Positions 1 through 64,000 of a stretch of 64,000 bases of DNA are shown one piece after another; position 1 is the first letter of the stretch; every line of letters starts with the position of its first letter. Origin of the DNA: an uncultured Chitinophagales bacterium (GTDB lineage: Bacteria > Bacteroidota > Ignavibacteria > UBA10030 > F1-140-MAGs086); assembly GCA_964358705.1 (NCBI GenBank), contig CAYHPL010000002.1, positions 173,017 through 237,016 of the forward strand, written 5' to 3'. The notes below the pieces were generated by a model that ran no database searches, was not told the origin of the DNA, and was given only the letters and a program-made list of their open reading frames with translations. The position numbers and the translations under genes were made by a program.

Positions 1-211
1 GCCAGGTTGTGCCCGTTGCAGATTTATATTCTAATTTCCAACCGGAAAGGTCAATAACTGCGTCAGTAGGATTGTACAGTTCACAGAATTCATCCGTCGC
101 TGCCGATGAGCCGCGCGTTGCAAATTCTGATATTACAAGATGTTGTGCATTCACGATTACTGAAGTAAAAGCGAAAAGTACAATTAAAAACAATGTGTGA
201 AGTTTATTCAT
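1..211 (-). CDS. Secreted lamin-tail-domain (LTD) protein, 5' part only. The ATG is at 211-209 and the gene continues beyond the window start.
   Basis: Reverse-strand translation from the ATG at 211 gives MNKLHTLFLIVLFAFTSVIVNAQ, a signal peptide. It is followed by HLVISEF..DEFCELYNPTDAVIDLSGWKLEY, which matches the LTD signature. The ORF runs open to the window edge and is absent from the ORF track because it has no stop in the window. Confidence 0.5.
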   Translation of the reverse strand, partial: MNKLHTLFLIVLFAFTSVIVNAQHLVISEFATRGSSAATDEFCELYNPTDAVIDLSGWKLEYKSATGTTW

Positions 212-240
212 TTGAGTATAGTTAGTAAAAAAATATGGTG

Positions 241-313
241 TGCCCTCGACAAGACTCGAACTTGTATTAGAAGTTTAGGAAACTCCCGTTCTTTCCTGTT
301 GAACTACGAGGGC
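241..313 (-). tRNA. tRNA-Arg (anticodon CCT)
   Basis: The reverse complement folds as a cloverleaf: acceptor GCCCTCG/CGAGGGC, D-arm GTTC..GAAC, anticodon stem GGAGT/ACTTC with loop TTCCTAA (U33, anticodon CCT, A37), T-arm ACAAG-TTCGAGT-CTTGT, discriminator A. CCA is not encoded. Confidence 0.8.
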
Positions 314-572
314 AATATTTTTTGGAAAATTGCGTGAATCGTTTGGAGGAACAGCAAAAAATGCGTGATTAAAATAGGGAAAACTTGCAACTGCAACAAA
401 GAACGATTCCGTATTTCAGATTTTAAAAAAGAAAAGCGAAGCGTATTTTCTGTACACTAATTTTTCAACATTTTATTTTGCCAACGCATTGAAAAACCGT
501 ATTATTAACGCCAATAATTTTGAGAGTTTCTCTCAACACTATATTTACTAATAAAAATTACAAACAATAATA

Positions 573-1280
573 ATGAAACAAACCGGATTAATGATTCTCC
601 TTGCTTCAAGCGCGTTACTTTTCGCATGCCAAAGCAATACACAGGAAAAAATAACACTCAAGAGTTTTAAAGACAGCGTAAGTTACAGTATCGGAACGGA
701 CATTGGCAAAAACTTTAAGCATCAGGAACTTGATATTGATACAAAAATACTCGAGCAGGGTATTCGCGATGTATTGGACAGCGCGAAACTTCAACTGTCA
801 GAAGATGAAATGAAAGGCGTGATGGAAAATTTTCGCAAGGGAATAATGGCAAAACAGGAGGAGAAAATGAAAGCGCAGACCGAAAGCAATGTGAAAGAAG
901 GCGAAGCATTTCTTGAAGAAAATAAAAAGAAAGAAGGCGTTGTAACTATGCCAAGCGGATTGCAATATAAAGTCATAAAAAACGGCACAGGACCAAAACC
1001 AACAGCAGAACAAACTGTCAGCGTCAATTATCGCGGCAAATTTCTCGATGGAAAAGAATTTGATAATTCTTATGATAGAGGAGAGCCGGTATCATTTCAG
1101 GTGAGCGGCGTAATTCCCGGCTGGACAGAAGCATTGCAATTAATGTCAGTCGGTTCAAAATGGGAATTGTATATTCCTTCAAAATTGGGATATGGAACCC
1201 ACGGTGCCGGTCAGGTTATTCCGCCGAATGCAACATTGATTTTTGACGTTGAACTTCTTGAAATCAAAGCGAGCGAATAA
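573..1280 (+). CDS. fkpA: FKBP-type peptidyl-prolyl cis-trans isomerase. It has an N-terminal dimerisation helix and a lipoprotein-like signal (LLFAC).
   Basis: The C-terminal FKBP domain reads GLQYKVIKNGTG..VSVNYRGKFLDGKEFDNSYDRGEPVSFQVSGVIPGWTEALQLMSVGSKWELYIPSKLGYG..IPPNATLIFDVELLEI. Confidence 0.9.
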   Translation: MKQTGLMILLASSALLFACQSNTQEKITLKSFKDSVSYSIGTDIGKNFKHQELDIDTKILEQGIRDVLDSAKLQLSEDEMKGVMENFRKGIMAKQEEKMKAQTESNVKEGEAFLEENKKKEGVVTMPSGLQYKVIKNGTGPKPTAEQTVSVNYRGKFLDGKEFDNSYDRGEPVSFQVSGVIPGWTEALQLMSVGSKWELYIPSKLGYGTHGAGQVIPPNATLIFDVELLEIKASE

Positions 1281-1322
1281 ATTAAATTTCTCCGTAATAC
1301 AAATTTAATAATTACAGAAAAT

Positions 1323-1359
1323 GGAGTCTGTGCTTGATAAAAAAATCTTCGCAGACTCC
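1323..1359. terminator. Hairpin between convergent fkpA (+) and the BNR gene (-). Likely a bidirectional terminator.
   Basis: GGAGTCTG...CAGACTCC forms an 8-bp stem. T-rich sequence follows on both strands, though weakly. Confidence 0.35.
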
Positions 1360-1385
1360 ATTTTATATTCATTCAAATCCCGCTA

Positions 1386-4160
1386 TTATTTCGCCATCAG
1401 CATTTTATATGAATCTGTAAATTCTCTTCCGTCATTTCCCTGAGCGCGCATCTTACATAAGTAGAGACCGCTGGAAAGATTCGTTCCATCAAATATTATT
1501 TCGTAGTATCCCGCCTCTTTCAATCCGTTTATTATTTCTGCTACTTGTTTCCCATTTAAATCGTATATAGTTATTGTAACCGTTGCATCAACCGGTAATG
1601 CAAATTTTATTACAGTTTTTGGATTAAAGGGATTTGGGTAGTTTTGAAATAAGGAGAACTCTTTTGGAAGCTCGCGTAAATTATTTGTACGCATTTTCTG
1701 TTCATTCGGAATATCATGCGTAAGTATTTGAACGACATTTGAAATAACAGAATAGTTCGATGATGAATCCATTGTTTTTACATAGTAAAATAAACTCAAT
1801 GTATCACCATCCCAATATAAGTTTTCAGAAGCATCAGAATACGAAGTACCTGTTGTGGTTGCTCTGTATTGAAATGAGCCAGTCCATCCGCGCCGTTTGT
1901 ATATTTTGTATTCCTTTCTATCACTTTCCTCCGTGTGTTGCCAATAAATTGTAGGATGCACCTGACCTTCTTCCAAGACACTTATTGTTGGCGCTTCAGG
2001 AGCAGGATCAATTTTAAAAACACCTCCTGCTGTTGCCGCATAAATAATTCTTTTGTTTGTTGGATCACTTCGCAAATCATTCACCGGCTTCGGAAGTGTT
2101 GTGATATTCACAGAGTCCCACGAATTGCCGCCGTTCGTGGTTTTAAAAATCTGATTACCATTTGCAGTAAAAATCCAAACGTGATTGACTGAGGAAGGAT
2201 AACTTGGATGCATTAATATACGCTTTGTTCCGTTGAATGGCGTGTTTATTGATGAAACATTTGAAAAACCATTAACAGATTTCCACAGACTATCATCGCC
2301 TCCTGCATAGACAGTTTGCGCCGTTGTCGTGTTTTTACCATTCACTGCTATAGAACGAATACCATATCCGGATAATTTTTGACTCCACACATCTCCACCA
2401 TCGGAAGATTTGTATACTCCCGATGTCCCACCTAATCCAGCGTATAAGTTTTTTGAATGATAACTTCCATCAAATGAAATTCCCTCGCTTGTATCTATTG
2501 CCAAACAATAGACTGGGACAGAGGCAGTTCCGATTTCTTTACGGTAATTATTATTCGAAGCGGGCCAAGTTTTTCCGGTATCTTTGCTGATATAAAAATT
2601 ATAAGATGCTGTACACGTTCCACCAAGATATACTCTGGCGGAACCTATCTTCGGATCTGATGCAACGACATAAAATCGAGTTACAAAATTTGATGTAGGA
2701 TTTATATCTATTTTTTGCCATACACCATTACTTGTCATACGTACGTATGCGGCTGACTCTCTGTCATCTGTTCCAAAATGATCATTATTCCACTTCCCGC
2801 TATCGCCGCAAACGTATGCAAAATCAGGAAATTTTGAATTGATGTCTGCACACTCTCCACTAAAGTTTCTGCTTGGCTCGCCGTTTTTTTGTTTGATGCC
2901 GATAAATATGGGCCAATTCCAACCGCTATTATAGCGGATGACTGATGAATAATATTTACTAACAGTTATGTTTTCTGCAGCGCGTGGTGCTACGGAATTT
3001 ATGTTGAGAGCCATATATCCTGCATTTATATCCATCCACGCAACTCCTAAATTTGTACTTTTATAAACGGATGTGAATGTTGAGAGATACACTGTATTTC
3101 CTGTTGCATCGTCCAAATCGAATACAATGTATCTTGCATCCTTATCGCTCCATTCTGAATCATTACGCAGAGACCAATTTTCACCGCGATCGGTACTCAA
3201 TGCAAATCCTTCGTCTGTTGCAGCAACGAGTGTTTCTGGCTTTACAGGATGTACTTTCATTGCATTGACAATTTCTATGCCGTTACCCATATCATCTGAT
3301 TTTTCGTTCCATGTTGAGCCAAAATCGGAAGAATAGAATATTTGTGCTGCATTTGTACCTTTATTTGCAGCAAGCAAATACGTATTTGATGCTTTAATAG
3401 ATAGAGCCAATGCTGATATGTTACTGTGACTTGATGAAAGCCCGTTGTCGTAAATGCTTTGACGATGCCAATATAATCCGCCGTCAGTTGATTGCCAGAT
3501 GCCTTTCTCTTTGACCGTTTTTGTTTCTTCATCATCAGTTTTTGGTGGTTCAACTATATCATCCTCTGAGCCGCCCACCCACACGTAGTTTTGATAACTT
3601 CCCGCTAACGGATACGGTAATATTGCGTTTATATACATTCGTACGCTGTCACGAAAATATTCATTGGCTTCAAAATTTTCACCATTATCATCACTTCGGA
3701 AAAAATTTGCAAACGATGAAGTATCTGGTATTTTATCCATTCCGAAAAATGCAAGGTTCGGATCTCCCTCTGAGATTTCTATACTTTGAACATAGAGCCC
3801 TCCTCCTGGTCTACCAGCAGGCGTTACTTCAGGCCATAAATTTCCACCACTTGTAGTTCTGTGTATAAATGCTATACTTCGTACTCCAAGTACGACATTT
3901 GGATTGTTTTTTTGGCAAGCGACCAAAACGGGAGCGCCGGGAAAAATTTCTGATGGTGAATTCCACGAAGTTCCTCCATTTGATGAATAACGCATTTGCT
4001 CTCCATCATTTGCGACCCAGATTTTTTGTGTTGAGCCGCTTTTACCTATTGATAAGCCCAGTGAAGGGTATTTTCTATTTGGACCGTTTGTATTCGTCCA
4101 ACTCTGTCCGTATGATTCTTGTAATGTGCAGGCGAGAAGTGCAAACATCGTCATAAGCAT
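1386..4160 (-). CDS. BNR/Asp-box repeat secreted protein (sialidase-like or sortilin-like beta-propeller) with a T9SS C-terminal sorting domain
   Basis: There are multiple S-x-D-x-G-x-T-W Asp-boxes: STDGGLYW, SSDFGSTW, STDRGENW, STNLGVAW, SKDTGKTW, SSDGGDVW, TTNGGNSW. The C-terminus is LFQNYPNPFNPKTVIKFALP...IYDLNGKQV..GLYLCKMRA, a Por_Secre_tail. The start is taken at the internal MLMTMFALLACTLQ signal peptide (ATG 4160). The longer ORF to 4391 has no signal peptide. Confidence 0.8.
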   Translation of the reverse strand: MLMTMFALLACTLQESYGQSWTNTNGPNRKYPSLGLSIGKSGSTQKIWVANDGEQMRYSSNGGTSWNSPSEIFPGAPVLVACQKNNPNVVLGVRSIAFIHRTTSGGNLWPEVTPAGRPGGGLYVQSIEISEGDPNLAFFGMDKIPDTSSFANFFRSDDNGENFEANEYFRDSVRMYINAILPYPLAGSYQNYVWVGGSEDDIVEPPKTDDEETKTVKEKGIWQSTDGGLYWHRQSIYDNGLSSSHSNISALALSIKASNTYLLAANKGTNAAQIFYSSDFGSTWNEKSDDMGNGIEIVNAMKVHPVKPETLVAATDEGFALSTDRGENWSLRNDSEWSDKDARYIVFDLDDATGNTVYLSTFTSVYKSTNLGVAWMDINAGYMALNINSVAPRAAENITVSKYYSSVIRYNSGWNWPIFIGIKQKNGEPSRNFSGECADINSKFPDFAYVCGDSGKWNNDHFGTDDRESAAYVRMTSNGVWQKIDINPTSNFVTRFYVVASDPKIGSARVYLGGTCTASYNFYISKDTGKTWPASNNNYRKEIGTASVPVYCLAIDTSEGISFDGSYHSKNLYAGLGGTSGVYKSSDGGDVWSQKLSGYGIRSIAVNGKNTTTAQTVYAGGDDSLWKSVNGFSNVSSINTPFNGTKRILMHPSYPSSVNHVWIFTANGNQIFKTTNGGNSWDSVNITTLPKPVNDLRSDPTNKRIIYAATAGGVFKIDPAPEAPTISVLEEGQVHPTIYWQHTEESDRKEYKIYKRRGWTGSFQYRATTTGTSYSDASENLYWDGDTLSLFYYVKTMDSSSNYSVISNVVQILTHDIPNEQKMRTNNLRELPKEFSLFQNYPNPFNPKTVIKFALPVDATVTITIYDLNGKQVAEIINGLKEAGYYEIIFDGTNLSSGLYLCKMRAQGNDGREFTDSYKMLMAK

Positions 4161-4486
4161 TATCTGCTTAATAGACGAAGAGTTTTTCAATGTTTGATTG
4201 TAAAACATAATAATTAAAAAAAAATGCGGCATACTGTTATATTGCCAAGACACAAAATAAAAATATACCGCGAGTTTTCGATATATTTGCAATGCAATAA
4301 TGCGGTTTAGCGATAAAGTTTGGATACGTCTGTCGCAGAAATCGTTGCTATTGCATTCTGTAGTAGTGGCATCTGCCTTGGTAGATGCCATTGCTGTTTT
4401 AAGACAGCAAACTCTTTTGTTAATTATCTTCTCACATGTGAAGTTATGTGTAAAGAGACCTCTAAAAAAGTCACATAAAATTAAAT

Positions 4487-4530
4487 GTCATTCCCGCGAA
4501 AGCGGGAATCCATTGAAGAATAATGGATCC
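4487..4530. repeat. Palindromic fragment GTCATTCCCGCGAAAGCGGGAATCC. It is a partial copy of the hairpin-rich repeat element seen at 35613-35682 and 55905-56045.
   Basis: It is a perfect inverted repeat, CATTCCCGC-GAAA-GCGGGAATC. It is near-identical to TTGTCTTTCCCGCGAAAGCGTGAATC at 35613. Confidence 0.6.
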
Positions 4531-4582
4531 CTAATCAAGTGCGGAAGGAGAAATGGGCTTTTCAGATGTCTCGTTGAGAATA

Positions 4583-6067
4583 TTATTTCATCAAAACCAT
4601 TTTTTTCGTAATAACAGATGTTTTTCCAGTTGCATCTGTTACAGACAGGCGGTAAAAATACAGTCCGCTTGCAAAACCTTCCGCATTCCACTCAGCACTG
4701 TGTTCCCCCGGCTCCATTTTTTCATTCACTATAACTGCCACTTCTTCTCCCAAAATATCATATATTTTTAGTGATACATTTCCAACAGCCATTAATGAAA
4801 AGCCAATAACCGTCTGCGGATTGAATGGATTGGGATAGTTTTGCTCTAGTACAATTGCTTTCGGTAGTTCGTTGGTTTCATCAGGTGAGGAAGTTAAAAG
4901 AGAGCCGTGACGGTAAAAAATATGGAATCCTGTTGTTGTATATCTGTACCAAACAATGTGGAATCCGGATGAGGAAATTGCACTCTTTGGTTTAAGATTT
5001 TTCTCAGTATTCGATGTATCTGTCGGAAAGCAAATAGAAGTCCAGGTGTTTCCCGTATCCAAACTATAACGAAACTGAATATGTGAATTCGATATTGAAA
5101 TTGTCTTTGCCCATGCAAATCCGACAATATTATTCATTATTGCAAATTTTCCATTTTCTGCTGGCAAACCATCAGATTGGTTTGTCAATAATATTTCCTC
5201 TGACCATGATTTCCCGCTGTTTTTGGAAAGCCTCATTGGGATACTACACCCTATATCAATGCAACCAAATTTAGCATCTTTCCAGAGAGTATATACATAA
5301 TGTGATATATTTACTCCGATTGAAATATTTGACGAAAAATTTCCATCGTTTGTTGAGAGCATTGTGGACGGTTGCCATGAGTTTCCTAAATCACTTGACT
5401 TAGTAAATCGCACTTCGCCATTTACTGTGTCTCCAAATACTCTATGTAATAAGCCATCGGGTGCAATCTCCACTTTATCTGCATACCACGTCATTACTGC
5501 TGATTGTGGGTTATACCAATAACTGCCGCCGTCAGTGGAGAGTGAAAATTTCCATTCTGAACTGTTATAATTCTCTCTATAAATAATAAGGACAGAGTCC
5601 CCATTTATTGATGCATATAGTAATTGACTGGTAGTGTCATTAGTAACCTGTAATGGCTGACTCCAATTTACTCCCGCATCAGAAGAAAAAAACAAAAAAA
5701 CAGGTGAAAATCCCTGCCCTGAAGTTCCAGCGATAAATAAGAAAACTTTATTTTTATTTGCAACAATCTTTTGATAGGGAGCTTGGAGAAAATCAGGATA
5801 ATTTTGTAATAAATCTCTGGGTTGCTCAAATGTTAATCCACCGTCTGTGGATCGTGTATAAGGCAGTTTGTAAAAATTTTCATCCCCCCTCCAGGTGACA
5901 TGAATAGTATCTCCCTGTGCCCACAATTCCGGCAAGACATCGTTTGCACTATCAAGAGATATCAGCACACTTTGTCCCCACACCAATCCGCAACTTGTGT
6001 CCCGTGCAAAAGAAATCTGAGTTAATCCAAAATAATACACAAACATTCCAAAAATCCACAAATTCAT
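4583..6067 (-). CDS. BNR/Asp-box repeat secreted protein with a T9SS C-terminal sorting domain. A second, tandem paralog of 1386..4160.
   Basis: Asp-boxes are STDGGLTF, SSDAGVNW, STDGGSYW, SSDLGNSW, SKNSGKSW, SLDTGNTW. The C-terminus is LEQNYPNPFNPQTVIGFSL...IYDILGEEV...GLYFYRL. The start is at MNLWIFGMFVYYFGLTQISFA, a signal peptide (ATG 6067). Confidence 0.8.
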   Translation of the reverse strand: MNLWIFGMFVYYFGLTQISFARDTSCGLVWGQSVLISLDSANDVLPELWAQGDTIHVTWRGDENFYKLPYTRSTDGGLTFEQPRDLLQNYPDFLQAPYQKIVANKNKVFLFIAGTSGQGFSPVFLFFSSDAGVNWSQPLQVTNDTTSQLLYASINGDSVLIIYRENYNSSEWKFSLSTDGGSYWYNPQSAVMTWYADKVEIAPDGLLHRVFGDTVNGEVRFTKSSDLGNSWQPSTMLSTNDGNFSSNISIGVNISHYVYTLWKDAKFGCIDIGCSIPMRLSKNSGKSWSEEILLTNQSDGLPAENGKFAIMNNIVGFAWAKTISISNSHIQFRYSLDTGNTWTSICFPTDTSNTEKNLKPKSAISSSGFHIVWYRYTTTGFHIFYRHGSLLTSSPDETNELPKAIVLEQNYPNPFNPQTVIGFSLMAVGNVSLKIYDILGEEVAVIVNEKMEPGEHSAEWNAEGFASGLYFYRLSVTDATGKTSVITKKMVLMK

Positions 6068-6479
6068 TTGCACAGTGAACTGGGATTTTTTTACTAATCT
6101 AAAAATCGTTGATAAAGTCATAAAATATATACACTGTTTTGGTTTAGAATTGAAAATAATATGATTTTTACTGCACACTAAAAATAGTGTTGATTTTAAA
6201 GTCTCAATATGTGTGCCATACTAAATATTGCGTTTTTAATCAATTTTTCAAAAAAAAAAAAAAAATAGATGTCAAAACAAATATTTATTTTTCTCAACTA
6301 TGATATATGAAATATCAAGAATGAAAATTATTTATATAAAATATGATTATTTTCTTACAGAGTTATTTCTCCGTTATTTGAATAAAAATTCAAAAGTATC
6401 ACACCTTTTTTTCCTTGTTTTTCATAATGTTATTCAATAACTTTTCCCCGCATTTTTTTTAAAATTGCTCTAAGTTTAC

Positions 6480-7292
6480 TTGAATAACAATCACTCGTCT
6501 ATACCGTCCCGATTATACGATACCATCCGTGTAACAGCCGAAGAATCCATTGCAACAATTACGTTGTTTCGTCCTGAAAAACGCAACGCACTGAATGATG
6601 CAATGGTGCAGGAACTCACGGATGTTTTTTCGTTTTTTTATCGCTCGCTTTCCATCCGCGCAATTATTTTAAAAGGAGAAGGTGCATCTTTTTGCGCCGG
6701 CGCAGATTTGGAGTATTTGCAAAAACTTTCTGCATATTCTCTTGAACAAAATCAGGAAGATTCCCGTAATCTGATGAAATTATTCCGCCTCATTTATGAG
6801 TTGAAAAAACCTGTTATTGCAATCGTGAAAGGACCTGCACTCGCTGGTGGATGTGGACTTGCAACGGTGTGCGATTTTATTTTTGCATCGAAAGAAAAAG
6901 CAAAATTCGGTTATACAGAAGCGCGCATCGGATTCATTCCGGCAATCGTTATGATTTTTCTTGTGCGCCGCATTGGCGAGGGACGCGCGCGCGAAATGGT
7001 TTTGAGCAGCAGAATTTTTTCAGCAAAAGAAGCCTACGATATCGGTTTAATTTCCGATGTGATTGACGATGAAGATGTTGAGCAATTTTCCTACGAATTT
7101 ACGAAGCAACTTATTGAAGAAAACAGCCCGTCGTCTCTCGCGCGTTCAAAAGAAATGTTTGCGACAATTTCCGATATGGAATTAACAAAAGCCCTTGATT
7201 ACGCCGCGATGATGAATGCCGTTACAAGAATGAGCGCAGATTGTAAAAAAGGCATTGCTTCTTTTTTGAATAAAGAAAAAATCGTGTGGTAG
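6480..7292 (+). CDS. Enoyl-CoA hydratase/isomerase (crotonase) family protein
   Basis: The crotonase fold motifs are ATITLFRPEKRNALNDAM, FCAGADL and PVIAIVKGPALAGGCGLA. Confidence 0.85.
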   Translation: MNNNHSSIPSRLYDTIRVTAEESIATITLFRPEKRNALNDAMVQELTDVFSFFYRSLSIRAIILKGEGASFCAGADLEYLQKLSAYSLEQNQEDSRNLMKLFRLIYELKKPVIAIVKGPALAGGCGLATVCDFIFASKEKAKFGYTEARIGFIPAIVMIFLVRRIGEGRAREMVLSSRIFSAKEAYDIGLISDVIDDEDVEQFSYEFTKQLIEENSPSSLARSKEMFATISDMELTKALDYAAMMNAVTRMSADCKKGIASFLNKEKIVW

Positions 7293-7348
7293 TGTTTGAA
7301 GCAAGAAGCAAGAAGTCAGAAACAAGAAGTAAAAATTTGTAATTTAAC

Positions 7349-7930
7349 GTGAAGCAAATATCTACGAGCCAACAGATAAAAACTAAAAGTAAACCTTCCA
7401 TTAATTTCAAAAAGTATATTCGCAACGTTCCTGATTTTCCGAAATCGGGAATTATGTTTCGCGATATTACTACGCTTTTGATGAATGAGAAAGTTCTTCG
7501 TGCGGCGGTAGATGCGCTCGCAAAAAAATTTCAAAGAAAAAAAATTCAAAAAATTATTGCAATCGAATCACGGGGATTTATTTTCGGCGCAATGCTTGCG
7601 TATAAACTGAAATGCGGTTTTGTTCCCGTACGCAAACCGAATAAACTTCCGATGGTTGGCTTACTTATTTGTCAGGAATACTCTCTCGAATATGGAAAAG
7701 ACAAATTGGAAATGCACAGTGATGCGCTGAAAAAAAATGAGCGTGTTGTATTGATTGATGATTTGCTTGCAACGGGCGGAACAATGGAAGCGGCTTGCTG
7801 GATGGTTGAAAAAACTGGCGCGAAAATTCAAGGCATTGCATTTCTCATTGAACTCGATTTTTTACACGGACGTGATAAATTAAAAAATTACGATGTCTTT
7901 TCGTTAGTTCACTACATTGATGAAAAATGA
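7349..7930 (+). CDS. apt: Adenine phosphoribosyltransferase
   Basis: Diagnostic motifs are IRNVPDFPKSGIMFRDIT, IAIESRGFIFGA and the PRPP-binding VVLIDDLLATGGT. Confidence 0.9.
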   Translation: MKQISTSQQIKTKSKPSINFKKYIRNVPDFPKSGIMFRDITTLLMNEKVLRAAVDALAKKFQRKKIQKIIAIESRGFIFGAMLAYKLKCGFVPVRKPNKLPMVGLLICQEYSLEYGKDKLEMHSDALKKNERVVLIDDLLATGGTMEAACWMVEKTGAKIQGIAFLIELDFLHGRDKLKNYDVFSLVHYIDEK

Positions 7931-9297
7931 AAACAATAATTGAGCCATTCCGTATTAAATCTGTCGAGCCGATTCGTTTTACTTCGATAGAAGAGCGAAA
8001 AGAAATATTGCGCAATGCTTTTTTCAATCCGTTTTTTATCAAAGCGGATGACGTGCTGATTGATTTGCTTACGGATAGCGGAACGTCTGCAATGAGCGCG
8101 AAACAATGGGCGGGAATTATGGAAGGCGATGAATCGTACGCAGGGGCACGGAGTTTTTTCCGATTTGAAAAAGCAGTGCATCAATTAACAGGATTGCAGC
8201 ATATTATTCCCACGCATCAGGGGCGCGCGGCGGAAAAAATTTTATTTTCTATTATTGGCGGTAAAGGAAAATTTATTCCGAATAATTCGCACTTTGATAC
8301 AACACGCGCCAATATAGAATTCAGCGGCGCAACAGCAGTAGATTTACCGACAGAAATTGGAAAACATCCCGAAATAATTGCGCCATTCAAAGGCAATATG
8401 GATGTTGTTGCGCTGGAAAATTTTATTCAGAAAACAGGAGCGGAAAATATTCCTGTAATTTTTATCACTGTTACCAATAATTCTCTTGGCGGACAACCTG
8501 TTTCGATGCAAAATATCCGCGAAGTGAAGGAAGTTGCAGTAAAATATAATCTTCCGTTATTTCTTGATGCGTGCAGATTTGCAGAGAACGCATATTTTAT
8601 CAAGTTGCGCGAAAAAGGTTATGCGGAAAAATCCGTACGGGAAATTGTGCAGGAAATGTTTTCGTATTGCGATGGAGCAACAATGAGCGCTAAAAAAGAT
8701 GCGCTTGTCAATATGGGAGGATTTCTCGCACTGAATGATGACGAACTCGCAATTAAATCGAGAAATCTTCTCGTGATAACAGAAGGGTTTCCAACGTATG
8801 GCGGGCTTGCAGGAAGAGATTTGGAAGCAATTGCGCAAGGGCTTGAAGAAGTGTTAGATGAACATTATTTACAGTATCGCCTTCGTTCAATAGAATATCT
8901 CGGTGAAAAATTAACACAGGCGGGAGTTCCGATTTTACAACCTCCCGGCGGTCACGCAATTTATCTTGATGCAAAAAAAATCGCTTCACATATTTCTCCC
9001 GAGCATTTTCCGGGACAGGCAGTCGTGTGCGATTTGTATGAGCGCGGTGGAATTCGCGGCGTGGAAATTGGCAGTGTGATGTTCGGAAAATATGACGCGC
9101 AGAAAAAATTTATTCCCGCTATGATGGAACTCGTCCGACTCGCTATTCCGCGCCGTGTGTACACACAAAGTCACATTGATTATGTCATCGAAGTCGTGGT
9201 GGATTCTTATAATCATCGTAATGAACTTCCCGGATATACAATTACTTGGGAGCCTCCGTTGCTTCGCCATTTTACCGCAAGATTCAATCAGCAATGA
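7927..9297 (+). CDS. tnaA: Tryptophanase / tyrosine phenol-lyase family beta-eliminating lyase
   Basis: The N-terminus EPFRIKSVEPIRFTSIEERKEIL..NPFFIKADDVLIDLLTDSGTSAMS..IPTHQGRAAE is characteristic of the TnaA/TPL family. It is about 456 aa. Its start overlaps the apt stop. Confidence 0.8.
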   Translation: MKTIIEPFRIKSVEPIRFTSIEERKEILRNAFFNPFFIKADDVLIDLLTDSGTSAMSAKQWAGIMEGDESYAGARSFFRFEKAVHQLTGLQHIIPTHQGRAAEKILFSIIGGKGKFIPNNSHFDTTRANIEFSGATAVDLPTEIGKHPEIIAPFKGNMDVVALENFIQKTGAENIPVIFITVTNNSLGGQPVSMQNIREVKEVAVKYNLPLFLDACRFAENAYFIKLREKGYAEKSVREIVQEMFSYCDGATMSAKKDALVNMGGFLALNDDELAIKSRNLLVITEGFPTYGGLAGRDLEAIAQGLEEVLDEHYLQYRLRSIEYLGEKLTQAGVPILQPPGGHAIYLDAKKIASHISPEHFPGQAVVCDLYERGGIRGVEIGSVMFGKYDAQKKFIPAMMELVRLAIPRRVYTQSHIDYVIEVVVDSYNHRNELPGYTITWEPPLLRHFTARFNQQ

Positions 9298-9665
9298 CAC
9301 GAGAACAGTTTGAAGACCTTGCGCAAATTGCTTATGACGAATTACCAGAATTTTTTAAACAAAAAATTGACAACGTGCGTATCATTGTCGAAGAGTATCC
9401 GACAGAAAAAGAAATGCACAGCGTCCATTTACGTTCAAAACATCACTTGCTCGGTTTGTATCAAGGCGTTCCAACAACATTTCGCAATACGTGGTATGGC
9501 GCAACTCCAATGATGCCCGATACAATTATTCTCTATCAAAAAAATATTGAGAGTGTTTGTACAACCGATGAGGAAATCGGGAAAAAAATACGGGATGTTC
9601 TCATACACGAAATTGCGCATTATTTTGGAATGAATGAAGAGCAGGTGCGCTCAGCAGGATATTAA
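9294..9665 (+). CDS. Zincin-like metallopeptidase family protein (HExxH)
   Basis: It contains the HEIAHYFG motif near the C-terminus. It resembles small DUF-type 'metallopeptidase family' proteins. Its ATG (9294) overlaps the tnaA stop codon as ATGA, which implies translational coupling. Confidence 0.6.
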   Translation: MTREQFEDLAQIAYDELPEFFKQKIDNVRIIVEEYPTEKEMHSVHLRSKHHLLGLYQGVPTTFRNTWYGATPMMPDTIILYQKNIESVCTTDEEIGKKIRDVLIHEIAHYFGMNEEQVRSAGY

Positions 9666-9725
9666 ATTTTATACGACTTCACAACTTAATTACTATTATA
9701 ATACAACTACTTAGAAAATTTACTT

Positions 9726-10028
9726 ATGGCACGAATAATTTTTACAACAGCTTATCAGGTTCACCCTGCGTTGCGCGCGTCGTATCTTTCGCTTGCAGAC
9801 GATATGAAAAAATATTTCCTTGACCAGAAAAATATTGATTTCAGCGTGTATGAACAGCAGGGAAAAGAAAATAATTTTTCCGAAGTGTTCATTTTTGAGA
9901 CGGAGGAAGAATTTGAAACGTACGAAGATGGCAAGGATGAACAATGGAAACAACTTGAGCATCGCCTCGAAGAATATGTTCTCGATGGAAAGATGCAATA
10001 TTCCGTACTTGTAGAGCGCGTTGAATAA
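9726..10028 (+). CDS. Hypothetical acidic small protein
   Basis: It is a clean 100-aa ORF with no competing ORF. No motif was recognised. Confidence 0.4.
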   Translation: MARIIFTTAYQVHPALRASYLSLADDMKKYFLDQKNIDFSVYEQQGKENNFSEVFIFETEEEFETYEDGKDEQWKQLEHRLEEYVLDGKMQYSVLVERVE

Positions 10029-10066
10029 CAGTACGTTTCCATATTAATTTTTATTTTACAATTCAA

Positions 10067-10558
10067 ATGACAAAACGGAAGAAAGAACCATTTGACCCGA
10101 TTGCTGAATTTATGCAGGAGCATGATGATGCCGTGCATCAGTTGCATCAGTTAAATGATGCTGCAAAGCAACTTGCTGCTCATGGCTATTCAAAAGAGGC
10201 GTTTAAAAAAGTACTGCTCGGTTTGCGCTATATGCAAAATGAAGTTGGCGACCACAACAAAAAAGAAGAAGATGCGTTGTTCCCGGTTTTAGAACGCTAC
10301 GTTGAAGGTCCGACACAAGTGATGCGTGACGAACATATTATTTTGTACAAGCAGTTTGTGAAATTTCAGGAGTGTGTGGACGCGGTGAAAAAAGATTCTG
10401 ATGATAAAAAATTACTCCAACGATTAGTAATATTATCGCGGGGCATTGTGAAAATATTTGTCAATCATATTCATAAAGAAAATTATATTCTCTTTCCACT
10501 GGTGCAGCGTTTTTTAACGAAAGAGGAACTTCGCGAAGTTGCTAAAAAAATGCACTAA
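10067..10558 (+). CDS. Hemerythrin-like (HHE cation-binding) domain protein
   Basis: Spaced His/Glu ligand motifs are present: EHDDAVHQL, HNKKEEDALFP, DEH, HIHKENYILFP. Confidence 0.55.
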   Translation: MTKRKKEPFDPIAEFMQEHDDAVHQLHQLNDAAKQLAAHGYSKEAFKKVLLGLRYMQNEVGDHNKKEEDALFPVLERYVEGPTQVMRDEHIILYKQFVKFQECVDAVKKDSDDKKLLQRLVILSRGIVKIFVNHIHKENYILFPLVQRFLTKEELREVAKKMH

Positions 10559-10998
10559 AGTATTTCGACATTCGTTCCTTCAAATTTTCGAACAATTTCT
10601 CTGAAATGTTCCGGAACGCTCGTTGCAGTATCCGTTTGAGGGTCGAGCCACACATGATATGCTATTCCATCTGCAATTATTTTTCCCGTCTCTGCCTCTT
10701 CAATAATTCCTTCAAATGTAAAGCTTGTGTTACCAATGCGGGAAATTCTTGTGCGAATAGTCAGGAGTTGATTGAATACCGCGGGAGATTTGTAATTGAT
10801 TTCATTCCTTACCAGCACCACTTTCGCATCGTTTTGAATGGTGTGCATATTTACTGTTACACCAAGATGCTGAAGATATTCTAACCTCCCGACTTCAAAA
10901 TACATCAGATAATTTGCATTGTGTACAATTCCTTGCCAATCTATTTCATAATTACGAACGCGCAGAGAAGAAGCGAATTTAAAAGTAGTTCTATCCAT
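10555..10998 (-). CDS. Acyl-CoA thioesterase, hotdog fold (YbgC / 4HBT family)
   Basis: YEIDWQGIVHNANYLMYFEVGRLEYL and the overall ~145-aa layout match the 4HBT family. Confidence 0.75.
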   Translation of the reverse strand: MDRTTFKFASSLRVRNYEIDWQGIVHNANYLMYFEVGRLEYLQHLGVTVNMHTIQNDAKVVLVRNEINYKSPAVFNQLLTIRTRISRIGNTSFTFEGIIEEAETGKIIADGIAYHVWLDPQTDTATSVPEHFREIVRKFEGTNVEIL

Positions 10999-11016
10999 AG
11001 AATTTTATTTTTAAAA

Positions 11017-12060
11017 CTACGAAAAAAGTTTTTTGAAAATTTCTGTTGCGTGTTGCATATCATCCATAGAAACGTCAAGATGTGTTACCGCGCGGATGCT
11101 GTTCCAATTGCCGGGAGTCAGCAATACATTGTGTTCTTTTAAAAGCGCTAGAACTTCATCGGTGGATTTTCCCGTGTGCTCTGTTTCGATTAAAATAATA
11201 TTTGTTTGCACTGCATCCATATCAATGTGCAACGAACCTATCTGTGAAATTTTTCCTGCAAAAAATTTTGCTTTCTCATGGTCTTCGCGTAATCGCTGTA
11301 TATTATTCTGTACTGCATACAGAGCTGCAGCGGCAAGTATTCCCGCTTGTCTCATTCCGCCGCCAAAAAGTTTGCGAAACCGAAGAGCGCGTGCAACAAA
11401 TTCTTTTGTTCCTGCAAGCAATGAGCCAACAGGCGCGCCAAGTCCTTTTGAAAAACATACAGAAACAGAATCAAAGTGCGATGCATATTCTTTGGGAGAA
11501 ATTCCTGCTGCAACGGATGCATTCCACAAGCGCGCGCCATCAAGATGCATTGCGATATTTCTTTCTTGTGCAAATGCGCGGATTCGTTTTATTTCTTCTA
11601 TTGGAAAAATAGTACCACCTGCGCGATTGTGTGTGTTTTCTATTTCTATCAATCGTGTTATAGGCATATAATATGCTTTTGGACGTATCGCTCGCTGCAA
11701 TTGTTCAACAGTATAAACACCGTGCAATCCTTTTACAGTTTTTATTTGTACGCCAGAAAGAAATGCAGGCGCGCCGACTTCATAATTAAAAATATGTGCT
11801 CCTTCTTCACAAATAATTTCATCACCCGGTTCTGTATGTGTTTTGATGCAGATTTGATTACTCATTGAGCCGGACGGAACATAGAGCGCGGCTTCTTTTC
11901 CGAGCAACTCTGCAACGTAATTCTGCAATTGCATTACTGTTGGGTCCTCTCGGAATACATCATCGCCGACTTCTGCATTTGCCATTGCATTTCTCATTTC
12001 TGCAGATGGCTTCGTTACTGTATCGCTTCGTAAATCAATATTAGTTGTTGTCATAAACAT
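11017..12060 (-). CDS. ltaE: Low-specificity L-threonine aldolase
   Basis: The PLP-aldolase motifs are [30 protein letters not shown] and a [11 protein letters not shown] lysine region. Confidence 0.85.
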
Positions 12061-12070
12061 TCATAAAATT

Positions 12071-13702
12071 TTACATAAAAAATTGTTTTGTAACTGCAAT
12101 TGAAATCAGTAATGTGGAAAAAAATACGCACCACAATGCAAACCAATCCGCATGTTCAGCATAAAAAGTTTTTGTGTGAGAAAGTGAAATTTCTTTACTG
12201 ATAATTGCGCGAGAGTTATACTCTGTTGATTGATGTATTTTTCCGTACGGGTCAATGAAGCAGGAAATGCCTCCATTTGCAGAGCGCACAATCCACCTGC
12301 GATTTTCTATTGCACGGAATACTGCAAACCGTAAATGCTGATATGCTCCCGAAGTATTTCCCCACCAACTGTCGTTTGTCATTATTGTAAAAAATTCTGC
12401 ATTGCTGTTTGCAAAGTTTGAGGCAAGTTGAGGGAAAATAGATTCGTAGCAAATCATATTACTGTAAAAAAATCTTGAACCATCTTTTTTAATACACTCA
12501 AAAATTGTTGAATCATTGCCTTGTCCCCAGCCGCCAATGCCAATATCCCATTGAAAAATTTTAAGCCATTCTAAATTTCCTGCGTACGGAACGCGCTCTG
12601 CAAAAGGAACAAGAAACATCTTTGCATACTTTTGAATGTTGTCAGAATTCGGTTGCAGCAGCATTGACGAGTTGAATATTTTATAACGGATGTGCGAATC
12701 AGAAAATATTTTAGTATCATTCGGAGCAGTTGATGAATCCTCATAAAATTCAACGTCGGGTATTCCAGTCATAATATTTAGCTGCATTGTATCAATGAAT
12801 GTTTTGAATGATGCGAAATACAATTCATTTTGCGGCTGCAAAATATACATTGGAATTGCTGTCTCGGGATAAACGACAAGGTCCGGTTGAAATATGGCGG
12901 CTTCGCTTGACATTTGATATAAAATATTCATTTGATAATCAATCGTGTTTTGCCATTTTTCCCACGGGTCAATATTGGGTTGAATAATTGCAACACGTAC
13001 CGTATTTTTTTCTTCACTTATTGTTTGTTCTTCCAGAATTATTTTTCCAATTATTTTTGGAGCGAGAAAAAAAATAAGAATACAGATACCGCATATACTG
13101 CTTTGTGTGGAAAAAAAATGCCATCGTTTGTTTAATAGATTTTGAAACAGGATTACGCAAATAACATTAACGCATAAAACGAGGAACGAAATTCCATACA
13201 CTCCGGTAAATGAGGCAATTTGAATGTACGAAAGGTTGTACGTTTGAGTGTTTCCGATAAGCATCCACGGAAAAGCAAAATCAGTATGTGCGCGAAAGTA
13301 TTCAAATGCAACCCAAAGAAATGGAAACGAAATTATTGCAACAAGTTTGCTGATATTATTTTTTACAAATAGAAATGCGACTATCGGAATAAAATAAAAT
13401 AGCGGATGTGCAAGCAAGACGGCAATTCCGGCAGTCATAAGATACGTATCGCGCCCGTGAGTAAATCCGCCAATCCAGTACAGCGTAATAACATTAACGG
13501 TAAATAACATTACATAAGAATATCGTAAAGCTGTTGCATACGATTCCTGATGAGTGATTACAAACAGAAATGGAACAAATGCAATAAAAGCAAAATATCC
13601 AAATGGATTAGGCGGATACGATATTCCCCACAACGCGCCGGAAATAATCATCGCAGCAATATTGCGAAGTAGTTGAGATGATGGAGTTGACAAAAGTTTC
13701 AT
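12071..13702 (-). CDS. lnt: Apolipoprotein N-acyltransferase
   Basis: It has multiple N-terminal TM helices. A C-terminal CN-hydrolase domain follows (VRVAIIQPNIDPWEKW ... ICYESIFP, with the catalytic Cys). Confidence 0.85.
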   Translation of the reverse strand: MKLLSTPSSQLLRNIAAMIISGALWGISYPPNPFGYFAFIAFVPFLFVITHQESYATALRYSYVMLFTVNVITLYWIGGFTHGRDTYLMTAGIAVLLAHPLFYFIPIVAFLFVKNNISKLVAIISFPFLWVAFEYFRAHTDFAFPWMLIGNTQTYNLSYIQIASFTGVYGISFLVLCVNVICVILFQNLLNKRWHFFSTQSSICGICILIFFLAPKIIGKIILEEQTISEEKNTVRVAIIQPNIDPWEKWQNTIDYQMNILYQMSSEAAIFQPDLVVYPETAIPMYILQPQNELYFASFKTFIDTMQLNIMTGIPDVEFYEDSSTAPNDTKIFSDSHIRYKIFNSSMLLQPNSDNIQKYAKMFLVPFAERVPYAGNLEWLKIFQWDIGIGGWGQGNDSTIFECIKKDGSRFFYSNMICYESIFPQLASNFANSNAEFFTIMTNDSWWGNTSGAYQHLRFAVFRAIENRRWIVRSANGGISCFIDPYGKIHQSTEYNSRAIISKEISLSHTKTFYAEHADWFALWCVFFSTLLISIAVTKQFFM

Positions 13703-14286
13703 CTCTTTTCAATAAAAAAGAAATTCAGTTTGGGAAAAAATTTTGGTTGAAAGTAATTTCTCCACAAATAAAGAATAATGCACCCGCAGAATATTCCAAT
13801 TCCTGTGCCAAGAAGTATATCGGAAAGATAATGAACGCCGACATAGACACGCGAGTATGCAACGAATGCAGCAAATGCAATAAAATATTTTTGTTGCTTT
13901 TTGAAAAAAAAAGAGAGAACAGTCGCACCGGCAAAATTATTTACAGCGTGCGATGAAGGCAGAGAATAACCGCTTCCACAAGGAACAAGGAGATGAATAT
14001 GTTCAAAAATTTTGCACGGACGAGGGCGCTGCACAATATATTTTACAAGATTGCTTAACTGGTCGGAGAAAATTATTGTTGGAATGAGAAGCAACATTGC
14101 TACTTGTAAACGTTTGTTGCCGCGCCATAAAACAAACGCATAAAATATTCCAAGAAGAATTTTTACAAAAAGTTGCTTATTTAAATCAGTAATGAACGGC
14201 ATAAGAACATCGAGCGCAGGATGCGTTACCGCTGTATTGAGAAAAAAAAATATTTGTGAGTCAATTGCTTGAAGTATTTCAAGCAT
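13699..14286 (-). CDS. PAP2-family phosphatase (undecaprenyl-diphosphatase / PgpB-like)
   Basis: The PAP2 motifs are KxxxxxxRP (VQRPRPC), PSSH and SRVYVGVHYLSD. It is a membrane protein. Confidence 0.8.
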   Translation of the reverse strand: MLEILQAIDSQIFFFLNTAVTHPALDVLMPFITDLNKQLFVKILLGIFYAFVLWRGNKRLQVAMLLLIPTIIFSDQLSNLVKYIVQRPRPCKIFEHIHLLVPCGSGYSLPSSHAVNNFAGATVLSFFFKKQQKYFIAFAAFVAYSRVYVGVHYLSDILLGTGIGIFCGCIILYLWRNYFQPKFFPKLNFFFIEKR

Positions 14287-14321
14287 CGTCTGGAATGTTT
14301 TTTAGTGGAGTGTGAAAAAAT

Positions 14322-15575
14322 TTATGATGTAATTTCTTCCTGCGCGAGTGCAGTTGTTTTTTTCTTGTTGCGCAATAATGAAACAGCGACACCAACGATT
14401 GCAATTCCAATGATAACATAGAGCAACAGATGACTGTATCGCCCCATCACGTCAAGCGCCTGATGCCAGTTTTTACCAAGTTTCAAGCCGCCATAAAGGA
14501 GTAGCGCATTCCAAGCAAGCGCGCTGAAAAAACTTAAAATTGTTGTTATGAGAAGTGGTAAACCTGAAAGTCCGGCAAAAAACGAAACGACAGCGCGTGT
14601 TCCAGCAAGAAAGCGATTAACAATGATGAGCCAGTAACCGTATTTTGAAAACCACGCACCAACTTTTATAAGCGCGTCCACTGGAATGTATTTATTTTTT
14701 AACTGAGAAATTTTTGCTGTTGAACATTTTACACCGATATGATACGCAAGCATAAATCCAAGCGTGCTTCCTATTGTGGAAGTGAGAAGCAAAACAATGT
14801 ACGATACTTTGCCAACGCCTGCGAGAAATCCGCCGAATACAACTACTCCATCGCTTGGAAATGGCGGAAAAACATTTTCAATGAAGGCTATGAAAGAAAT
14901 GATGAGATAAATCCAGAACGGTTTCATTTTCCCCAATTTCTCGATGAATTTTGTAGTGTATTCTTCGATGATTCCAATCTTGTTTTCCTGTTGCGGAACT
15001 TCGAGAAACTCCTGCTCGTACTCAGTTGAATTTTTGAGTGAAAAGTTCACCAGCTTTTCGTCGGATGGAATTGAAAATGTTATCGTTGCTGTTGAAGAAT
15101 CTTCTGTTGCAAACAGCGACGATGAAATTTTTAAACTTGTATTCTCGAATATTAATTCACCGGTAATTACAGCATCGGCGAAAAAATTATTTCCTAACGA
15201 GATTACTGTTGCATTATCAATGGGTGTTCCAATCGGAATTTTTCGTTCAAGAAGTTCAATGATAACAAGTTGAGAATCAACAATTTCAAATCCTTCGTTT
15301 TTTCTGATGGAAGAGGAAAGTTTTGAGCGGATGTAACTTCCAAGCACTGAAATGGAATGTTCTTTTGTCCAGAAATCCAAAATGAGAATGCGTGTGCGTT
15401 CTGTGCCGGAAAGTTGTGGGACAAAAGAGGCTGCAATTTTTTCAATTTTTTCGTTGAGTGCAGAGGAAGAGGCAAGTTGCTCATATCCGAGAGAATCTGA
15501 ACACAACACGGCGTCACTTTTCAAAAAAGTGAAAATAATCGCTAAAAAAATTAAAACGTTTTTTGCTAAAATCAT
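14322..15575 (-). CDS. Fusion protein: an N-terminal secreted domain of unknown function (~200 aa) followed by a DedA / SNARE-associated (TVP38) membrane domain
   Basis: There is an N-terminal signal peptide. The C-terminal half reads [18 protein letters not shown]...[25 protein letters not shown], the DedA signature. Confidence 0.7.
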
Positions 15576-16087
15576 AATTCAAAAGTTACCAGTTCGCGCT
15601 CATCAACAGGCAATTTTTCAAGGGAGGCAATTGCATAAACTGCAATTCCTTCTTCTCTGCCAACAAAACCAAGATGTTCTGTTGTTGTGGCTTTTACTGA
15701 TATCATATCGTCAGTAATGGTAAGAGCGCGGGCAATATTTTTTCGCATCTGTTCAATGTACGGACTGATTTTTGGTTGCTGCAGGACTATTGTAGAATCA
15801 ATATTTATAATTTCAAATTTTGTGTTGCGGATTTTTTCACCGGTGTATTGCAACAGATTTACACTTGAAATATTCTTGTACGCATCATCTACATCAGGAA
15901 AATGTGTTCCGATATCGCCCAATGATGCTGCCCCAAGTAATGCATCGCAAATTGCGTGCAACAATGCATCTGCATCCGAGTGTCCGAGAAGTCCTTTTTC
16001 AAAAGGAATCTGCACGCCACCCAGAATTAATTTTCGTCCCTCAACAAGAGGATGTACATCATAACCTAATCCAATTCTCGCCGCCAT
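15572..16087 (-). CDS. ispF: 2-C-methyl-D-erythritol 2,4-cyclodiphosphate synthase
   Basis: [41 protein letters not shown] is canonical IspF. Confidence 0.9.
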
Positions 16088-16093
16088 AAGATA

Positions 16094-16363
16094 TTAGAAT
16101 ATTTCAAATTTTTTGAATTTATACTCGCATTTATTCCATTCTGCTTTTATATTTGCAACATGCGCCGAACGTGGTCCGATACGGAGTGAATTCAGCATAT
16201 CTTCTATCATTCCGCGTTCGCCCTCGACTTCAATTTCAACGTCGCCAGAATAGAGATTGCGAGTATAACCATTTAATTTCAATCGTTTTGCAATGTTAAA
16301 TACAAAATAACGGAACCCAACTCCTTGCACGAGTCCGCTGACAATTATTTTGCAATGTACCAT
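16094..16363 (-). CDS. acyP: Acylphosphatase
   Basis: VSGLVQGVGFRYFV...GYTRNLYSGDVEIEVEG is the acylphosphatase signature. The start is taken at MVHCKIIV. Confidence 0.8.
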   Translation of the reverse strand: MVHCKIIVSGLVQGVGFRYFVFNIAKRLKLNGYTRNLYSGDVEIEVEGERGMIEDMLNSLRIGPRSAHVANIKAEWNKCEYKFKKFEIF

Positions 16364-16555
16364 TTCGTCATGAAATTTGTTATAAAAAAGGCAGTCAATT
16401 ATACGAGGAAAAAGAAGAAGAAACAAGAAAAAAATAAAAAATAATTCTTACGAAATTTCTCTGACTTCATTCTTTTTTGGGTTATATTACTTTGCAAACA
16501 GATGTAATCGTTGTATATTTTTCGCGCAATTTTTATGAACTTACAAACAATTTTT

Positions 16556-18307
16556 ATGTATAAAATATTATTACTCACCTTCTTCTCCACAGGATTGCTG
16601 TTATTCAATTCCTGCGGAACGAAAGAACAACCTATGCTTACTGCAGACCAGCAATTTGAACAACTAACAAAAGAATTTTTAACAGAATTTTTTCTCTCAA
16701 GTCCTATTTCCGCGACGTGGATTGGCGTACATGATTACGATAATCTTCTCGATGATATTTCTGCCGAAGGTATGGCGAAAGATTTGCAACGTATAAAAAA
16801 ATATAAAGCCCGACTCGACTCTATTGATGTATCACACTTGACGAAAACAAATTCTATTGATGCGAGAATTTTGGCTGAAAACCTTGATGAAGGAATTTTC
16901 GGTTATGAGGAGTTGCGTGAATTTGAATGGAATCCGATGGGATATACAGGCGCAATTGGAAATGCAATTATGACTCTGGTAACTCAGGAATTTGCACCGC
17001 TTGACACACGACTAAAAAATGCAATAGAACGTGCAAAACTTGTTCCTGCATTTTTAGAAAATGCAAAAAAGAATTTAAAAACCTCTCCGAAGATTCACGT
17101 AGAAACTGCGATTATGCAAAACGGCGGCAACGTTGCAATTTTTCGCGAAGAATTACCAAAAGCGGCAATGAATTCTTCCGCAGAACTTCAGGCGCAAATA
17201 AAAGAACACGGAGAAAAAGCAGCCATTGCACTTGAAGAATTTGGAAAATGGTTGCAGGAAGATTTGCTTCCGCGCGCAACAAAAGATTTTCGGTTGGGAA
17301 AAGAAATGTTTGCAAAAAAACTGCGCCATACATTAAAATCTACAATGACGACCGATGAAGTATTAATGCGTGCAGAAGCGGAAAAGAAACGTGTTCACGA
17401 GGAAATGTTTGCACTTGCCGCGCCATTGTATAAAGAATACTATAATAAAGATGCAATGAAAGAAAAAGATTCTTTGAAAGTAATCAAGATGGTGCTGGAT
17501 AAAATTGTACTTGACCATAGCAAGAAAGAAGAAGTGATGGATAAAATAAAAGCAATGATGCCGGAAATAGAAAATTTTGTAAAAGAAAAAGATTTACTAA
17601 CGCTTGACGCAACACAGCCATTAGTGATTCGTGAAACGCCGGAGTATCAGCGCGGTGTTGCTGTTGCATCATTGGAAAGCCCGGGTCCATTAGAGAAAAA
17701 TTTGAAAACTTTTTATAATGTAACACCAATCCCGACAGAATGGACTCCGCAACAGGTAGAATCCTATCTTCGAGAATACAATAACTGGTCACTTTATGAT
17801 TTAAGTATTCACGAAGGTATTCCGGGACATTATGTACAATTGTATTATTCCAATCGTTTTCCGTCCATTCTTCGTACGTTAATGGGAAGCGGCGTGATGA
17901 TTGAAGGCTGGGCTGTTTATGCAGAGCGAATGATGATGGAAGCAGGATTTATGAATAATGACCCGCGCATGAAACTCATCAATCTGAAATGGTACATTCG
18001 CGCTGTTTGCAATACCATTCTTGATAACAATATTCACGCGGGAACAATGTCAGAACAACAAGCAATGGATTTGATGATGCACGATGCATTTCAGGAAGAA
18101 AGAGAAGCGGCAGGAAAATGGCGTCGTGCGAATTTAACTTCGACACAACTCTCTACGTATTTTGTCGGTTATCAGGAAATAATGGATTTGCGCAATGAGT
18201 ATAAAACAAAAATGGGAGAGAAGTACAGTCTGAAACAATTCCACGAAACATTTTTAAGTTTCGGTTCGCCGAGTGTGAAATACATTCGTGAAATGATGAT
18301 GGAATAA
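16556..18307 (+). CDS. DUF885-family lipoprotein (putative metallopeptidase-like)
   Basis: The conserved DUF885 motif IHEGIPGHYVQ is present. Lipoprotein signal MYKILLLTFFSTGLLLFNSC. Confidence 0.7.
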   Translation: MYKILLLTFFSTGLLLFNSCGTKEQPMLTADQQFEQLTKEFLTEFFLSSPISATWIGVHDYDNLLDDISAEGMAKDLQRIKKYKARLDSIDVSHLTKTNSIDARILAENLDEGIFGYEELREFEWNPMGYTGAIGNAIMTLVTQEFAPLDTRLKNAIERAKLVPAFLENAKKNLKTSPKIHVETAIMQNGGNVAIFREELPKAAMNSSAELQAQIKEHGEKAAIALEEFGKWLQEDLLPRATKDFRLGKEMFAKKLRHTLKSTMTTDEVLMRAEAEKKRVHEEMFALAAPLYKEYYNKDAMKEKDSLKVIKMVLDKIVLDHSKKEEVMDKIKAMMPEIENFVKEKDLLTLDATQPLVIRETPEYQRGVAVASLESPGPLEKNLKTFYNVTPIPTEWTPQQVESYLREYNNWSLYDLSIHEGIPGHYVQLYYSNRFPSILRTLMGSGVMIEGWAVYAERMMMEAGFMNNDPRMKLINLKWYIRAVCNTILDNNIHAGTMSEQQAMDLMMHDAFQEEREAAGKWRRANLTSTQLSTYFVGYQEIMDLRNEYKTKMGEKYSLKQFHETFLSFGSPSVKYIREMMME

Positions 18308-18399
18308 ATTATTTCTTGCCAAAAATAATTGCGGTAGCAACAATAGTAAAATAATTTTTCGCAAGAGAAACGATTGCTATATTTGCTCCGCAATTTTTT

Positions 18400-18472
18400 G
18401 GGGTTGTAGCTCAGTTGGGAGAGCGTTCGGTTCGCATCCGAAAGGTCGAGAGTTCGAATCTCTTCAACTCCA
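18400..18472 (+). tRNA. tRNA-Ala (anticodon CGC)
   Basis: Cloverleaf: acceptor GGGGTTG/CAACTCC with a G3:U70 Ala identity pair, D-arm GCTC-AGTTGGGA-GAGC, anticodon stem TTCGG/CCGAA with loop TTCGCAT, T-loop TTCGAAT, discriminator A. Confidence 0.8.
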
Positions 18473-18477
18473 CAAAA

Positions 18478-18512
18478 AGAAAAACCACATCGTTACGGTG
18501 TGGTTTTTTTAT
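18478..18512. terminator. Bidirectional rho-independent terminator. It serves tRNA-Ala (+) and the small ORF 18493..18687 (-).
   Basis: The hairpin AACCACAtcgttacggTGTGGTT is flanked by an A-run upstream and a T7 run downstream. It therefore reads as a hairpin plus T-run on both strands. Confidence 0.55.
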
Positions 18513-18687
18513 TTCTTTTTTGCCATTCCTTTATTTCTTCTGCAAGTGTTTCCGGCATTGGACGGCATTGACAATTCTTTTGATGCTCAAGATGCCACTG
18601 CATTCGTTGCTCAAATTTAGGATTCTTCGGCATTTTATTTGCGAGATGCCATTCCTTATTTATTGAGGAATTTACTTTCATTACCAA
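18493..18687 (-). CDS. Small hypothetical protein with a C-x-C motif
   Basis: It ends in the bidirectional terminator. Sequence: WHLANKMPKNPKFEQRMQWHLEHQKNCQCRPMP. No recognised family. Confidence 0.35.
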   Translation of the reverse strand: MVMKVNSSINKEWHLANKMPKNPKFEQRMQWHLEHQKNCQCRPMPETLAEEIKEWQKRNKKTTP

Positions 18688-18784
18688 TAGAAACAGTCAT
18701 CAATACGATGCAAAACAGAAGATAACGACAAGTCGAAAGAGAAAGTGCGATAAGGAGACAACTTTCTCTTGCGGTGCTCTAATT

Positions 18785-19201
18785 TCATTTGTGTGTCGGC
18801 ATCTTACTTGTATCCATATACAACACATTCCAGCGATGCCCATCCAAATCAGCAAATCCGCAGCCGTACATCCATCCTTGATTATCTCCGGGTTCGGCAT
18901 AAATTGTTCCGCCCGCTTCTAATGCTTTTTTTGCCAATGCATCTACTTCTTCTCTGTTTTCCGCATCAATGGAAATCAAAATTTCAGAACCTTGTGAAGT
19001 ATCAGCAGTTTTGTTTTTAGTAAATCCTTCAAACATTGATGCGGTGAACAGCATTACGACAATATTTTTACTTCCGATGAGTAAACAAGCCGATACATCG
19101 CTGCTATATTGATTATTAAATGAAAACCCAAGTTTGGTGAAAAACTCAATTGATTTTTTAACGTCTTTCACAGGAAGATTGAGCCATAATTCTTTTGTCA
19201 T
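18785..19201 (-). CDS. VOC / glyoxalase-bleomycin resistance family protein
   Basis: ~138 aa. The N-terminal LWLNLPVKDVKKSIEFFTKLGF is the characteristic VOC beta-alpha-beta start. The C-terminal part matches the same family. Confidence 0.7.
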   Translation of the reverse strand: MTKELWLNLPVKDVKKSIEFFTKLGFSFNNQYSSDVSACLLIGSKNIVVMLFTASMFEGFTKNKTADTSQGSEILISIDAENREEVDALAKKALEAGGTIYAEPGDNQGWMYGCGFADLDGHRWNVLYMDTSKMPTHK

Positions 19202-19237
19202 AACTATTTCTTTGATTTAGTGAAGTGATTTCCTACT

Positions 19238-19519
19238 CTATTGGCTTTTCGGATACGCCCCGTTTTTTTGAATGGGTTCTGTCTCCATTGATAATTTCGC
19301 AATTCTAAATTTGAATCTTCTATCATTCCAAGAAAAAGGAAATAATTTTGAAAGATTATTTTTTGTTGCTTCAATTAATAATTCCATTGATTTTTCTGTC
19401 GTATCAAAGACATCGTGCAACATAATATTCCTTCCATCAGAACTTGCAATTTGAACAATAAATTCTCTTTCGCTTTCTAAAAATTTATTTTTAGAAAATA
19501 TTTTTACTGACCACCACAT
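19238..19519 (-). CDS. Hypothetical protein
   Basis: 93-aa ORF. No motif recognised. Confidence 0.3.
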   Translation of the reverse strand: MWWSVKIFSKNKFLESEREFIVQIASSDGRNIMLHDVFDTTEKSMELLIEATKNNLSKLFPFSWNDRRFKFRIAKLSMETEPIQKNGAYPKSQ

Positions 19520-19639
19520 ACTTTTGATACGCCGTATAAAACATGTTTTTTTTCCAAGCCAAATTTACTAAATCTTTCTCAATCCGTCTTATTCCATCCA
19601 ATTTGCAACGCACTTCAAAAGTGGTAGCAAATGCTTCAA

Positions 19640-19900
19640 TTCCATCAAAAACTCAATACTTCAATAATCGAACAAATTATCTCAAAAATTGAATTTCGTA
19701 TTTCAAAAAACGAGATAATTATTTCTGAAATTGAACAAATTACCTCAAAAGTTAAACTACCTTTTTCAAAAATTGAACTCATTAGTTTGAAAACCGAAGT
19801 AGTTAGTTTAAAAATCAAGCAAATTAGTTCAAAATTAAACAAGTTAGTTTAAAATCAAGTAAATTAGTTTAAAATCGAACTACCTATTTCGTTTTTAAGC
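19640..19900. repeat. AT-rich degenerate ~22-bp tandem repeats
   Basis: Recurring words are caaattatctcaaaaattgaa, caaattacctcaaaagttaaa, agttagtttaaaaatcaagcaaatt, agttagtttaaaatcaagtaaattagtttaaaatcgaactacc. Confidence 0.55.
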
Positions 19901-20089
19901 AAATTTGAGCAATTAGTAAACTCCGTAGTTTTTACAATAATTGACAGAAAGCAACCGTTTTTTAAATGATTTCTCACCATTGATAAGGGGTTTACGCAAC
20001 TTTTATTAAGATGTCGGGACAGATTCTTTTCAAAGGGGAATTTTATTTCTGCTATAATTTACGTAAATCTCACATCGCAAATCTCAAAT

Positions 20090-21907
20090 CTATTTATCCA
20101 TCTCAATTCTCTGCAATTGAAATTCTTCAGCGCCAAATCCTTTGAGATTGATGAAAAGTTCTTGTGTAGTGCAAGATTGTTTCCTGAGTAATTCTTTTAC
20201 TTCCGGGTCGTTGAATACATTGCGTGAAATGAGAATATCATTTCCCTGCGATGCATCCACTAATCGAGCGGCAAGGTTAATTGTCGAACCAAAATAGTCA
20301 AGTTTATCATTGAGATTTACTGCGATAGAAGGTCCGAAATGTATTCCTGCTTTAAGAATGAGCGGTACAGTGGATATGCTTTTTTTCTTCAATGCAATCT
20401 GCGCTTCAATTACTGCCCGCATTGCATTTGCAGGACGTTTAAAAACAGCCATCACTGCATCACCCATTGTTTTAATAATCGCGCCTTCTTCGTTTGCAAT
20501 TGCTTCTTTCAGTACATCAAAGTGTTGCATTACCCGCCCGAATGCAGGCGCATCACCAATTTCTTTATACATTTTTGTCGAGCCGCGCAAATCCGTAAAG
20601 AGAATTGCAAGACTTCCGACTGAAATTTGTTCGCCCGGTCGCAATGCTTCATTGGCAAATAAATCACGGAACAATTGAAGTGAAGTTACGTCTGCGGCGG
20701 TTGCTGCCTGGTCGTTCCATTCCATTCGCTCAAAAATAAATAATTGTTCCTGTGATGTTTCGTTCCTGAATACGATAGTTGCTTTTGGGTGAAATGCAAT
20801 TTCTTCATTATTCCATCCGTTAAGTGTTGCAGAAAAAATTACTTCGCGCATTCCCTCATCATTAACAACGGCAAACGTTCCTCCATCAAGTTGTAATGTA
20901 CGTAAACGATAGCGACCTTTTTCAAGTAACGGATTTACTTTTCGCTCAGTCTTTGCTGGCAACAACTGCTGAATAGTAACGTGCGGTGTAACTTGCGGAC
21001 CTGCAATACAAAACTCCGCTGCGTCAATTTTTCTTATTGAAGAATTTGGTCTGAACGTGAGTTCTACTGAGCGGTCAAAATTAACGGTAAAATCAATATG
21101 GCAACTATCGCAATGAACCTGTGATTGAATTTTTGAAAGAGAATTTGCGGTGAATTTTGCACCGCGACAGAGCGGACATAATAAATCCCAGCGGAAGTCA
21201 AGCAAGCCCTCGCGTGTTGCAATTAAAAATGTTTCGAGAGTTTTTCTGCGCGAAACACTCCAATAATCTGCAAGAGCGTACGGACGAATACGGGAAAGCG
21301 TTAAATCATCAGAGGCAGAAATTATTTCTATGAGGTGATTGACTATTTGCAAATCCGCTCCCTGTTTTACAATGGATTGCTGAAGGTTACTCATTCGTTC
21401 TTTTCCCCCGGGTACAAATGTAACAGGAGTAGAAAAAAAGTGAGTATCGAAAAACAATTTTTTCTGATGTGCGGCAGTATCGTATTTGCGAAAAATTGAT
21501 TCGAATTTTTTTGCACTAATAAATCCTATCTGAAAAGGAATCGCCGCGTATCCGAGAATATTTTTAGGGATAGCCCATACTTCATACGAAAGGAATGTGC
21601 CTGTGCTTTCTGGAGTAAGTTCTGCAAGAACGCGCATCTCTGCAACTGGTCCGCTCGCATAACGCCGTACAACGCCAAAACGAAACGGGCGAATCCATTC
21701 AAAAGGTTCTTCAATCCATTCCACTGGAATGCCAAAGCGGTAGAGTCTGAGTTTGCGGCGTGCGTTGTGCAGTTCGCTGGTATCAAGTTGCTCAATTTCC
21801 GGCACGTCTGTATCGTGATTGAATTTATTGGTATCCGCAATCAGCGCCCAGAGTTGTTCAGGAGTTGACGAGAGATGCCATTCCCATTTATAATAAAATT
21901 CTTTACT
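20090..21907 (-). CDS. Class III adenylate/guanylate cyclase. It has an N-terminal SRPBCC-like domain and a central Cys4 (C-x2-C...C-x2-C) region.
   Basis: The C-terminal CHD domain contains FTDLRGSTKMY..IKTMGDAVMAVF..FGSTINLAARL. The start is moved to MSKEFYYKWEWHL (ATG 21907). The longer ORF to 21952 would read through the upstream terminator hairpin. Confidence 0.8.
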   Translation of the reverse strand, partial: SKEFYYKWEWHLSSTPEQLWALIADTNKFNHDTDVPEIEQLDTSELHNARRKLRLYRFGIPVEWIEEPFEWIRPFRFGVVRRYASGPVAEMRVLAELTPESTGTFLSYEVWAIPKNILGYAAIPFQIGFISAKKFESIFRKYDTAAHQKKLFFDTHFFSTPVTFVPGGKERMSNLQQSIVKQGADLQIVNHLIEIISASDDLTLSRIRPYALADYWSVSRRKTLETFLIATREGLLDFRWDLLCPLCRGAKFTANSLSKIQSQVHCDSCHIDFTVNFDRSVELTFRPNSSIRKIDAAEFCIAGPQVTPHVTIQQLLPAKTERKVNPLLEKGRYRLRTLQLDGGTFAVVNDEGMREVIFSATLNGWNNEEIAFHPKATIVFRNETSQEQLFIFERMEWNDQAATAADVTSLQLFRDLFANEALRPGEQISVGSLAILFTDLRGSTKMYKEIGDAPAFGRVMQHFDVLKEAIANEEGAIIKTMGDAVMAVFKRPANAMRAVIEAQIALKKKSISTVPLILKAGIHFGPSIAVNLNDKLDYFGSTINLAARLVDASQGNDILISRNVFNDPEVKELLRKQSCTTQELFINLKGFGAEEFQLQRIEMDK

Positions 21908-21926
21908 CATATATAAAAAAAGCCGA

Positions 21927-21958
21927 AGCAAAATGCACTCGGCTTGATACAAAATCTT
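21927..21958 (-). terminator. Rho-independent terminator closing the cox-ctaA-ctaB operon
   Basis: On the minus strand GCCGAgtgcattttgcTTCGGC is followed by TTTTTTT. It lies 18 nt after the ctaB stop. Confidence 0.65.
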
Positions 21959-21975
21959 TTTTTAAAAAATTCTGT

Positions 21976-22902
21976 TTACAAAAACAGTGAAATTCCTTTA
22001 TCAATAAAAATCAGCGCAAGTAATAATGGAATATAAAAAATAGAAGCGAGTAACATTTTTTTTGCGTTTGCATTTGATTTATCGCGAACAAGAACGATTC
22101 CATACCAAAGGAAGTATAATCCCAATACAATTGCTCCGTATAAATACACTTGTGAAGTAAGACTGAAATAATAGGGGAGAATACTCACAGGAATTAATGC
22201 AATACAATGATACAGAATTTGTTTGCTTGTGGAGATGCCATCGGGTTCGACAACAGGTAACATAGGAAATCCTGCGCGTTCGTAGTCTTTTCTGTACATC
22301 CATGCGATAGCGAGAAAGTGAGGAATCTGCCAGAGATACAGAATTGCAAACAATACCCACGCTTCAATAGAAATTTCGTTACGAACAGCAGTCCAACCCA
22401 TCATCGGAGGAATTGCGCCTGGAAATCCACCAATAATTGTTGAAAGCGATGTATGTTTTTTTAGCGGTGTGTAAATAAAAAGGTAGCCGCCAATCGTAAG
22501 CGCACCGAGAATACTCGTGAGTACATTGACGAATAACGCGAGATAGACAATGCCAATAATAGAAGAAACAGTGCCGAATAATAATCCTTCGAAGTAAGAA
22601 ATTTTTCCCGAAGGAATCGGTCTGTTTTTGGTTCGATTCATCAATTGGTCAATATCGTGTTCAAGTACCATATTGAGAGAACCACCACCTGCGGCGACAA
22701 AGAACGTACCGAGCAATGTATGAATCAACAAAGGGAAATTCAATCCATTGAAAGTCGCGAGAATAAAACCAGTGAGCGTTGTGGTAAGTGCGAGGTATGA
22801 AATTCCCGGTTTAGAAAGTTCGTGAAAAAGAGAGACCTTCGATTTGACAACAGGAATTTCTATGGGAAGTTCGGGCGCAAAAGATTCTGAAGTAGGAGGC
22901 AC
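21976..22902 (-). CDS. ctaB: Protoheme IX farnesyltransferase (heme O synthase)
   Basis: UbiA-family membrane protein with NMVLEHDIDQLMNRTKNRPIPSG. Confidence 0.9.
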   Translation of the reverse strand: MPPTSESFAPELPIEIPVVKSKVSLFHELSKPGISYLALTTTLTGFILATFNGLNFPLLIHTLLGTFFVAAGGGSLNMVLEHDIDQLMNRTKNRPIPSGKISYFEGLLFGTVSSIIGIVYLALFVNVLTSILGALTIGGYLFIYTPLKKHTSLSTIIGGFPGAIPPMMGWTAVRNEISIEAWVLFAILYLWQIPHFLAIAWMYRKDYERAGFPMLPVVEPDGISTSKQILYHCIALIPVSILPYYFSLTSQVYLYGAIVLGLYFLWYGIVLVRDKSNANAKKMLLASIFYIPLLLALIFIDKGISLFL

Positions 22903-22906
22903 GGTT

Positions 22907-23833
22907 TTATTTTATTGCAAAGGAAAAATTTTCTGAAGTTTGATGCGCAGTTTTATAATATCTTCGTATGCGAAGCGAAACGACTAAACTTGTTGCTAAC
23001 ATTCCTGCGCCAGTTGCAAGATGGAGTACAGTAGTAATAACAGAAACCCAGTTTGTATTGACGTCATCTAATGTAAAATACCGGATAAAAAATGAAGCAA
23101 TTCCTAAACCAATTTGTACCTGAAGCAGTATGAAAAACATTGTTGATGGAAAGAGAATCAGGGAATTATCTGTTGCAGATTTTATTTTTTTATATGCTTT
23201 TGTACCGAAATAAAGAACAGCGATTGCTCCGGTAATATGAAGATACAAATACCAACTTGTAATACTGCCGCTGTGTCTGAGAAGAGCGCCGGCAATTAAT
23301 TGTACAAAAGTAGTTGTTGTTAAAATTGTCGTGATGGAGTACAGAGACGGAGTTGAATCATCCTGAACGGTGTTATCAGTGGGAGTGAACCATTCGCGTG
23401 AAGTAAATAAGGCAATACTTGTAACAATGCAGAAAAATGTCTGCGCAAGAGTTGCATGGGTTGCAGAAACAAATTGCGGCAAATAATACTTGACAGTGAT
23501 GCCGCCAAAAATTCCCTGCACGATTACTACTCCTAATGCAACAAAACCAAGTTTTCTCATCCAAAGGCGTGCATCTTTTTTCCAAATCCAGAATGCAAGA
23601 ATTACAGTAAGAAATCCGACAAAAGAAGCAAGCAGGCGATGACCGTGTTCAAAAAGAATTCCTCCCACCATTTGTGAAAGAGGAAAAGCAAACATATTTT
23701 CTCCATACGTATTTGGCCAATCAGGAACAGATAAACCAGAGCCCGTGCTTGTTACTAAGCCTCCTGCGAAAAGCAAAAAGTATATACAAACTGCAACGAA
23801 AACTGAAAAACGATGGAGGAATTTATTGTACAT
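22907..23833 (-). CDS. ctaA: Heme A synthase (COX15/CtaA)
   Basis: Multi-TM protein. LFAGGLVTSTGSGLSVPDWP..FEHGHRLLA carries the conserved His ligands. Confidence 0.85.
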   Translation of the reverse strand: MYNKFLHRFSVFVAVCIYFLLFAGGLVTSTGSGLSVPDWPNTYGENMFAFPLSQMVGGILFEHGHRLLASFVGFLTVILAFWIWKKDARLWMRKLGFVALGVVIVQGIFGGITVKYYLPQFVSATHATLAQTFFCIVTSIALFTSREWFTPTDNTVQDDSTPSLYSITTILTTTTFVQLIAGALLRHSGSITSWYLYLHITGAIAVLYFGTKAYKKIKSATDNSLILFPSTMFFILLQVQIGLGIASFFIRYFTLDDVNTNWVSVITTVLHLATGAGMLATSLVVSLRIRRYYKTAHQTSENFSFAIK

Positions 23834-23837
23834 TTAC

Positions 23838-24581
23838 TTACATAGAAAGGTTCGCTTCTTCATCAGCAAGCCATTGATTAAAATCTTCCATCGTCATAAT
23901 GGACATATAGCCACGCATGCGATAGTGACCTAATCCGCAAAGTTGAGCGCATGCAATTTCATATTCACCAATTACGCTTGGCGTAAACCAAATAGGTGTT
24001 TGTAAGCCGGGAATTGCATCTTGTGTAATACGCATTACAGGAAGTTTAAAACTGTGAATAACATCTTTGCTCGAAATATTAACAATTACAGGTTTATTTA
24101 CAGGCAAATTCAATTGATTGATTGTCGCAATGTCATCTTTTGCGTCAGCGTCATTGCGGTCGAGTCCCAGTGGATTATCGGAATCCACAAGTGCAATATC
24201 ACGTTTCCCGAATTTTCCATCTTTGCCGGGATAGTGAATATTCCATGCAAACTGCTCAGCAACGACATTAATGACAACAGCATCTTTTTCCTTCGGGAAC
24301 TCATTTACTCTTTTTGCCCAAAGCGGAATGGAAAAAACAACGAGCAATACAACTTCAAATGCAGCAACAGCAATTTCAAGATAGTTTGATGCATGGCTTT
24401 TTACGCCGTGATAATCTGCATGAGGGTTCTTGGCTTTTCTGAAGCGAAAAATTGTGTACATAAAGAAGATGCCCCAACCGATGAACAGTACGAACATCAA
24501 ATAATGAAGGATGATGATTAAATTATCTACTTCGTGCCCGGAAGCAGAAGCATCTATGGGTAATCCTAAAAATTGTTCCAT
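23838..24581 (-). CDS. coxB: Cytochrome c oxidase subunit II (CuA-containing). It has no fused cytochrome c domain.
   Basis: The CuA site is H..CAQLCGLGHYRM. There are two N-terminal TM helices and no CxxCH motif. Confidence 0.9.
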   Translation of the reverse strand: MEQFLGLPIDASASGHEVDNLIIILHYLMFVLFIGWGIFFMYTIFRFRKAKNPHADYHGVKSHASNYLEIAVAAFEVVLLVVFSIPLWAKRVNEFPKEKDAVVINVVAEQFAWNIHYPGKDGKFGKRDIALVDSDNPLGLDRNDADAKDDIATINQLNLPVNKPVIVNISSKDVIHSFKLPVMRITQDAIPGLQTPIWFTPSVIGEYEIACAQLCGLGHYRMRGYMSIMTMEDFNQWLADEEANLSM

Positions 24582-24600
24582 GAATTGTTTCTTTGATAAG

Positions 24601-24831
24601 TTAAATTGATTGCGAGAGAGTATTCCCGCGATGATATTTGATTCTTTTTCGCATCATTACAAAAAAAATAGTGACGCAACACAGCATACTTCCTGTTATG
24701 CCAAGCATTGTTGCGATGGCTGCATTCATTCCGTCTATCATTGGTCCAGAAGATGAACCATAACATGAAGGGCAGGCAAACAACGCTGAAGGAAATAATA
24801 AAATTCCTAAAATGACAAGAGCAAATTTCAC
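24601..24831 (-). CDS. Small membrane protein with a CPSC motif, of unknown function
   Basis: 76 aa. It has a signal/TM helix, ACPSCYG, then a second TM. It lies inside the cox operon. Confidence 0.4.
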   Translation of the reverse strand: MKFALVILGILLFPSALFACPSCYGSSSGPMIDGMNAAIATMLGITGSMLCCVTIFFVMMRKRIKYHRGNTLSQSI

Positions 24832-25034
24832 AAAAAACTAATGTGTCTTAATTTATGAAGGAATCGAATTCCGTAAATAATCAGTGAAATACCTGTCATC
24901 GCAGAAAGCGTTGAATAAGCAAGATAAATCATTTCGCTGTTGCTGATAAATTCCTTAGCAAGCCATGCAGAAAACCCAAATGCGGTAAGTACGGACAGCG
25001 AGATAAAAAAAATGTGAAATGTTTTCAGTGACAT
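24828..25034 (-). CDS. Small two-TM membrane protein of unknown function
   Basis: 68 aa. It is translationally coupled to its neighbours; its stop overlaps the next start. Confidence 0.4.
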   Translation of the reverse strand: MSLKTFHIFFISLSVLTAFGFSAWLAKEFISNSEMIYLAYSTLSAMTGISLIIYGIRFLHKLRHISFL

Positions 25035-25345
25035 TATAAAGTTTTATATAAAAGTGGGTCTAATGATGTAAAAATCGGCAATGACATTAACACGATAAAT
25101 AATACAGCAGTTAATATCAATGTCCAGTAAATCATTTTCTTTTCAGAAAGTAAATGCATAAAGTAACTTGCAACTAAAGTGCCTTTTATAGTTGCGACAA
25201 TGAGTGCGGCAATAATTGCATTTGTTGTATCTAAATGCAAATATGAAATTGCGACGGTAACAATAGTCAATGCCATTAAGGCGACAAAGACCATGATGTA
25301 CGTGCGTACGTGTTTTTTAATATCTTCTGTGTGTGATGCATCCAT
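25034..25345 (-). CDS. coxD: Cytochrome c oxidase subunit IV (prokaryotic COX4_pro family)
   Basis: Three TM helices. HVRTYIMVFVALMALTIVTV matches the bacterial subunit IV pattern. The start is taken at MDASHTEDIKK. Confidence 0.6.
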   Translation of the reverse strand: MDASHTEDIKKHVRTYIMVFVALMALTIVTVAISYLHLDTTNAIIAALIVATIKGTLVASYFMHLLSEKKMIYWTLILTAVLFIVLMSLPIFTSLDPLLYKTL

Positions 25346-25350
25346 AGTGT

Positions 25351-25941
25351 TTATAACAAATAAAGTACGGGAAATAAGAAAATCCAAACTAAATCAACAA
25401 AGTGCCAGTACAGACCAGCAACTTCAATGCGGTTGGTAAATCGCTGAGGGTCAGTGTACCACATTTTACTTCCTGGTCCCCAGAAATATGTGTTCACAAT
25501 TACGCCTCCGAGAATATGTAATCCGTGTAAACCGGTCAGTGTATAGTATATTGCAAAAAAAGTATTATGACTTGGTCCCTCTCCGAGATGAAGATGTTCA
25601 CTATATTCAATATACTTGATGACGAGAAATACTAAAGCGCAAAGAATTGTCAATCCCATGTACATTTTATATTTCTTAAAATCATTCATCATCAAAGAAG
25701 CCCAGGACATTACCATTGTAACACTCGAACTTATCAAAATAATTGTGTTCACCGTTGCGAGAGGAACACTTAAAATAGAAGAACCGTGCGGCCACACGGG
25801 TGCACCAACACGCAATAATATATAGGAAGTAAAAAGCGCTCCGAAAAGCATTACTTCAGAAGCAAGGAAAAGCCAAATTCCTAACTTGGCATTGTAAACA
25901 CCCGTTTCAGGATGTGCAGTACTTGTGTATGGTATTTGCAT
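25351..25941 (-). CDS. coxC: Cytochrome c oxidase subunit III
   Basis: GIWLFLASEVMLFGALFTSY and the C-terminal YWHFVDLVWIFLFPVLY are present. Confidence 0.9.
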   Translation of the reverse strand: MQIPYTSTAHPETGVYNAKLGIWLFLASEVMLFGALFTSYILLRVGAPVWPHGSSILSVPLATVNTIILISSSVTMVMSWASLMMNDFKKYKMYMGLTILCALVFLVIKYIEYSEHLHLGEGPSHNTFFAIYYTLTGLHGLHILGGVIVNTYFWGPGSKMWYTDPQRFTNRIEVAGLYWHFVDLVWIFLFPVLYLL

Positions 25942-25953
25942 TAATCGTAAGAA

Positions 25954-27837
25954 TTAGTTTTGATGTTGTGGATAAAAATCTGTCGAATGTCCGGGTACAC
26001 TATATTCGTAAGGTCCACGATACACTTCCGGAACCTGGGCGAAATTGCCATGTCCGAGTGGAGGAGAAGTGGTTGCTGCCCAATCCAACGTTGTTGCTTC
26101 CCACGGATTGTCATTTACCTCTTTTCCTTTTTTAATGCTCCAGAAAAGATTAATGATAAAAAATACCTGAAAGCCAGCCATTATCCATGCGCCGACAGAC
26201 ATTACTTCATTCAAATAAAGAACTCCTTGTGCATGTGCGTACTGAGTGCCGCCATCATAAAGACGACGGGATACACCTGCGAGACCTTGAATTAACATCG
26301 GAAAGAAAATTATATTCATACAAATAAATGAACCCCAGAAGTGAATTTTTCCAAGCGTTTCGTTCATTCTTCGCTTTGTTAATTTTGGAAACCAATAATA
26401 AATTCCGGCAAATAATGCGAAGATAGTTCCCGGTGCTACAACGTAATGAAAATGTCCGATTACGTAATACGTATCATGTAAATGAATATCTGAAGTACTC
26501 AACCCTAATGGCAGTCCTGTGAGCCCTCCGATACCAAACATAGGCAGAAAAGCAAGTGCGAAAAGCATCGGGGTATTCATTCGTATAGAGCCGCCGTATA
26601 ATGATATAACTAATGCTGAGAGAATTATAACAGAAGGGATTGAAATAATCATCGTCGTTGTTTGGAAAAAAGCACTTATAGTTGAACCCATTCCGGTCAT
26701 AAACATATGGTGTGCCCAAACTACAAAGGACATAAATCCCAGAAAAACAGAAGAATACACAAGTGATTTATATCCCCACAAAGGTTTGCGAGTATTGTTT
26801 GCAATTATTTCTGCTACAATCCCCATTGCAGGAAGAATAAGCACGTACACTTCAGGATGCGCAAGAAACCAGAACAGATGTTGCCAAAGAAGGGGGCTTC
26901 CACCACCGGAATTTGTAAGCGGCACTCCCGACACTACTAATCCGCTGGGAAGGAAAAAACTTGTTCCGGCAACTCTATCCATCAATTGTAAAACGCCAGC
27001 GGCTTCAAGTGGAGGAAAAGCAAGAAGAAGAAGAAAAGAAGTAACAAACTGCGCCCATACAAAAAATGGTAAACGCATAAATGATAATCCCTTCGCACGC
27101 AATTGCACAATTGTTACAATAAAATTTACAGAGCCGAGTAATGAAGATGTAATTAAAAATACCATTCCGAGAAGCCAAACCGTTTGACCTGTAGTTGCAA
27201 TATCAGAAAGCGGTGGATAAGAAGTCCATCCTGAATTTGCAGCTCCACCTGGCACAAAGAAACTTACTAACATCGTAACTCCACCAGCAAAGAAAACCCA
27301 ATAACTCATCATATTCAGTTTCGGATATGCCATATCAGGTGCGCCAATTTGTAATGGCATTACATAATTTCCAAATGCACCGACAGCAAGCGGTACAACT
27401 CCGAGAAAAACCATTATCGTGCCGTGCATTGCTCCTAACTGGTTATAAAATTCTGGCAACATAATTCCATCAGGCATATTTTGCTCAAGTGTAGAAATAT
27501 ACCATAAGAGTGCGGCTATGCCTACAAGCGATAATCCGATAAGCATATTCAACGATAATTTTAAGCCACGCAGAAACATTACAATCAAACCTATTCCAGC
27601 AACGGGAAGAACAAATCTCATTGTAGGAAATGGTTGCTCCGGATAAGCGAGTTGCCATCTCATAATTGCCATCAAAAAGAAACCAAATAAGAGAAATATC
27701 AATGATGTTAATCCATATTGAATTCCAATAATTTTATGGTCTGTTGAAAAAACATATTTTCTCAAAAAACTTTCATGATGATGAGACTCTTCAGTGTGTG
27801 CATTGTTGTTTGAATGCGCTGTAGGATTTATTGACAT
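25954..27837 (-). CDS. coxA: Cytochrome c oxidase subunit I (heme-copper oxidase catalytic subunit)
   Basis: Twelve or more TM helices. GHPEVYVLILP, WAHHMF and HDTYYVIGHFHYV carry the His ligands. Confidence 0.95.
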   Translation of the reverse strand: MSINPTAHSNNNAHTEESHHHESFLRKYVFSTDHKIIGIQYGLTSLIFLLFGFFLMAIMRWQLAYPEQPFPTMRFVLPVAGIGLIVMFLRGLKLSLNMLIGLSLVGIAALLWYISTLEQNMPDGIMLPEFYNQLGAMHGTIMVFLGVVPLAVGAFGNYVMPLQIGAPDMAYPKLNMMSYWVFFAGGVTMLVSFFVPGGAANSGWTSYPPLSDIATTGQTVWLLGMVFLITSSLLGSVNFIVTIVQLRAKGLSFMRLPFFVWAQFVTSFLLLLAFPPLEAAGVLQLMDRVAGTSFFLPSGLVVSGVPLTNSGGGSPLLWQHLFWFLAHPEVYVLILPAMGIVAEIIANNTRKPLWGYKSLVYSSVFLGFMSFVVWAHHMFMTGMGSTISAFFQTTTMIISIPSVIILSALVISLYGGSIRMNTPMLFALAFLPMFGIGGLTGLPLGLSTSDIHLHDTYYVIGHFHYVVAPGTIFALFAGIYYWFPKLTKRRMNETLGKIHFWGSFICMNIIFFPMLIQGLAGVSRRLYDGGTQYAHAQGVLYLNEVMSVGAWIMAGFQVFFIINLFWSIKKGKEVNDNPWEATTLDWAATTSPPLGHGNFAQVPEVYRGPYEYSVPGHSTDFYPQHQN

Positions 27838-27927
27838 AGAATAAAATTTGTTAGTTGAAATGTGTAAGTATGCGAAAAAGGGCTTAAGATATTATTCTTA
27901 AACCCTTTTTGTAGCATTGAAATAGAT

Positions 27928-28644
27928 TTATTTGCCCTCGAAAGTGAAATCGGCAGTTGCGTCTTTATCCGATACTTTTACTTTCATAACAGCAGTGCCG
28001 AGTTTTTCCTGCCAAGCAGTTATTTCGTAATCCCCTGCCGGAAGATTTTTAAGTGTAAAACTTCCCTGCTCGTTACTTACTGCAAAAAATGGGTGATCCA
28101 TTACTCCAACATACGTTGACATCCAGTTATGTACTTCACATTTTACTTTTACCATTTGCTCTGATGCAGTAAAAGTTTTTGTCATCTTCATTCCTTGTTT
28201 TGGTTGAGCAACATTGAATTGCGGACTGTTTTTAGAAAGAGAGTGTACATTATGAAGAGTGTTGTCGCTGTTAATAATTTCTACGGGCTGATTTACCATG
28301 ACTCCCAAAACGTGTGGAGTGTACATACAGCCTTCCTGATTTAATTTCACCGTTTCTTTTGATGGAGGAAATTTCTTTCCTTCCAAGCCCTTCGATACAT
28401 AAATGAACACATTTTTCAACGTGCTATTTGTATTGATGACGATAGCATCAGATAAAACTTCTTTTTTATCGTGAAGTTTTACACATTTTGCATCAGCATT
28501 CATTTTAATTTTTTGCGGTTTTGGTGCAGTTCCTTTAAAATTGACTTTTCCGGTTACATTACCTGCCAAAGTAAAATTAAATACGAATACAGATGTTAGC
28601 AATAATAGTGCGATTTTTTTCATTTGTTTTTTTTCCTGTTTCAA
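27928..28644 (-). CDS. Secreted cupredoxin-like (type-1 copper) protein with a CarboxypepD_reg-like beta-sandwich. A candidate electron donor to the oxidase.
   Basis: Signal peptide present. An upstream His lies in TLHNVHS. A C-terminal C-x2-H-x2-M (CEVHNWM) gives an amicyanin-type ligand spacing. The C-terminal tail is SFTLKNLPAGDYEITAWQ. It lies immediately upstream of coxA in the same orientation. Confidence 0.5.
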   Translation of the reverse strand: MKQEKKQMKKIALLLLTSVFVFNFTLAGNVTGKVNFKGTAPKPQKIKMNADAKCVKLHDKKEVLSDAIVINTNSTLKNVFIYVSKGLEGKKFPPSKETVKLNQEGCMYTPHVLGVMVNQPVEIINSDNTLHNVHSLSKNSPQFNVAQPKQGMKMTKTFTASEQMVKVKCEVHNWMSTYVGVMDHPFFAVSNEQGSFTLKNLPAGDYEITAWQEKLGTAVMKVKVSDKDATADFTFEGK

Positions 28645-28764
28645 GTTTTTAGTTTTAAGGAGTGAAATGGGATACGAGTTGTTTTAAAAAAGCGGACAAA
28701 AAATACAAAAAAATAAATATCGTGCAAAAAAACTTTGATTTTTTTTAAAAAAACGGAATTTTGC

Positions 28765-29172
28765 CTATTCATCCATTGTCCATCCAAATGCAGAACTTAC
28801 AACAGAAATAATCGAAATTGTAACAGATACATTATACATTTCTGTTAGTTTTTTGCTTTTGGATTTAAAAGAAATTGCGTCTTCGGTAGTAGTTGCATTC
28901 TCATACTTTTCGAAATATTTATCACTTTCACTCTGCAAATAAATTGTCGCACCTATTGCAACTATAGAGGCAACAGACATTCCCCATTTTTCTTTTTCCC
29001 AAAAATTTGAAGTTTCATTTTTTTCTAAAGGTTCGGTGAGCAAATCAAGACGTGATTGATGAATCAGGGAATCCTCCTGCAAATGAATTTGAGCAGAATC
29101 CAATTCTTGAGATTTGAGAATTACGTTAATACTGAAAAGAATAATCACAAAAATAATAAAGCGATACATCAT
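28765..29172 (-). CDS. Hypothetical membrane-anchored protein
   Basis: The start is taken at MMYRFIIFVIILFSINVIL, a TM helix. The longer ORF would overlap the Fn3 gene's stop. A second hydrophobic stretch lies at the C-terminus. Confidence 0.4.
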   Translation of the reverse strand: MMYRFIIFVIILFSINVILKSQELDSAQIHLQEDSLIHQSRLDLLTEPLEKNETSNFWEKEKWGMSVASIVAIGATIYLQSESDKYFEKYENATTTEDAISFKSKSKKLTEMYNVSVTISIISVVSSAFGWTMDE

Positions 29173-29177
29173 AATGT

Positions 29178-32100
29178 TTACGGTAAATTTTCCCACTGCC
29201 AGCTTGCGTATGGTCGCAATGCATATACTCCTGCATTTACACCGCTTTCTACCGGATACCAATATGTGCCGTTCCATCTTGCAACATACGAAATCGTGTT
29301 TCCATTAGCGGTAGTAAATAAACCTCCTGCATATAATTCATTTTGAAAAACTGACAAAGTCCAAACACTATTGTTCATTCCAGTTCCAACTGAAGACCAA
29401 TCAATGCCATCATACCGTGCGATATGATTTAAAGTAACACTGCCGGAATTTTCAAATTCGCCGCCTGCAAATATCTGATTATTAAAATTCGTGAATGACC
29501 AAACAATCTGGTCAACTCCAGAGCCAACAGCGGACCAAACATTTCCATTCCATTTTGCTATTCTTTTCATTTCGTTGCCGGCTACATTTAGAAAATTTCC
29601 TCCCACATATAATTCATTATTAAAAACGGAAAGTGTGGTAACTGTTCCATCAATTCCACCGGGCACTGCAGACCACGAAGTTCCGTTCCATTTGGCTAAA
29701 TAATTTGCAGCAATTCCTCCTGCTGTTGTAAATGCGCCGCCTGCATACAATTCATTTTCAAATACTGAAAGCGTGAGTACAGGATTATCGAATCCACCGC
29801 CGACTTGTTCCCAGTTGCTTCCATTCCATTTTGCGATGTAATTTACTGAATTTCCATCTGCAACGGTGAAATAACCGCAAGCATACAATTCATTGTTGTA
29901 TTGTGCAAAATTTCTTACTGTACTGTTCATTCCGATGCCAATTGAACTCCACGCAGTTCCATTCCATTTTGCAACGCGATATGCTTCGATGCCATTCACA
30001 CTTGTAAAATCACCTCCAAGGTACAATTCCTTTCCGCTTGAATACAATGCAAATACTGTTCCGCTTACTCCATTTCCTATCGGCTTCCATTCAATGCCGT
30101 TCCATCGTGCAATTCTTTTTGCATTCTGTCCTCCAGCTGTTAAAAATGCGCCGGCTGCAATAAGTTCGCTTGTATAAAATACTTTTACAGTATTTGAAAA
30201 TCCACTAACGCTTGATGCATTTTTTGCCCGTACTTTAAAATAGTACACGGATGATTGCAAATATGGTCCGAGTATTGCCACAGAATTAGCGTTGATGCCC
30301 ACATTTTGTATGTGTGTAAAATTTATTCCATCAATGCTTCTGAATATTTCAAAAACACTTTCATTTGCACTATTATCCTGCCATTGGAGAGTAACAATAT
30401 TATTACTAACGCTAGATATATTCAATAAAGAAGGTGCAGGAAAATTCGGTGTTGCATTGGAGATTTGAGAATATGCGCTCACATTGTAGTTTGAAATTGC
30501 CTGTATCCTGAACGAATAATTGAATACAGTAGAAAAACTTCCAGTGATAGATGCGCTGGTAGAATTTGCAGGGATAATTTGCAACACAGAGAAATTTATT
30601 CCGTCCGTGCTTTGCTCAATGGAAAATCCCGTTTCAAAATTACTTCGGTCTGTCCAATGTGCAGAAAAAATCGCTGTTGTAAATTCCGTAATTTGAAAAT
30701 TTGCCGGTGATGGAAATTGCAGGCGGATGGAATCCATATTTGCAAAACCGCTTTGAATATTTTCCTTTATTGCCTGTACGCGAAAATAGTACATCTGGTT
30801 TGTATAAAATGTATCCTGAATCGAAGCAACGGTACTATTTGCTTCCACGGATTTTATAAATGCAAAATGAACTCCATCAATGCTTTTTTGAATTTCAAAT
30901 GCTGTTTCATTTTGTGTTCTGTCTTGCCATTGTACAATTGCAATGCTTTCATTTATTGAGCTGATGCGTACATTTGATGGTGCAAGAAATACAAAACTTC
31001 CCTGCGCAACATTGGAATTGCCGCTGCTATTCATGCCATCCGATGCACGGATTCTGAAATGGTAAGTCGTGTTTGCGGAAAAATTTCCCGTTACAAATCC
31101 GCTTGTAGAATTTGCATTGTACGTCGCGGCTAATGAAAAAATATTGCCGTCATTGCTTGTGTCAATTTCAAATCCTGTTTCGATGGCGCTGTTATCAGTC
31201 CATTGCAATAATGCAACGCTGTCTGACATACCAAGCACTGCAAGATTTGATGGAGCAGGAAAAGAAGGTGAGCCGGAAGTTGTGTTTGTGTAATTACTGA
31301 CATTAAACAAGGAAACAGCACGCAGTCTGAAATAATAAATGGTATTAGCATTAAAGTTTCGTGCAATTGCAGCGGTTGTTGAATCTGCGCTAATAGTATC
31401 TATTGCAGTAAAATTTATTCCGTCAGTACTTTGCTCAATCTGAAAAAAAATTTCAAAACTGCTGTTATCCTGCCACTGTATATTTACTTGTTCCATCGTG
31501 ATTGAGTGTAAAAGCAGATTACTTGGCGCAGGAAATATCAGCGTTGAAAAAACTACATTGGAAAAATCACTCGCATTAGTGTTTGTTTTTGCCCGCACTT
31601 TGAAATAGTATGTTGTCGTCGTTAGATAATTTCCTGCAATAATAGTATTCGTAATATTTGCGCCCACATCTCCGATGTGAATAAAATTTGTACCATCGGT
31701 ACTTCTGTATATTTCAAATACTGTTTCAAACGCAGTATTATCAACCCACTGCAAACCAAACGTGTTTTCAGTAATAGAAGTAAATAGCAGATTTGAAGGC
31801 GGAGGAAATTGTACCATCGCTGTTGCAGTATTAGAATAACCGCTTGTTGTCGCACCGCTTACAGTTCTCATTCTAAAATAGTAGGGGAGTGCGGCAATAT
31901 AATTTCCGGGAATAACTGCAGAGGAAGTGTTTGGCTGCACTGATTGCACAAATGCAAAATTCATTCCGTCAAGACTGCGCTCAATTTCGTAGCCGGTTTC
32001 CGAAAAACTGTTATCAATCCACGAGAGAACAATATTCTGCTCTGTTGCAGATGTAACAATGACGTTTCCCGGAGGAGAAATTACTGCGCTCCCCACAACA

Positions 32101-35100
32101 TTATTTGAAAAACTGCTGAAATTATAGAGAGATTTTGCGCGCACGCGAAAAATATAATTTTCCCCAAGTGAAAAATTTCCGTGCACTGTTGTAGCAGTCG
32201 CATTCGGACCGATGCTATCAACAAGTGTAAAACCTCCGCCGCCACCGCTTTGTTCAATTTGAAATTGCGTTTCAAAATCACTGTTATCCTGCCATTGCAG
32301 CGCTGCGGTATTTTCTGTTAATGAAACGAGTGCGAGATTAGTTGGCTTCGGAAAAATGAGATTCGCAGTTGGAATATTGGAATAAAATCCAATGTTGTTT
32401 GCGTTGCGAGCGCGAACACGGAAATAGTACGAGCGCGTCGTGAGATACGGTCCCGACACACTTGCTTCTGTAATATTTGCGCCGACAGTATTTTGTAAAA
32501 CATAGTTAATGCCGTTTGAACTTTTTTCAACTTCAAATACTGTTTCATTTGTTGTATTATCAGTCCATATAAGATTTACAGAATGTTCCGTTATCAAACC
32601 AATCGCAAGGTCAGGCGCTGAAAAAATATTTGCAGGAATGATATTTGAATATTCACTGAAATTTAATTCTGTAAAAGCGCGCACGCGGTAATAATAAGTG
32701 ATGCTTTGCAAAAAATTATTGGCATCCTGATAAAACGTTGTATTCGGAGATAAAAATGCATTGAGTATTTCAAATGAAATTCCATCGGTACTTCTTTCTA
32801 AACTGTAACCCGATTCAAAATCACAATTATCCAACCATTGTAATTGTATTGTATCAGGAGAAGTGAACAGCACGCGCATATCTGTTGGAAACGGAAATGT
32901 AACAGTTGCGCTCGTATAGTTAGAGTACGGACTGGAAAGAATTCCTGCAGTAACACGGACACGGAAAAAATATGTTTCCGTCGTAAGATAGTCGCCGGGA
33001 ACATTTGCAACAGTTATATTCGGCGGCAACGTCATTATGCGTGTGTAGTTAATATTGTCGGTGCTGCGTTCTATAAAAGTAAATATTTCACTGTTGCAAT
33101 TATCTATCCATTGCAGCATCATCGAATGTTCTGTTGTTGAAGTTACCACCAAATCAGTTGGCTCAGGAAGTGCAATTTCCGTGTTGATTATATTTGAATA
33201 CGGACTTGCATTATTTTCAGTAACCGCGCGTACACGAAAGTAATAAATGGAATCATCAACAAATGTTCCGAGTATCATTGCGCTTCTTATATTTGCACCG
33301 ACTGTTTTCACCCACGAAAAATCAGAATCATTTACACCTTCTTCAATTTCAAATCCTGTTTCCGAGTTACTATTATCTGTCCATTGCACAATTGCAGAAT
33401 TGGAAGTAACAACGAGCAATTGCATATTTGATGGCGCGTTGAAAATAAATTTTCCGACAGCAATATTTGAATACGCGCTGTACCCATGCAATGACCGCGC
33501 GCGTACTCTGAAATAGTACGTTTGTGTTGTAAGAAAAATTCCGTGAACAGTATCAGTCGTCTTATTCGCTCCGACAGTATCCACCATAAAAAAATTCATA
33601 CTGTCTTCGCTTTCTTCAATATCAAACCCTAATTCATTGCTCGTACTATCTTCCCACACGAGTATCATAGTAGATTCTGTTACATCAGTTACCGCCACGT
33701 TTTTTGGCGGAGCAACAAACGGTGATTTTGATACGACATTAGAAAAATCGCTGGTATTATACAGAGAGCGCGCCTGTACGCGGAAATAATATTTTACTCC
33801 CGGAACAAAAATTGCAGAGACCGTTGAAATTGTAACATTGGCAATTGTGGAAAACAGCGTATTGTAATGTCCGCTGTCTCTGCTCATCTGAATATCAAAC
33901 GCTATTTCATTCAATGTATTATCATGCCACGAAAGCGTAACCTGTGTTTCTGAAAGTGAATCTACTCGTAAATTTGTAGGGCGTAAAAATTCAAAATACA
34001 CTGGCACGGCTGTTGAATACGGACTGGAATTTATTTCTCCAACCGCACGCACGCGAAAATAATAATTATATCTCCAATAGAAAGGTCCTGATATGATTGC
34101 ACCGGCTTCGTTTGCAGGAACTTGCGCGACAAGTGCGTACGTGTTTCCGCTGTCCAGACTTTGCTCTACTTCAAAACCTGTTTCAAAATATGTTTGGTCA
34201 TTCCATTGCAAGCGTAATTCTTCCTCATTGAAAACAAGAACAACAAGTTCTGTTGGTGCGTTAAACTGAAATGCAATAGAATCACTATTGGAATAACCGC
34301 TCACATTTATATCCGTAGTTGCGCGTAAGCGAAAATAGTAATTACTATCTGCAAGAAATTTTTCAAAATACATTCCATGCGTGGAATCTGGTTTAAAGAG
34401 TGCAACAGGAGCAAAAAATACATTATCAGAACTTTGCTCAAGAGTAAACCCTGTTTCAAAACTGCTGTTATCTTCCCATCGCACTTCAATAAATGTTTCT
34501 CCAAAAGAAATTATGCGTAAATTATTTGGCGCTGGGAAATCAAATGCAGTAGAATCAATATTAGAATATTCGCTCGTATTAATATTCGATTTTGCGCGTA
34601 TGCGAAAATAGTATGTCGAATCAGCAAAATAATTTCCCGCAATACCTATCTGATGTGTATCGCGCGGAGCAGTAACTACCTCTGTAAAATGAATTGCATC
34701 GGTGCTTTGCTCTATGGAAAAGATGGATTCAAAATCATTGTTGTCGCTCCAGCGCAAATGGACATTGTGTTCGGAAGATTCAGTAATTGTTAAATTGGTA
34801 GGCGCAGGAAAAGAGAGTGTGTTGCTGATGATGTTGGAATAGCCGCTTGCATTGTTTCCCGCTTTCACTCGTAGTCGGAAATAATATGTTGTGTCCTTGA
34901 AATTTTCAGTAGTAAAAGTTGCCTGCAGTGATTCTGCTTTTACTTTTGCAAAAAAAGAAAAATTTCTTCCATTTGTGCTGCGCTCGATTTCAAAATATGG
35001 CTTTGTATTGGGAAATGCGCGGAAATTATTTTCATTTTTCCATTCAAGCCGTATGTTCGTTTCTTTAAAATGCACCATTCGCAATTTCTTCGGCGATTTC

Positions 35101-35231
35101 AGTTGAACATCGGTATCTACCGGATTATTGTACTCTCTTTTTTTACAGGAAAGTTGCAGCAAAATAACTCCAACAAATACTGTAAAAAGCATTTGGCCAA
35201 AACAAAATATATATTTTGAGAATCGTTTCAT
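29178..35231 (-). CDS. Giant (2017-aa) cell-surface protein. It has about 19 tandem fibronectin-type-III-like repeats plus a C-terminal array of ~48-aa beta-propeller-like repeats. It has a lipoprotein-like signal peptide and no T9SS C-terminal domain.
   Basis: ~95-aa units recur with the pattern P.NL......(T/S)...L.W.DNS..E.GF.IE.S.DG..F...V.AN.T...I.G.....YYFRVRA.....S.YSN. The C-terminal repeats read AKWNG..W..(V/I)G.G....V..L..(F/Y).NELY.GG.FT.A(G/D)G. The N-terminus is MKRFSKYIFCFGQMLFTVFVGVILLQLSC. Confidence 0.85.
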   Translation of the reverse strand: MKRFSKYIFCFGQMLFTVFVGVILLQLSCKKREYNNPVDTDVQLKSPKKLRMVHFKETNIRLEWKNENNFRAFPNTKPYFEIERSTNGRNFSFFAKVKAESLQATFTTENFKDTTYYFRLRVKAGNNASGYSNIISNTLSFPAPTNLTITESSEHNVHLRWSDNNDFESIFSIEQSTDAIHFTEVVTAPRDTHQIGIAGNYFADSTYYFRIRAKSNINTSEYSNIDSTAFDFPAPNNLRIISFGETFIEVRWEDNSSFETGFTLEQSSDNVFFAPVALFKPDSTHGMYFEKFLADSNYYFRLRATTDINVSGYSNSDSIAFQFNAPTELVVLVFNEEELRLQWNDQTYFETGFEVEQSLDSGNTYALVAQVPANEAGAIISGPFYWRYNYYFRVRAVGEINSSPYSTAVPVYFEFLRPTNLRVDSLSETQVTLSWHDNTLNEIAFDIQMSRDSGHYNTLFSTIANVTISTVSAIFVPGVKYYFRVQARSLYNTSDFSNVVSKSPFVAPPKNVAVTDVTESTMILVWEDSTSNELGFDIEESEDSMNFFMVDTVGANKTTDTVHGIFLTTQTYYFRVRARSLHGYSAYSNIAVGKFIFNAPSNMQLLVVTSNSAIVQWTDNSNSETGFEIEEGVNDSDFSWVKTVGANIRSAMILGTFVDDSIYYFRVRAVTENNASPYSNIINTEIALPEPTDLVVTSTTEHSMMLQWIDNCNSEIFTFIERSTDNINYTRIMTLPPNITVANVPGDYLTTETYFFRVRVTAGILSSPYSNYTSATVTFPFPTDMRVLFTSPDTIQLQWLDNCDFESGYSLERSTDGISFEILNAFLSPNTTFYQDANNFLQSITYYYRVRAFTELNFSEYSNIIPANIFSAPDLAIGLITEHSVNLIWTDNTTNETVFEVEKSSNGINYVLQNTVGANITEASVSGPYLTTRSYYFRVRARNANNIGFYSNIPTANLIFPKPTNLALVSLTENTAALQWQDNSDFETQFQIEQSGGGGGFTLVDSIGPNATATTVHGNFSLGENYIFRVRAKSLYNFSSFSNNVVGSAVISPPGNVIVTSATEQNIVLSWIDNSFSETGYEIERSLDGMNFAFVQSVQPNTSSAVIPGNYIAALPYYFRMRTVSGATTSGYSNTATAMVQFPPPSNLLFTSITENTFGLQWVDNTAFETVFEIYRSTDGTNFIHIGDVGANITNTIIAGNYLTTTTYYFKVRAKTNTNASDFSNVVFSTLIFPAPSNLLLHSITMEQVNIQWQDNSSFEIFFQIEQSTDGINFTAIDTISADSTTAAIARNFNANTIYYFRLRAVSLFNVSNYTNTTSGSPSFPAPSNLAVLGMSDSVALLQWTDNSAIETGFEIDTSNDGNIFSLAATYNANSTSGFVTGNFSANTTYHFRIRASDGMNSSGNSNVAQGSFVFLAPSNVRISSINESIAIVQWQDRTQNETAFEIQKSIDGVHFAFIKSVEANSTVASIQDTFYTNQMYYFRVQAIKENIQSGFANMDSIRLQFPSPANFQITEFTTAIFSAHWTDRSNFETGFSIEQSTDGINFSVLQIIPANSTSASITGSFSTVFNYSFRIQAISNYNVSAYSQISNATPNFPAPSLLNISSVSNNIVTLQWQDNSANESVFEIFRSIDGINFTHIQNVGINANSVAILGPYLQSSVYYFKVRAKNASSVSGFSNTVKVFYTSELIAAGAFLTAGGQNAKRIARWNGIEWKPIGNGVSGTVFALYSSGKELYLGGDFTSVNGIEAYRVAKWNGTAWSSIGIGMNSTVRNFAQYNNELYACGYFTVADGNSVNYIAKWNGSNWEQVGGGFDNPVLTLSVFENELYAGGAFTTAGGIAANYLAKWNGTSWSAVPGGIDGTVTTLSVFNNELYVGGNFLNVAGNEMKRIAKWNGNVWSAVGSGVDQIVWSFTNFNNQIFAGGEFENSGSVTLNHIARYDGIDWSSVGTGMNNSVWTLSVFQNELYAGGLFTTANGNTISYVARWNGTYWYPVESGVNAGVYALRPYASWQWENLP

Positions 35232-35329
35232 TTGCAGTGATTATTTGCGTCAAAAATATACTTAAATAATCATTTCAATTTTAATGGAAAAAAGTAAATT
35301 TGAGACAACGAAAAAAGTCAGTAAAAAAA

Positions 35330-35405
35330 TTGTCTTTCCCGCTGACAATTCGGGAGAGGAATCTGCGATAAGAACGTAGATTTCGTGTTAAGCAAAGAAT
35401 GACAC
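35330..35405. repeat. Partial copy of the hairpin-rich repeat element. It matches 35613-35682.
   Basis: It has the same termini, TTGTCTTTCCCGC...GTGTTAAGCAAAGAATGACAC versus ...GTGTCAAGCAAGGAATGACAAT. Confidence 0.55.
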
Positions 35406-35518
35406 TACAATGCAAAGAGAAGCAGAGGCGATGTGAGATTTGTGATATGCGTTCTGCGATATGCTTTCCGGGAATTTTAGATTTTAGAAGTGAGATTTTA
35501 GATTGTTTTGTACAACTT

Positions 35519-35579
35519 CCTTTGCGTTACTCTGCGCTATCCTTTGCGTTACTCTGCGCTATCCTTTGCGGACTCTGCG
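35519..35579. repeat. 22-bp direct tandem repeat, about 2.7 copies (CCTTTGCGTTACTCTGCGCTAT)
   Basis: The copies are exact at 35519-35540 and 35541-35562, followed by a degenerate third. A related sequence occurs inverted at 56000-56045. Confidence 0.7.
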
Positions 35580-35612
35580 TTTAAGAAAGTTCGTTCTGAA
35601 CCGCACACCATA

Positions 35613-35682
35613 TTGTCTTTCCCGCGAAAGCGTGAATCTATGGTAATAACGTGGATTCCGTGTCAAGCAAGGAATGACAATG
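35613..35682. repeat. ~70-bp hairpin-rich repeat element with two inverted repeats (CCCGCGAAAGCG and ATTCCGTGTCAAGCAAGGAATGA)
   Basis: An inverted, near-identical copy lies at 55905-55975 (TTGTCATTCCGTGCTTGACACGGAATC ... ACCCGCTTGCGCGGGTAAGACAA). The flanking ~90 bp are also shared (35563-35612 versus 55976-56045). Confidence 0.7.
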
Positions 35683-35783
35683 CACCGAGAAGGCACACAA
35701 AGTATTTCGCAAAGGTACGCAAAGAGGGAAATGTCTGAATGTATGGCTTTCTCAAAAATAAAAAAGAGTGAAACATCTGTTTT

Positions 35784-35947
35784 ATACCATTTCCAAAAGT
35801 GGAAACAGGGCAAAACGTTTGGAGGATACCATTTCCAAAATTGGAAACAGGGCAAAACGTTTGGAGGATACCATTTCCAAAATTGGAAATAGGGCAAAAC
35901 GTTTGTTGGATGGCATTCCCAAAATTGGGAATAAGGCAAATAGTTCT
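35784..35947. repeat. 42-bp-period tandem array, 4 units. Each unit contains the palindrome TTTCCAAAATTGGAAA.
   Basis: The unit is ATACCATTTCCAAAATTGGAAACAGGGCAAAACGTTTGGAGG. It occurs at 35784, 35826 and 35868, with a degenerate fourth copy. There are no unique spacers. Confidence 0.85.
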
Positions 35948-35959
35948 ATTTCAGATGTC

Positions 35960-37114
35960 TCAATATGACATTGTATTTTGCACTTCCTCGACAGATATTT
36001 CTTTCATACATCGCGCATTGTACGGACAAACAAATGTTTTTGCATCGTAAATATTCATACATGGACTGCAGGAAATATTTTTATAAATCACTCTATTGCG
36101 CCCGCCAATCGGTCCGTAAAATTCCGGTGTCTCAGGTCCGAATAATGAAATCGTGCGCGTTCCCAGCGCTGAGGCAATGTGCAATGGTCCACTGTCATTT
36201 GTCAGTAGCAATGTTGCTCTGCGCAGCAATGCAAGTAATTCTCCAAACGTAAGTTTCCCTGCGACATTGAGTACGCTATTTTTGTTTATTGAAGTAACAA
36301 TGCTTTCCACATAATCAAATTCGTCGTTGCTTCCTGTAAAAAAATAGAGTGCAGTTTCATCATACGCTATTGATAGAAGTTCTGCAAATTTATCAGCATC
36401 CCAACGGCGTTCGAGAAAAGTATTTCCTGCGTTAACGTTTATACAAATGAGTGTCTTGTTTTTTATATCAATGCCAAAATGAGTTTTTATTGTGTATTCC
36501 AAAGAAATTTCATCGCTCTCCAAAATTTCCGGTGAAGAAAGTGCAATGGATGTTTTTTTCAATGTATCGCTTGTTACCTGTGAAAGAAACGCCTCTGCAA
36601 CGTGGTGAAGTTTATTGAGCGGCATCGGATGTGTAACGTGAAATTTTCTCCACTGTGTCGGAAGCGCAAATGCAAATCGTTGCGGTGCAGAAGTAAGCGC
36701 AGAAAGTAGTGTTGAAAATTTAGAAAAGAATTCAAAATCGAAAACGACATCGAATTTTTTATTTTTGCACTCGCGCAACGCAACAATTGTACCGCGGATA
36801 AAATCATCAAGTGTTGCTGTGGATATCGCTATAATAGAATCTATGAATGGCAGGCGTTTCAGTAATTCTTTTTGTGCATTGAAACTTATGAAAGTAATTG
36901 CTGCATTCGGAAAACGCTTATGGATTTCCCGCAATGCGGGAGTGAGAAGAATAATGCTTCCCATACCAAAAAATTTGATTACTAAAATTTGTTTTACATT
37001 TGCATCCGCAACAGCATATCTGCGCCTTTGAAATATCAGTCTCCAAATGCCGAGAAGCCAGCAAAGTGGAATTCCGGCGAAGCGGTCAAGAGCACGCATC
37101 AAACGCACAGTCAT
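35960..37114 (-). CDS. Glycosyltransferase family 9 (ADP-heptose:LPS heptosyltransferase-like)
   Basis: ILVIKFFGMGSIILLTPALREI, LICINVNAG and the C-terminal LLTNDSGPLHIASALGTRTISLFG are present. Confidence 0.85.
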   Translation of the reverse strand: MTVRLMRALDRFAGIPLCWLLGIWRLIFQRRRYAVADANVKQILVIKFFGMGSIILLTPALREIHKRFPNAAITFISFNAQKELLKRLPFIDSIIAISTATLDDFIRGTIVALRECKNKKFDVVFDFEFFSKFSTLLSALTSAPQRFAFALPTQWRKFHVTHPMPLNKLHHVAEAFLSQVTSDTLKKTSIALSSPEILESDEISLEYTIKTHFGIDIKNKTLICINVNAGNTFLERRWDADKFAELLSIAYDETALYFFTGSNDEFDYVESIVTSINKNSVLNVAGKLTFGELLALLRRATLLLTNDSGPLHIASALGTRTISLFGPETPEFYGPIGGRNRVIYKNISCSPCMNIYDAKTFVCPYNARCMKEISVEEVQNTMSY

Positions 37115-37899
37115 TGCTTTTGCAGGACAATTACAACGTGGTCGGAAAAATTATAGAGTGGAAAAGTATGCCGCCGTTCTTCTTCCCATTGCAAAAGTGT
37201 TGAGCATAATGCAGGATGACGTTCATAAAATCCCATCGCATTCGGATTCGGAGAAATGAAATTCAGCCCATAAATTTCACGGCAGAAAAATTCGCGGGAG
37301 GACATTCTGACGATGTCATTTGCAAAATAGTAATGGGTGCGGATTGTCTTTCCGAAAACATTTGCATCCGTTCCATTGCTTTGCACTCTGCGAAATGCAT
37401 CATGAATTTTTCCCTTGAGTAAAAATGCGAGAGTTTCCCACAGGCAGAATTTATTTAAAATGTTGAGAATAAAATATCCCTGCGGTTGAATGAGTGTTGC
37501 AATATTTTTCATTGTCGTCCGAATATCTGCTGCGCAATTTAATCCGCCGAAATTGGAAAGAACGCCGTCATAAATCATCGGGGAGAGCGATAAAATATTT
37601 TCAAAGGAAAGTTGCTGCGTGGAGATAAATTCCGAGAGATTTTCCTGCGAAATTTTTTCATTTGTTTTCTGAATCATTCCTTCCGAAGCATCTGTGGCGT
37701 GTACTTTCATTCCATTGCGTGCGAGAAAGAGTGCGTCTGTTCCGGTGCCGCAGTTTAATTCGAGTATGGAATTTCCATTTCTGAAATAATGCACCATTGT
37801 GTGTTGCACTGTTGCGCGGATTTTTTTTGTAATGGGATTACTTTCAAAATGCGTATCGTAATATTGCGCATACGAATCGAAAGGAGAGTGTGAATCCAT
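37111..37899 (-). CDS. Class I SAM-dependent methyltransferase
   Basis: Motif I is ILELNCGTGTDALFLARNGMKVHATDASEGM. It overlaps the GT9 gene by 4 nt. Confidence 0.8.
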   Translation of the reverse strand: MDSHSPFDSYAQYYDTHFESNPITKKIRATVQHTMVHYFRNGNSILELNCGTGTDALFLARNGMKVHATDASEGMIQKTNEKISQENLSEFISTQQLSFENILSLSPMIYDGVLSNFGGLNCAADIRTTMKNIATLIQPQGYFILNILNKFCLWETLAFLLKGKIHDAFRRVQSNGTDANVFGKTIRTHYYFANDIVRMSSREFFCREIYGLNFISPNPNAMGFYERHPALCSTLLQWEEERRHTFPLYNFSDHVVIVLQKQ

Positions 37900-37905
37900 A
37901 TCGTG

Positions 37906-39294
37906 CTAATAATTTTGCGCAAGCAAATCCATCATCAGTCGCGATGTTTTTGATTTTGCAAATGTAGAAATTACTTTTTTAAAACTGGCTGCATTATTCT
38001 GGGATAATTTCTGAAACTCCACTTCATTAACGACATAACGATTTGCAAAAAAATAAAATCTATCGGAGAATCTTCCTGAAAAACGAAGTTGCCTGTCACT
38101 TGTTTCATCCCATGCAACATTGGTGGTAATTTTCTTTTCTACTTTTTCATAAAATGGCGTTCCTTTTATCGGATAAGCGACTGTCGTGAGAAAAATATCC
38201 GGCTGCGCAGTTGTCAGCAATTGAACTGTTGCTTCAATATCATCAAGTGTTTCGCCGGGGTAGCCAAGCATTATGAAATATCCTGCTTCTATGCCGAAAT
38301 GTTTTGCAAATCGTGTTACGCGATGAATTTCTTCGACAGTTACTCTGCGTTGCATTGCATCAAGAATTTTTTGTGAACCGCTTTCCGCGCCATACCAAAT
38401 GCGAAATGCACCGAGTTCTGCCATCTTTTGCAAAATATCTTCATTCAATCTGTCTGCGCGCGAAATACATTCAAAAGGAATTTTTATGCCGCGCTTTTTC
38501 ATTTCAGCATAAAATTCATAAAACCATTTCTGATTTATGGTGAAGACATCATCCGCAAACCAGAGCATATCCGGTTTGTACTCGTCAATGAGCAATGCAA
38601 TTTCATTCACCACATTTATTGCGGAGCGTCTTCTGTGCGTTTCACCGAATACAGAACGACTGCACCACGTACACGTGTACGGACATCCGCGCGCGCAAAT
38701 AAGTGAAACAGAACCCATTCCATGATGAGTTTTCCACGTTTGCACATAGCGAGGTACATCAATTGCCGCACGGTCGGGAAACGGAAGTGAATCTAAATTT
38801 TGAATTAACGGACGCGAAGGAGTATGAATATATTTTCCATCTTCGTCGCGAAATACAATGCCATTTATTGATTGCAACTGATGTACGCCCGATTGTTGTA
38901 TTGCAGGAAGAAGTTCTGCAATTGTTTCTTCTCCTTCTCCGATAACTGCTACATCTGCGCCGATGTTCAGATAATTATCTGCATACTTTGGCACATCAGG
39001 ACCTCCGACAATAATTTTACAATTGAATTTTTTACAAAAGCGAATTTGCTCTACCACATTGAACTTCGTCATTAAATTTGAATAAATTCCAACAAAGGAA
39101 GGACGCTCTGTTTCAATGAAAGTGCAAAATTCTTTTTTGGAAGAAAAAGTTGAGTCGAAGATTGATACGGAAAAACCTTTTGATTTCAGATACGCTGAAA
39201 TGTAGAGAATGCCCAGTGTCGGATAGGGTTTCATCACACGCCGTTCCGCTTCATCTTCAAAAAGAAAGTAACCGTGTGTAAGAAGTATATCCAA
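37906..39294 (-). CDS. B12-binding domain radical SAM protein
   Basis: The N-terminal cobalamin-binding Rossmann region reads LGILYISAYLKSKGFSV...IVGGPDV...VAVIGEGEET. The radical SAM cluster motif is ICARGCPYTCTWCS. Confidence 0.85.
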   Translation of the reverse strand: MDILLTHGYFLFEDEAERRVMKPYPTLGILYISAYLKSKGFSVSIFDSTFSSKKEFCTFIETERPSFVGIYSNLMTKFNVVEQIRFCKKFNCKIIVGGPDVPKYADNYLNIGADVAVIGEGEETIAELLPAIQQSGVHQLQSINGIVFRDEDGKYIHTPSRPLIQNLDSLPFPDRAAIDVPRYVQTWKTHHGMGSVSLICARGCPYTCTWCSRSVFGETHRRRSAINVVNEIALLIDEYKPDMLWFADDVFTINQKWFYEFYAEMKKRGIKIPFECISRADRLNEDILQKMAELGAFRIWYGAESGSQKILDAMQRRVTVEEIHRVTRFAKHFGIEAGYFIMLGYPGETLDDIEATVQLLTTAQPDIFLTTVAYPIKGTPFYEKVEKKITTNVAWDETSDRQLRFSGRFSDRFYFFANRYVVNEVEFQKLSQNNAASFKKVISTFAKSKTSRLMMDLLAQNY

Positions 39295-39333
39295 GAATGA
39301 TGAAAAAAATAATTATTAAAGATGTATGAATAT

Positions 39334-40623
39334 TTATTTCATACTTGAAAGAACTTTACGAAACACTCCAATCGTTTTTGAAAGTTCTATTTCTGAGTGC
39401 GCAGTGGAAACAAACATTGCTTCAAACTGCGCTGGTGGAAGGTAAATACCGTTCTGGAGCATCAGAGTGAAAAATTGAGCAAACTTTTTCGTATCAGAAG
39501 CAAGCGCTGATGAGTAATCATATACTTCATTCAGCGTGAAAAATATTGTTATCATTGAGCCGATTTGATTGACCTGCATCGGCATGCCAAATTCAGCAAT
39601 AATGTTGCGGAACGATTCAGCAAGGAAGGTGGATTTTTTATCAAGTTCTTTGTAAACATTTTTTTTCCCGGAAAGTATTTTCAGCATTGCAAATCCTGCG
39701 CGCATTGCAAGCGGATTTCCCGAAAGCGTTCCCGCCTGATACACAGGACCGGAAGGCGCAATGAGTTGCATTATTTCTTTTTTGCCGCCATACGCTCCCA
39801 CTGGCAAACCGCCGCCAATAATTTTTCCTAATGTTGTCAAATCCGGTGTGATGCCAAATAATTCCTGTGCTCCGCCGGGAGCAAGTCGGAATCCCGTCAT
39901 TACTTCATCGAAAATTAATACCATTTTTTCTCTGTTGCAGATTGTCCGCAGATTTTCGAGGAAAAATTCTTTCGGTATAACAACGCCCATATTTCCTACA
40001 ACAGGTTCAATAATTATTGCGGCAATATCTTTTTTATTTTCGCTGATAAGTTTTTCTACTGATGCAATATTATTGTATTGTGCGTTCAATGTAAGAGAAG
40101 CGATGGCTTCTGGAACGCCCGGACTGCTCGGCGTTCCGAGTGTTGTAGCGCCCGAACCTGCTTTGACCAGAAAACTATCGCCGTGTCCGTGATAGCATCC
40201 TTCAAATTTTATAATTTTATTCTTTCCGGTAAAAGCCCGCGCTGCCCGGATTGCGCTCATTGTTGCTTCCGTGCCTGAATTTACCATCCGAACAAGTTCT
40301 ATTGATGGCATCATCGCTTTGATGAGTTCCGCAATTTTTATTTCTATTTCAGATGGTGTACCGAAACTTGTTCCTGCGTTAACTTGTGATTTTATTTCTG
40401 CAACAATTTTAGGATGCGAATGACCAAGGATGAGCGGACCCCACGATAAAACATAATCAATGTAATTATTACCATCTGCATCGGTTATATATGCACCTTT
40501 GCCTCTTTTCATAAAAAGGGGAGAGCCGCCCACGGATTTAAATGCCCGCACCGGCGAATTGACGCCTCCGGGAATATGCTGCTGGGCTTTAATAAAAAGA
40601 TGGTTGCTTTTTGTCGTTTTCAT
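39334..40623 (-). CDS. hemL: Glutamate-1-semialdehyde 2,1-aminomutase
   Basis: GGVNSPVRAFKSVGGSPLFMKRGKGAYITDADGNNYIDYVLSWGPLILGH and the rest match HemL. Confidence 0.95.
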   Translation of the reverse strand: MKTTKSNHLFIKAQQHIPGGVNSPVRAFKSVGGSPLFMKRGKGAYITDADGNNYIDYVLSWGPLILGHSHPKIVAEIKSQVNAGTSFGTPSEIEIKIAELIKAMMPSIELVRMVNSGTEATMSAIRAARAFTGKNKIIKFEGCYHGHGDSFLVKAGSGATTLGTPSSPGVPEAIASLTLNAQYNNIASVEKLISENKKDIAAIIIEPVVGNMGVVIPKEFFLENLRTICNREKMVLIFDEVMTGFRLAPGGAQELFGITPDLTTLGKIIGGGLPVGAYGGKKEIMQLIAPSGPVYQAGTLSGNPLAMRAGFAMLKILSGKKNVYKELDKKSTFLAESFRNIIAEFGMPMQVNQIGSMITIFFTLNEVYDYSSALASDTKKFAQFFTLMLQNGIYLPPAQFEAMFVSTAHSEIELSKTIGVFRKVLSSMK

Positions 40624-40781
40624 ACAGTGTAATAATTTCGGCGGGAGAATATATTCAAAAGAGAAGAAAAGGAAATAGGATACACCGAAGTCTGTTTCTA
40701 AATTATATTATTTTTTTTAAACACAAAACAGAATGCAGAAAGTTTTTTTGAACAATTTATTTCAAACAAAAATCTCAAATC

Positions 40782-41777
40782 TCATTTTCTCCTTAACACT
40801 TTCGCGGCATCTTTTGCAAAATATGTTAAAATCATATCTGCGCCTGCGCGTTTGATTCCTGTCAGCATTTCAAGCATTACGCGCTCTTCATCTATCCAGC
40901 CAAGTTGCGCTGCCGCTTTTACCATTGAATACTCGCCGCTTACGTTGTACGCCGCAGTTGGCATTTGAAATGTATCTTTCACGCGACGGATGATATCAAG
41001 ATAGGGCATTGCTGGCTTTACCATAACAATATCAGCCCCTTCTTCAATATCCGCGAGTACTTCGCGCATTGCTTCATTTGAATTTGCGGAATCCATCTGA
41101 TGGCTTCTTCTGTCGCCGAATTTCGGTGTGCTTTCTGCGGCTTCTCTGAATGGTCCGTAAAATCCTGATGCATATTTTGCAGCATACGACATTATTGGAA
41201 GATTTAAGAATCCGTTCTCGTCTAATATTGTTCTGATTGCAAGAATTCTTCCATCGAACATATCCGAAGGCGCAACCATATCGCAACCTGCCACTGCATG
41301 CGAAAGCGCTTCTTTCATCAATAGTTCTACGGATTCATCATTAACAATTTCATTGCCGCGTACGATTCCGCAGTGTCCATGCGAAGTATATTCGCACATA
41401 CACACATCGGTGATAATACAAAGTTCCGGCACTTCTTTTTTAATTGCGCGCACTGCTTGCTGTACGACGCCATTTTCCATATATCCTTCACTGCCAATTT
41501 CGTCTTTGTGTTCGGGAATACCAAAAAGAATCACTGCCGGAATGCCGAGCGAATATACTTCGATACATTCGCGTACAATTACATCCACAGACATTTGATA
41601 CACGCCGGGCATTGATGAAATTTCTTTTTTTATTTTTGTTCCTGCAACAACAAATAATGGATATATAAAATCATTTGTCGCAAGTTCCGTTTCACGCACC
41701 ATTGAGCGAAGTGTCGCATTCATTCTTGTGCGGCGGAGACGATTAAAATTGAGATTTGTAACAGGGGATTTGTGCAT
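40782..41777 (-). CDS. hemB: Porphobilinogen synthase (delta-aminolevulinate dehydratase)
   Basis: [27 protein letters not shown], an active-site Lys region and a metal-binding Cys cluster ([12 protein letters not shown]) are present. Confidence 0.95.
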
Positions 41778-42012
41778 GGGAATTTGTGTAGTAAGTTTTC
41801 AGTGTAATATTTTTTTGTGGACAAAAATACGGAGAAGGAGAGGAAAATAAAAAATGTAAAGGAATTTGTCATACCGAATTCGCCGAATTGAATGAAGAAT
41901 CTTTTCTGATGCCATATTTTTTACAGTAAAAGTATTACTCATAAAATTTTTGGCTTACAAAATAATATTAGTATCTTTTTCCCGCATTTTGTAACACTTA
42001 TATAAAAACTGT

Positions 42013-42249
42013 ATGCAAACATCTACAATGACGGTGAAAGGACAAATCCTTGTTCCCTCAAAAATCCGCAAACAAAAAGGAATGAAAAAAGGAACAGTAA
42101 TTATCTTCATCGAAAAGGGCGATGATGTAATTATCCGTCCTTTGACGAAAGATTACTTTGAGCGGTACGCGGGTATATTTAACGACAAGGAGAGTGAACT
42201 GGAAATTTTACTGGAAGAGCGGAAGAAAGATAAAGCCAAAGGAAAATAA
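42013..42249 (+). CDS. vapB: AbrB/SpoVT-domain antitoxin (VapB/MazE-like)
   Basis: MTVKGQILVPSKIRKQKGMKKGTVI is a swapped-hairpin domain. It lies 5 nt upstream of the PIN toxin gene. Confidence 0.7.
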   Translation: MQTSTMTVKGQILVPSKIRKQKGMKKGTVIIFIEKGDDVIIRPLTKDYFERYAGIFNDKESELEILLEERKKDKAKGK

Positions 42250-42254
42250 CCCGA

Positions 42255-42656
42255 ATGAAAAAATACGTTCTTGATAGTTATGCGCTGATTGTGTATTTCC
42301 GCAAACAAAAAGGATGGGAAATTGTCCGCGATTTGCTCTTTGAAGCATTTCAATCCGACCAAAAAATGTTTCTTACTTCGATTAACTGGGGGGAAGTATA
42401 TTACACACGCTTACAAACCGGCGATGAAGAGAAAGCGGAAGAAGCAGTCCGCGCAATAAAAAATATGCCCATTGACGTGGTTGAAGAAATTGATACGCGT
42501 CTTACAAAACAGGCAGGAAAATATAAAGCGCTCGGCGGAATTGCCTACGCAGATTGCTTCGCCGCCGCTCTCGCCAAAAAAGAAAACGCAATACTCGTTA
42601 CGGGCGATAAAGAGCTTGCACAATTGGAAAAAGAAATTAAAATTTTGTGGATTTAG
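42255..42656 (+). CDS. vapC: PIN-domain ribonuclease toxin (VapC)
   Basis: YVLDSYALIVYF..INWGEVYY..GIAYADCFAAALAKKENAILVTGDKEL carries the PIN acidic residues. Confidence 0.8.
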   Translation: MKKYVLDSYALIVYFRKQKGWEIVRDLLFEAFQSDQKMFLTSINWGEVYYTRLQTGDEEKAEEAVRAIKNMPIDVVEEIDTRLTKQAGKYKALGGIAYADCFAAALAKKENAILVTGDKELAQLEKEIKILWI

Positions 42657-42773
42657 AAAGGGAAAATTAAAATGAACATAGAAAAATTATTTCAAGCAGT
42701 GAAAGACGAACCAATGGAGCACACTCTCATAATAGCGGTTAGCGAATTAAAGCGGCAAGGTTTTAAGTAACTG

Positions 42774-43550
42774 TTAATATTTTTTTTCAAATATTTCTCT
42801 TGAATGATAATCGAGAAATTCTTTTCCTGGTAAAAACTTCTCAGGTAATATTATTTTGATGTTGTCATATTTTTCGAACATTGTTTCTATCGCTTTGTCA
42901 TTTTTTGTTTTGTAAATATTTTTGGAAACTTTTGTTTTAAATTCTGAGGTAATTGTGATTAAGCCACTATCAAATGCTTTGTCGTGAAGATAATTTAAAC
43001 ATAAACCATTAGAAGGATTCAACCTATTTTTTTCGTCAACCGACCAAGGAATGATATGGCTTGCAACAAGTAATTCTGAAATTGTCAAACCTGTAATACA
43101 GCATTTATTATTGTAAGATGAGAGAACAACCCTTCTGAAAAAATTTTGATTTATTCTTGATTTTATTATGGTTTCTCTTTCTTTTCCAATCGGAATATCC
43201 GCAGTATTTATTTCTGAAATATTTTCTAACGGTTGATTAGAAAGCTTTGCGATTAGTAATTCACTTTCATAGGCAAGATTATTCCAATCATTATTAAATT
43301 CATTCCATACGATTTCATCTAATTTACTAGTGTTTCCTAAACCTACAATTCCTCTCTTCTTTAATTCTGGGTCGAAACTTCCAAAGTTTCCAATTTTCAT
43401 TTTTACAGAATTTGGAGTTCTTCCAATAATTTTTGAAATCCGAATTATATCTGGATGGTTTGAACTTACTCTGTTGAATGGAATTTTGCAGTAAAGATTT
43501 AATGCAATAATAGTTTGTTCTCTTGTCCAAATAGTGTTTTCTCTTTTCAT
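42774..43550 (-). CDS. HNH endonuclease (HNH_2 / COG3183-like putative restriction endonuclease)
   Basis: The C-terminal segment CCITGL...ASHIIPWS...NGLCLNYLHDKAFDSGLITI is HNH-type. No adjacent methyltransferase gene was seen. Confidence 0.6.
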   Translation of the reverse strand: MKRENTIWTREQTIIALNLYCKIPFNRVSSNHPDIIRISKIIGRTPNSVKMKIGNFGSFDPELKKRGIVGLGNTSKLDEIVWNEFNNDWNNLAYESELLIAKLSNQPLENISEINTADIPIGKERETIIKSRINQNFFRRVVLSSYNNKCCITGLTISELLVASHIIPWSVDEKNRLNPSNGLCLNYLHDKAFDSGLITITSEFKTKVSKNIYKTKNDKAIETMFEKYDNIKIILPEKFLPGKEFLDYHSREIFEKKY

Positions 43551-43559
43551 AAGTTTACT

Positions 43560-43855
43560 GAATTAATTTTATCAAGTTCAATATTACGTTCATTATTTTT
43601 CTTCCACCACATTGTTCTTGTTATGGGAATTATAGCATATTTACAATTTTCATGTCAAAAACAACTATGAACAAAAATAACTGTTTTATATTTCGGTAAA
43701 ACTATGTCTGGCTTTCCCGGAAGTTTTTTATCATGGAGTTTGTAACGATAACCATTAGCAAAAAGAAATTTTCGTACAATCATTTCGGGTTTAGTGTCTT
43801 TGCTTCTGACCCGACTCAAATTGTAACTTCTTGTTTTCTTATCGTGAATATTCAT
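43560..43855 (-). pseudogene. vsr: Very-short-patch repair endonuclease (vsr) remnant. It is truncated by a stop after ~66 codons, with degenerate downstream homology.
   Basis: RSYNLSRVRSKDTKPEMIVRKFLFANGYRYKLHDKKLPGKPDIVLPKYKTVIFVHSCF matches the Vsr N-terminal half and then hits a stop. Downstream frames still show WWKKNNERNIELDKIN-like remnants. Confidence 0.55.
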
Positions 43856-43940
43856 TACGTTTTACAAATCTTCTATCATTCTCGCCACTTTTTCCCTACT
43901 CATCACGCAATCGCCCACCGAAATTTTTCTCTAACGATGT

Positions 43941-44159
43941 TCATTGTAGTTTCATAAACTCTTCTACCGTTAAACCAGCATCACGAATTATTTGACGTAG
44001 TGTCCCGCGTGCTATTTCTTTATGATTGGGAATAGTGAGGGGTTTTCGAGTTGTGTACCGGAGATGAATATGGCTGCCTTCCTGGTCCCGAAAGTAATAA
44101 CCAATTCGCTGCAATATTTTGAAAATTTCTTTTCCAGAAAGCACCGGAAGTTTACTCAT
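43941..44159 (-). CDS. hicA: HicA-family mRNA interferase toxin
   Basis: MSKLPVLSGKEIFKILQRIGYYFRDQEGSHIHL is the YcfA/HicA signature. Confidence 0.8.
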   Translation of the reverse strand: MSKLPVLSGKEIFKILQRIGYYFRDQEGSHIHLRYTTRKPLTIPNHKEIARGTLRQIIRDAGLTVEEFMKLQ

Positions 44160-44377
44160 ACAGCAACCGAAACAAGCAATTCTTTTTTTCCGTTTTCAGA
44201 ATGAAGCGGGATACCATCTTCCGAAAGAGAGCGCAAATGCAAGTGAATTGCTTCCTTCATATTTTTCACTGCTTGCTTTTCAGTTTTCCCTTGCGAAATG
44301 CATCCGGGAAGCGACGGGCATGTTGCAACATACCAATTATCTTCATCTTGTTCGAGAATTATTTTAAAGTTGAGCAT
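44156..44377 (-). CDS. hicB: HicB-family antitoxin
   Basis: FKIILEQDEDNWYVATCPSLPGCISQGKTEKQAVKNMKEAIHLHL is the UPF0150/HicB fold. It overlaps hicA by 4 nt. The start is moved to MLNFKIIL to avoid overlapping hemY. Confidence 0.75.
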   Translation of the reverse strand: MLNFKIILEQDEDNWYVATCPSLPGCISQGKTEKQAVKNMKEAIHLHLRSLSEDGIPLHSENGKKELLVSVAV

Positions 44378-44423
44378 AAAAATTTGTGTTGAGTTTCTGT
44401 TGAAAAATATATTGAATTGAAAA

Positions 44424-45830
44424 CTATATATCAATTTTAACTGATTCGTCTATTCTCCTCGCCACACTTTCTCCGCTCATCACGCAATCACCAACAGAAA
44501 TTCCGCCACGAAAATTTGCACAGAGGAATGTTCCGCGAAAATTTTTTTCAAACTTATCCATTTCCTGTTCAATTTTGTAATAGCCGAGTTCATATTGCGG
44601 AATTGCTTTTTGCCAGCGATTGATTTGCACGAAATACGGCTCTCCTTCAATGCGCATTATTGATTGCAATTCTTCCAGTACTGTTTTCTGTAATTGCGCA
44701 TCATCTAAATTACAAATTTCCGGTTGACGCGAACCGCCTGCAAAAGTAGTCAGTGCAATACTATCATCCGGCGCGCGATTGGGAAACAGTGAAGATGACC
44801 AGATTGTGCCGAGTATTTTTCGTTGCTCTTTTTCAGGAATTAAAAACCCAAATCCGTCAAGTGCTCTTTTCATTTGCGATTTTTTAAATCCGAAAAATAT
44901 TTCTGCGACAGGCGGATAGTAAATATTGCTCAATGTAATTGCCATATTCGGGTCAATCTGTGCAATAATTTTTGCGAGCGCGTATGCTGGAATTGCAAAG
45001 AGAACATTGTGCGATTGCAATGTTTCTGCGCTTCCATTTTGCGTAAAAGAAACAGTGAACATACATTTATTTCCATCGCGCATCGGAATAACATGCTCCA
45101 CTGTTGCATTAAAGTGAATATCGTCTCCAAGAAATTTTGCAATCGCTTTCGGAAACGTTTGCATGCCGTTTTTAAAAGAAAACATTTTCGCAGATTCTTT
45201 GCTCTGTTCTCCGCTCCGGGCTTTTCTCTTCCGTTCTTTTTTTCCGCGAATAACTCCTTTAAAAATTCCACCGTATTTTTCTTCCAATGCAAATAATTTC
45301 GGAAACGCAGAACGCACGCTTAATTTTTTCGGGTCGCCTGCAAATACTCCTGCGACAAACGGGTTGATAAAATAATCGAGAAATTCTTTGCCTAATCTTC
45401 GCTCAACAAATTGCGCAATAGATTCTTCGTGCATTGCTCTTCCCTGGAATAATTCACCTGCAACACGAAACTTTCCTTTCCAGCTGAGTAATTTTGTTTT
45501 TAAAAATGCGGGCGGACTCATTGGCATTTCCTCGAGTTGTCCGTTTTTTAAAATGTATCGCTTGTTCGATGATGCGCTTGCGTAAAGCATTTCATCTGCG
45601 ATGCCGAGTTCGTTGACCATTTGTTTGAAAAGAGGAGTTGTTTCGAGTGCGCTGTTCGGTCCGCTTTCAATCATAAATCCATCAATGACTGCTGTTTTCA
45701 TTGTTCCGCCGACATCCGCGTCTGCTTCGAGAATTGTAACATTCCAGCCGCTTTTTTTGAGAAAATATGCAGCAGTCAATCCTGAAATTCCTGCGCCGAT
45801 AATAATAATGTGCTTGTTATTGTTCATCAA
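44424..45830 (-). CDS. hemY: Protoporphyrinogen oxidase, FAD-dependent (HemY/PgoX)
   Basis: An N-terminal FAD fold IIIIGAGISGLTAAYFLKKSGWNVTILEADADVGG is present. It is ~468 aa and sits in the heme gene context. Confidence 0.8.
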   Translation of the reverse strand: MMNNNKHIIIIGAGISGLTAAYFLKKSGWNVTILEADADVGGTMKTAVIDGFMIESGPNSALETTPLFKQMVNELGIADEMLYASASSNKRYILKNGQLEEMPMSPPAFLKTKLLSWKGKFRVAGELFQGRAMHEESIAQFVERRLGKEFLDYFINPFVAGVFAGDPKKLSVRSAFPKLFALEEKYGGIFKGVIRGKKERKRKARSGEQSKESAKMFSFKNGMQTFPKAIAKFLGDDIHFNATVEHVIPMRDGNKCMFTVSFTQNGSAETLQSHNVLFAIPAYALAKIIAQIDPNMAITLSNIYYPPVAEIFFGFKKSQMKRALDGFGFLIPEKEQRKILGTIWSSSLFPNRAPDDSIALTTFAGGSRQPEICNLDDAQLQKTVLEELQSIMRIEGEPYFVQINRWQKAIPQYELGYYKIEQEMDKFEKNFRGTFLCANFRGGISVGDCVMSGESVARRIDESVKIDI

Positions 45831-48800
45831 GTGTTTCTCGAATTTTTCTCAGTACAAATGGGATGTCGTACGGTTTTTGAAGAAATGATTTAACTCCTGT
45901 GCCGGAGAACGATGAATAAATGTTCGGTTCAAATAACCCGCTGACGAAAATTATTTTCAATTGCGGATTCATCAGTAACATTTTTCTGCAGGCATCTGCG
46001 CCATTTAATTTCGGCAATCCGATATCGGAGAGTACTAATGAAATATTGTGCCGATTATCCGTGTATATGTTCACTGCTTCTTCTCCGTCTTTTGCCCAGA
46101 GTACATTGTATCCTGTTTTTGTTAAATTCGCACAGACGATTTCACCGAGTAACTCTTCATCCTCGACGACTAACAGCGTTTCTTTTCCATGAAAATTTTC
46201 TGTTTTCAAATGTTGCTGCTGTTTTGATTCCCACTGAATTTCGTACATCGGAAGATATATCGAAAATTTTGTTCCTTTCCCTTGTGTACTTTCGACATCA
46301 ATGAATCCGTTATGAGACCGGACAATTCCATAAGTTACAGATAATCCTAATCCCGTACCTTTTCCTTGTTCTTTCGTAGTGAAAAATGGTTCAAAAATAT
46401 GTTGTTTTATATCCTCCTGCATTCCAACTCCCGTATCAGCGACAGAAATACATACATATTCATTTGCAGAAGCGGAGGGATATTTAATTTGCAGAAAGGA
46501 ACTTTTCACCGTTGAAGCAGAGAGAGTGATGCACCCGCCATCCGGCATTGCATCTCTTGCATTAATGCAAAGGTTTGTGATTGCCTGATGCAACTGATTG
46601 CTGTCAGCAATGACAAACGGAATATTTTCGTCATTCTGAATTTTGCATTCAATAGTTTTAGGAAATGTATCCGTGATGATTTTAAAAATTTCGTGAAAAA
46701 AATCAAATAGAATGACTGGTTCGAAAGTAGTTTCATTTTTGCGTGCAAAAGTGAGTAATTGTTCAACTAATTTTGCGCCGCGCTTCACCGCTTTCTGAAT
46801 TGCAACCGTGCTTTTTTCGACCGTTGGATTATTCTGTATTTGTTCGGTGAGGAGAGAGCTGTATCCGCTAATAATGCCGAGAAGATTATTGAAATCGTGT
46901 GCAATACCGCCGGCAAGTTTTCCGATGGTTTCCATTTTTTGCGATTGGCGCAGTTGTGCTTCTATTTCTCTGTGTTCGGTAACATCACGCATAATGCCGC
47001 GTATTGCAATAAAATCTCCGCGCTTATTCCGAACAGCGGTGGATGTTTCAAGAATGTAAAGTTTTTTTCCGGTTTTTGTTTTCAGAACGAGTTCATAATT
47101 TTTCAGATATCCTGTATTTGCAATTATTTGTATGATGGGCGTGCGTGATTTCGGATTGAAGTATAAATCATTTGCAATGTCAATTTTCAGCATTTCTTCT
47201 TTTGAAGCGTACCCAAAAACGTCAAGTCCTGTCTGATTGATATCAAGTAATTTTCCCTGCGGTGTGCCGAAATAAATTATATCTTTTGATTCTTCAAATA
47301 ATTCCTGATAGCGTGTTTCGCTTTCCAACAATTCTCGTGCGTGGGTTGTTTTACGTGCTTTCAGTGTTATCCAGAGTACAATAATCATCAGGAACATTGC
47401 GCCGGTAGGCAGATAGAATACTGGTCTTTTATACCATTGCAAAGGGGTGGTAAATATTTTGTGCGTTCCGTTGACATCAAAATTTCCAAACAGTGTTCGC
47501 GCCTGCAGTAGAATTGAATGTTCGCCGGAACAAATTTTTTGAAGTGAAATTTCACGCAGTGTGCTCCATTCAGACCAAGCAAGCGTATCTAATCGAAATC
47601 GTGTCTGAATAAACTGCGGCATCGGTTCTCCCCAATATCCAAAAACATTCCATCGAATAACAGTTTGTTCATTATCGGTAATTGGTTCCTGAATTATGAT
47701 GCGCGGATACGGTTGAACATTTTCTTTGAGATTCAATATTGCAAGTCCCGCTCCCAGTGTGCCTGCAAGGATTTTATCTTTTATCGGTAGCAATGACCAA
47801 AGGCGGGAATTATGCAAGCCGGTGCTTCCTCCAAAAGTACTCCACTGATTATTGGCAAAACATCCTAATCCTCCGCTTGAAGCATACCAGAGAGTACCAT
47901 TTGAAGCAACGCATAATTCCCAAACTTTTGCGCTAATCAATCCATCAGAAGTTGAGTAGTAGTGAATTTCATCATGTGCATTTATCGTCCCGATACCGTT
48001 AAACTGGTCTGCAAACCAGAGTTGATTACTGCTATCTATTACAACAGTGAAAATTCTATTGGAAATTAATCCCTGGTCGCTTGTCCAATGTTTCCATTTG
48101 CCATTTTTCCATTTACTGATTCCACCAATTGTTGCAAACCAAAATGCGCCATCTTTTCCTTCAACAAAAGAGTACACACGTCCGTGAATAAGTCCTTCGG
48201 CAGTACTCCACCGTGTAAATTTTCCGCTCTCAAATACATACGCGCCGGGCTGCTGTTCTTTTGATGTAAAAGGTGAGGGAGACAATCCTAAAAACCATAA
48301 TCGTCCTTTGTGGTCTTTGCGGATTTTATGAATATACACGCCGTCGTCGTTATTGAGAATTGGAAAATGTTCCCATTGATTGTTGTACCATCGAAAAGTT
48401 CCTTTAAAAGAATTGCCGCTGCCGAGCCATATTCCACCTTCATTATCTTCACCTAATGCAGTGATTTCGTTGAGCGGAATTTTTCCAATGTGTGTCGTAG
48501 AAGTTTTTTCTCCGCCTGGAGAAAGAATTTCAACACCGGAACCTGTTCCAAACCAGATTTCGTCCCGGGAAGTTTTTAAAATTTCATTGATGCGATTTCG
48601 TGAATCGGGAGTCGTATATTTTTTACTGCTCCAACGGGATGACGATTGACGGAAGAGATACAAACCATTGTTTGTTCCAATCCAGGCATCGCCATTATTT
48701 CGGTAACAAATGTATTGTATGTTTTGAATATGCTGAGGCAGCGGTGGAAGCGCAATCCATTTGTCGTGTTTTCTCAACCGCAATTCATTGGATTCGTGAT

Positions 48801-49584
48801 ATGCAAGTACATCTCCGTTCGGGGCAATATCTCCGGAATGAATGTATTCGCCGTATTCTGTAGTATTACGTATGAACGTGCCATTATTTTTCCATTCCCA
48901 CAATCCGCGTATTTCTACCGGTGCAGCAATGGAAGCAAACCCATTGCCGTATTTATCTTCGATAATGCTGTTTACAGATAATCTTATTTTTTGTACGGAA
49001 AGTTTTTGTATCCATTGTCCATTTTCTAAACAATATAATCCGTTCAATACGTTCAGCCATATTTTTCCGGATTTTGTACGGAACAAATTTAAAACTAATC
49101 TACCACCTGCATCAACGGGAAGTGCAAAAGGAGTAACCATTCCATTCTCGTAAATGGAAAGAGTTACATCCTGGATGATGAGTAGTTTATTTTTTTCAAA
49201 TACAATAATGTTATTTACATTTTCAAGAGGAAGGAGTTGAAATCCGTTTTTATTTCCTTCGTAAGCTCTTCCATCAATAATGACGAATATGCGATTATTA
49301 TACGATTCATTGATGAGAGCAGGCAATCCGTGTGGAATTCCTTTCGATTCATCTATGGGAATCCATTGATAGCCATCAAAATATGCAATGCCATTTGAAG
49401 TACAGACCCAAATTGTGCCATCGGAAGTTTCAAGAACAGTTAAAATATTATTGGAAGGTAATCCGCTTGCAGTTGTGAACTGAACCCAACGCCATTCTTC
49501 TGCAAATTTTTCTTCCTGAGTATAAACAATACCCGTGCAGTTGAGAATAAAAATTAACACACAGTATAATGGAACCGATTTCAT
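45817..49584 (-). CDS. Hybrid sensor histidine kinase / response regulator. A periplasmic two-component-regulator-propeller plus Y_Y_Y sensor is followed by a TM helix, PAS, HisKA, HATPase and REC. There is no DNA-binding domain.
   Basis: The N-terminus has a signal peptide plus repeated beta-propeller blades. The kinase core includes an H-box IAHDFNNLL, an N-box ITNLCINARDAM and a G-box DTGVGM. The REC domain reads LLVVEDEELL...LVLSDIGLPKLNG. Confidence 0.85.
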   Translation of the reverse strand: MKSVPLYCVLIFILNCTGIVYTQEEKFAEEWRWVQFTTASGLPSNNILTVLETSDGTIWVCTSNGIAYFDGYQWIPIDESKGIPHGLPALINESYNNRIFVIIDGRAYEGNKNGFQLLPLENVNNIIVFEKNKLLIIQDVTLSIYENGMVTPFALPVDAGGRLVLNLFRTKSGKIWLNVLNGLYCLENGQWIQKLSVQKIRLSVNSIIEDKYGNGFASIAAPVEIRGLWEWKNNGTFIRNTTEYGEYIHSGDIAPNGDVLAYHESNELRLRKHDKWIALPPLPQHIQNIQYICYRNNGDAWIGTNNGLYLFRQSSSRWSSKKYTTPDSRNRINEILKTSRDEIWFGTGSGVEILSPGGEKTSTTHIGKIPLNEITALGEDNEGGIWLGSGNSFKGTFRWYNNQWEHFPILNNDDGVYIHKIRKDHKGRLWFLGLSPSPFTSKEQQPGAYVFESGKFTRWSTAEGLIHGRVYSFVEGKDGAFWFATIGGISKWKNGKWKHWTSDQGLISNRIFTVVIDSSNQLWFADQFNGIGTINAHDEIHYYSTSDGLISAKVWELCVASNGTLWYASSGGLGCFANNQWSTFGGSTGLHNSRLWSLLPIKDKILAGTLGAGLAILNLKENVQPYPRIIIQEPITDNEQTVIRWNVFGYWGEPMPQFIQTRFRLDTLAWSEWSTLREISLQKICSGEHSILLQARTLFGNFDVNGTHKIFTTPLQWYKRPVFYLPTGAMFLMIIVLWITLKARKTTHARELLESETRYQELFEESKDIIYFGTPQGKLLDINQTGLDVFGYASKEEMLKIDIANDLYFNPKSRTPIIQIIANTGYLKNYELVLKTKTGKKLYILETSTAVRNKRGDFIAIRGIMRDVTEHREIEAQLRQSQKMETIGKLAGGIAHDFNNLLGIISGYSSLLTEQIQNNPTVEKSTVAIQKAVKRGAKLVEQLLTFARKNETTFEPVILFDFFHEIFKIITDTFPKTIECKIQNDENIPFVIADSNQLHQAITNLCINARDAMPDGGCITLSASTVKSSFLQIKYPSASANEYVCISVADTGVGMQEDIKQHIFEPFFTTKEQGKGTGLGLSVTYGIVRSHNGFIDVESTQGKGTKFSIYLPMYEIQWESKQQQHLKTENFHGKETLLVVEDEELLGEIVCANLTKTGYNVLWAKDGEEAVNIYTDNRHNISLVLSDIGLPKLNGADACRKMLLMNPQLKIIFVSGLFEPNIYSSFSGTGVKSFLQKPYDIPFVLRKIRETLDEQ

Positions 49585-49768
49585 TGATATTTCAGAGGAA
49601 TTTATAGTGGACGACTTTTTTTTGTTTTGCTGTCCGCAAAAAAAATTCCCCCTGCATTCAACAATGCTGCATTATTTTACGGACAAATTGGATGTAAAAA
49701 TAAACGATTTGGAAGAATAAAAAAAATGAAATCATTCAATTCTTCATACACAATTTGTATGCGGATTG

Positions 49769-50644
49769 TTACACCCAGTCACGAGGCGCTTGTAACACGC
49801 GCAATAATTTTTCTTCTTCAGAATTAATTACAGGAGAATGATTGTATTTCCAATGAACAACAGAAGGCAGAGACATTAAAATTGATTCAATCCGTCCGTT
49901 CGTTTCCAAGCCGAACAAAGTTCCTCTGTCGTAGAGCAAATTAAATTCCACGTAACGTCCGCGGCGAATGAGTTGCCATTCTTTCTGTTGTGTGCTCCAA
50001 TTTTCATTTCTTCGTCGTTGTAAAATAGGAATGTAAGCATCGAGAAATGCATTGCCAACATCTTGTACAAATGAAAATGTTTTTTCCATTTCCTCTTTGA
50101 GATAATCAAAAAATATTCCCCCAATGCCGCGCGTTTCATTTCTGTGCCTGATAAAAAAATATTCATCGCATTTTTTTTTGAATGAAGGATACAACGTTGT
50201 ATCGTGTGCGTCGCAAACTTTTTTTAACACGGAGTGAAAATGTATTGCATCTTCTTCAAATAAATAATACGGAGTTAAATCCATTCCGCCACCAAACCAC
50301 GCCATTCCATTTTCTAATTCTAAGTAACGGACATTCATATGCACTGTTGGAATTAATGGTGAAAACGGATGCAAGACAAGTGAAACACCAGTAGCAAAAT
50401 ATTGTTGCGGAGCCACATTCATTCTTTTGGCGAGCGCATCAGAAAATACTCCTGATACAGCAGAAAAATTCACACCCGCTTTTTCAAAGACATTTCCGTT
50501 TTGAATTATTCGTGATTTTCCGCCGCCGCCACTGTGATGTTGCCAACTCTCTTCGCTGAATTTTTCATTGCCATCAACTTCTTCCAGTGCTGCGCAGATT
50601 GTATTTTGCAGTTGTTCGAAAAAAATCTGAACGTTTTTTTTCAT
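49769..50644 (-). CDS. hemF: Oxygen-dependent coproporphyrinogen III oxidase
   Basis: SWQHHSGGGGKSRIIQNGNVFEKAGVNFS...RGIGGIFFDYL match HemF. Confidence 0.9.
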   Translation of the reverse strand: MKKNVQIFFEQLQNTICAALEEVDGNEKFSEESWQHHSGGGGKSRIIQNGNVFEKAGVNFSAVSGVFSDALAKRMNVAPQQYFATGVSLVLHPFSPLIPTVHMNVRYLELENGMAWFGGGMDLTPYYLFEEDAIHFHSVLKKVCDAHDTTLYPSFKKKCDEYFFIRHRNETRGIGGIFFDYLKEEMEKTFSFVQDVGNAFLDAYIPILQRRRNENWSTQQKEWQLIRRGRYVEFNLLYDRGTLFGLETNGRIESILMSLPSVVHWKYNHSPVINSEEEKLLRVLQAPRDWV

Positions 50645-50647
50645 ACG

Positions 50648-51703
50648 CTATTTGCTATGATACTTTTTACTTTCTTCTTTCACTGTTTCCACCAAAAGTT
50701 TTGCATTTTCGACTGGTGTTTCAGGTAAAATTCCGTGTCCGAGATTGAAAATGTGTCCATCGCCTTCGCCGAATTTATCGAGAATTGTTTTTGCTTCGTC
50801 CACAATTTTTTCCTGCGTTGAAAGAAGAATCAGCGGGTCAAGATTTCCCTGCAATGCAGTACGTCCTCCGACAAGATAGCGCGCGATTGCAACATCCATC
50901 GTCCAGTCAATGCCGATAACGTCGCAGTGTGTTTTTGTTTGGTCATCAAGCCACGTTCCCGTTCCTTTTGAAAATAGGATGATGGGAACGTTATGAAATT
51001 TTGCTTTTACTTTTTGAATGATGAAATGAATGTATTGCAATGAAAATTCTCTGAAATCATCGTAACTCAACATGCCGCCCCACGTGTCAAAAATCTGCAC
51101 TGCATCCGCGCCTGCTTCAATTTTTGCGCAAAGATATTCTGCAACAGCGTCTGCAATTTTTTCCAATAATTTGTGAGCAAGTTTTGGTTCAGAAAATAAC
51201 AACGTTTTTGCTTTTTTAAAATCTTTTGTTCCGTTTCCTTCAACCATATATGCAAAAAGTGTCCAAGGAGAGCCAGCAAATCCAATGAGCGGAACACGTG
51301 CGTTCAGCATTTTTTTTGTTAATGAAACTGCATCGAGAACATATTTCAGTTTGTCAGTCGGGTCAGGAATAATTAATCGTTCAATATCATTCGCTGTTGC
51401 GATTGGATTTTCTAAACGTGGTCCGCGTCCTTCATCAATTGTCAATATCATTCCCATCGCTTCGGGAATGACGAGTATGTCGGAAAATATTATTGCTGCA
51501 TCAACGCCAACAATATCAATTGGTTGCATTGTTACTTCGGCGGCGAGTTCCGGCGTTTTGCACATTGTGAGAAAATCATATTTACTGCGTATTGCGCGAT
51601 ATTCAGGAAGATAACGTCCTGCTTGACGCATCATCCAAATCGGAGTACGTTCAGTGTGTTGCTGTTTGCAGGCGCGGAGAAATAAATCATTTTGTAAAGG
51701 CAT
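50648..51703 (-). CDS. hemE: Uroporphyrinogen decarboxylase
   Basis: NDLFLRACKQQHTERTPIWMMRQAGRYLPEYR is canonical HemE. Confidence 0.95.
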   Translation of the reverse strand: MPLQNDLFLRACKQQHTERTPIWMMRQAGRYLPEYRAIRSKYDFLTMCKTPELAAEVTMQPIDIVGVDAAIIFSDILVIPEAMGMILTIDEGRGPRLENPIATANDIERLIIPDPTDKLKYVLDAVSLTKKMLNARVPLIGFAGSPWTLFAYMVEGNGTKDFKKAKTLLFSEPKLAHKLLEKIADAVAEYLCAKIEAGADAVQIFDTWGGMLSYDDFREFSLQYIHFIIQKVKAKFHNVPIILFSKGTGTWLDDQTKTHCDVIGIDWTMDVAIARYLVGGRTALQGNLDPLILLSTQEKIVDEAKTILDKFGEGDGHIFNLGHGILPETPVENAKLLVETVKEESKKYHSK

Positions 51704-51712
51704 TGATGTGTG

Positions 51713-52468
51713 TTATTTTTGTTGTGTTAAAAAATCGTTGTGAAAAAGGGTGTCAATTAAAATTATCTGCGAAGGATGTATGCCGTATTTTATGCACGCT
51801 TGTTTTGTCGTTTCGCCGATAACCGCGAATGTAATGGCACTTGAATTTTTACATTCCGAAAATATTTCGAGGAAATGCTGCACGCTTGAGGGAGAAAAAA
51901 ATGTAACGACAGAAATTAAACCGAATGCAAGTTGATATGCAATTGATATTTTTTCATCTTCATTTATTTGCGGTTGTATTGTGCGATATACTACTATGGA
52001 ATCAATTGCAATTCCATTTTCCTTTAAAATTGCTTGTAGTGTTTCATCGCTTAAATCGCCGTGTGGAAACAGGAATATTTTTTTCTTTGCAGCGCTGCTG
52101 TGTACAATTGCTTCCGCCAACTCTTTTGCAGAAAATTTTTCAGGAATTGTTTCGATACGGAATCCGGCATTTTCTGTTGTTTGCTTCGTGGTTGCGCCAA
52201 CTGCGTGAAATATTTTATCCGAAAGTTTTTCAAAAGCGCTCTTTGTTTTACAACGGGTGAAAAAATAATGAACTGCGTTTGTGCTGGTAAAAATTATGTC
52301 TGAGTACGTGTCAATCGCATTTATTTTTTCATCCGCATCATTCCACGAAAGGGGAGAAGTAATTTCAATTGTTGGGAAAAATAGCGGTTCGTAATTGTGT
52401 GCAATGAGTCGCGATGCAAATTCTTCTGATTGTTCTTTGGTGCGGGTAATAAGTACTCTTTTCATCAC
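51713..52468 (-). CDS. hemD: Uroporphyrinogen-III synthase
   Basis: It is ~250 aa and lies between hemC and hemE. RVLITR...FFPTIEI matches the HemD family start. Confidence 0.75.
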   Translation of the reverse strand: MMKRVLITRTKEQSEEFASRLIAHNYEPLFFPTIEITSPLSWNDADEKINAIDTYSDIIFTSTNAVHYFFTRCKTKSAFEKLSDKIFHAVGATTKQTTENAGFRIETIPEKFSAKELAEAIVHSSAAKKKIFLFPHGDLSDETLQAILKENGIAIDSIVVYRTIQPQINEDEKISIAYQLAFGLISVVTFFSPSSVQHFLEIFSECKNSSAITFAVIGETTKQACIKYGIHPSQIILIDTLFHNDFLTQQK

Positions 52469-53382
52469 TTGCGGATTTCGTCAAGTATTTTTTCTCCTCC
52501 CGATTGTAATAATTTTTCTGCAAGAGAAACGCCGATACGTTCTGCATCGTTGCAATTCCCGTTGAGTGCATCGCGCACAAATAATTTTCCATCAAGACTG
52601 GTAATTGTTCCTGTAAGAATAATTTGATTACCGGAGACAATTGCATTTGCGCCGATAGGAACCTGACAGCCTCCCTCCAGCCGTCGTAATAATGCGCGTT
52701 CTGCTTTCACTGCATAACCGGTTTCTGCATGATGAAGTTTCTGCACAATTTCTTTTGTTGCGATATCATCGTTGCGTGTTTCTATTGCAATTGCACCTTG
52801 TCCGACAGCCGGTAAAAGTATTGCAGAAGAAATTATTTCTGCAATGCGCTCTGCATAGTTCATTCGCTTCACTCCTGCGCACGCAAGTATCATTCCGTCC
52901 CACTCTGATTCATCAAATTTTCTGAAACGTGTATCTACATTTCCGCGCAATTCTACAATAGTAAAATCGCTGCGAAAATGCATTAACTGTGCGCGTCGTC
53001 GTAAACTTCCTGTTGCAATTGTCGCATTGAGCGGAAGTTGTGCAAGCGGAATATTATTTCTTGAAATTAAAACATCGTGGACATCTTCACGCTCCAGAAT
53101 ACTTGCAAGCGTTAATTCATCGGGAAGAATGGACGGCACATCTTTTAAACTATGTACGGCAAGGTCCACTTCTTCATTCATCAACGCATTTTCCAGTTCT
53201 TTTGTGAAGAGTCCTTTATCGCCGATTTGCGAGAGCGCAGTATCAAGTATCTGGTCGCCGATAGTTTTGATGATAATAATTTCAAATGTATTTTCCGGAA
53301 AATATTTTTCTAATTCTGTTTTTACAAAATGCGTTTGCCAAAGTGCGAGTTTGCTGCCGCGTGTTCCGATACGAATATTCAT
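52465..53382 (-). CDS. hemC: Hydroxymethylbilane synthase (porphobilinogen deaminase)
   Basis: IRIGTRGSKLALWQT and the cofactor-binding Cys region (GGCQVPIG) are present. Confidence 0.95.
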   Translation of the reverse strand: MNIRIGTRGSKLALWQTHFVKTELEKYFPENTFEIIIIKTIGDQILDTALSQIGDKGLFTKELENALMNEEVDLAVHSLKDVPSILPDELTLASILEREDVHDVLISRNNIPLAQLPLNATIATGSLRRRAQLMHFRSDFTIVELRGNVDTRFRKFDESEWDGMILACAGVKRMNYAERIAEIISSAILLPAVGQGAIAIETRNDDIATKEIVQKLHHAETGYAVKAERALLRRLEGGCQVPIGANAIVSGNQIILTGTITSLDGKLFVRDALNGNCNDAERIGVSLAEKLLQSGGEKILDEIRK

Positions 53383-54650
53383 TGCTTATCTTTCTCTAAT
53401 CCAAACAAATGTTTCACTGTCTGGTTCAATGTGTGTTTATCAAAATGTTGCTGTCCGTTGCTTTCCTTCATACTGATAGTGGGCGTGTGGAGTATTTTAT
53501 TGATTATGGATTTTGTAATGATGTCCACTTTTTCCAATTCATTTGCAGAAAATTTGTGCTTATTTTTTTCCATTTCCTGAAAGCGGATTTCTTCAAATTT
53601 ATCGCGCAGGAGTTTTATTGTCGGCGTTACTTCCTGCGATTGTACCCACGCAATAAAATTGTGAAGTTCTTCATCAATTATTTTGTGCACTTTCGGAATT
53701 TCCGCAAGCCGTCTTTCATAGTTTGTTTTTGAAACCATTGCAAGCGAATCCATATCTTCGAGAAACACATTGTCTAGTTCCTTTGTACGCGGGTCAATAT
53801 TGCGCGGCACTCCGATATCAATTATCAACAGTGTTTTGGATGTTCGCTGTGCGCGTGCTTTGCGGACTTGCTGTGCAGTGAGTATGTATTCATTTGTGTT
53901 TACCGAACTGATAACAATATCCATCTCCTGCAATTTATCTGTCATCTCATCAAGCGCAATTGCTTTTCCGTGAAATTCTTTTGCAAGACGTTCTGCATTT
54001 TCCTTTGTACGGTTTGCAATCGTCAGTTCGCTGATTCCTTTTTCGACAAGATAGCGTGCGGTGAGTTCTGCAGTTTCTCCCGCACCGATGAGCATTGCTT
54101 TTTTATTGGTCAGTGTTGCAAATATTTTTTCGGAAAGTTCCACTGCGGCATAACTGACAGACACTGCCCCTTCATTTATTTTTGTTTCGCTGCGGACACG
54201 TTTTCCTGTACGCAACGCAACATTGAATAACTGGTGCAGCGTTGAGCCGACTGTGCCGCACGATGTTGCAAGTTCGTATGCGTCTTTTATTTGTTTTAAA
54301 ATCTGGTCTTCGCCAACGATAAGCGAATCAATACCTGCGGCAACTTCGAGCAAGTGCCGTGCTGCTTCATACGAATGTTGAATGTAAAAATGGGATGGGA
54401 GAATTGTTCCCTGCGCCGATTTTTTTTCGACAAGATACGTGATAATATTTTCCGGTTGCTCTGTTTCCTGTTCCGCATAACCAAACACTTCCGTTCTATT
54501 GCACGTAGAAAGTAACACGCCTTCTTTCAGATTTTTGCTGACAAATTCCGGCAAGAGCGGACGCGCTTCTTCTATCGTGTAATACAGTTTTTCCCGTATC
54601 TCCACCGATGCGGTTTTGTGATTGAGTCCGATGAGAAGCAAATCGTTCAT
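53379..54650 (-). CDS. hemA: Glutamyl-tRNA reductase
   Basis: LLIGLNHKTASVEIREKL, the catalytic Cys (LSTCNRTEV) and the NADPH-binding MLIGAGETAEL are present. Confidence 0.95.
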   Translation of the reverse strand: MNDLLLIGLNHKTASVEIREKLYYTIEEARPLLPEFVSKNLKEGVLLSTCNRTEVFGYAEQETEQPENIITYLVEKKSAQGTILPSHFYIQHSYEAARHLLEVAAGIDSLIVGEDQILKQIKDAYELATSCGTVGSTLHQLFNVALRTGKRVRSETKINEGAVSVSYAAVELSEKIFATLTNKKAMLIGAGETAELTARYLVEKGISELTIANRTKENAERLAKEFHGKAIALDEMTDKLQEMDIVISSVNTNEYILTAQQVRKARAQRTSKTLLIIDIGVPRNIDPRTKELDNVFLEDMDSLAMVSKTNYERRLAEIPKVHKIIDEELHNFIAWVQSQEVTPTIKLLRDKFEEIRFQEMEKNKHKFSANELEKVDIITKSIINKILHTPTISMKESNGQQHFDKHTLNQTVKHLFGLEKDKQ

Positions 54651-54669
54651 TTATATTTTTTACAATCTG

Positions 54670-55491
54670 CTAATTAAACCGGTGAAAACCTGAAATTGCA
54701 TTCGTCAGCGCCATCGAAAGAAACGTAATGACAAATCCGACAATCGAAATGACCGCTAATTTTTTTCCCTGAAAACCAATAATCTTTTTGAAAATAATTC
54801 CTATTGCATAAATCAGCCAGATAATCAGCGTAGTAATTACTTTCGGGTCGGTGTATGTAATATTGGGAAATGCCTGCGGCAACCAGATAAATCCGACAAT
54901 TAAAACAAAAGTAAAAGCAAAAAAACCCACAAGAACAGATTTCCATACGAGTGATTCAAGCGCTTCAAGACTTGGTAGATTGCGATAAATATTATCAAAC
55001 GTGCGCGTGCGGAGTTTTTTATACAGCATCATATACAGCAAGCCGTAAATTGCAGAAAGCACAAAGGCAGAATAACCAAGCAGTGCGGAAACAATATGAA
55101 ATGAGAGCAACTCGCTTTTAAAAATATCCAGTACACCGTATTTGTTCGGCGAAAAAATAGAAGCGATAGTAACAAGGAACGATGAAATTACCAACACAAA
55201 AAAGCCGGTATTTTTTACTTTGGTAATGTATTCAATAAAGATATACGCACCGGCAAGAGTAAAACCAAGAACGGAGAGCAATTCCGCCGGCGAAGTTACA
55301 GGTACATGTCGGAATTCCGCTGTGCGGAGGAGAAGATAGAGGAAATGAAATCCGAGCGTGGTAATTAAATAGTGCGGCTTCAGTTGGCTCGAACGGAAAT
55401 CGTTATTGTAAAATTCCCTGCCATACCGCCACGTTGTTGCGAGGTAGAGAACAGGGAGCGCGATTTGTAAAATAATTATTGCGTTGTACAT
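54670..55491 (-). CDS. hemX: HemX / CcsA-family integral membrane protein (cytochrome c assembly protein family). It is the first gene of the hem operon.
   Basis: It is an 8-TM, ~273-aa protein immediately upstream of hemA, as in hemAXCDBL-type operons. The assignment rests on position and topology. No WWD motif was seen. Confidence 0.5.
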   Translation of the reverse strand: MYNAIIILQIALPVLYLATTWRYGREFYNNDFRSSQLKPHYLITTLGFHFLYLLLRTAEFRHVPVTSPAELLSVLGFTLAGAYIFIEYITKVKNTGFFVLVISSFLVTIASIFSPNKYGVLDIFKSELLSFHIVSALLGYSAFVLSAIYGLLYMMLYKKLRTRTFDNIYRNLPSLEALESLVWKSVLVGFFAFTFVLIVGFIWLPQAFPNITYTDPKVITTLIIWLIYAIGIIFKKIIGFQGKKLAVISIVGFVITFLSMALTNAISGFHRFN

Positions 55492-55689
55492 TGCATAAGT
55501 TCAAATTTCGGGCGAAAATATACGAAGACGAGAAGTATAAACAGAAAATTCATTGTAAATTCTCAATATTGAAAAATAAAATAAGACATACCTGGCTTAT
55601 TTTGAGAATCGCAGTGCAATTTTAGCAAAATCTCCGTTTTCGTATGTATTCCCTCACTCATTAAATCAATAATTGTGCCAAAAAAAAAA

Positions 55690-55716
55690 GAGCATTTCGT
55701 AATTGGAAATGCTCTG
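55690..55716 (-). terminator. Rho-independent terminator (minus strand) ahead of the hem operon promoter
   Basis: On the minus strand AGAGCATTTCcaattacGAAATGCTCT forms a 10-bp stem followed by T9. Confidence 0.6.
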
Positions 55717-55756
55717 TAAATGGGAAACTCCGAAATTTTACTAAAAAAGGCATTTT

Positions 55757-55867
55757 GCCTATTGTAACTTTTTGCAATGCCACCGTGAACGTTCATTGCC
55801 CCATTGCAACTTTTTGCAATGGCACTGTGAACGTTCATTGCCCTATTGTAACTTTTTGCAATGGTAT
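55757..55867. repeat. 41-42-bp-period tandem array, ~2.7 units. Each unit contains the palindrome ATTGCAA-N4-TTGCAAT. It is related to the 35784-35947 array but in opposite orientation.
   Basis: The unit TGCCC(C/T)ATTG(C/T)AACTTTTTGCAATGGCAC(C/T)GTGAACGTTCAT starts at 55757, 55797 and 55838. Its reverse complement is GCCATTGCAAAAAGTTACAATAGGGCA.. , which aligns with ACCATTTCCAAAATTGGAAACAGGGCA.. of the first array. Confidence 0.8.
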
Positions 55868-55904
55868 AAACCAGACTTTTTACTCTTTGTTCATTTTTGT
55901 GGTT

Positions 55905-56045
55905 TATTGTCATTCCGTGCTTGACACGGAATCTATTTTCTTTCAATGGATACCCGCTTGCGCGGGTAAGACAATATGGTGTGCGGTTCATAACAATCTT
56001 TCTTAAACGCAAAGTCCGCAAAGGGAAGAGCAGAGTTACGCAAAG
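55905..56045. repeat. Inverted copy of the ~150-bp hairpin-rich repeat element (compare 35519-35682)
   Basis: GTCATTCCGTGCTTGACACGGAATC, ACCCGCTTGCGCGGGTAAGACAATATGGTGTGCGGTTCA and AAAGTCCGCAAAGG..CAGAGTTACGCAAAG are reverse complements of the 35519-35682 sequences. Confidence 0.7.
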
Positions 56046-56058
56046 AGTTTCTAAAGAT

Positions 56059-56709
56059 TCATTTCTCTTTTGTAATAATTTTTGGAACGATATGACAGTC
56101 AGTAAGTTTCCATTCATAGTCATCCATAATAGTTCCTCCAGTTTTTGTATGAAGGTTTACGATGCCGATGATTGGCACAATAGAATAAGTTGTTCTTCCG
56201 CGTGTATCAATTCCATAATTTCTATCTTCAACTATAAAACTTTGAGTATAATTACCATAAGGAACAGATACTTCGGTTTTACTCAATACCCGAATTGTAT
56301 CATATCCATATCCGGAAATTGATGGATTGAGCCAATAATTTCCTACAGTAAATGGGAGAATTAACAATAAATTCCGCGTAGAGTTTTCGAGTGTCGCATA
56401 GCGATAAAGTGTATCATTACAATTCGCAATGAACCAAAAATCTTTATCACCATCAATACTCCATTTGTATAATTTAGTTCCATCGAGATGACGGAGGGTA
56501 TCTGTAATAATAATGGTCATTTTGCGATGAGTATGTGCATAGTTATCAGTTACAGAGTATGTCCATGATGTACCGATGGTATTCGGGAAATATTCGTTGA
56601 TTGTTGTATGATTTTGATGTTGTGGGGCAGGTTCATCAATGATTGGTATTTCTTCTTTACACGAAGAAATAATAATGATTGCAAGGAGTAGTATATAAGT
56701 ATTTTTCAT
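56059..56709 (-). CDS. Hypothetical lipoprotein
   Basis: Lipoprotein signal MKNTYILLLAIIIISSC. No recognised domain. Confidence 0.45.
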   Translation of the reverse strand: MKNTYILLLAIIIISSCKEEIPIIDEPAPQHQNHTTINEYFPNTIGTSWTYSVTDNYAHTHRKMTIIITDTLRHLDGTKLYKWSIDGDKDFWFIANCNDTLYRYATLENSTRNLLLILPFTVGNYWLNPSISGYGYDTIRVLSKTEVSVPYGNYTQSFIVEDRNYGIDTRGRTTYSIVPIIGIVNLHTKTGGTIMDDYEWKLTDCHIVPKIITKEK

Positions 56710-56845
56710 AATTATTTCCTTAAAAAATTCGAGTGTAATAAACAAAATTATTCCAGTTTTTCCAACACATCCATTTCTCTTTCCAACTTCTTCACCGTCG
56801 CTTTGTGAAACACAGCAGAAGCAAGTGCGCGCGGCGAACTTCTTC

Positions 56846-59800
56846 TTATTTCATCAATACCATTTTCTTCATATCTGTAAAATTCCCTGCGGAGAGTTTG
56901 TAGATATAAATGCCGCTCGGTAAGTTTGTGGCATCAAACAGTACGGATTTGTATCCTGCTTCTTCAAATGTATTCTTCAGTGTTGTTATTTCTTTTCCGA
57001 GAATATCAAATATTTTCAGCGTTACAAATGAATTTTCCGGAATTGCATAGCGTATTGTTGTTGTTGGATTAAACGGATTGGGGTAATTTTGTTCGAGAGA
57101 AAATGTTTGTGGAAGAATATTTCTTCTTGATGTTTGTGAGAATATTTTTGCTTTGCTTTGTTGTTCGTTGCCCAAAATGATTTCTGTCCATGCTGGTTCA
57201 CGAAGTTTTTCTCTTTGACCTAATAAATGGATGCGTACATATACTTCCTTTCCACTGAATTCTCCAATGGGTTTTGTTATTACTCGCGTTACAACACTGT
57301 CTGTTTTATTCCATGCAAGTATTTGCTGTAATGAAATTTCATCCAGCACTGCAAGCGATTGATTATTCTGCGCTTTCACAAGTTCCATTATCAAAAACAT
57401 TGGATTGAGAGTTGGGTCAATTTCTGATGCACGGAAATTGGTGAACACAAAAGAATATTTTCCTTCTACTGCATCGTTCGTTGAAACCATAAATTTTTCC
57501 GTGCTTAACCAGTTCTGCAATTTACCGCGTTCCCGTTCCGAAGAAAATGAAAGGAGTGTTTGCCCGTCATTATTAACTTGAGAAAATGGCTCTACAATTG
57601 ACGATATTATTCCTTCGAGTTTGTTCTTTGTTCGTCCGGGAAGTTTTATGTTCTTTAAATTTACACTGCCACGACGCGGGTTAAACGACGTTTGTGTTGC
57701 AGAATTTTTCTCTGTCGTTGCCGGCAATTGCTGTATCTGTACTTTTTGCTGAGCATCTTCAAATGTATAAGTTTGAATATTGAATGGTTGAGAATTTCCC
57801 GCTGACCATAGCGCAAGTGTTCTATTCCCGTAACCGAAAAGATTCGGCGAGTGAATATACCTAACATCGGGACCTAAATCCTGCGGATGACTCCATTCAC
57901 CCGATGGAGAAATCTCTTTCGTTACATACGCAATGTGCGCCCCACATTCCCATGCACAGCGCAGTATATTATTTTCTGTTTCTATACTTGCGGAGGGATA
58001 CAAATGATTGTGTGGTTCATAATCGCCCTCGTGATAAAAATTAGTTAAATATTCTGACCAAAGACCACCCTGCTGATACGTATGATAAATTGAATATAAC
58101 TCATCGCCGGGATGAGCGCCTTGTGTTTGTCGTGATAACCCATGCCAAAAAATGTGTATCTGCTTATATGGTAAAACACTACTTACTGGCGTATAAATAA
58201 TTACCGGATTTCCTGAACGGGATATTTCAGGATGATTTGCAGTGAGTTCTGCATAATTTCTGTACGTTAAATCTCTCCAACGCATTGTATATTCACCTTC
58301 TTCATAGCATATTTGTCCTCGTTCTTCCCAAGCAAAATGAAACCGGATAAATTCGGGTAAAGCAGTATCACTCGTAGCGTATGTTTCCGTGATGAGAGTA
58401 GGATTCATGGAATGTTCCGTTGTATTTTCAACTGCGCACACTACTTCACTTTGCGCATCGTACTGTATGCGGCACATTAAACGATGTTCTGCCGCATTAC
58501 GCCAGAGAAGAACATAGAAAGGTTGTCCGTGATTTGTGCCGATGGAAAGAACCGGTGTTGCATAGAAATTTTCTTCTTCGGTAAATTCTGTACTTTTCCA
58601 AGAAAAATTCCATATTCCGCTTTCAAAATAATATAATCGTACACTGTGCAACCATTCACTGCCGTTATATAAAACATACTCCAATGAGAGATAGACGTTA
58701 CTTCCATCGCTTGCAAGTGAAGGTGAGCGCACGTGTTGACCTTCTGTTGCAAATGGTATATCTGTAAATTTTGTTTCTTCCTGCGACCACGAATTGCCGT
58801 TATTGGTGGAGAGAAGCGTGAAAATATTATTTGCGCTCTCATACACCATCAGTAATCTTCCATCGGGAAGTTGGATGAGTTTGTGTTCAGCATTACTTCC
58901 CGTGGCTGTAGAAACGGAAGTGCCGAGATGGGCTTTGTAAAGAGCGGTTACTTCTGCGTCTTCTTGACGAAACACAACAGGAGTTTCATATTCATCAGGA
59001 GAAATTATATCTGCTGTTCCAGGCACTGCATTCCAGCCATAAAAATATGTAGTAAAGCCACTAATTGGATTGGACTCTGGTACTCGAACAGAGTAATAAG
59101 GAACATTTGGGTCTAATGGATTTGGAAATTGATTCAAGAACACACCGTTATAGCTATTACTTGCATTCGGAGTAAACGGTGAGCCAACTTGATGGAATAT
59201 TGCATCATTTCCGCGATTGAGTGTGCCTTTACTATCCGATGAGTCAACATACCAAGGGTCTTTAAATTCAATCACTCCTCCATTTACATTCGGTGCATCA
59301 ATAAGTTCGTTACGTAAAGTAACACCATTTTTTGTAGGTTTGTATTGAGAAGTTATACGATTCGTATTTGCTTGAATAAGAAAAGATTTATGGTTAACTA
59401 CATTATTAATTGGTCCAATATCATTGGTACTCCAAAGATTATATTTTTGGTCAGAAATAATTTTTCTTGAGCCTCGTAGTATTTCATTTGTACCACTTCT
59501 AAACGGTAATCCGCGAGGAACTTTATACTGCTTAAATGTGGTTGTTTCCCAACGTGCTACGGAGTCCACCGAAGTTTCATCATCTTCTAATTTTTGGTCA
59601 ACGGTCACCGTAGGATAATCGAACGGCGAAATCCATCCTTGCGAATAGTTTGTATCAGGAAGGTGTGCATTCCAAATCGGATAACATCGGCCATCCATCG
59701 CTGCAATGCCGGAGTGTTCGCCATAATGCTTATCATTAAACGGAGGAATGGAAATACTGATTTCTTTAGTACGAAATGATGTATTATTCACGGGAAAATC

Positions 59801-61039
59801 CTCGAATGTTTCTCCACCATCGGATGAATGAGCAACATAATAGTCATATAAATTTTGCCCGACGTGCGCTCTATTATCGTAAAAAGAAATGAGAATATGT
59901 CCATTAATTGGGTCAACAGAAAGCCACGGATTAAATTGAATTGCATCACCAACATCGTTATTAACTCGTATTGGACTTGACCAACTTTGCCCTGAATTAC
60001 TTGAAGAAATTATATAAATATCAGGGTCTCCGTTATTAACTCCCGGTACTCCCTCATTTACCCAAACGATATAAATTTTTCCAGTTTGCATATTCACTCC
60101 CATTATTGGAAAACTATTTGTTGCAACGGGTAATGCAATAGCATCATATTCATCATTTCTTATTCCCTGAATATTATCTATTGCATATTTAGGAGCATAA
60201 GTGGTTCCCCAATTCGTGCCACCATTGGTTGATAAATTAAATCCTATACCATATTCAGTGTAAGGGCTGCTTTTTTTTCGCATTGCCCAGCACGCATACA
60301 CATATCCGTTTGGTCCTACTTGAAGATTTACTCCTTGTGGTCTGCGGGAAGCGTACCCTGGTGTAATTCCTGTACTAATATCTATACCGTCACTTGTCGG
60401 ACCTGTGCCTGGCAGCCATGTAGTTCCACGATTTGTAGAATACTTTACCGAGATATTACTATCAGGTGTTTCTTCTTTCCAACCGCAATATAGTCTTCCA
60501 GCATAAGAACTGCTTGGAGTATTATCAACCGTGAGATAATTCCTATCAACATCAATCGGATTTACGCTTCCGCCGTTTCTAATAGTATCATATAAATCCA
60601 TTACCCACGTTTCTCCTTGTTTGGTGAATCTATAAAAGACAATATATTCTTTATGGTCATTGAGCGCATCAGGGTCTAAATTCGCATTGACATAAAAATT
60701 TTCTTGCCTATCAATTGCAACACCGGGTTTGGCTAAATACAATACAGTATTTGGCATCGAATCGCTTCCTCTCCAATGTAATCCGCCGTCAGTTGAAAAA
60801 TAAAATCCTATTCCGGGGCTTTCTGGCTTATCAGTAATCGCCGAAGCGCACACAACATTTCGGTTCACAGGGCTCACGGCAACACTCATTTCAAATTGAT
60901 GCGAGTTATTGGTCGGATGAACGCGGATGTCCGTGCTATCATAACGAACAGTTTGAGAAATACCAGAATTCAGAAACATAGTGAACACAAAAATAAGTGT
61001 TATTAACACTTTCTTTAGATAGAATTGGAAATTAATCAT
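56846..61039 (-). CDS. Large (1397-aa) BNR/Asp-box repeat secreted protein with a T9SS C-terminal sorting domain
   Basis: Signal peptide present. Asp-boxes are FSTDGGLHW, STNRGTTW, STNGGTNW, SSNSGQSW, SSDGGETF, STNNGNSW. The C-terminal domain reads LEQNYPNPFNPTTTIRYAIP...IFDILGKEI..GIYIYKLSAG. Confidence 0.8.
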   Translation of the reverse strand: MINFQFYLKKVLITLIFVFTMFLNSGISQTVRYDSTDIRVHPTNNSHQFEMSVAVSPVNRNVVCASAITDKPESPGIGFYFSTDGGLHWRGSDSMPNTVLYLAKPGVAIDRQENFYVNANLDPDALNDHKEYIVFYRFTKQGETWVMDLYDTIRNGGSVNPIDVDRNYLTVDNTPSSSYAGRLYCGWKEETPDSNISVKYSTNRGTTWLPGTGPTSDGIDISTGITPGYASRRPQGVNLQVGPNGYVYACWAMRKKSSPYTEYGIGFNLSTNGGTNWGTTYAPKYAIDNIQGIRNDEYDAIALPVATNSFPIMGVNMQTGKIYIVWVNEGVPGVNNGDPDIYIISSSNSGQSWSSPIRVNNDVGDAIQFNPWLSVDPINGHILISFYDNRAHVGQNLYDYYVAHSSDGGETFEDFPVNNTSFRTKEISISIPPFNDKHYGEHSGIAAMDGRCYPIWNAHLPDTNYSQGWISPFDYPTVTVDQKLEDDETSVDSVARWETTTFKQYKVPRGLPFRSGTNEILRGSRKIISDQKYNLWSTNDIGPINNVVNHKSFLIQANTNRITSQYKPTKNGVTLRNELIDAPNVNGGVIEFKDPWYVDSSDSKGTLNRGNDAIFHQVGSPFTPNASNSYNGVFLNQFPNPLDPNVPYYSVRVPESNPISGFTTYFYGWNAVPGTADIISPDEYETPVVFRQEDAEVTALYKAHLGTSVSTATGSNAEHKLIQLPDGRLLMVYESANNIFTLLSTNNGNSWSQEETKFTDIPFATEGQHVRSPSLASDGSNVYLSLEYVLYNGSEWLHSVRLYYFESGIWNFSWKSTEFTEEENFYATPVLSIGTNHGQPFYVLLWRNAAEHRLMCRIQYDAQSEVVCAVENTTEHSMNPTLITETYATSDTALPEFIRFHFAWEERGQICYEEGEYTMRWRDLTYRNYAELTANHPEISRSGNPVIIYTPVSSVLPYKQIHIFWHGLSRQTQGAHPGDELYSIYHTYQQGGLWSEYLTNFYHEGDYEPHNHLYPSASIETENNILRCAWECGAHIAYVTKEISPSGEWSHPQDLGPDVRYIHSPNLFGYGNRTLALWSAGNSQPFNIQTYTFEDAQQKVQIQQLPATTEKNSATQTSFNPRRGSVNLKNIKLPGRTKNKLEGIISSIVEPFSQVNNDGQTLLSFSSERERGKLQNWLSTEKFMVSTNDAVEGKYSFVFTNFRASEIDPTLNPMFLIMELVKAQNNQSLAVLDEISLQQILAWNKTDSVVTRVITKPIGEFSGKEVYVRIHLLGQREKLREPAWTEIILGNEQQSKAKIFSQTSRRNILPQTFSLEQNYPNPFNPTTTIRYAIPENSFVTLKIFDILGKEITTLKNTFEEAGYKSVLFDATNLPSGIYIYKLSAGNFTDMKKMVLMK

Positions 61040-61081
61040 AAAAATTACCTTTCGTATTAATTGTGAAAAAAACCTGATTTA

Positions 61082-62428
61082 TTAACGCCTCATTCGTAGT
61101 ACAATCCCACGGTTTCCTAATTGACCTACAGTAAAAACGGTATTACCTTTTAATGCAATAGGACCGTAAGCACCATCGCTAAGCCCAGTACCACTTGTAC
61201 GATAACTCCGCCACGAAACCCCGTTAAAATGTAAAAATTCACCGTATGCTCCCGCTACAAAAACATTGTTTAAAAAAGTACCACGAACGCCAGCGGTAGA
61301 ATACGTAGTAATTTGTGTAGGTTCGTTTTGCCAACGTATGTCTGATAATCTTTGCTTTTCATAAATACCCGAACCTACCACATAATAATGCTTATTAGGA
61401 ATAAACCATACTCCACTTAATGTCCAGCTTATATTGCTATCAGAAAGAGTTGAAACAGATAAGTCGTAAATTTTCAAAATTATTCTGTCAACATTGTCTG
61501 GGTATAAATTCCCTACTGCAAGAATTTCTGTTTCATTTGTTTTCGGATTTGTTGCTCCCCAAATGTCATATATATTGTGTATTGTTCCGCTCTCAAGTTT
61601 TGTAAATGTTGTACCGTTGTAATGTATAATAAGCCCATTATTTGCAACAAAATACATATCGTTAGAACTTGTTCCCCATATTTTATTTGCTCGCCCAGGA
61701 CCTTCGGTAAGTAGAAAATTCATCATTACCCAGACATTATTTTTCAATCGCGTTACTCCTCCACAAACAAACCAAATATCATTTGGAGACGGTGCAAAGA
61801 CAGACCCAATTGGAATTTGATCTGTAATTGATACAGAAGTCCCATAATCAAGACGGAATGTTATACGAGTTAAATTCCAGCGAGTTCCATCCCAATGTGC
61901 TGCATTATACATTGGTCCAAAACCACCAGTAGAATCTCTCAAATATATTTCTCCCACTGCCCATACATCGTTTTCATTTATTATTGCTACGTCATACAAT
62001 GCACTGCTCGCACCATCCCCAAGCGTATCAATATCAAAAGTAAACTCATGGCTCGTCGTATCAATCGTAGTTGCAAATGCAATGATACTCGAGTCAATCA
62101 GTTTATTATTTTTTATGCGGTATGCTTTGTAGGTGTAGTTGTGGTGAGGTGAGAGTGCGGTATCAAGTAAAAGAGTATCTGCGTATGTTAGTACGGTAGT
62201 AAAAAGAGTTTGTCCGTCTCTCTTCACAATAAATTCTCTGTTCTTTACACTTTCCGGTATTGTTACTTGTAAAGTAATTTCTGTTACGCTGGTATCTACT
62301 ACAGAGAGAAAAATATTTCTCTTATACAGCGGTGTATCGGGTGGCTCGGGTGGTTTCTCTTTGCACGTTTGCATCGCAGTTATACACACGAGGAGCAAAA
62401 TTATTTTCATAAAATTATGGTCTTTCAT
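61082..62428 (-). CDS. Lipoprotein with an N-terminal Ig/Fn3-like region and a C-terminal beta-propeller-like repeat domain
   Basis: Lipoprotein signal ILLLVCITAMQTC. Repeated blades are VWAVG, IWFVCGG, MYFVANNGLIIHYNG, VFVAGAYGEFLHFNG. Confidence 0.55.
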   Translation of the reverse strand: MKDHNFMKIILLLVCITAMQTCKEKPPEPPDTPLYKRNIFLSVVDTSVTEITLQVTIPESVKNREFIVKRDGQTLFTTVLTYADTLLLDTALSPHHNYTYKAYRIKNNKLIDSSIIAFATTIDTTSHEFTFDIDTLGDGASSALYDVAIINENDVWAVGEIYLRDSTGGFGPMYNAAHWDGTRWNLTRITFRLDYGTSVSITDQIPIGSVFAPSPNDIWFVCGGVTRLKNNVWVMMNFLLTEGPGRANKIWGTSSNDMYFVANNGLIIHYNGTTFTKLESGTIHNIYDIWGATNPKTNETEILAVGNLYPDNVDRIILKIYDLSVSTLSDSNISWTLSGVWFIPNKHYYVVGSGIYEKQRLSDIRWQNEPTQITTYSTAGVRGTFLNNVFVAGAYGEFLHFNGVSWRSYRTSGTGLSDGAYGPIALKGNTVFTVGQLGNRGIVLRMRR

Positions 62429-62567
62429 TTCACTAAAAAATTTTCGGGAGTAATATACGTCAGAAATTTCGCAATGTCAATAGAGGAAACATTAAATTTT
62501 GTGAAAGGTAATTTTATTTTTTAATCAAATCTTTCTATCCGATTTAAGTACTATTTTTCATTTAGTG

Positions 62568-64000
62568 TCAGTTGTTGTTTCTCAAGTGGTACTGTTCATT
62601 TTCAAACACATCCATTTCTCTCTCTAACTTCTTCACAGTCGCTTTGTGAAACACTGCCGAAGCAAGTGCGCGTGGCGAATGTTTATTCCATTTTGTCGGA
62701 GAAGAAAACAGTTCTAATCCCTTCCATATACGAAATCGTTTGTGAATAAGTTTGTGCAATGCGCGATAAAAATCCGGCGGATATGTTCCTTCGTACATCA
62801 TTGCCAAATCCTGACTATCGAACCAATTTTGTTTTTCACCTAACTGCGCTTTTACATTTTCATAAAATTTTGTTCCAGGCAGCGGATATGAAACTGAAAC
62901 GCCGATTTCATCAGGCAAACAATCCTTCACCATTTGAAATGTTTTTTCAATGTCTTCTTTCGTTTCTCCTGTGTAACCGAATTGCAGAAAAAATCCTACG
63001 CGGATATTATTCTCTTTCAGTTTGCGTGACGATTCATAAATTTGCTCAACAGTTGTTCCTTTCTCCATCGCATCAAGAATTTTTTGCGAACCCGATTCTG
63101 CTCCCATCCATGTCGAAGTACATCCTGCGCGTGCCAGTGCGGGAATTGTATCACCTTTCACTAATAAATCCGCCCGCGAAAGACATTTAAACGGAATACG
63201 CGCATTCTGCCTCTGCACGTCATCTGCAAATTGCTGAATCCATCCCGGTTTCAATCCGAAAATATCATCGCAAAACCATAAATGGTCAGGTGCAAATGTT
63301 TCTTTCAGCCAGCGCATTTCTTTTGCTACATTTTCCGGTGAGCGTGTATTATATACTTGTCCGTAAATTGGTTTCGCACACCAGTTGCAATGAAACGGAC
63401 AGCCGCGCGTTGTTACAATATTCATTGAAAAAAATCCGTGCCGTTCTTTCCATACTTGACGATATTGTTCCACATCCACAATATCCCACGCGGGAAATGG
63501 GAGTTCATCAAGTTGATGGAGTACATCGCGTGGCGGTGTGCGGAGAATATTTACGTTTTCCTGTAATGCTAATCCGTGTATCAAAGAAATATTCTTTTCT
63601 GAATTTCCACTATATAATTCGAGCAATTCAAATAGTGTTTGTTCGCCTTCGCCAATTACAACAACGTCTGCGCCGTGTTCAAAATATTTTGAGAAATGGT
63701 CTGCCGCATCCGAACTGTGCATTATTACTTTGCATCCGAATTGTTTGCCGATTGCACACATCCGAAATGCAGCGATGCGCATTCTTTCCAAACACATTTT
63801 TGTGAGGTAATTGAAATCATCATCATAGATGACGAGAAATTTTGGTTGGTGAAGTTGGAGATGCGAGAGAAGTTCTTCTTCAGAAGTGGCAAGCATTGCA
63901 TCAAACAATGCAACGGAATAATTTTTCGTGCGGAGAAAACTTGCAGCGTACAATGTGCCAAGCGGTGCGTATGGCATCATCGAGCGAAATTCTTTTTCAT
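62568..64000 (-). CDS. B12-binding domain radical SAM protein, a paralog of 37906..39294. The 5' end may extend past the window edge.
   Basis: LGTLYAASFLRTKNYSVALFD..VVVIGEGEQT is the B12-binding region and VTTRGCPFHCNWCAK the radical SAM cluster. The reading frame stays open upstream of MMPYAPLG to the window end. Confidence 0.8.
   Translation of the reverse strand, partial: EKEFRSMMPYAPLGTLYAASFLRTKNYSVALFDAMLATSEEELLSHLQLHQPKFLVIYDDDFNYLTKMCLERMRIAAFRMCAIGKQFGCKVIMHSSDAADHFSKYFEHGADVVVIGEGEQTLFELLELYSGNSEKNISLIHGLALQENVNILRTPPRDVLHQLDELPFPAWDIVDVEQYRQVWKERHGFFSMNIVTTRGCPFHCNWCAKPIYGQVYNTRSPENVAKEMRWLKETFAPDHLWFCDDIFGLKPGWIQQFADDVQRQNARIPFKCLSRADLLVKGDTIPALARAGCTSTWMGAESGSQKILDAMEKGTTVEQIYESSRKLKENNIRVGFFLQFGYTGETKEDIEKTFQMVKDCLPDEIGVSVSYPLPGTKFYENVKAQLGEKQNWFDSQDLAMMYEGTYPPDFYRALHKLIHKRFRIWKGLELFSSPTKWNKHSPRALASAVFHKATVKKLEREMDVFENEQYHLRNNN

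Follow-up and report, generated by a model that had tools for sequence, protein, structure and literature searches.

What is an array of palindromic repeats doing upstream of a heme-biosynthesis operon, and does it belong to the control region of that operon? The array lies in an uncultured Ignavibacteria bacterium from Hainich groundwater metagenomes, within a stretch of 64,000 nucleotides that we analyzed as a whole (the window). It occupies the spacer that separates hemX from an orphan lipoprotein gene with its stop at 56059 (locus 2), and downstream of it are genes for CcsA-like HemX, HemA, HemC and HemD, then HemE and HemF. A related composite (locus 1) lies between a family-9 glycosyltransferase gene (stop 35960) and the gene for a 2017-aa fibronectin-III protein. 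Since the genes flanking both composites are all on the minus strand, the orientation of the composite relative to transcription is opposite at the two loci. An earlier, sequence-only reading of this DNA had offered either co-evolving operator and regulator pairs or a structured RNA repeat as the explanation.

Locus 2, made up of 42-bp units in tandem (55742-55867) and a hairpin segment of 145 nt (55901-56045), is inverted and colinear with respect to the composite at 35542-35951. A repeat search returned the 145-nt segment as an inverted repeat with arms at 35542-35686 and 55901-56045 and a complementarity of 85%. When locus 1 (plus strand) was aligned to locus 2 (minus strand), the two were colinear over the CTTTGCG motif, the linker and hairpin doublet, the leader AAAGAGTnAAAnnTCTGnTTTATACCATT and the array. 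Tandem Repeats Finder placed the locus-2 array at 55758-55864 (period 42, 2.5 copies, 90% matches) and the locus-1 array at 35784-35940 (period 42, 3.7 copies). These three analyses bear out the proposal that the locus-1 composite has a second, inverted and diverged copy at locus 2, equal in period but with other palindrome cores, and the window contains only these two copies. The array of three tandem units with a period of about 42 bp was likewise recovered, except that the third unit is truncated. The features of both composites are collected in Table 1. At locus 1, the doublet is preceded by a 22-bp tandem repeat (TCCTTTGCGTTACTCTGCGCTA, x2.9, 35518-35579) and followed by inverted CGCAAAGGTACGCAAAG (35698-35724), which places this doublet at the tip of a longer imperfect hairpin; low-complexity inverted flanks of this kind were also seen in contigs L156, L160 and L164.

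Table 1 Features of the two composites, their minimal relative and the terminator upstream of hemX
Feature	Position	Strand	Description
Intrinsic terminator	55679..55715	-	Hairpin 55715-55689 with a 10-bp stem and 7-nt loop, then T10
Locus-2 array	55742..55867	-	Units u2a 55826-55867, u2b 55784-55825 and u2c 55742-55783 (terminal, truncated)
Small hairpin AGGCAAAATGCCT, then TTTTTT	55748..55760	-	At the array end
Leader AACAAAGAGTAAAAAGTCTGGTTTAT	55868..55900	-	Between hairpin doublet and array; kept in locus 1 and in the sister species
Hairpin doublet	55907..55975	-	Two inverted hairpins, closed by the outer stem TTGTC...GACAA
Hairpin 2, GATTCCGTGTCAAGCACGGAATGACAA	55908-55933	-	Second hairpin of the doublet
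Hairpin 1	55946-55973	-	Fits the published SRM consensus
Left part of 145-nt segment	55976..56045	-	Motif CTTTGCGTAACTCTGC / CTTTGCGGACTTTGCG and conserved linker GAACCGCACACCATATTGTC; common to locus 1
Locus-1 composite, whole	35303..35961	+	Opposite orientation to locus 2
Locus-1 left terminal-repeat-like GAGACAACGAAAAAAGTC		+
Locus-1 degenerate doublet	35329-35408	+
Locus-1 22-bp repeats	35518-35579	+
Locus-1 doublet	35612-35683	+	Followed by the leader
Locus-1 42-bp array	35784-35951	+
Locus-1 right terminus TTTCAGATGTCTC	35949-35961	+
Minimal relative, 118 bp	4455..4572	+	13-bp terminal inverted repeats (11/13 matching) around the NTS-core hairpin; no array

Within the hairpin segment, two hairpins of the GTCATTCC...GGAATC type, the type of the NTS/SRM (dRS3-like) family, stand in inverted orientation. 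The Neisseria Transformation Sequence (NTS), CGTCATTCCCGCGMAVGCGGGAATCYRG, extends dRS3 and was described in 2025 together with a degenerate Ssn-related motif (SRM); hairpins of both kinds are cut as single-stranded DNA, and not as RNA or duplex, by Ssn GIY-YIG nucleases, and Neisseria SsnA binds and cleaves the hairpin as single-stranded DNA without interacting with its RNA form (PMC11893778). We scanned the window by regular expression with the SRM consensus HGTCWYN(0-2)YYVSBRHN(0-5)WNVSBRGN(0-2)RNCYNB and found two matches, 55946-55973(-) and 4486-4513(+), against 0.15 expected (shuffle mean). The hairpin at 4487 has the exact NTS core GTCATTCCCGCGAAAGCGGGAATC, and hairpin 2 (55908-55933) falls one position short of the SRM expression. 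Since hairpin 1 fits the published consensus, the ~150-bp hairpin element belongs to a known family and takes the form of a REPIN-like doublet. The double-hairpin module occurs in four copies in the window. The 118-bp relative is MITE-like and sits between two T9SS BNR/sortilin genes. Its 13-mer TTTCAGATGTCTC also ends the locus-1 array at 35949-35961, and locus 1 starts with GAGAC...AAAAAAGTC, which resembles the terminal 13-mer of the element. No terminal repeat was recognized at locus 2, and no target-site duplications were seen at any window copy, including around both composites.

The family extends well beyond this organism. A degenerate form of the hairpin 2 pattern was found in at least 120 metagenome contigs, nearly all of them with the exact GATTCCGTGTCAAGCACGGAATGACA and with unrelated flanks; MITE-like elements often enclose it. 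Flanks and partners were counted in 80 contigs listed among these matches: hairpin 2 lay outside long ORFs in 75 of the 80, with no clear orientation bias relative to genes, and a forward partner hairpin, GTCAT(T/A)CC-stem-GG(A/T)ATC, stood upstream in 39 of the 80, mostly 14-22 nt away. The stems of these 39 partner hairpins differ widely in sequence and together contain 309 Watson-Crick pairs, 0 G.T and 1 A.C. RNAalifold applied to 20 doublets gave both-side changes at seven of the eight pairs of hairpin 1 and supported an inter-hairpin stem and an outer GTC/GAC stem, both of which covary. Searches of viral contigs with the hairpin pattern and of plasmids with the doublet returned no match.

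Some of the metagenomic sub-families carry terminal inverted repeats and duplicated flanks, as MITEs do. One, of ~125 bp, combines the terminal repeats CTCGTAAAAAGTC / GACTTTTTACGAG and a hairpin doublet with flanking direct repeats of ~8-13 bp (contigs L112, L122, L125, L131, L135, L159, L172-L174, L177 and L188); a second (L143, L146, L148, L151, L154 and L179) has the ends TAGTGTCTC...GACACTA. The 13-mer AAACAGGGCAAAA is common to the 42-bp array unit and a metagenomic MITE sub-family, in which it has the matching position (shuffle p <0.01), and the leader shares GTAAAAAGTC, a terminal-repeat motif of such a sub-family, at the corresponding position (shuffle p ~0.03). Tandem arrays also occur directly 3' of the hairpin 2 sequence in other metagenome contigs, among them L166, in which a 42-bp palindromic array and a TTTCCAAAAATGGAAA palindrome follow it. 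This is suggestive of arrays that arise by tandem amplification of the hairpin-plus-linker segment of MITE-like elements.

Each 42-bp unit contains an 18-bp palindrome of the ATTGCAA-AAAG-TTGCAAT type and a second, short palindrome centered on AACGTT, TGAACGTTCA. The motif ATTGCAA-N4-TTGCAAT, which had been assigned to every locus-2 unit, is perfect in the middle unit, but the outer two read ATTGTAA-N4-TTGCAAT with one G.T on the plus strand. With up to 3 mismatches, the unit pattern CCATTNNNAAAANNNNNAANAGGGCAA matched seven times in the window against 0.17 expected, exclusively in the two arrays. We aligned the palindromes of these seven units and later added the unit of the sister species described below. 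The 8-pair helix is paired in 84-86% of cells, compared with 73% in shuffles and at most 45% when the partner was slid. Pair 9-20 appears as T-A, G-C or C-G, and pair 11-18 as C-G or A-T. Palindrome symmetry is thus preserved between copies by compensatory substitutions, a pattern the sequence-only reading had proposed to test for, and these affect two pairs and three palindrome types in few independent events (about 3). The units form weak folds as single-stranded DNA (-3.5 to -10.5 kcal/mol, z -1.1 to -3.0), and the doublet folds with -17.9 kcal/mol (z = -5.5). With its flanks, the palindrome reads (A/G)(C/G)C-ATT...AAT-(A/G)GG in one direction and CC(C/T)-ATT...AAT-GG in the other. GTC is missing on the 5' side and C directly on the 3' side, and neither strand matches the SRM expression. 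Lacking NTS flanks, the 42-bp units are not NTS/SRM members. We also compared G.T with A.C mismatches between strands of the array, which rested on ~2 independent events and was not significant, and we discarded a per-unit sigma-70-like promoter, TTCACA-N17-TACAAT, which is not conserved in the locus-1 units. Matches of the unit pattern elsewhere were single and were taken as chance: 85 scattered ones in 185,579 species genomes, none of them composite-like, and 16 in viral contigs.

The number of units changes between relatives and between assemblies: it is 1 at the locus-2 site of the sister species, 2.5 and 3.7 in the window, and ~9.7 at locus 1 in a noisy long-read contig of the same species (L238, 9559-9944), where the window has 3.7. 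Short-read contigs stop inside the locus-1 array. Taken together, the short-read breaks and the ~9.7 units suggest that the locus-1 copy number is either polymorphic or collapsed in the window, whose copy numbers may have been reduced by assembly. In practice, such arrays break or collapse short-read assemblies. A second long-read contig of the same species (L239, 10720-12444) follows the window from 64000 to 59866, where the two part within the gene for a 1397-aa T9SS protein; this reflects either a variable surface-protein gene or a chimeric contig end.

The history of the locus could be followed in a sister species with 88-95% amino-acid identity in HemX, HemA and HemC and an identity of 0.52-0.55 at four-fold degenerate sites. 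There, a radical-SAM gene lies directly upstream of hemX, and in the 405-nt spacer the GGGAATTTTAGA motif, which also occurs at locus 1, is followed by what remains of the doublet (37 nt), then by the leader, a single unit (CCATTGCCAAAAATGGAAATTG) and the terminator hairpin. The presence of these parts in the sister spacer indicates that the composite is older than the species split. The sister unit, in which pair 9-20 is G-A and pair 11-18 is C-G, is an intermediate of the two window types. The sister species has exactly two units fewer than the window species, and its doublet has decayed. In more distant relatives, at 66-70% HemX identity, a radical-SAM/SPASM gene lies ~220 bp upstream of hemX and the composite is absent. 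Identity between the window and the sister species amounts to 0.74 in the terminal unit, 0.79 in the promoter region and 0.82 in the terminator, and that of the leader falls within 0.74-0.82. Since these values exceed the benchmark of 0.52-0.55 from four-fold degenerate sites, some local constraint is possible, and conservation of the terminal unit, leader and terminator could reflect a local function.

The strong minus-strand terminator proposed earlier between the array and hemX is real and has the 10-bp stem described, with a T-run of 10 rather than nine. Its hairpin is kept in the sister species, where the T-run is interrupted. Because the hairpin follows the upstream radical-SAM gene in that species, it is most simply the terminator of that gene. 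Judged from sequence, the window terminator would most simply be this ancestral one taken over by the lipoprotein gene, whose 3' untranslated region would then contain the repeat. That the array is transcribed on the minus strand, as had been suggested, is plausible. As the radical-SAM gene of the sister species borders directly on the hemX spacer, the window lineage appears to have acquired a T9SS block and the orphan lipoprotein gene (56059-56709) by insertion. In the window, an 81-nt direct repeat (91% identical, 56758-56838 and 62599-62679; L234 5457-5523) brackets a 448-aa gene and the 1397-aa T9SS gene, and is a copy of the 3' end of the B12/radical-SAM gene. Each composite also has a B12-binding radical-SAM gene upstream, at a distance of 1.9 kb (37906-39294) and 6.5 kb (62568-63980); the two genes are paralogs, and segments of them share ~72% nucleotide identity.

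The conserved upstream region of hemX ends exactly at the terminator and leaves the composite outside. Directly after the terminator stands a sigma-54-like element, TGGCAC-N5-TTGAT (55665-55680 on the minus strand, TGGCAC at 55675-55680), which is conserved upstream of hemX in five Ignavibacteria relatives (including L106, L108, L110 and L234). With 10 matches vs 6.2 expected, the window shows no enrichment of the TGGCAC-type pattern. A second conserved box, CTTCGTATATTTT, lies ~35 nt before the hemX start codon. A box resembling the conserved hemX box, TGGCACACATATTGAG, occurs at 6203-6218, just upstream of a T9SS gene start.

We next consider the coding status of the spacer. Public gene calls include a 184-aa ORF (P0001; L001 1555-2109, window 55563-56123 on the minus strand) that crosses the whole locus-2 repeat and overlaps the lipoprotein gene. 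A homologue search of 5.8 billion proteins returned nothing for it beyond the query, and a protein-database search with the lipoprotein likewise returned the query alone. Open frames over the composite lie on different element strands at locus 1 and locus 2, and the sister species has no gene call at this place; a coding reading was rejected on these grounds. The discordant frames and the missing homologue of the 184-aa ORF indicate that the composite is non-coding, and the ORF itself is probably spurious. Among the larger window ORFs scanned with Pfam, we found no regulator, transposase, GIY-YIG nuclease or Y1_Tnp (RAYT) gene, and no convincing small GIY-YIG protein emerged when the window and the 80 metagenome loci were screened with a regular-expression motif.

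Taken together, the family membership of hairpin 1, the compensatory changes, the variable unit number and the absence or decay of the composite in relatives point to a mosaic, intergenic, non-coding repeat of the BIME/NIME/MITE kind, whose hairpins would act as folded single-stranded DNA and which lies outside the heme control region; we give this reading a probability of about 0.55. Its core would be a doublet of inverted GTCATTCC-stem-GGAATC hairpins (NTS/SRM or dRS3-like), joined to a leader and to an AT-rich 42-bp hairpin unit. Slippage or unequal recombination may have amplified the unit in tandem, with copy number shifting over time. The hairpins are probably recognized, as folded single-stranded DNA, by a hairpin-specific nuclease or transposase encoded elsewhere (Ssn-type GIY-YIG or similar), whose recognition requirement would keep the palindromes self-complementary while their sequence drifts. 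At locus 2, the repeat would be part of the 3' untranslated region that precedes the terminator of the upstream gene. If this is correct, the NTS/SRM family, recently tied to site-specific single-stranded-DNA nucleases in Neisseria, reaches uncultured Ignavibacteria and many environmental contigs, and composite repeats can be seeded by its hairpins, with tandem amplification of a single hairpin unit that evolves by compensatory change. We infer that the repeat has no regulatory role: nothing links it to heme-gene control, and it should not be taken for a regulator of the heme operon.

The hairpin family and the concept of a mosaic repeat are known (PMC11893778, PMC1797815, PMC3116915); the combination of an inverted doublet with a homogeneous 42-bp array in Ignavibacteria is new. 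As in the NTS/SRM-Ssn system (PMC11893778), hairpin 1 and the 4486 hairpin fit the SRM consensus and have the conserved asymmetric flanks (GTCAT 5', ATC 3'), the stems are variable and perfectly paired, and the repeats cluster in intergenic DNA beside surface-protein genes. Here, however, the host is an Ignavibacteria MAG rather than Neisseria, Wolbachia or a sphingomonad, no ssnA (GIY-YIG, cd10448) was seen in the window, and the hairpins form inverted doublets joined to an array whose units lack NTS flanks. NIMEs, which are built of dRS3 and RS elements (PMC1797815), are likewise mosaics of intergenic ATTCCC-N8-GGGAAT-type inverted repeats and other modules that vary in copy number between genomes and lie near surface-protein genes, but their spacers are heterogeneous RS elements of 50-150 bp, whereas the two composites known here have a homogeneous 42-bp unit arranged head to tail. 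The pair of inverted hairpins with a short spacer is the REPIN architecture of REP/BIME and REPIN-RAYT systems (PMC3116915, PMC3337134), and BIME-2-like tandem amplification, an intergenic or 3'-UTR location and occurrence in either orientation are common to both as well. Unlike REP elements, the hairpins have the flank GTCA(T) rather than GTAG and stems that are perfect palindromes where those of REP are typically imperfect, and no RAYT (Y1 transposase) gene was found among the window ORFs scanned. What the locus has in common with BIME- and NIME-type mosaics is the clustering of intergenic hairpins with other modules and a unit number that takes the values 1, 2.5, 3.7 and ~9.7.

The position of the composite, with a stop codon (56059) on one side and a strong terminator on the other, would suit a structured RNA: array and hairpins in the 3' untranslated region of the upstream gene might stabilize its mRNA, pause or terminate transcription, or yield a small RNA. 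REP elements do stabilize upstream mRNA, both strands of the composite fold far better than shuffles (z -6.1 and -6.9), and the four palindrome mismatches outside the loop-proximal pair 13-16 (in u1a, u1b, u2a and u2c) would all be G.U on a single element strand. That strand, however, is antisense to the genes at locus 2, and the composite is inverted with respect to transcription at locus 1 relative to locus 2. The region did not reach the gathering score of any Rfam 15 family (best FtrB, 25.9 bits where 66 are required), the hairpin has no clear preference for one orientation toward genes in the 80 listed metagenome loci, and the doublet has decayed in the sister species. In addition, the adjacent hairpins belong to a family that is nearly free of G.U pairs and whose nuclease SsnA acts on single-stranded DNA, not RNA (PMC11893778). 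The structured RNA repeat of the sequence-only reading is therefore unlikely.

We consider it similarly improbable that the locus is a neutral remnant, that is, a segmental duplication of an old repeat-rich spacer that drifts and slips with no hairpin-dependent activity today. Reduction of the sister-species doublet to 37 nt, a palindrome mismatch in two of the three locus-2 units, the weak folding of single units and the restriction of composites to two in the window, with no copies in 185,579 species genomes, all speak for such a remnant. Against it stand compensatory changes on both arms at two pairs and in three palindrome types, a terminal unit and leader more conserved than four-fold degenerate sites, and a widespread hairpin family with heavily covarying stems.

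A bolder extension of the single-stranded-DNA reading is more doubtful still. In it, the 42-bp units would be new AT-rich single-stranded-DNA hairpin targets of an Ssn-like nuclease or hairpin-specific recombinase, kept self-complementary by selection and amplified in tandem, with NTS-type doublets marking recombination or transformation boundaries around the 20-kb heme block and the T9SS surface-protein genes. To our knowledge, no such hairpin-target or boundary system has been described in this phylum. The two inverted composites bracket a block of heme genes of ~20 kb.

Less likely than these AT-rich hairpin targets, and very improbable overall, are phased palindromes that serve as operator or enhancer sites for a dimeric DNA-binding protein, for instance an activator at the sigma-54-like hemX element. 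In favor of this, 18-bp palindromes recur every 42 bp (four helical turns), which puts the sites in helical phase, and their centers lie ~90, 130 and 175 bp upstream of TGGCAC (55675-55680), a motif conserved in five relatives. The AACGTT palindrome has no loop and so is better suited to double-stranded recognition than to a hairpin, and the unit is conserved above the neutral level. Yet distant relatives keep the TGGCAC motif in place without the array, the locus-1 array faces the 3' end of a gene, the -12 element is GA and not the near-invariant GC, and TGGCAC-type matches occur at 10 vs 6.2 expected, which is not an enrichment. Half-sites that differ between copies and species by compensatory changes would destroy binding by a fixed protein; changes on both arms are what a nucleic-acid hairpin predicts, and they could restore a protein site only if the protein changed to match. 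In addition, Pfam scans of window ORFs gave no gene for a regulator or enhancer-binding protein, and the composite is outside the conserved hemX upstream region. All this speaks against the co-evolving operator and regulator pairs proposed earlier.

The remaining candidates can be set aside briefly: a CRISPR array would have unique spacers, and here the whole 42-bp unit is repeated head to tail at 90-92% identity, while integron attC, iteron and sopC-like readings fail for want of integrase or partition genes and because the site has decayed in the sister species. The sopC site of the F plasmid consists of twelve 43-bp repeats, each with a 7-bp inverted repeat. The period of ~42-43 bp and the 7-bp inverted repeat per unit are shared with it, but the arrays studied here are chromosomal, have no parA/parB nearby, differ in their palindromes and are attached to a dispersed hairpin repeat.

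Two further regions of the window are worth recording. Between hemB and the protoporphyrinogen oxidase gene lies an island (41800-44430) with a VapBC-like pair (42013-42656) and an HNH endonuclease (42774-43550), in which PIN and HNH were assigned by Pfam and the antitoxin by reading its translation, and with a putative truncated Vsr-like ORF (43655-43855) and a putative HicAB-like pair (43941-44434), both from translations read by eye. Lastly, about a dozen units of 20-21 bp (AAAAATCGAAC.AATTAGTTT), some with a 14-bp palindrome, occupy 19640-19900 in the spacer adjoining a DUF805 RNA motif (19226-19293).
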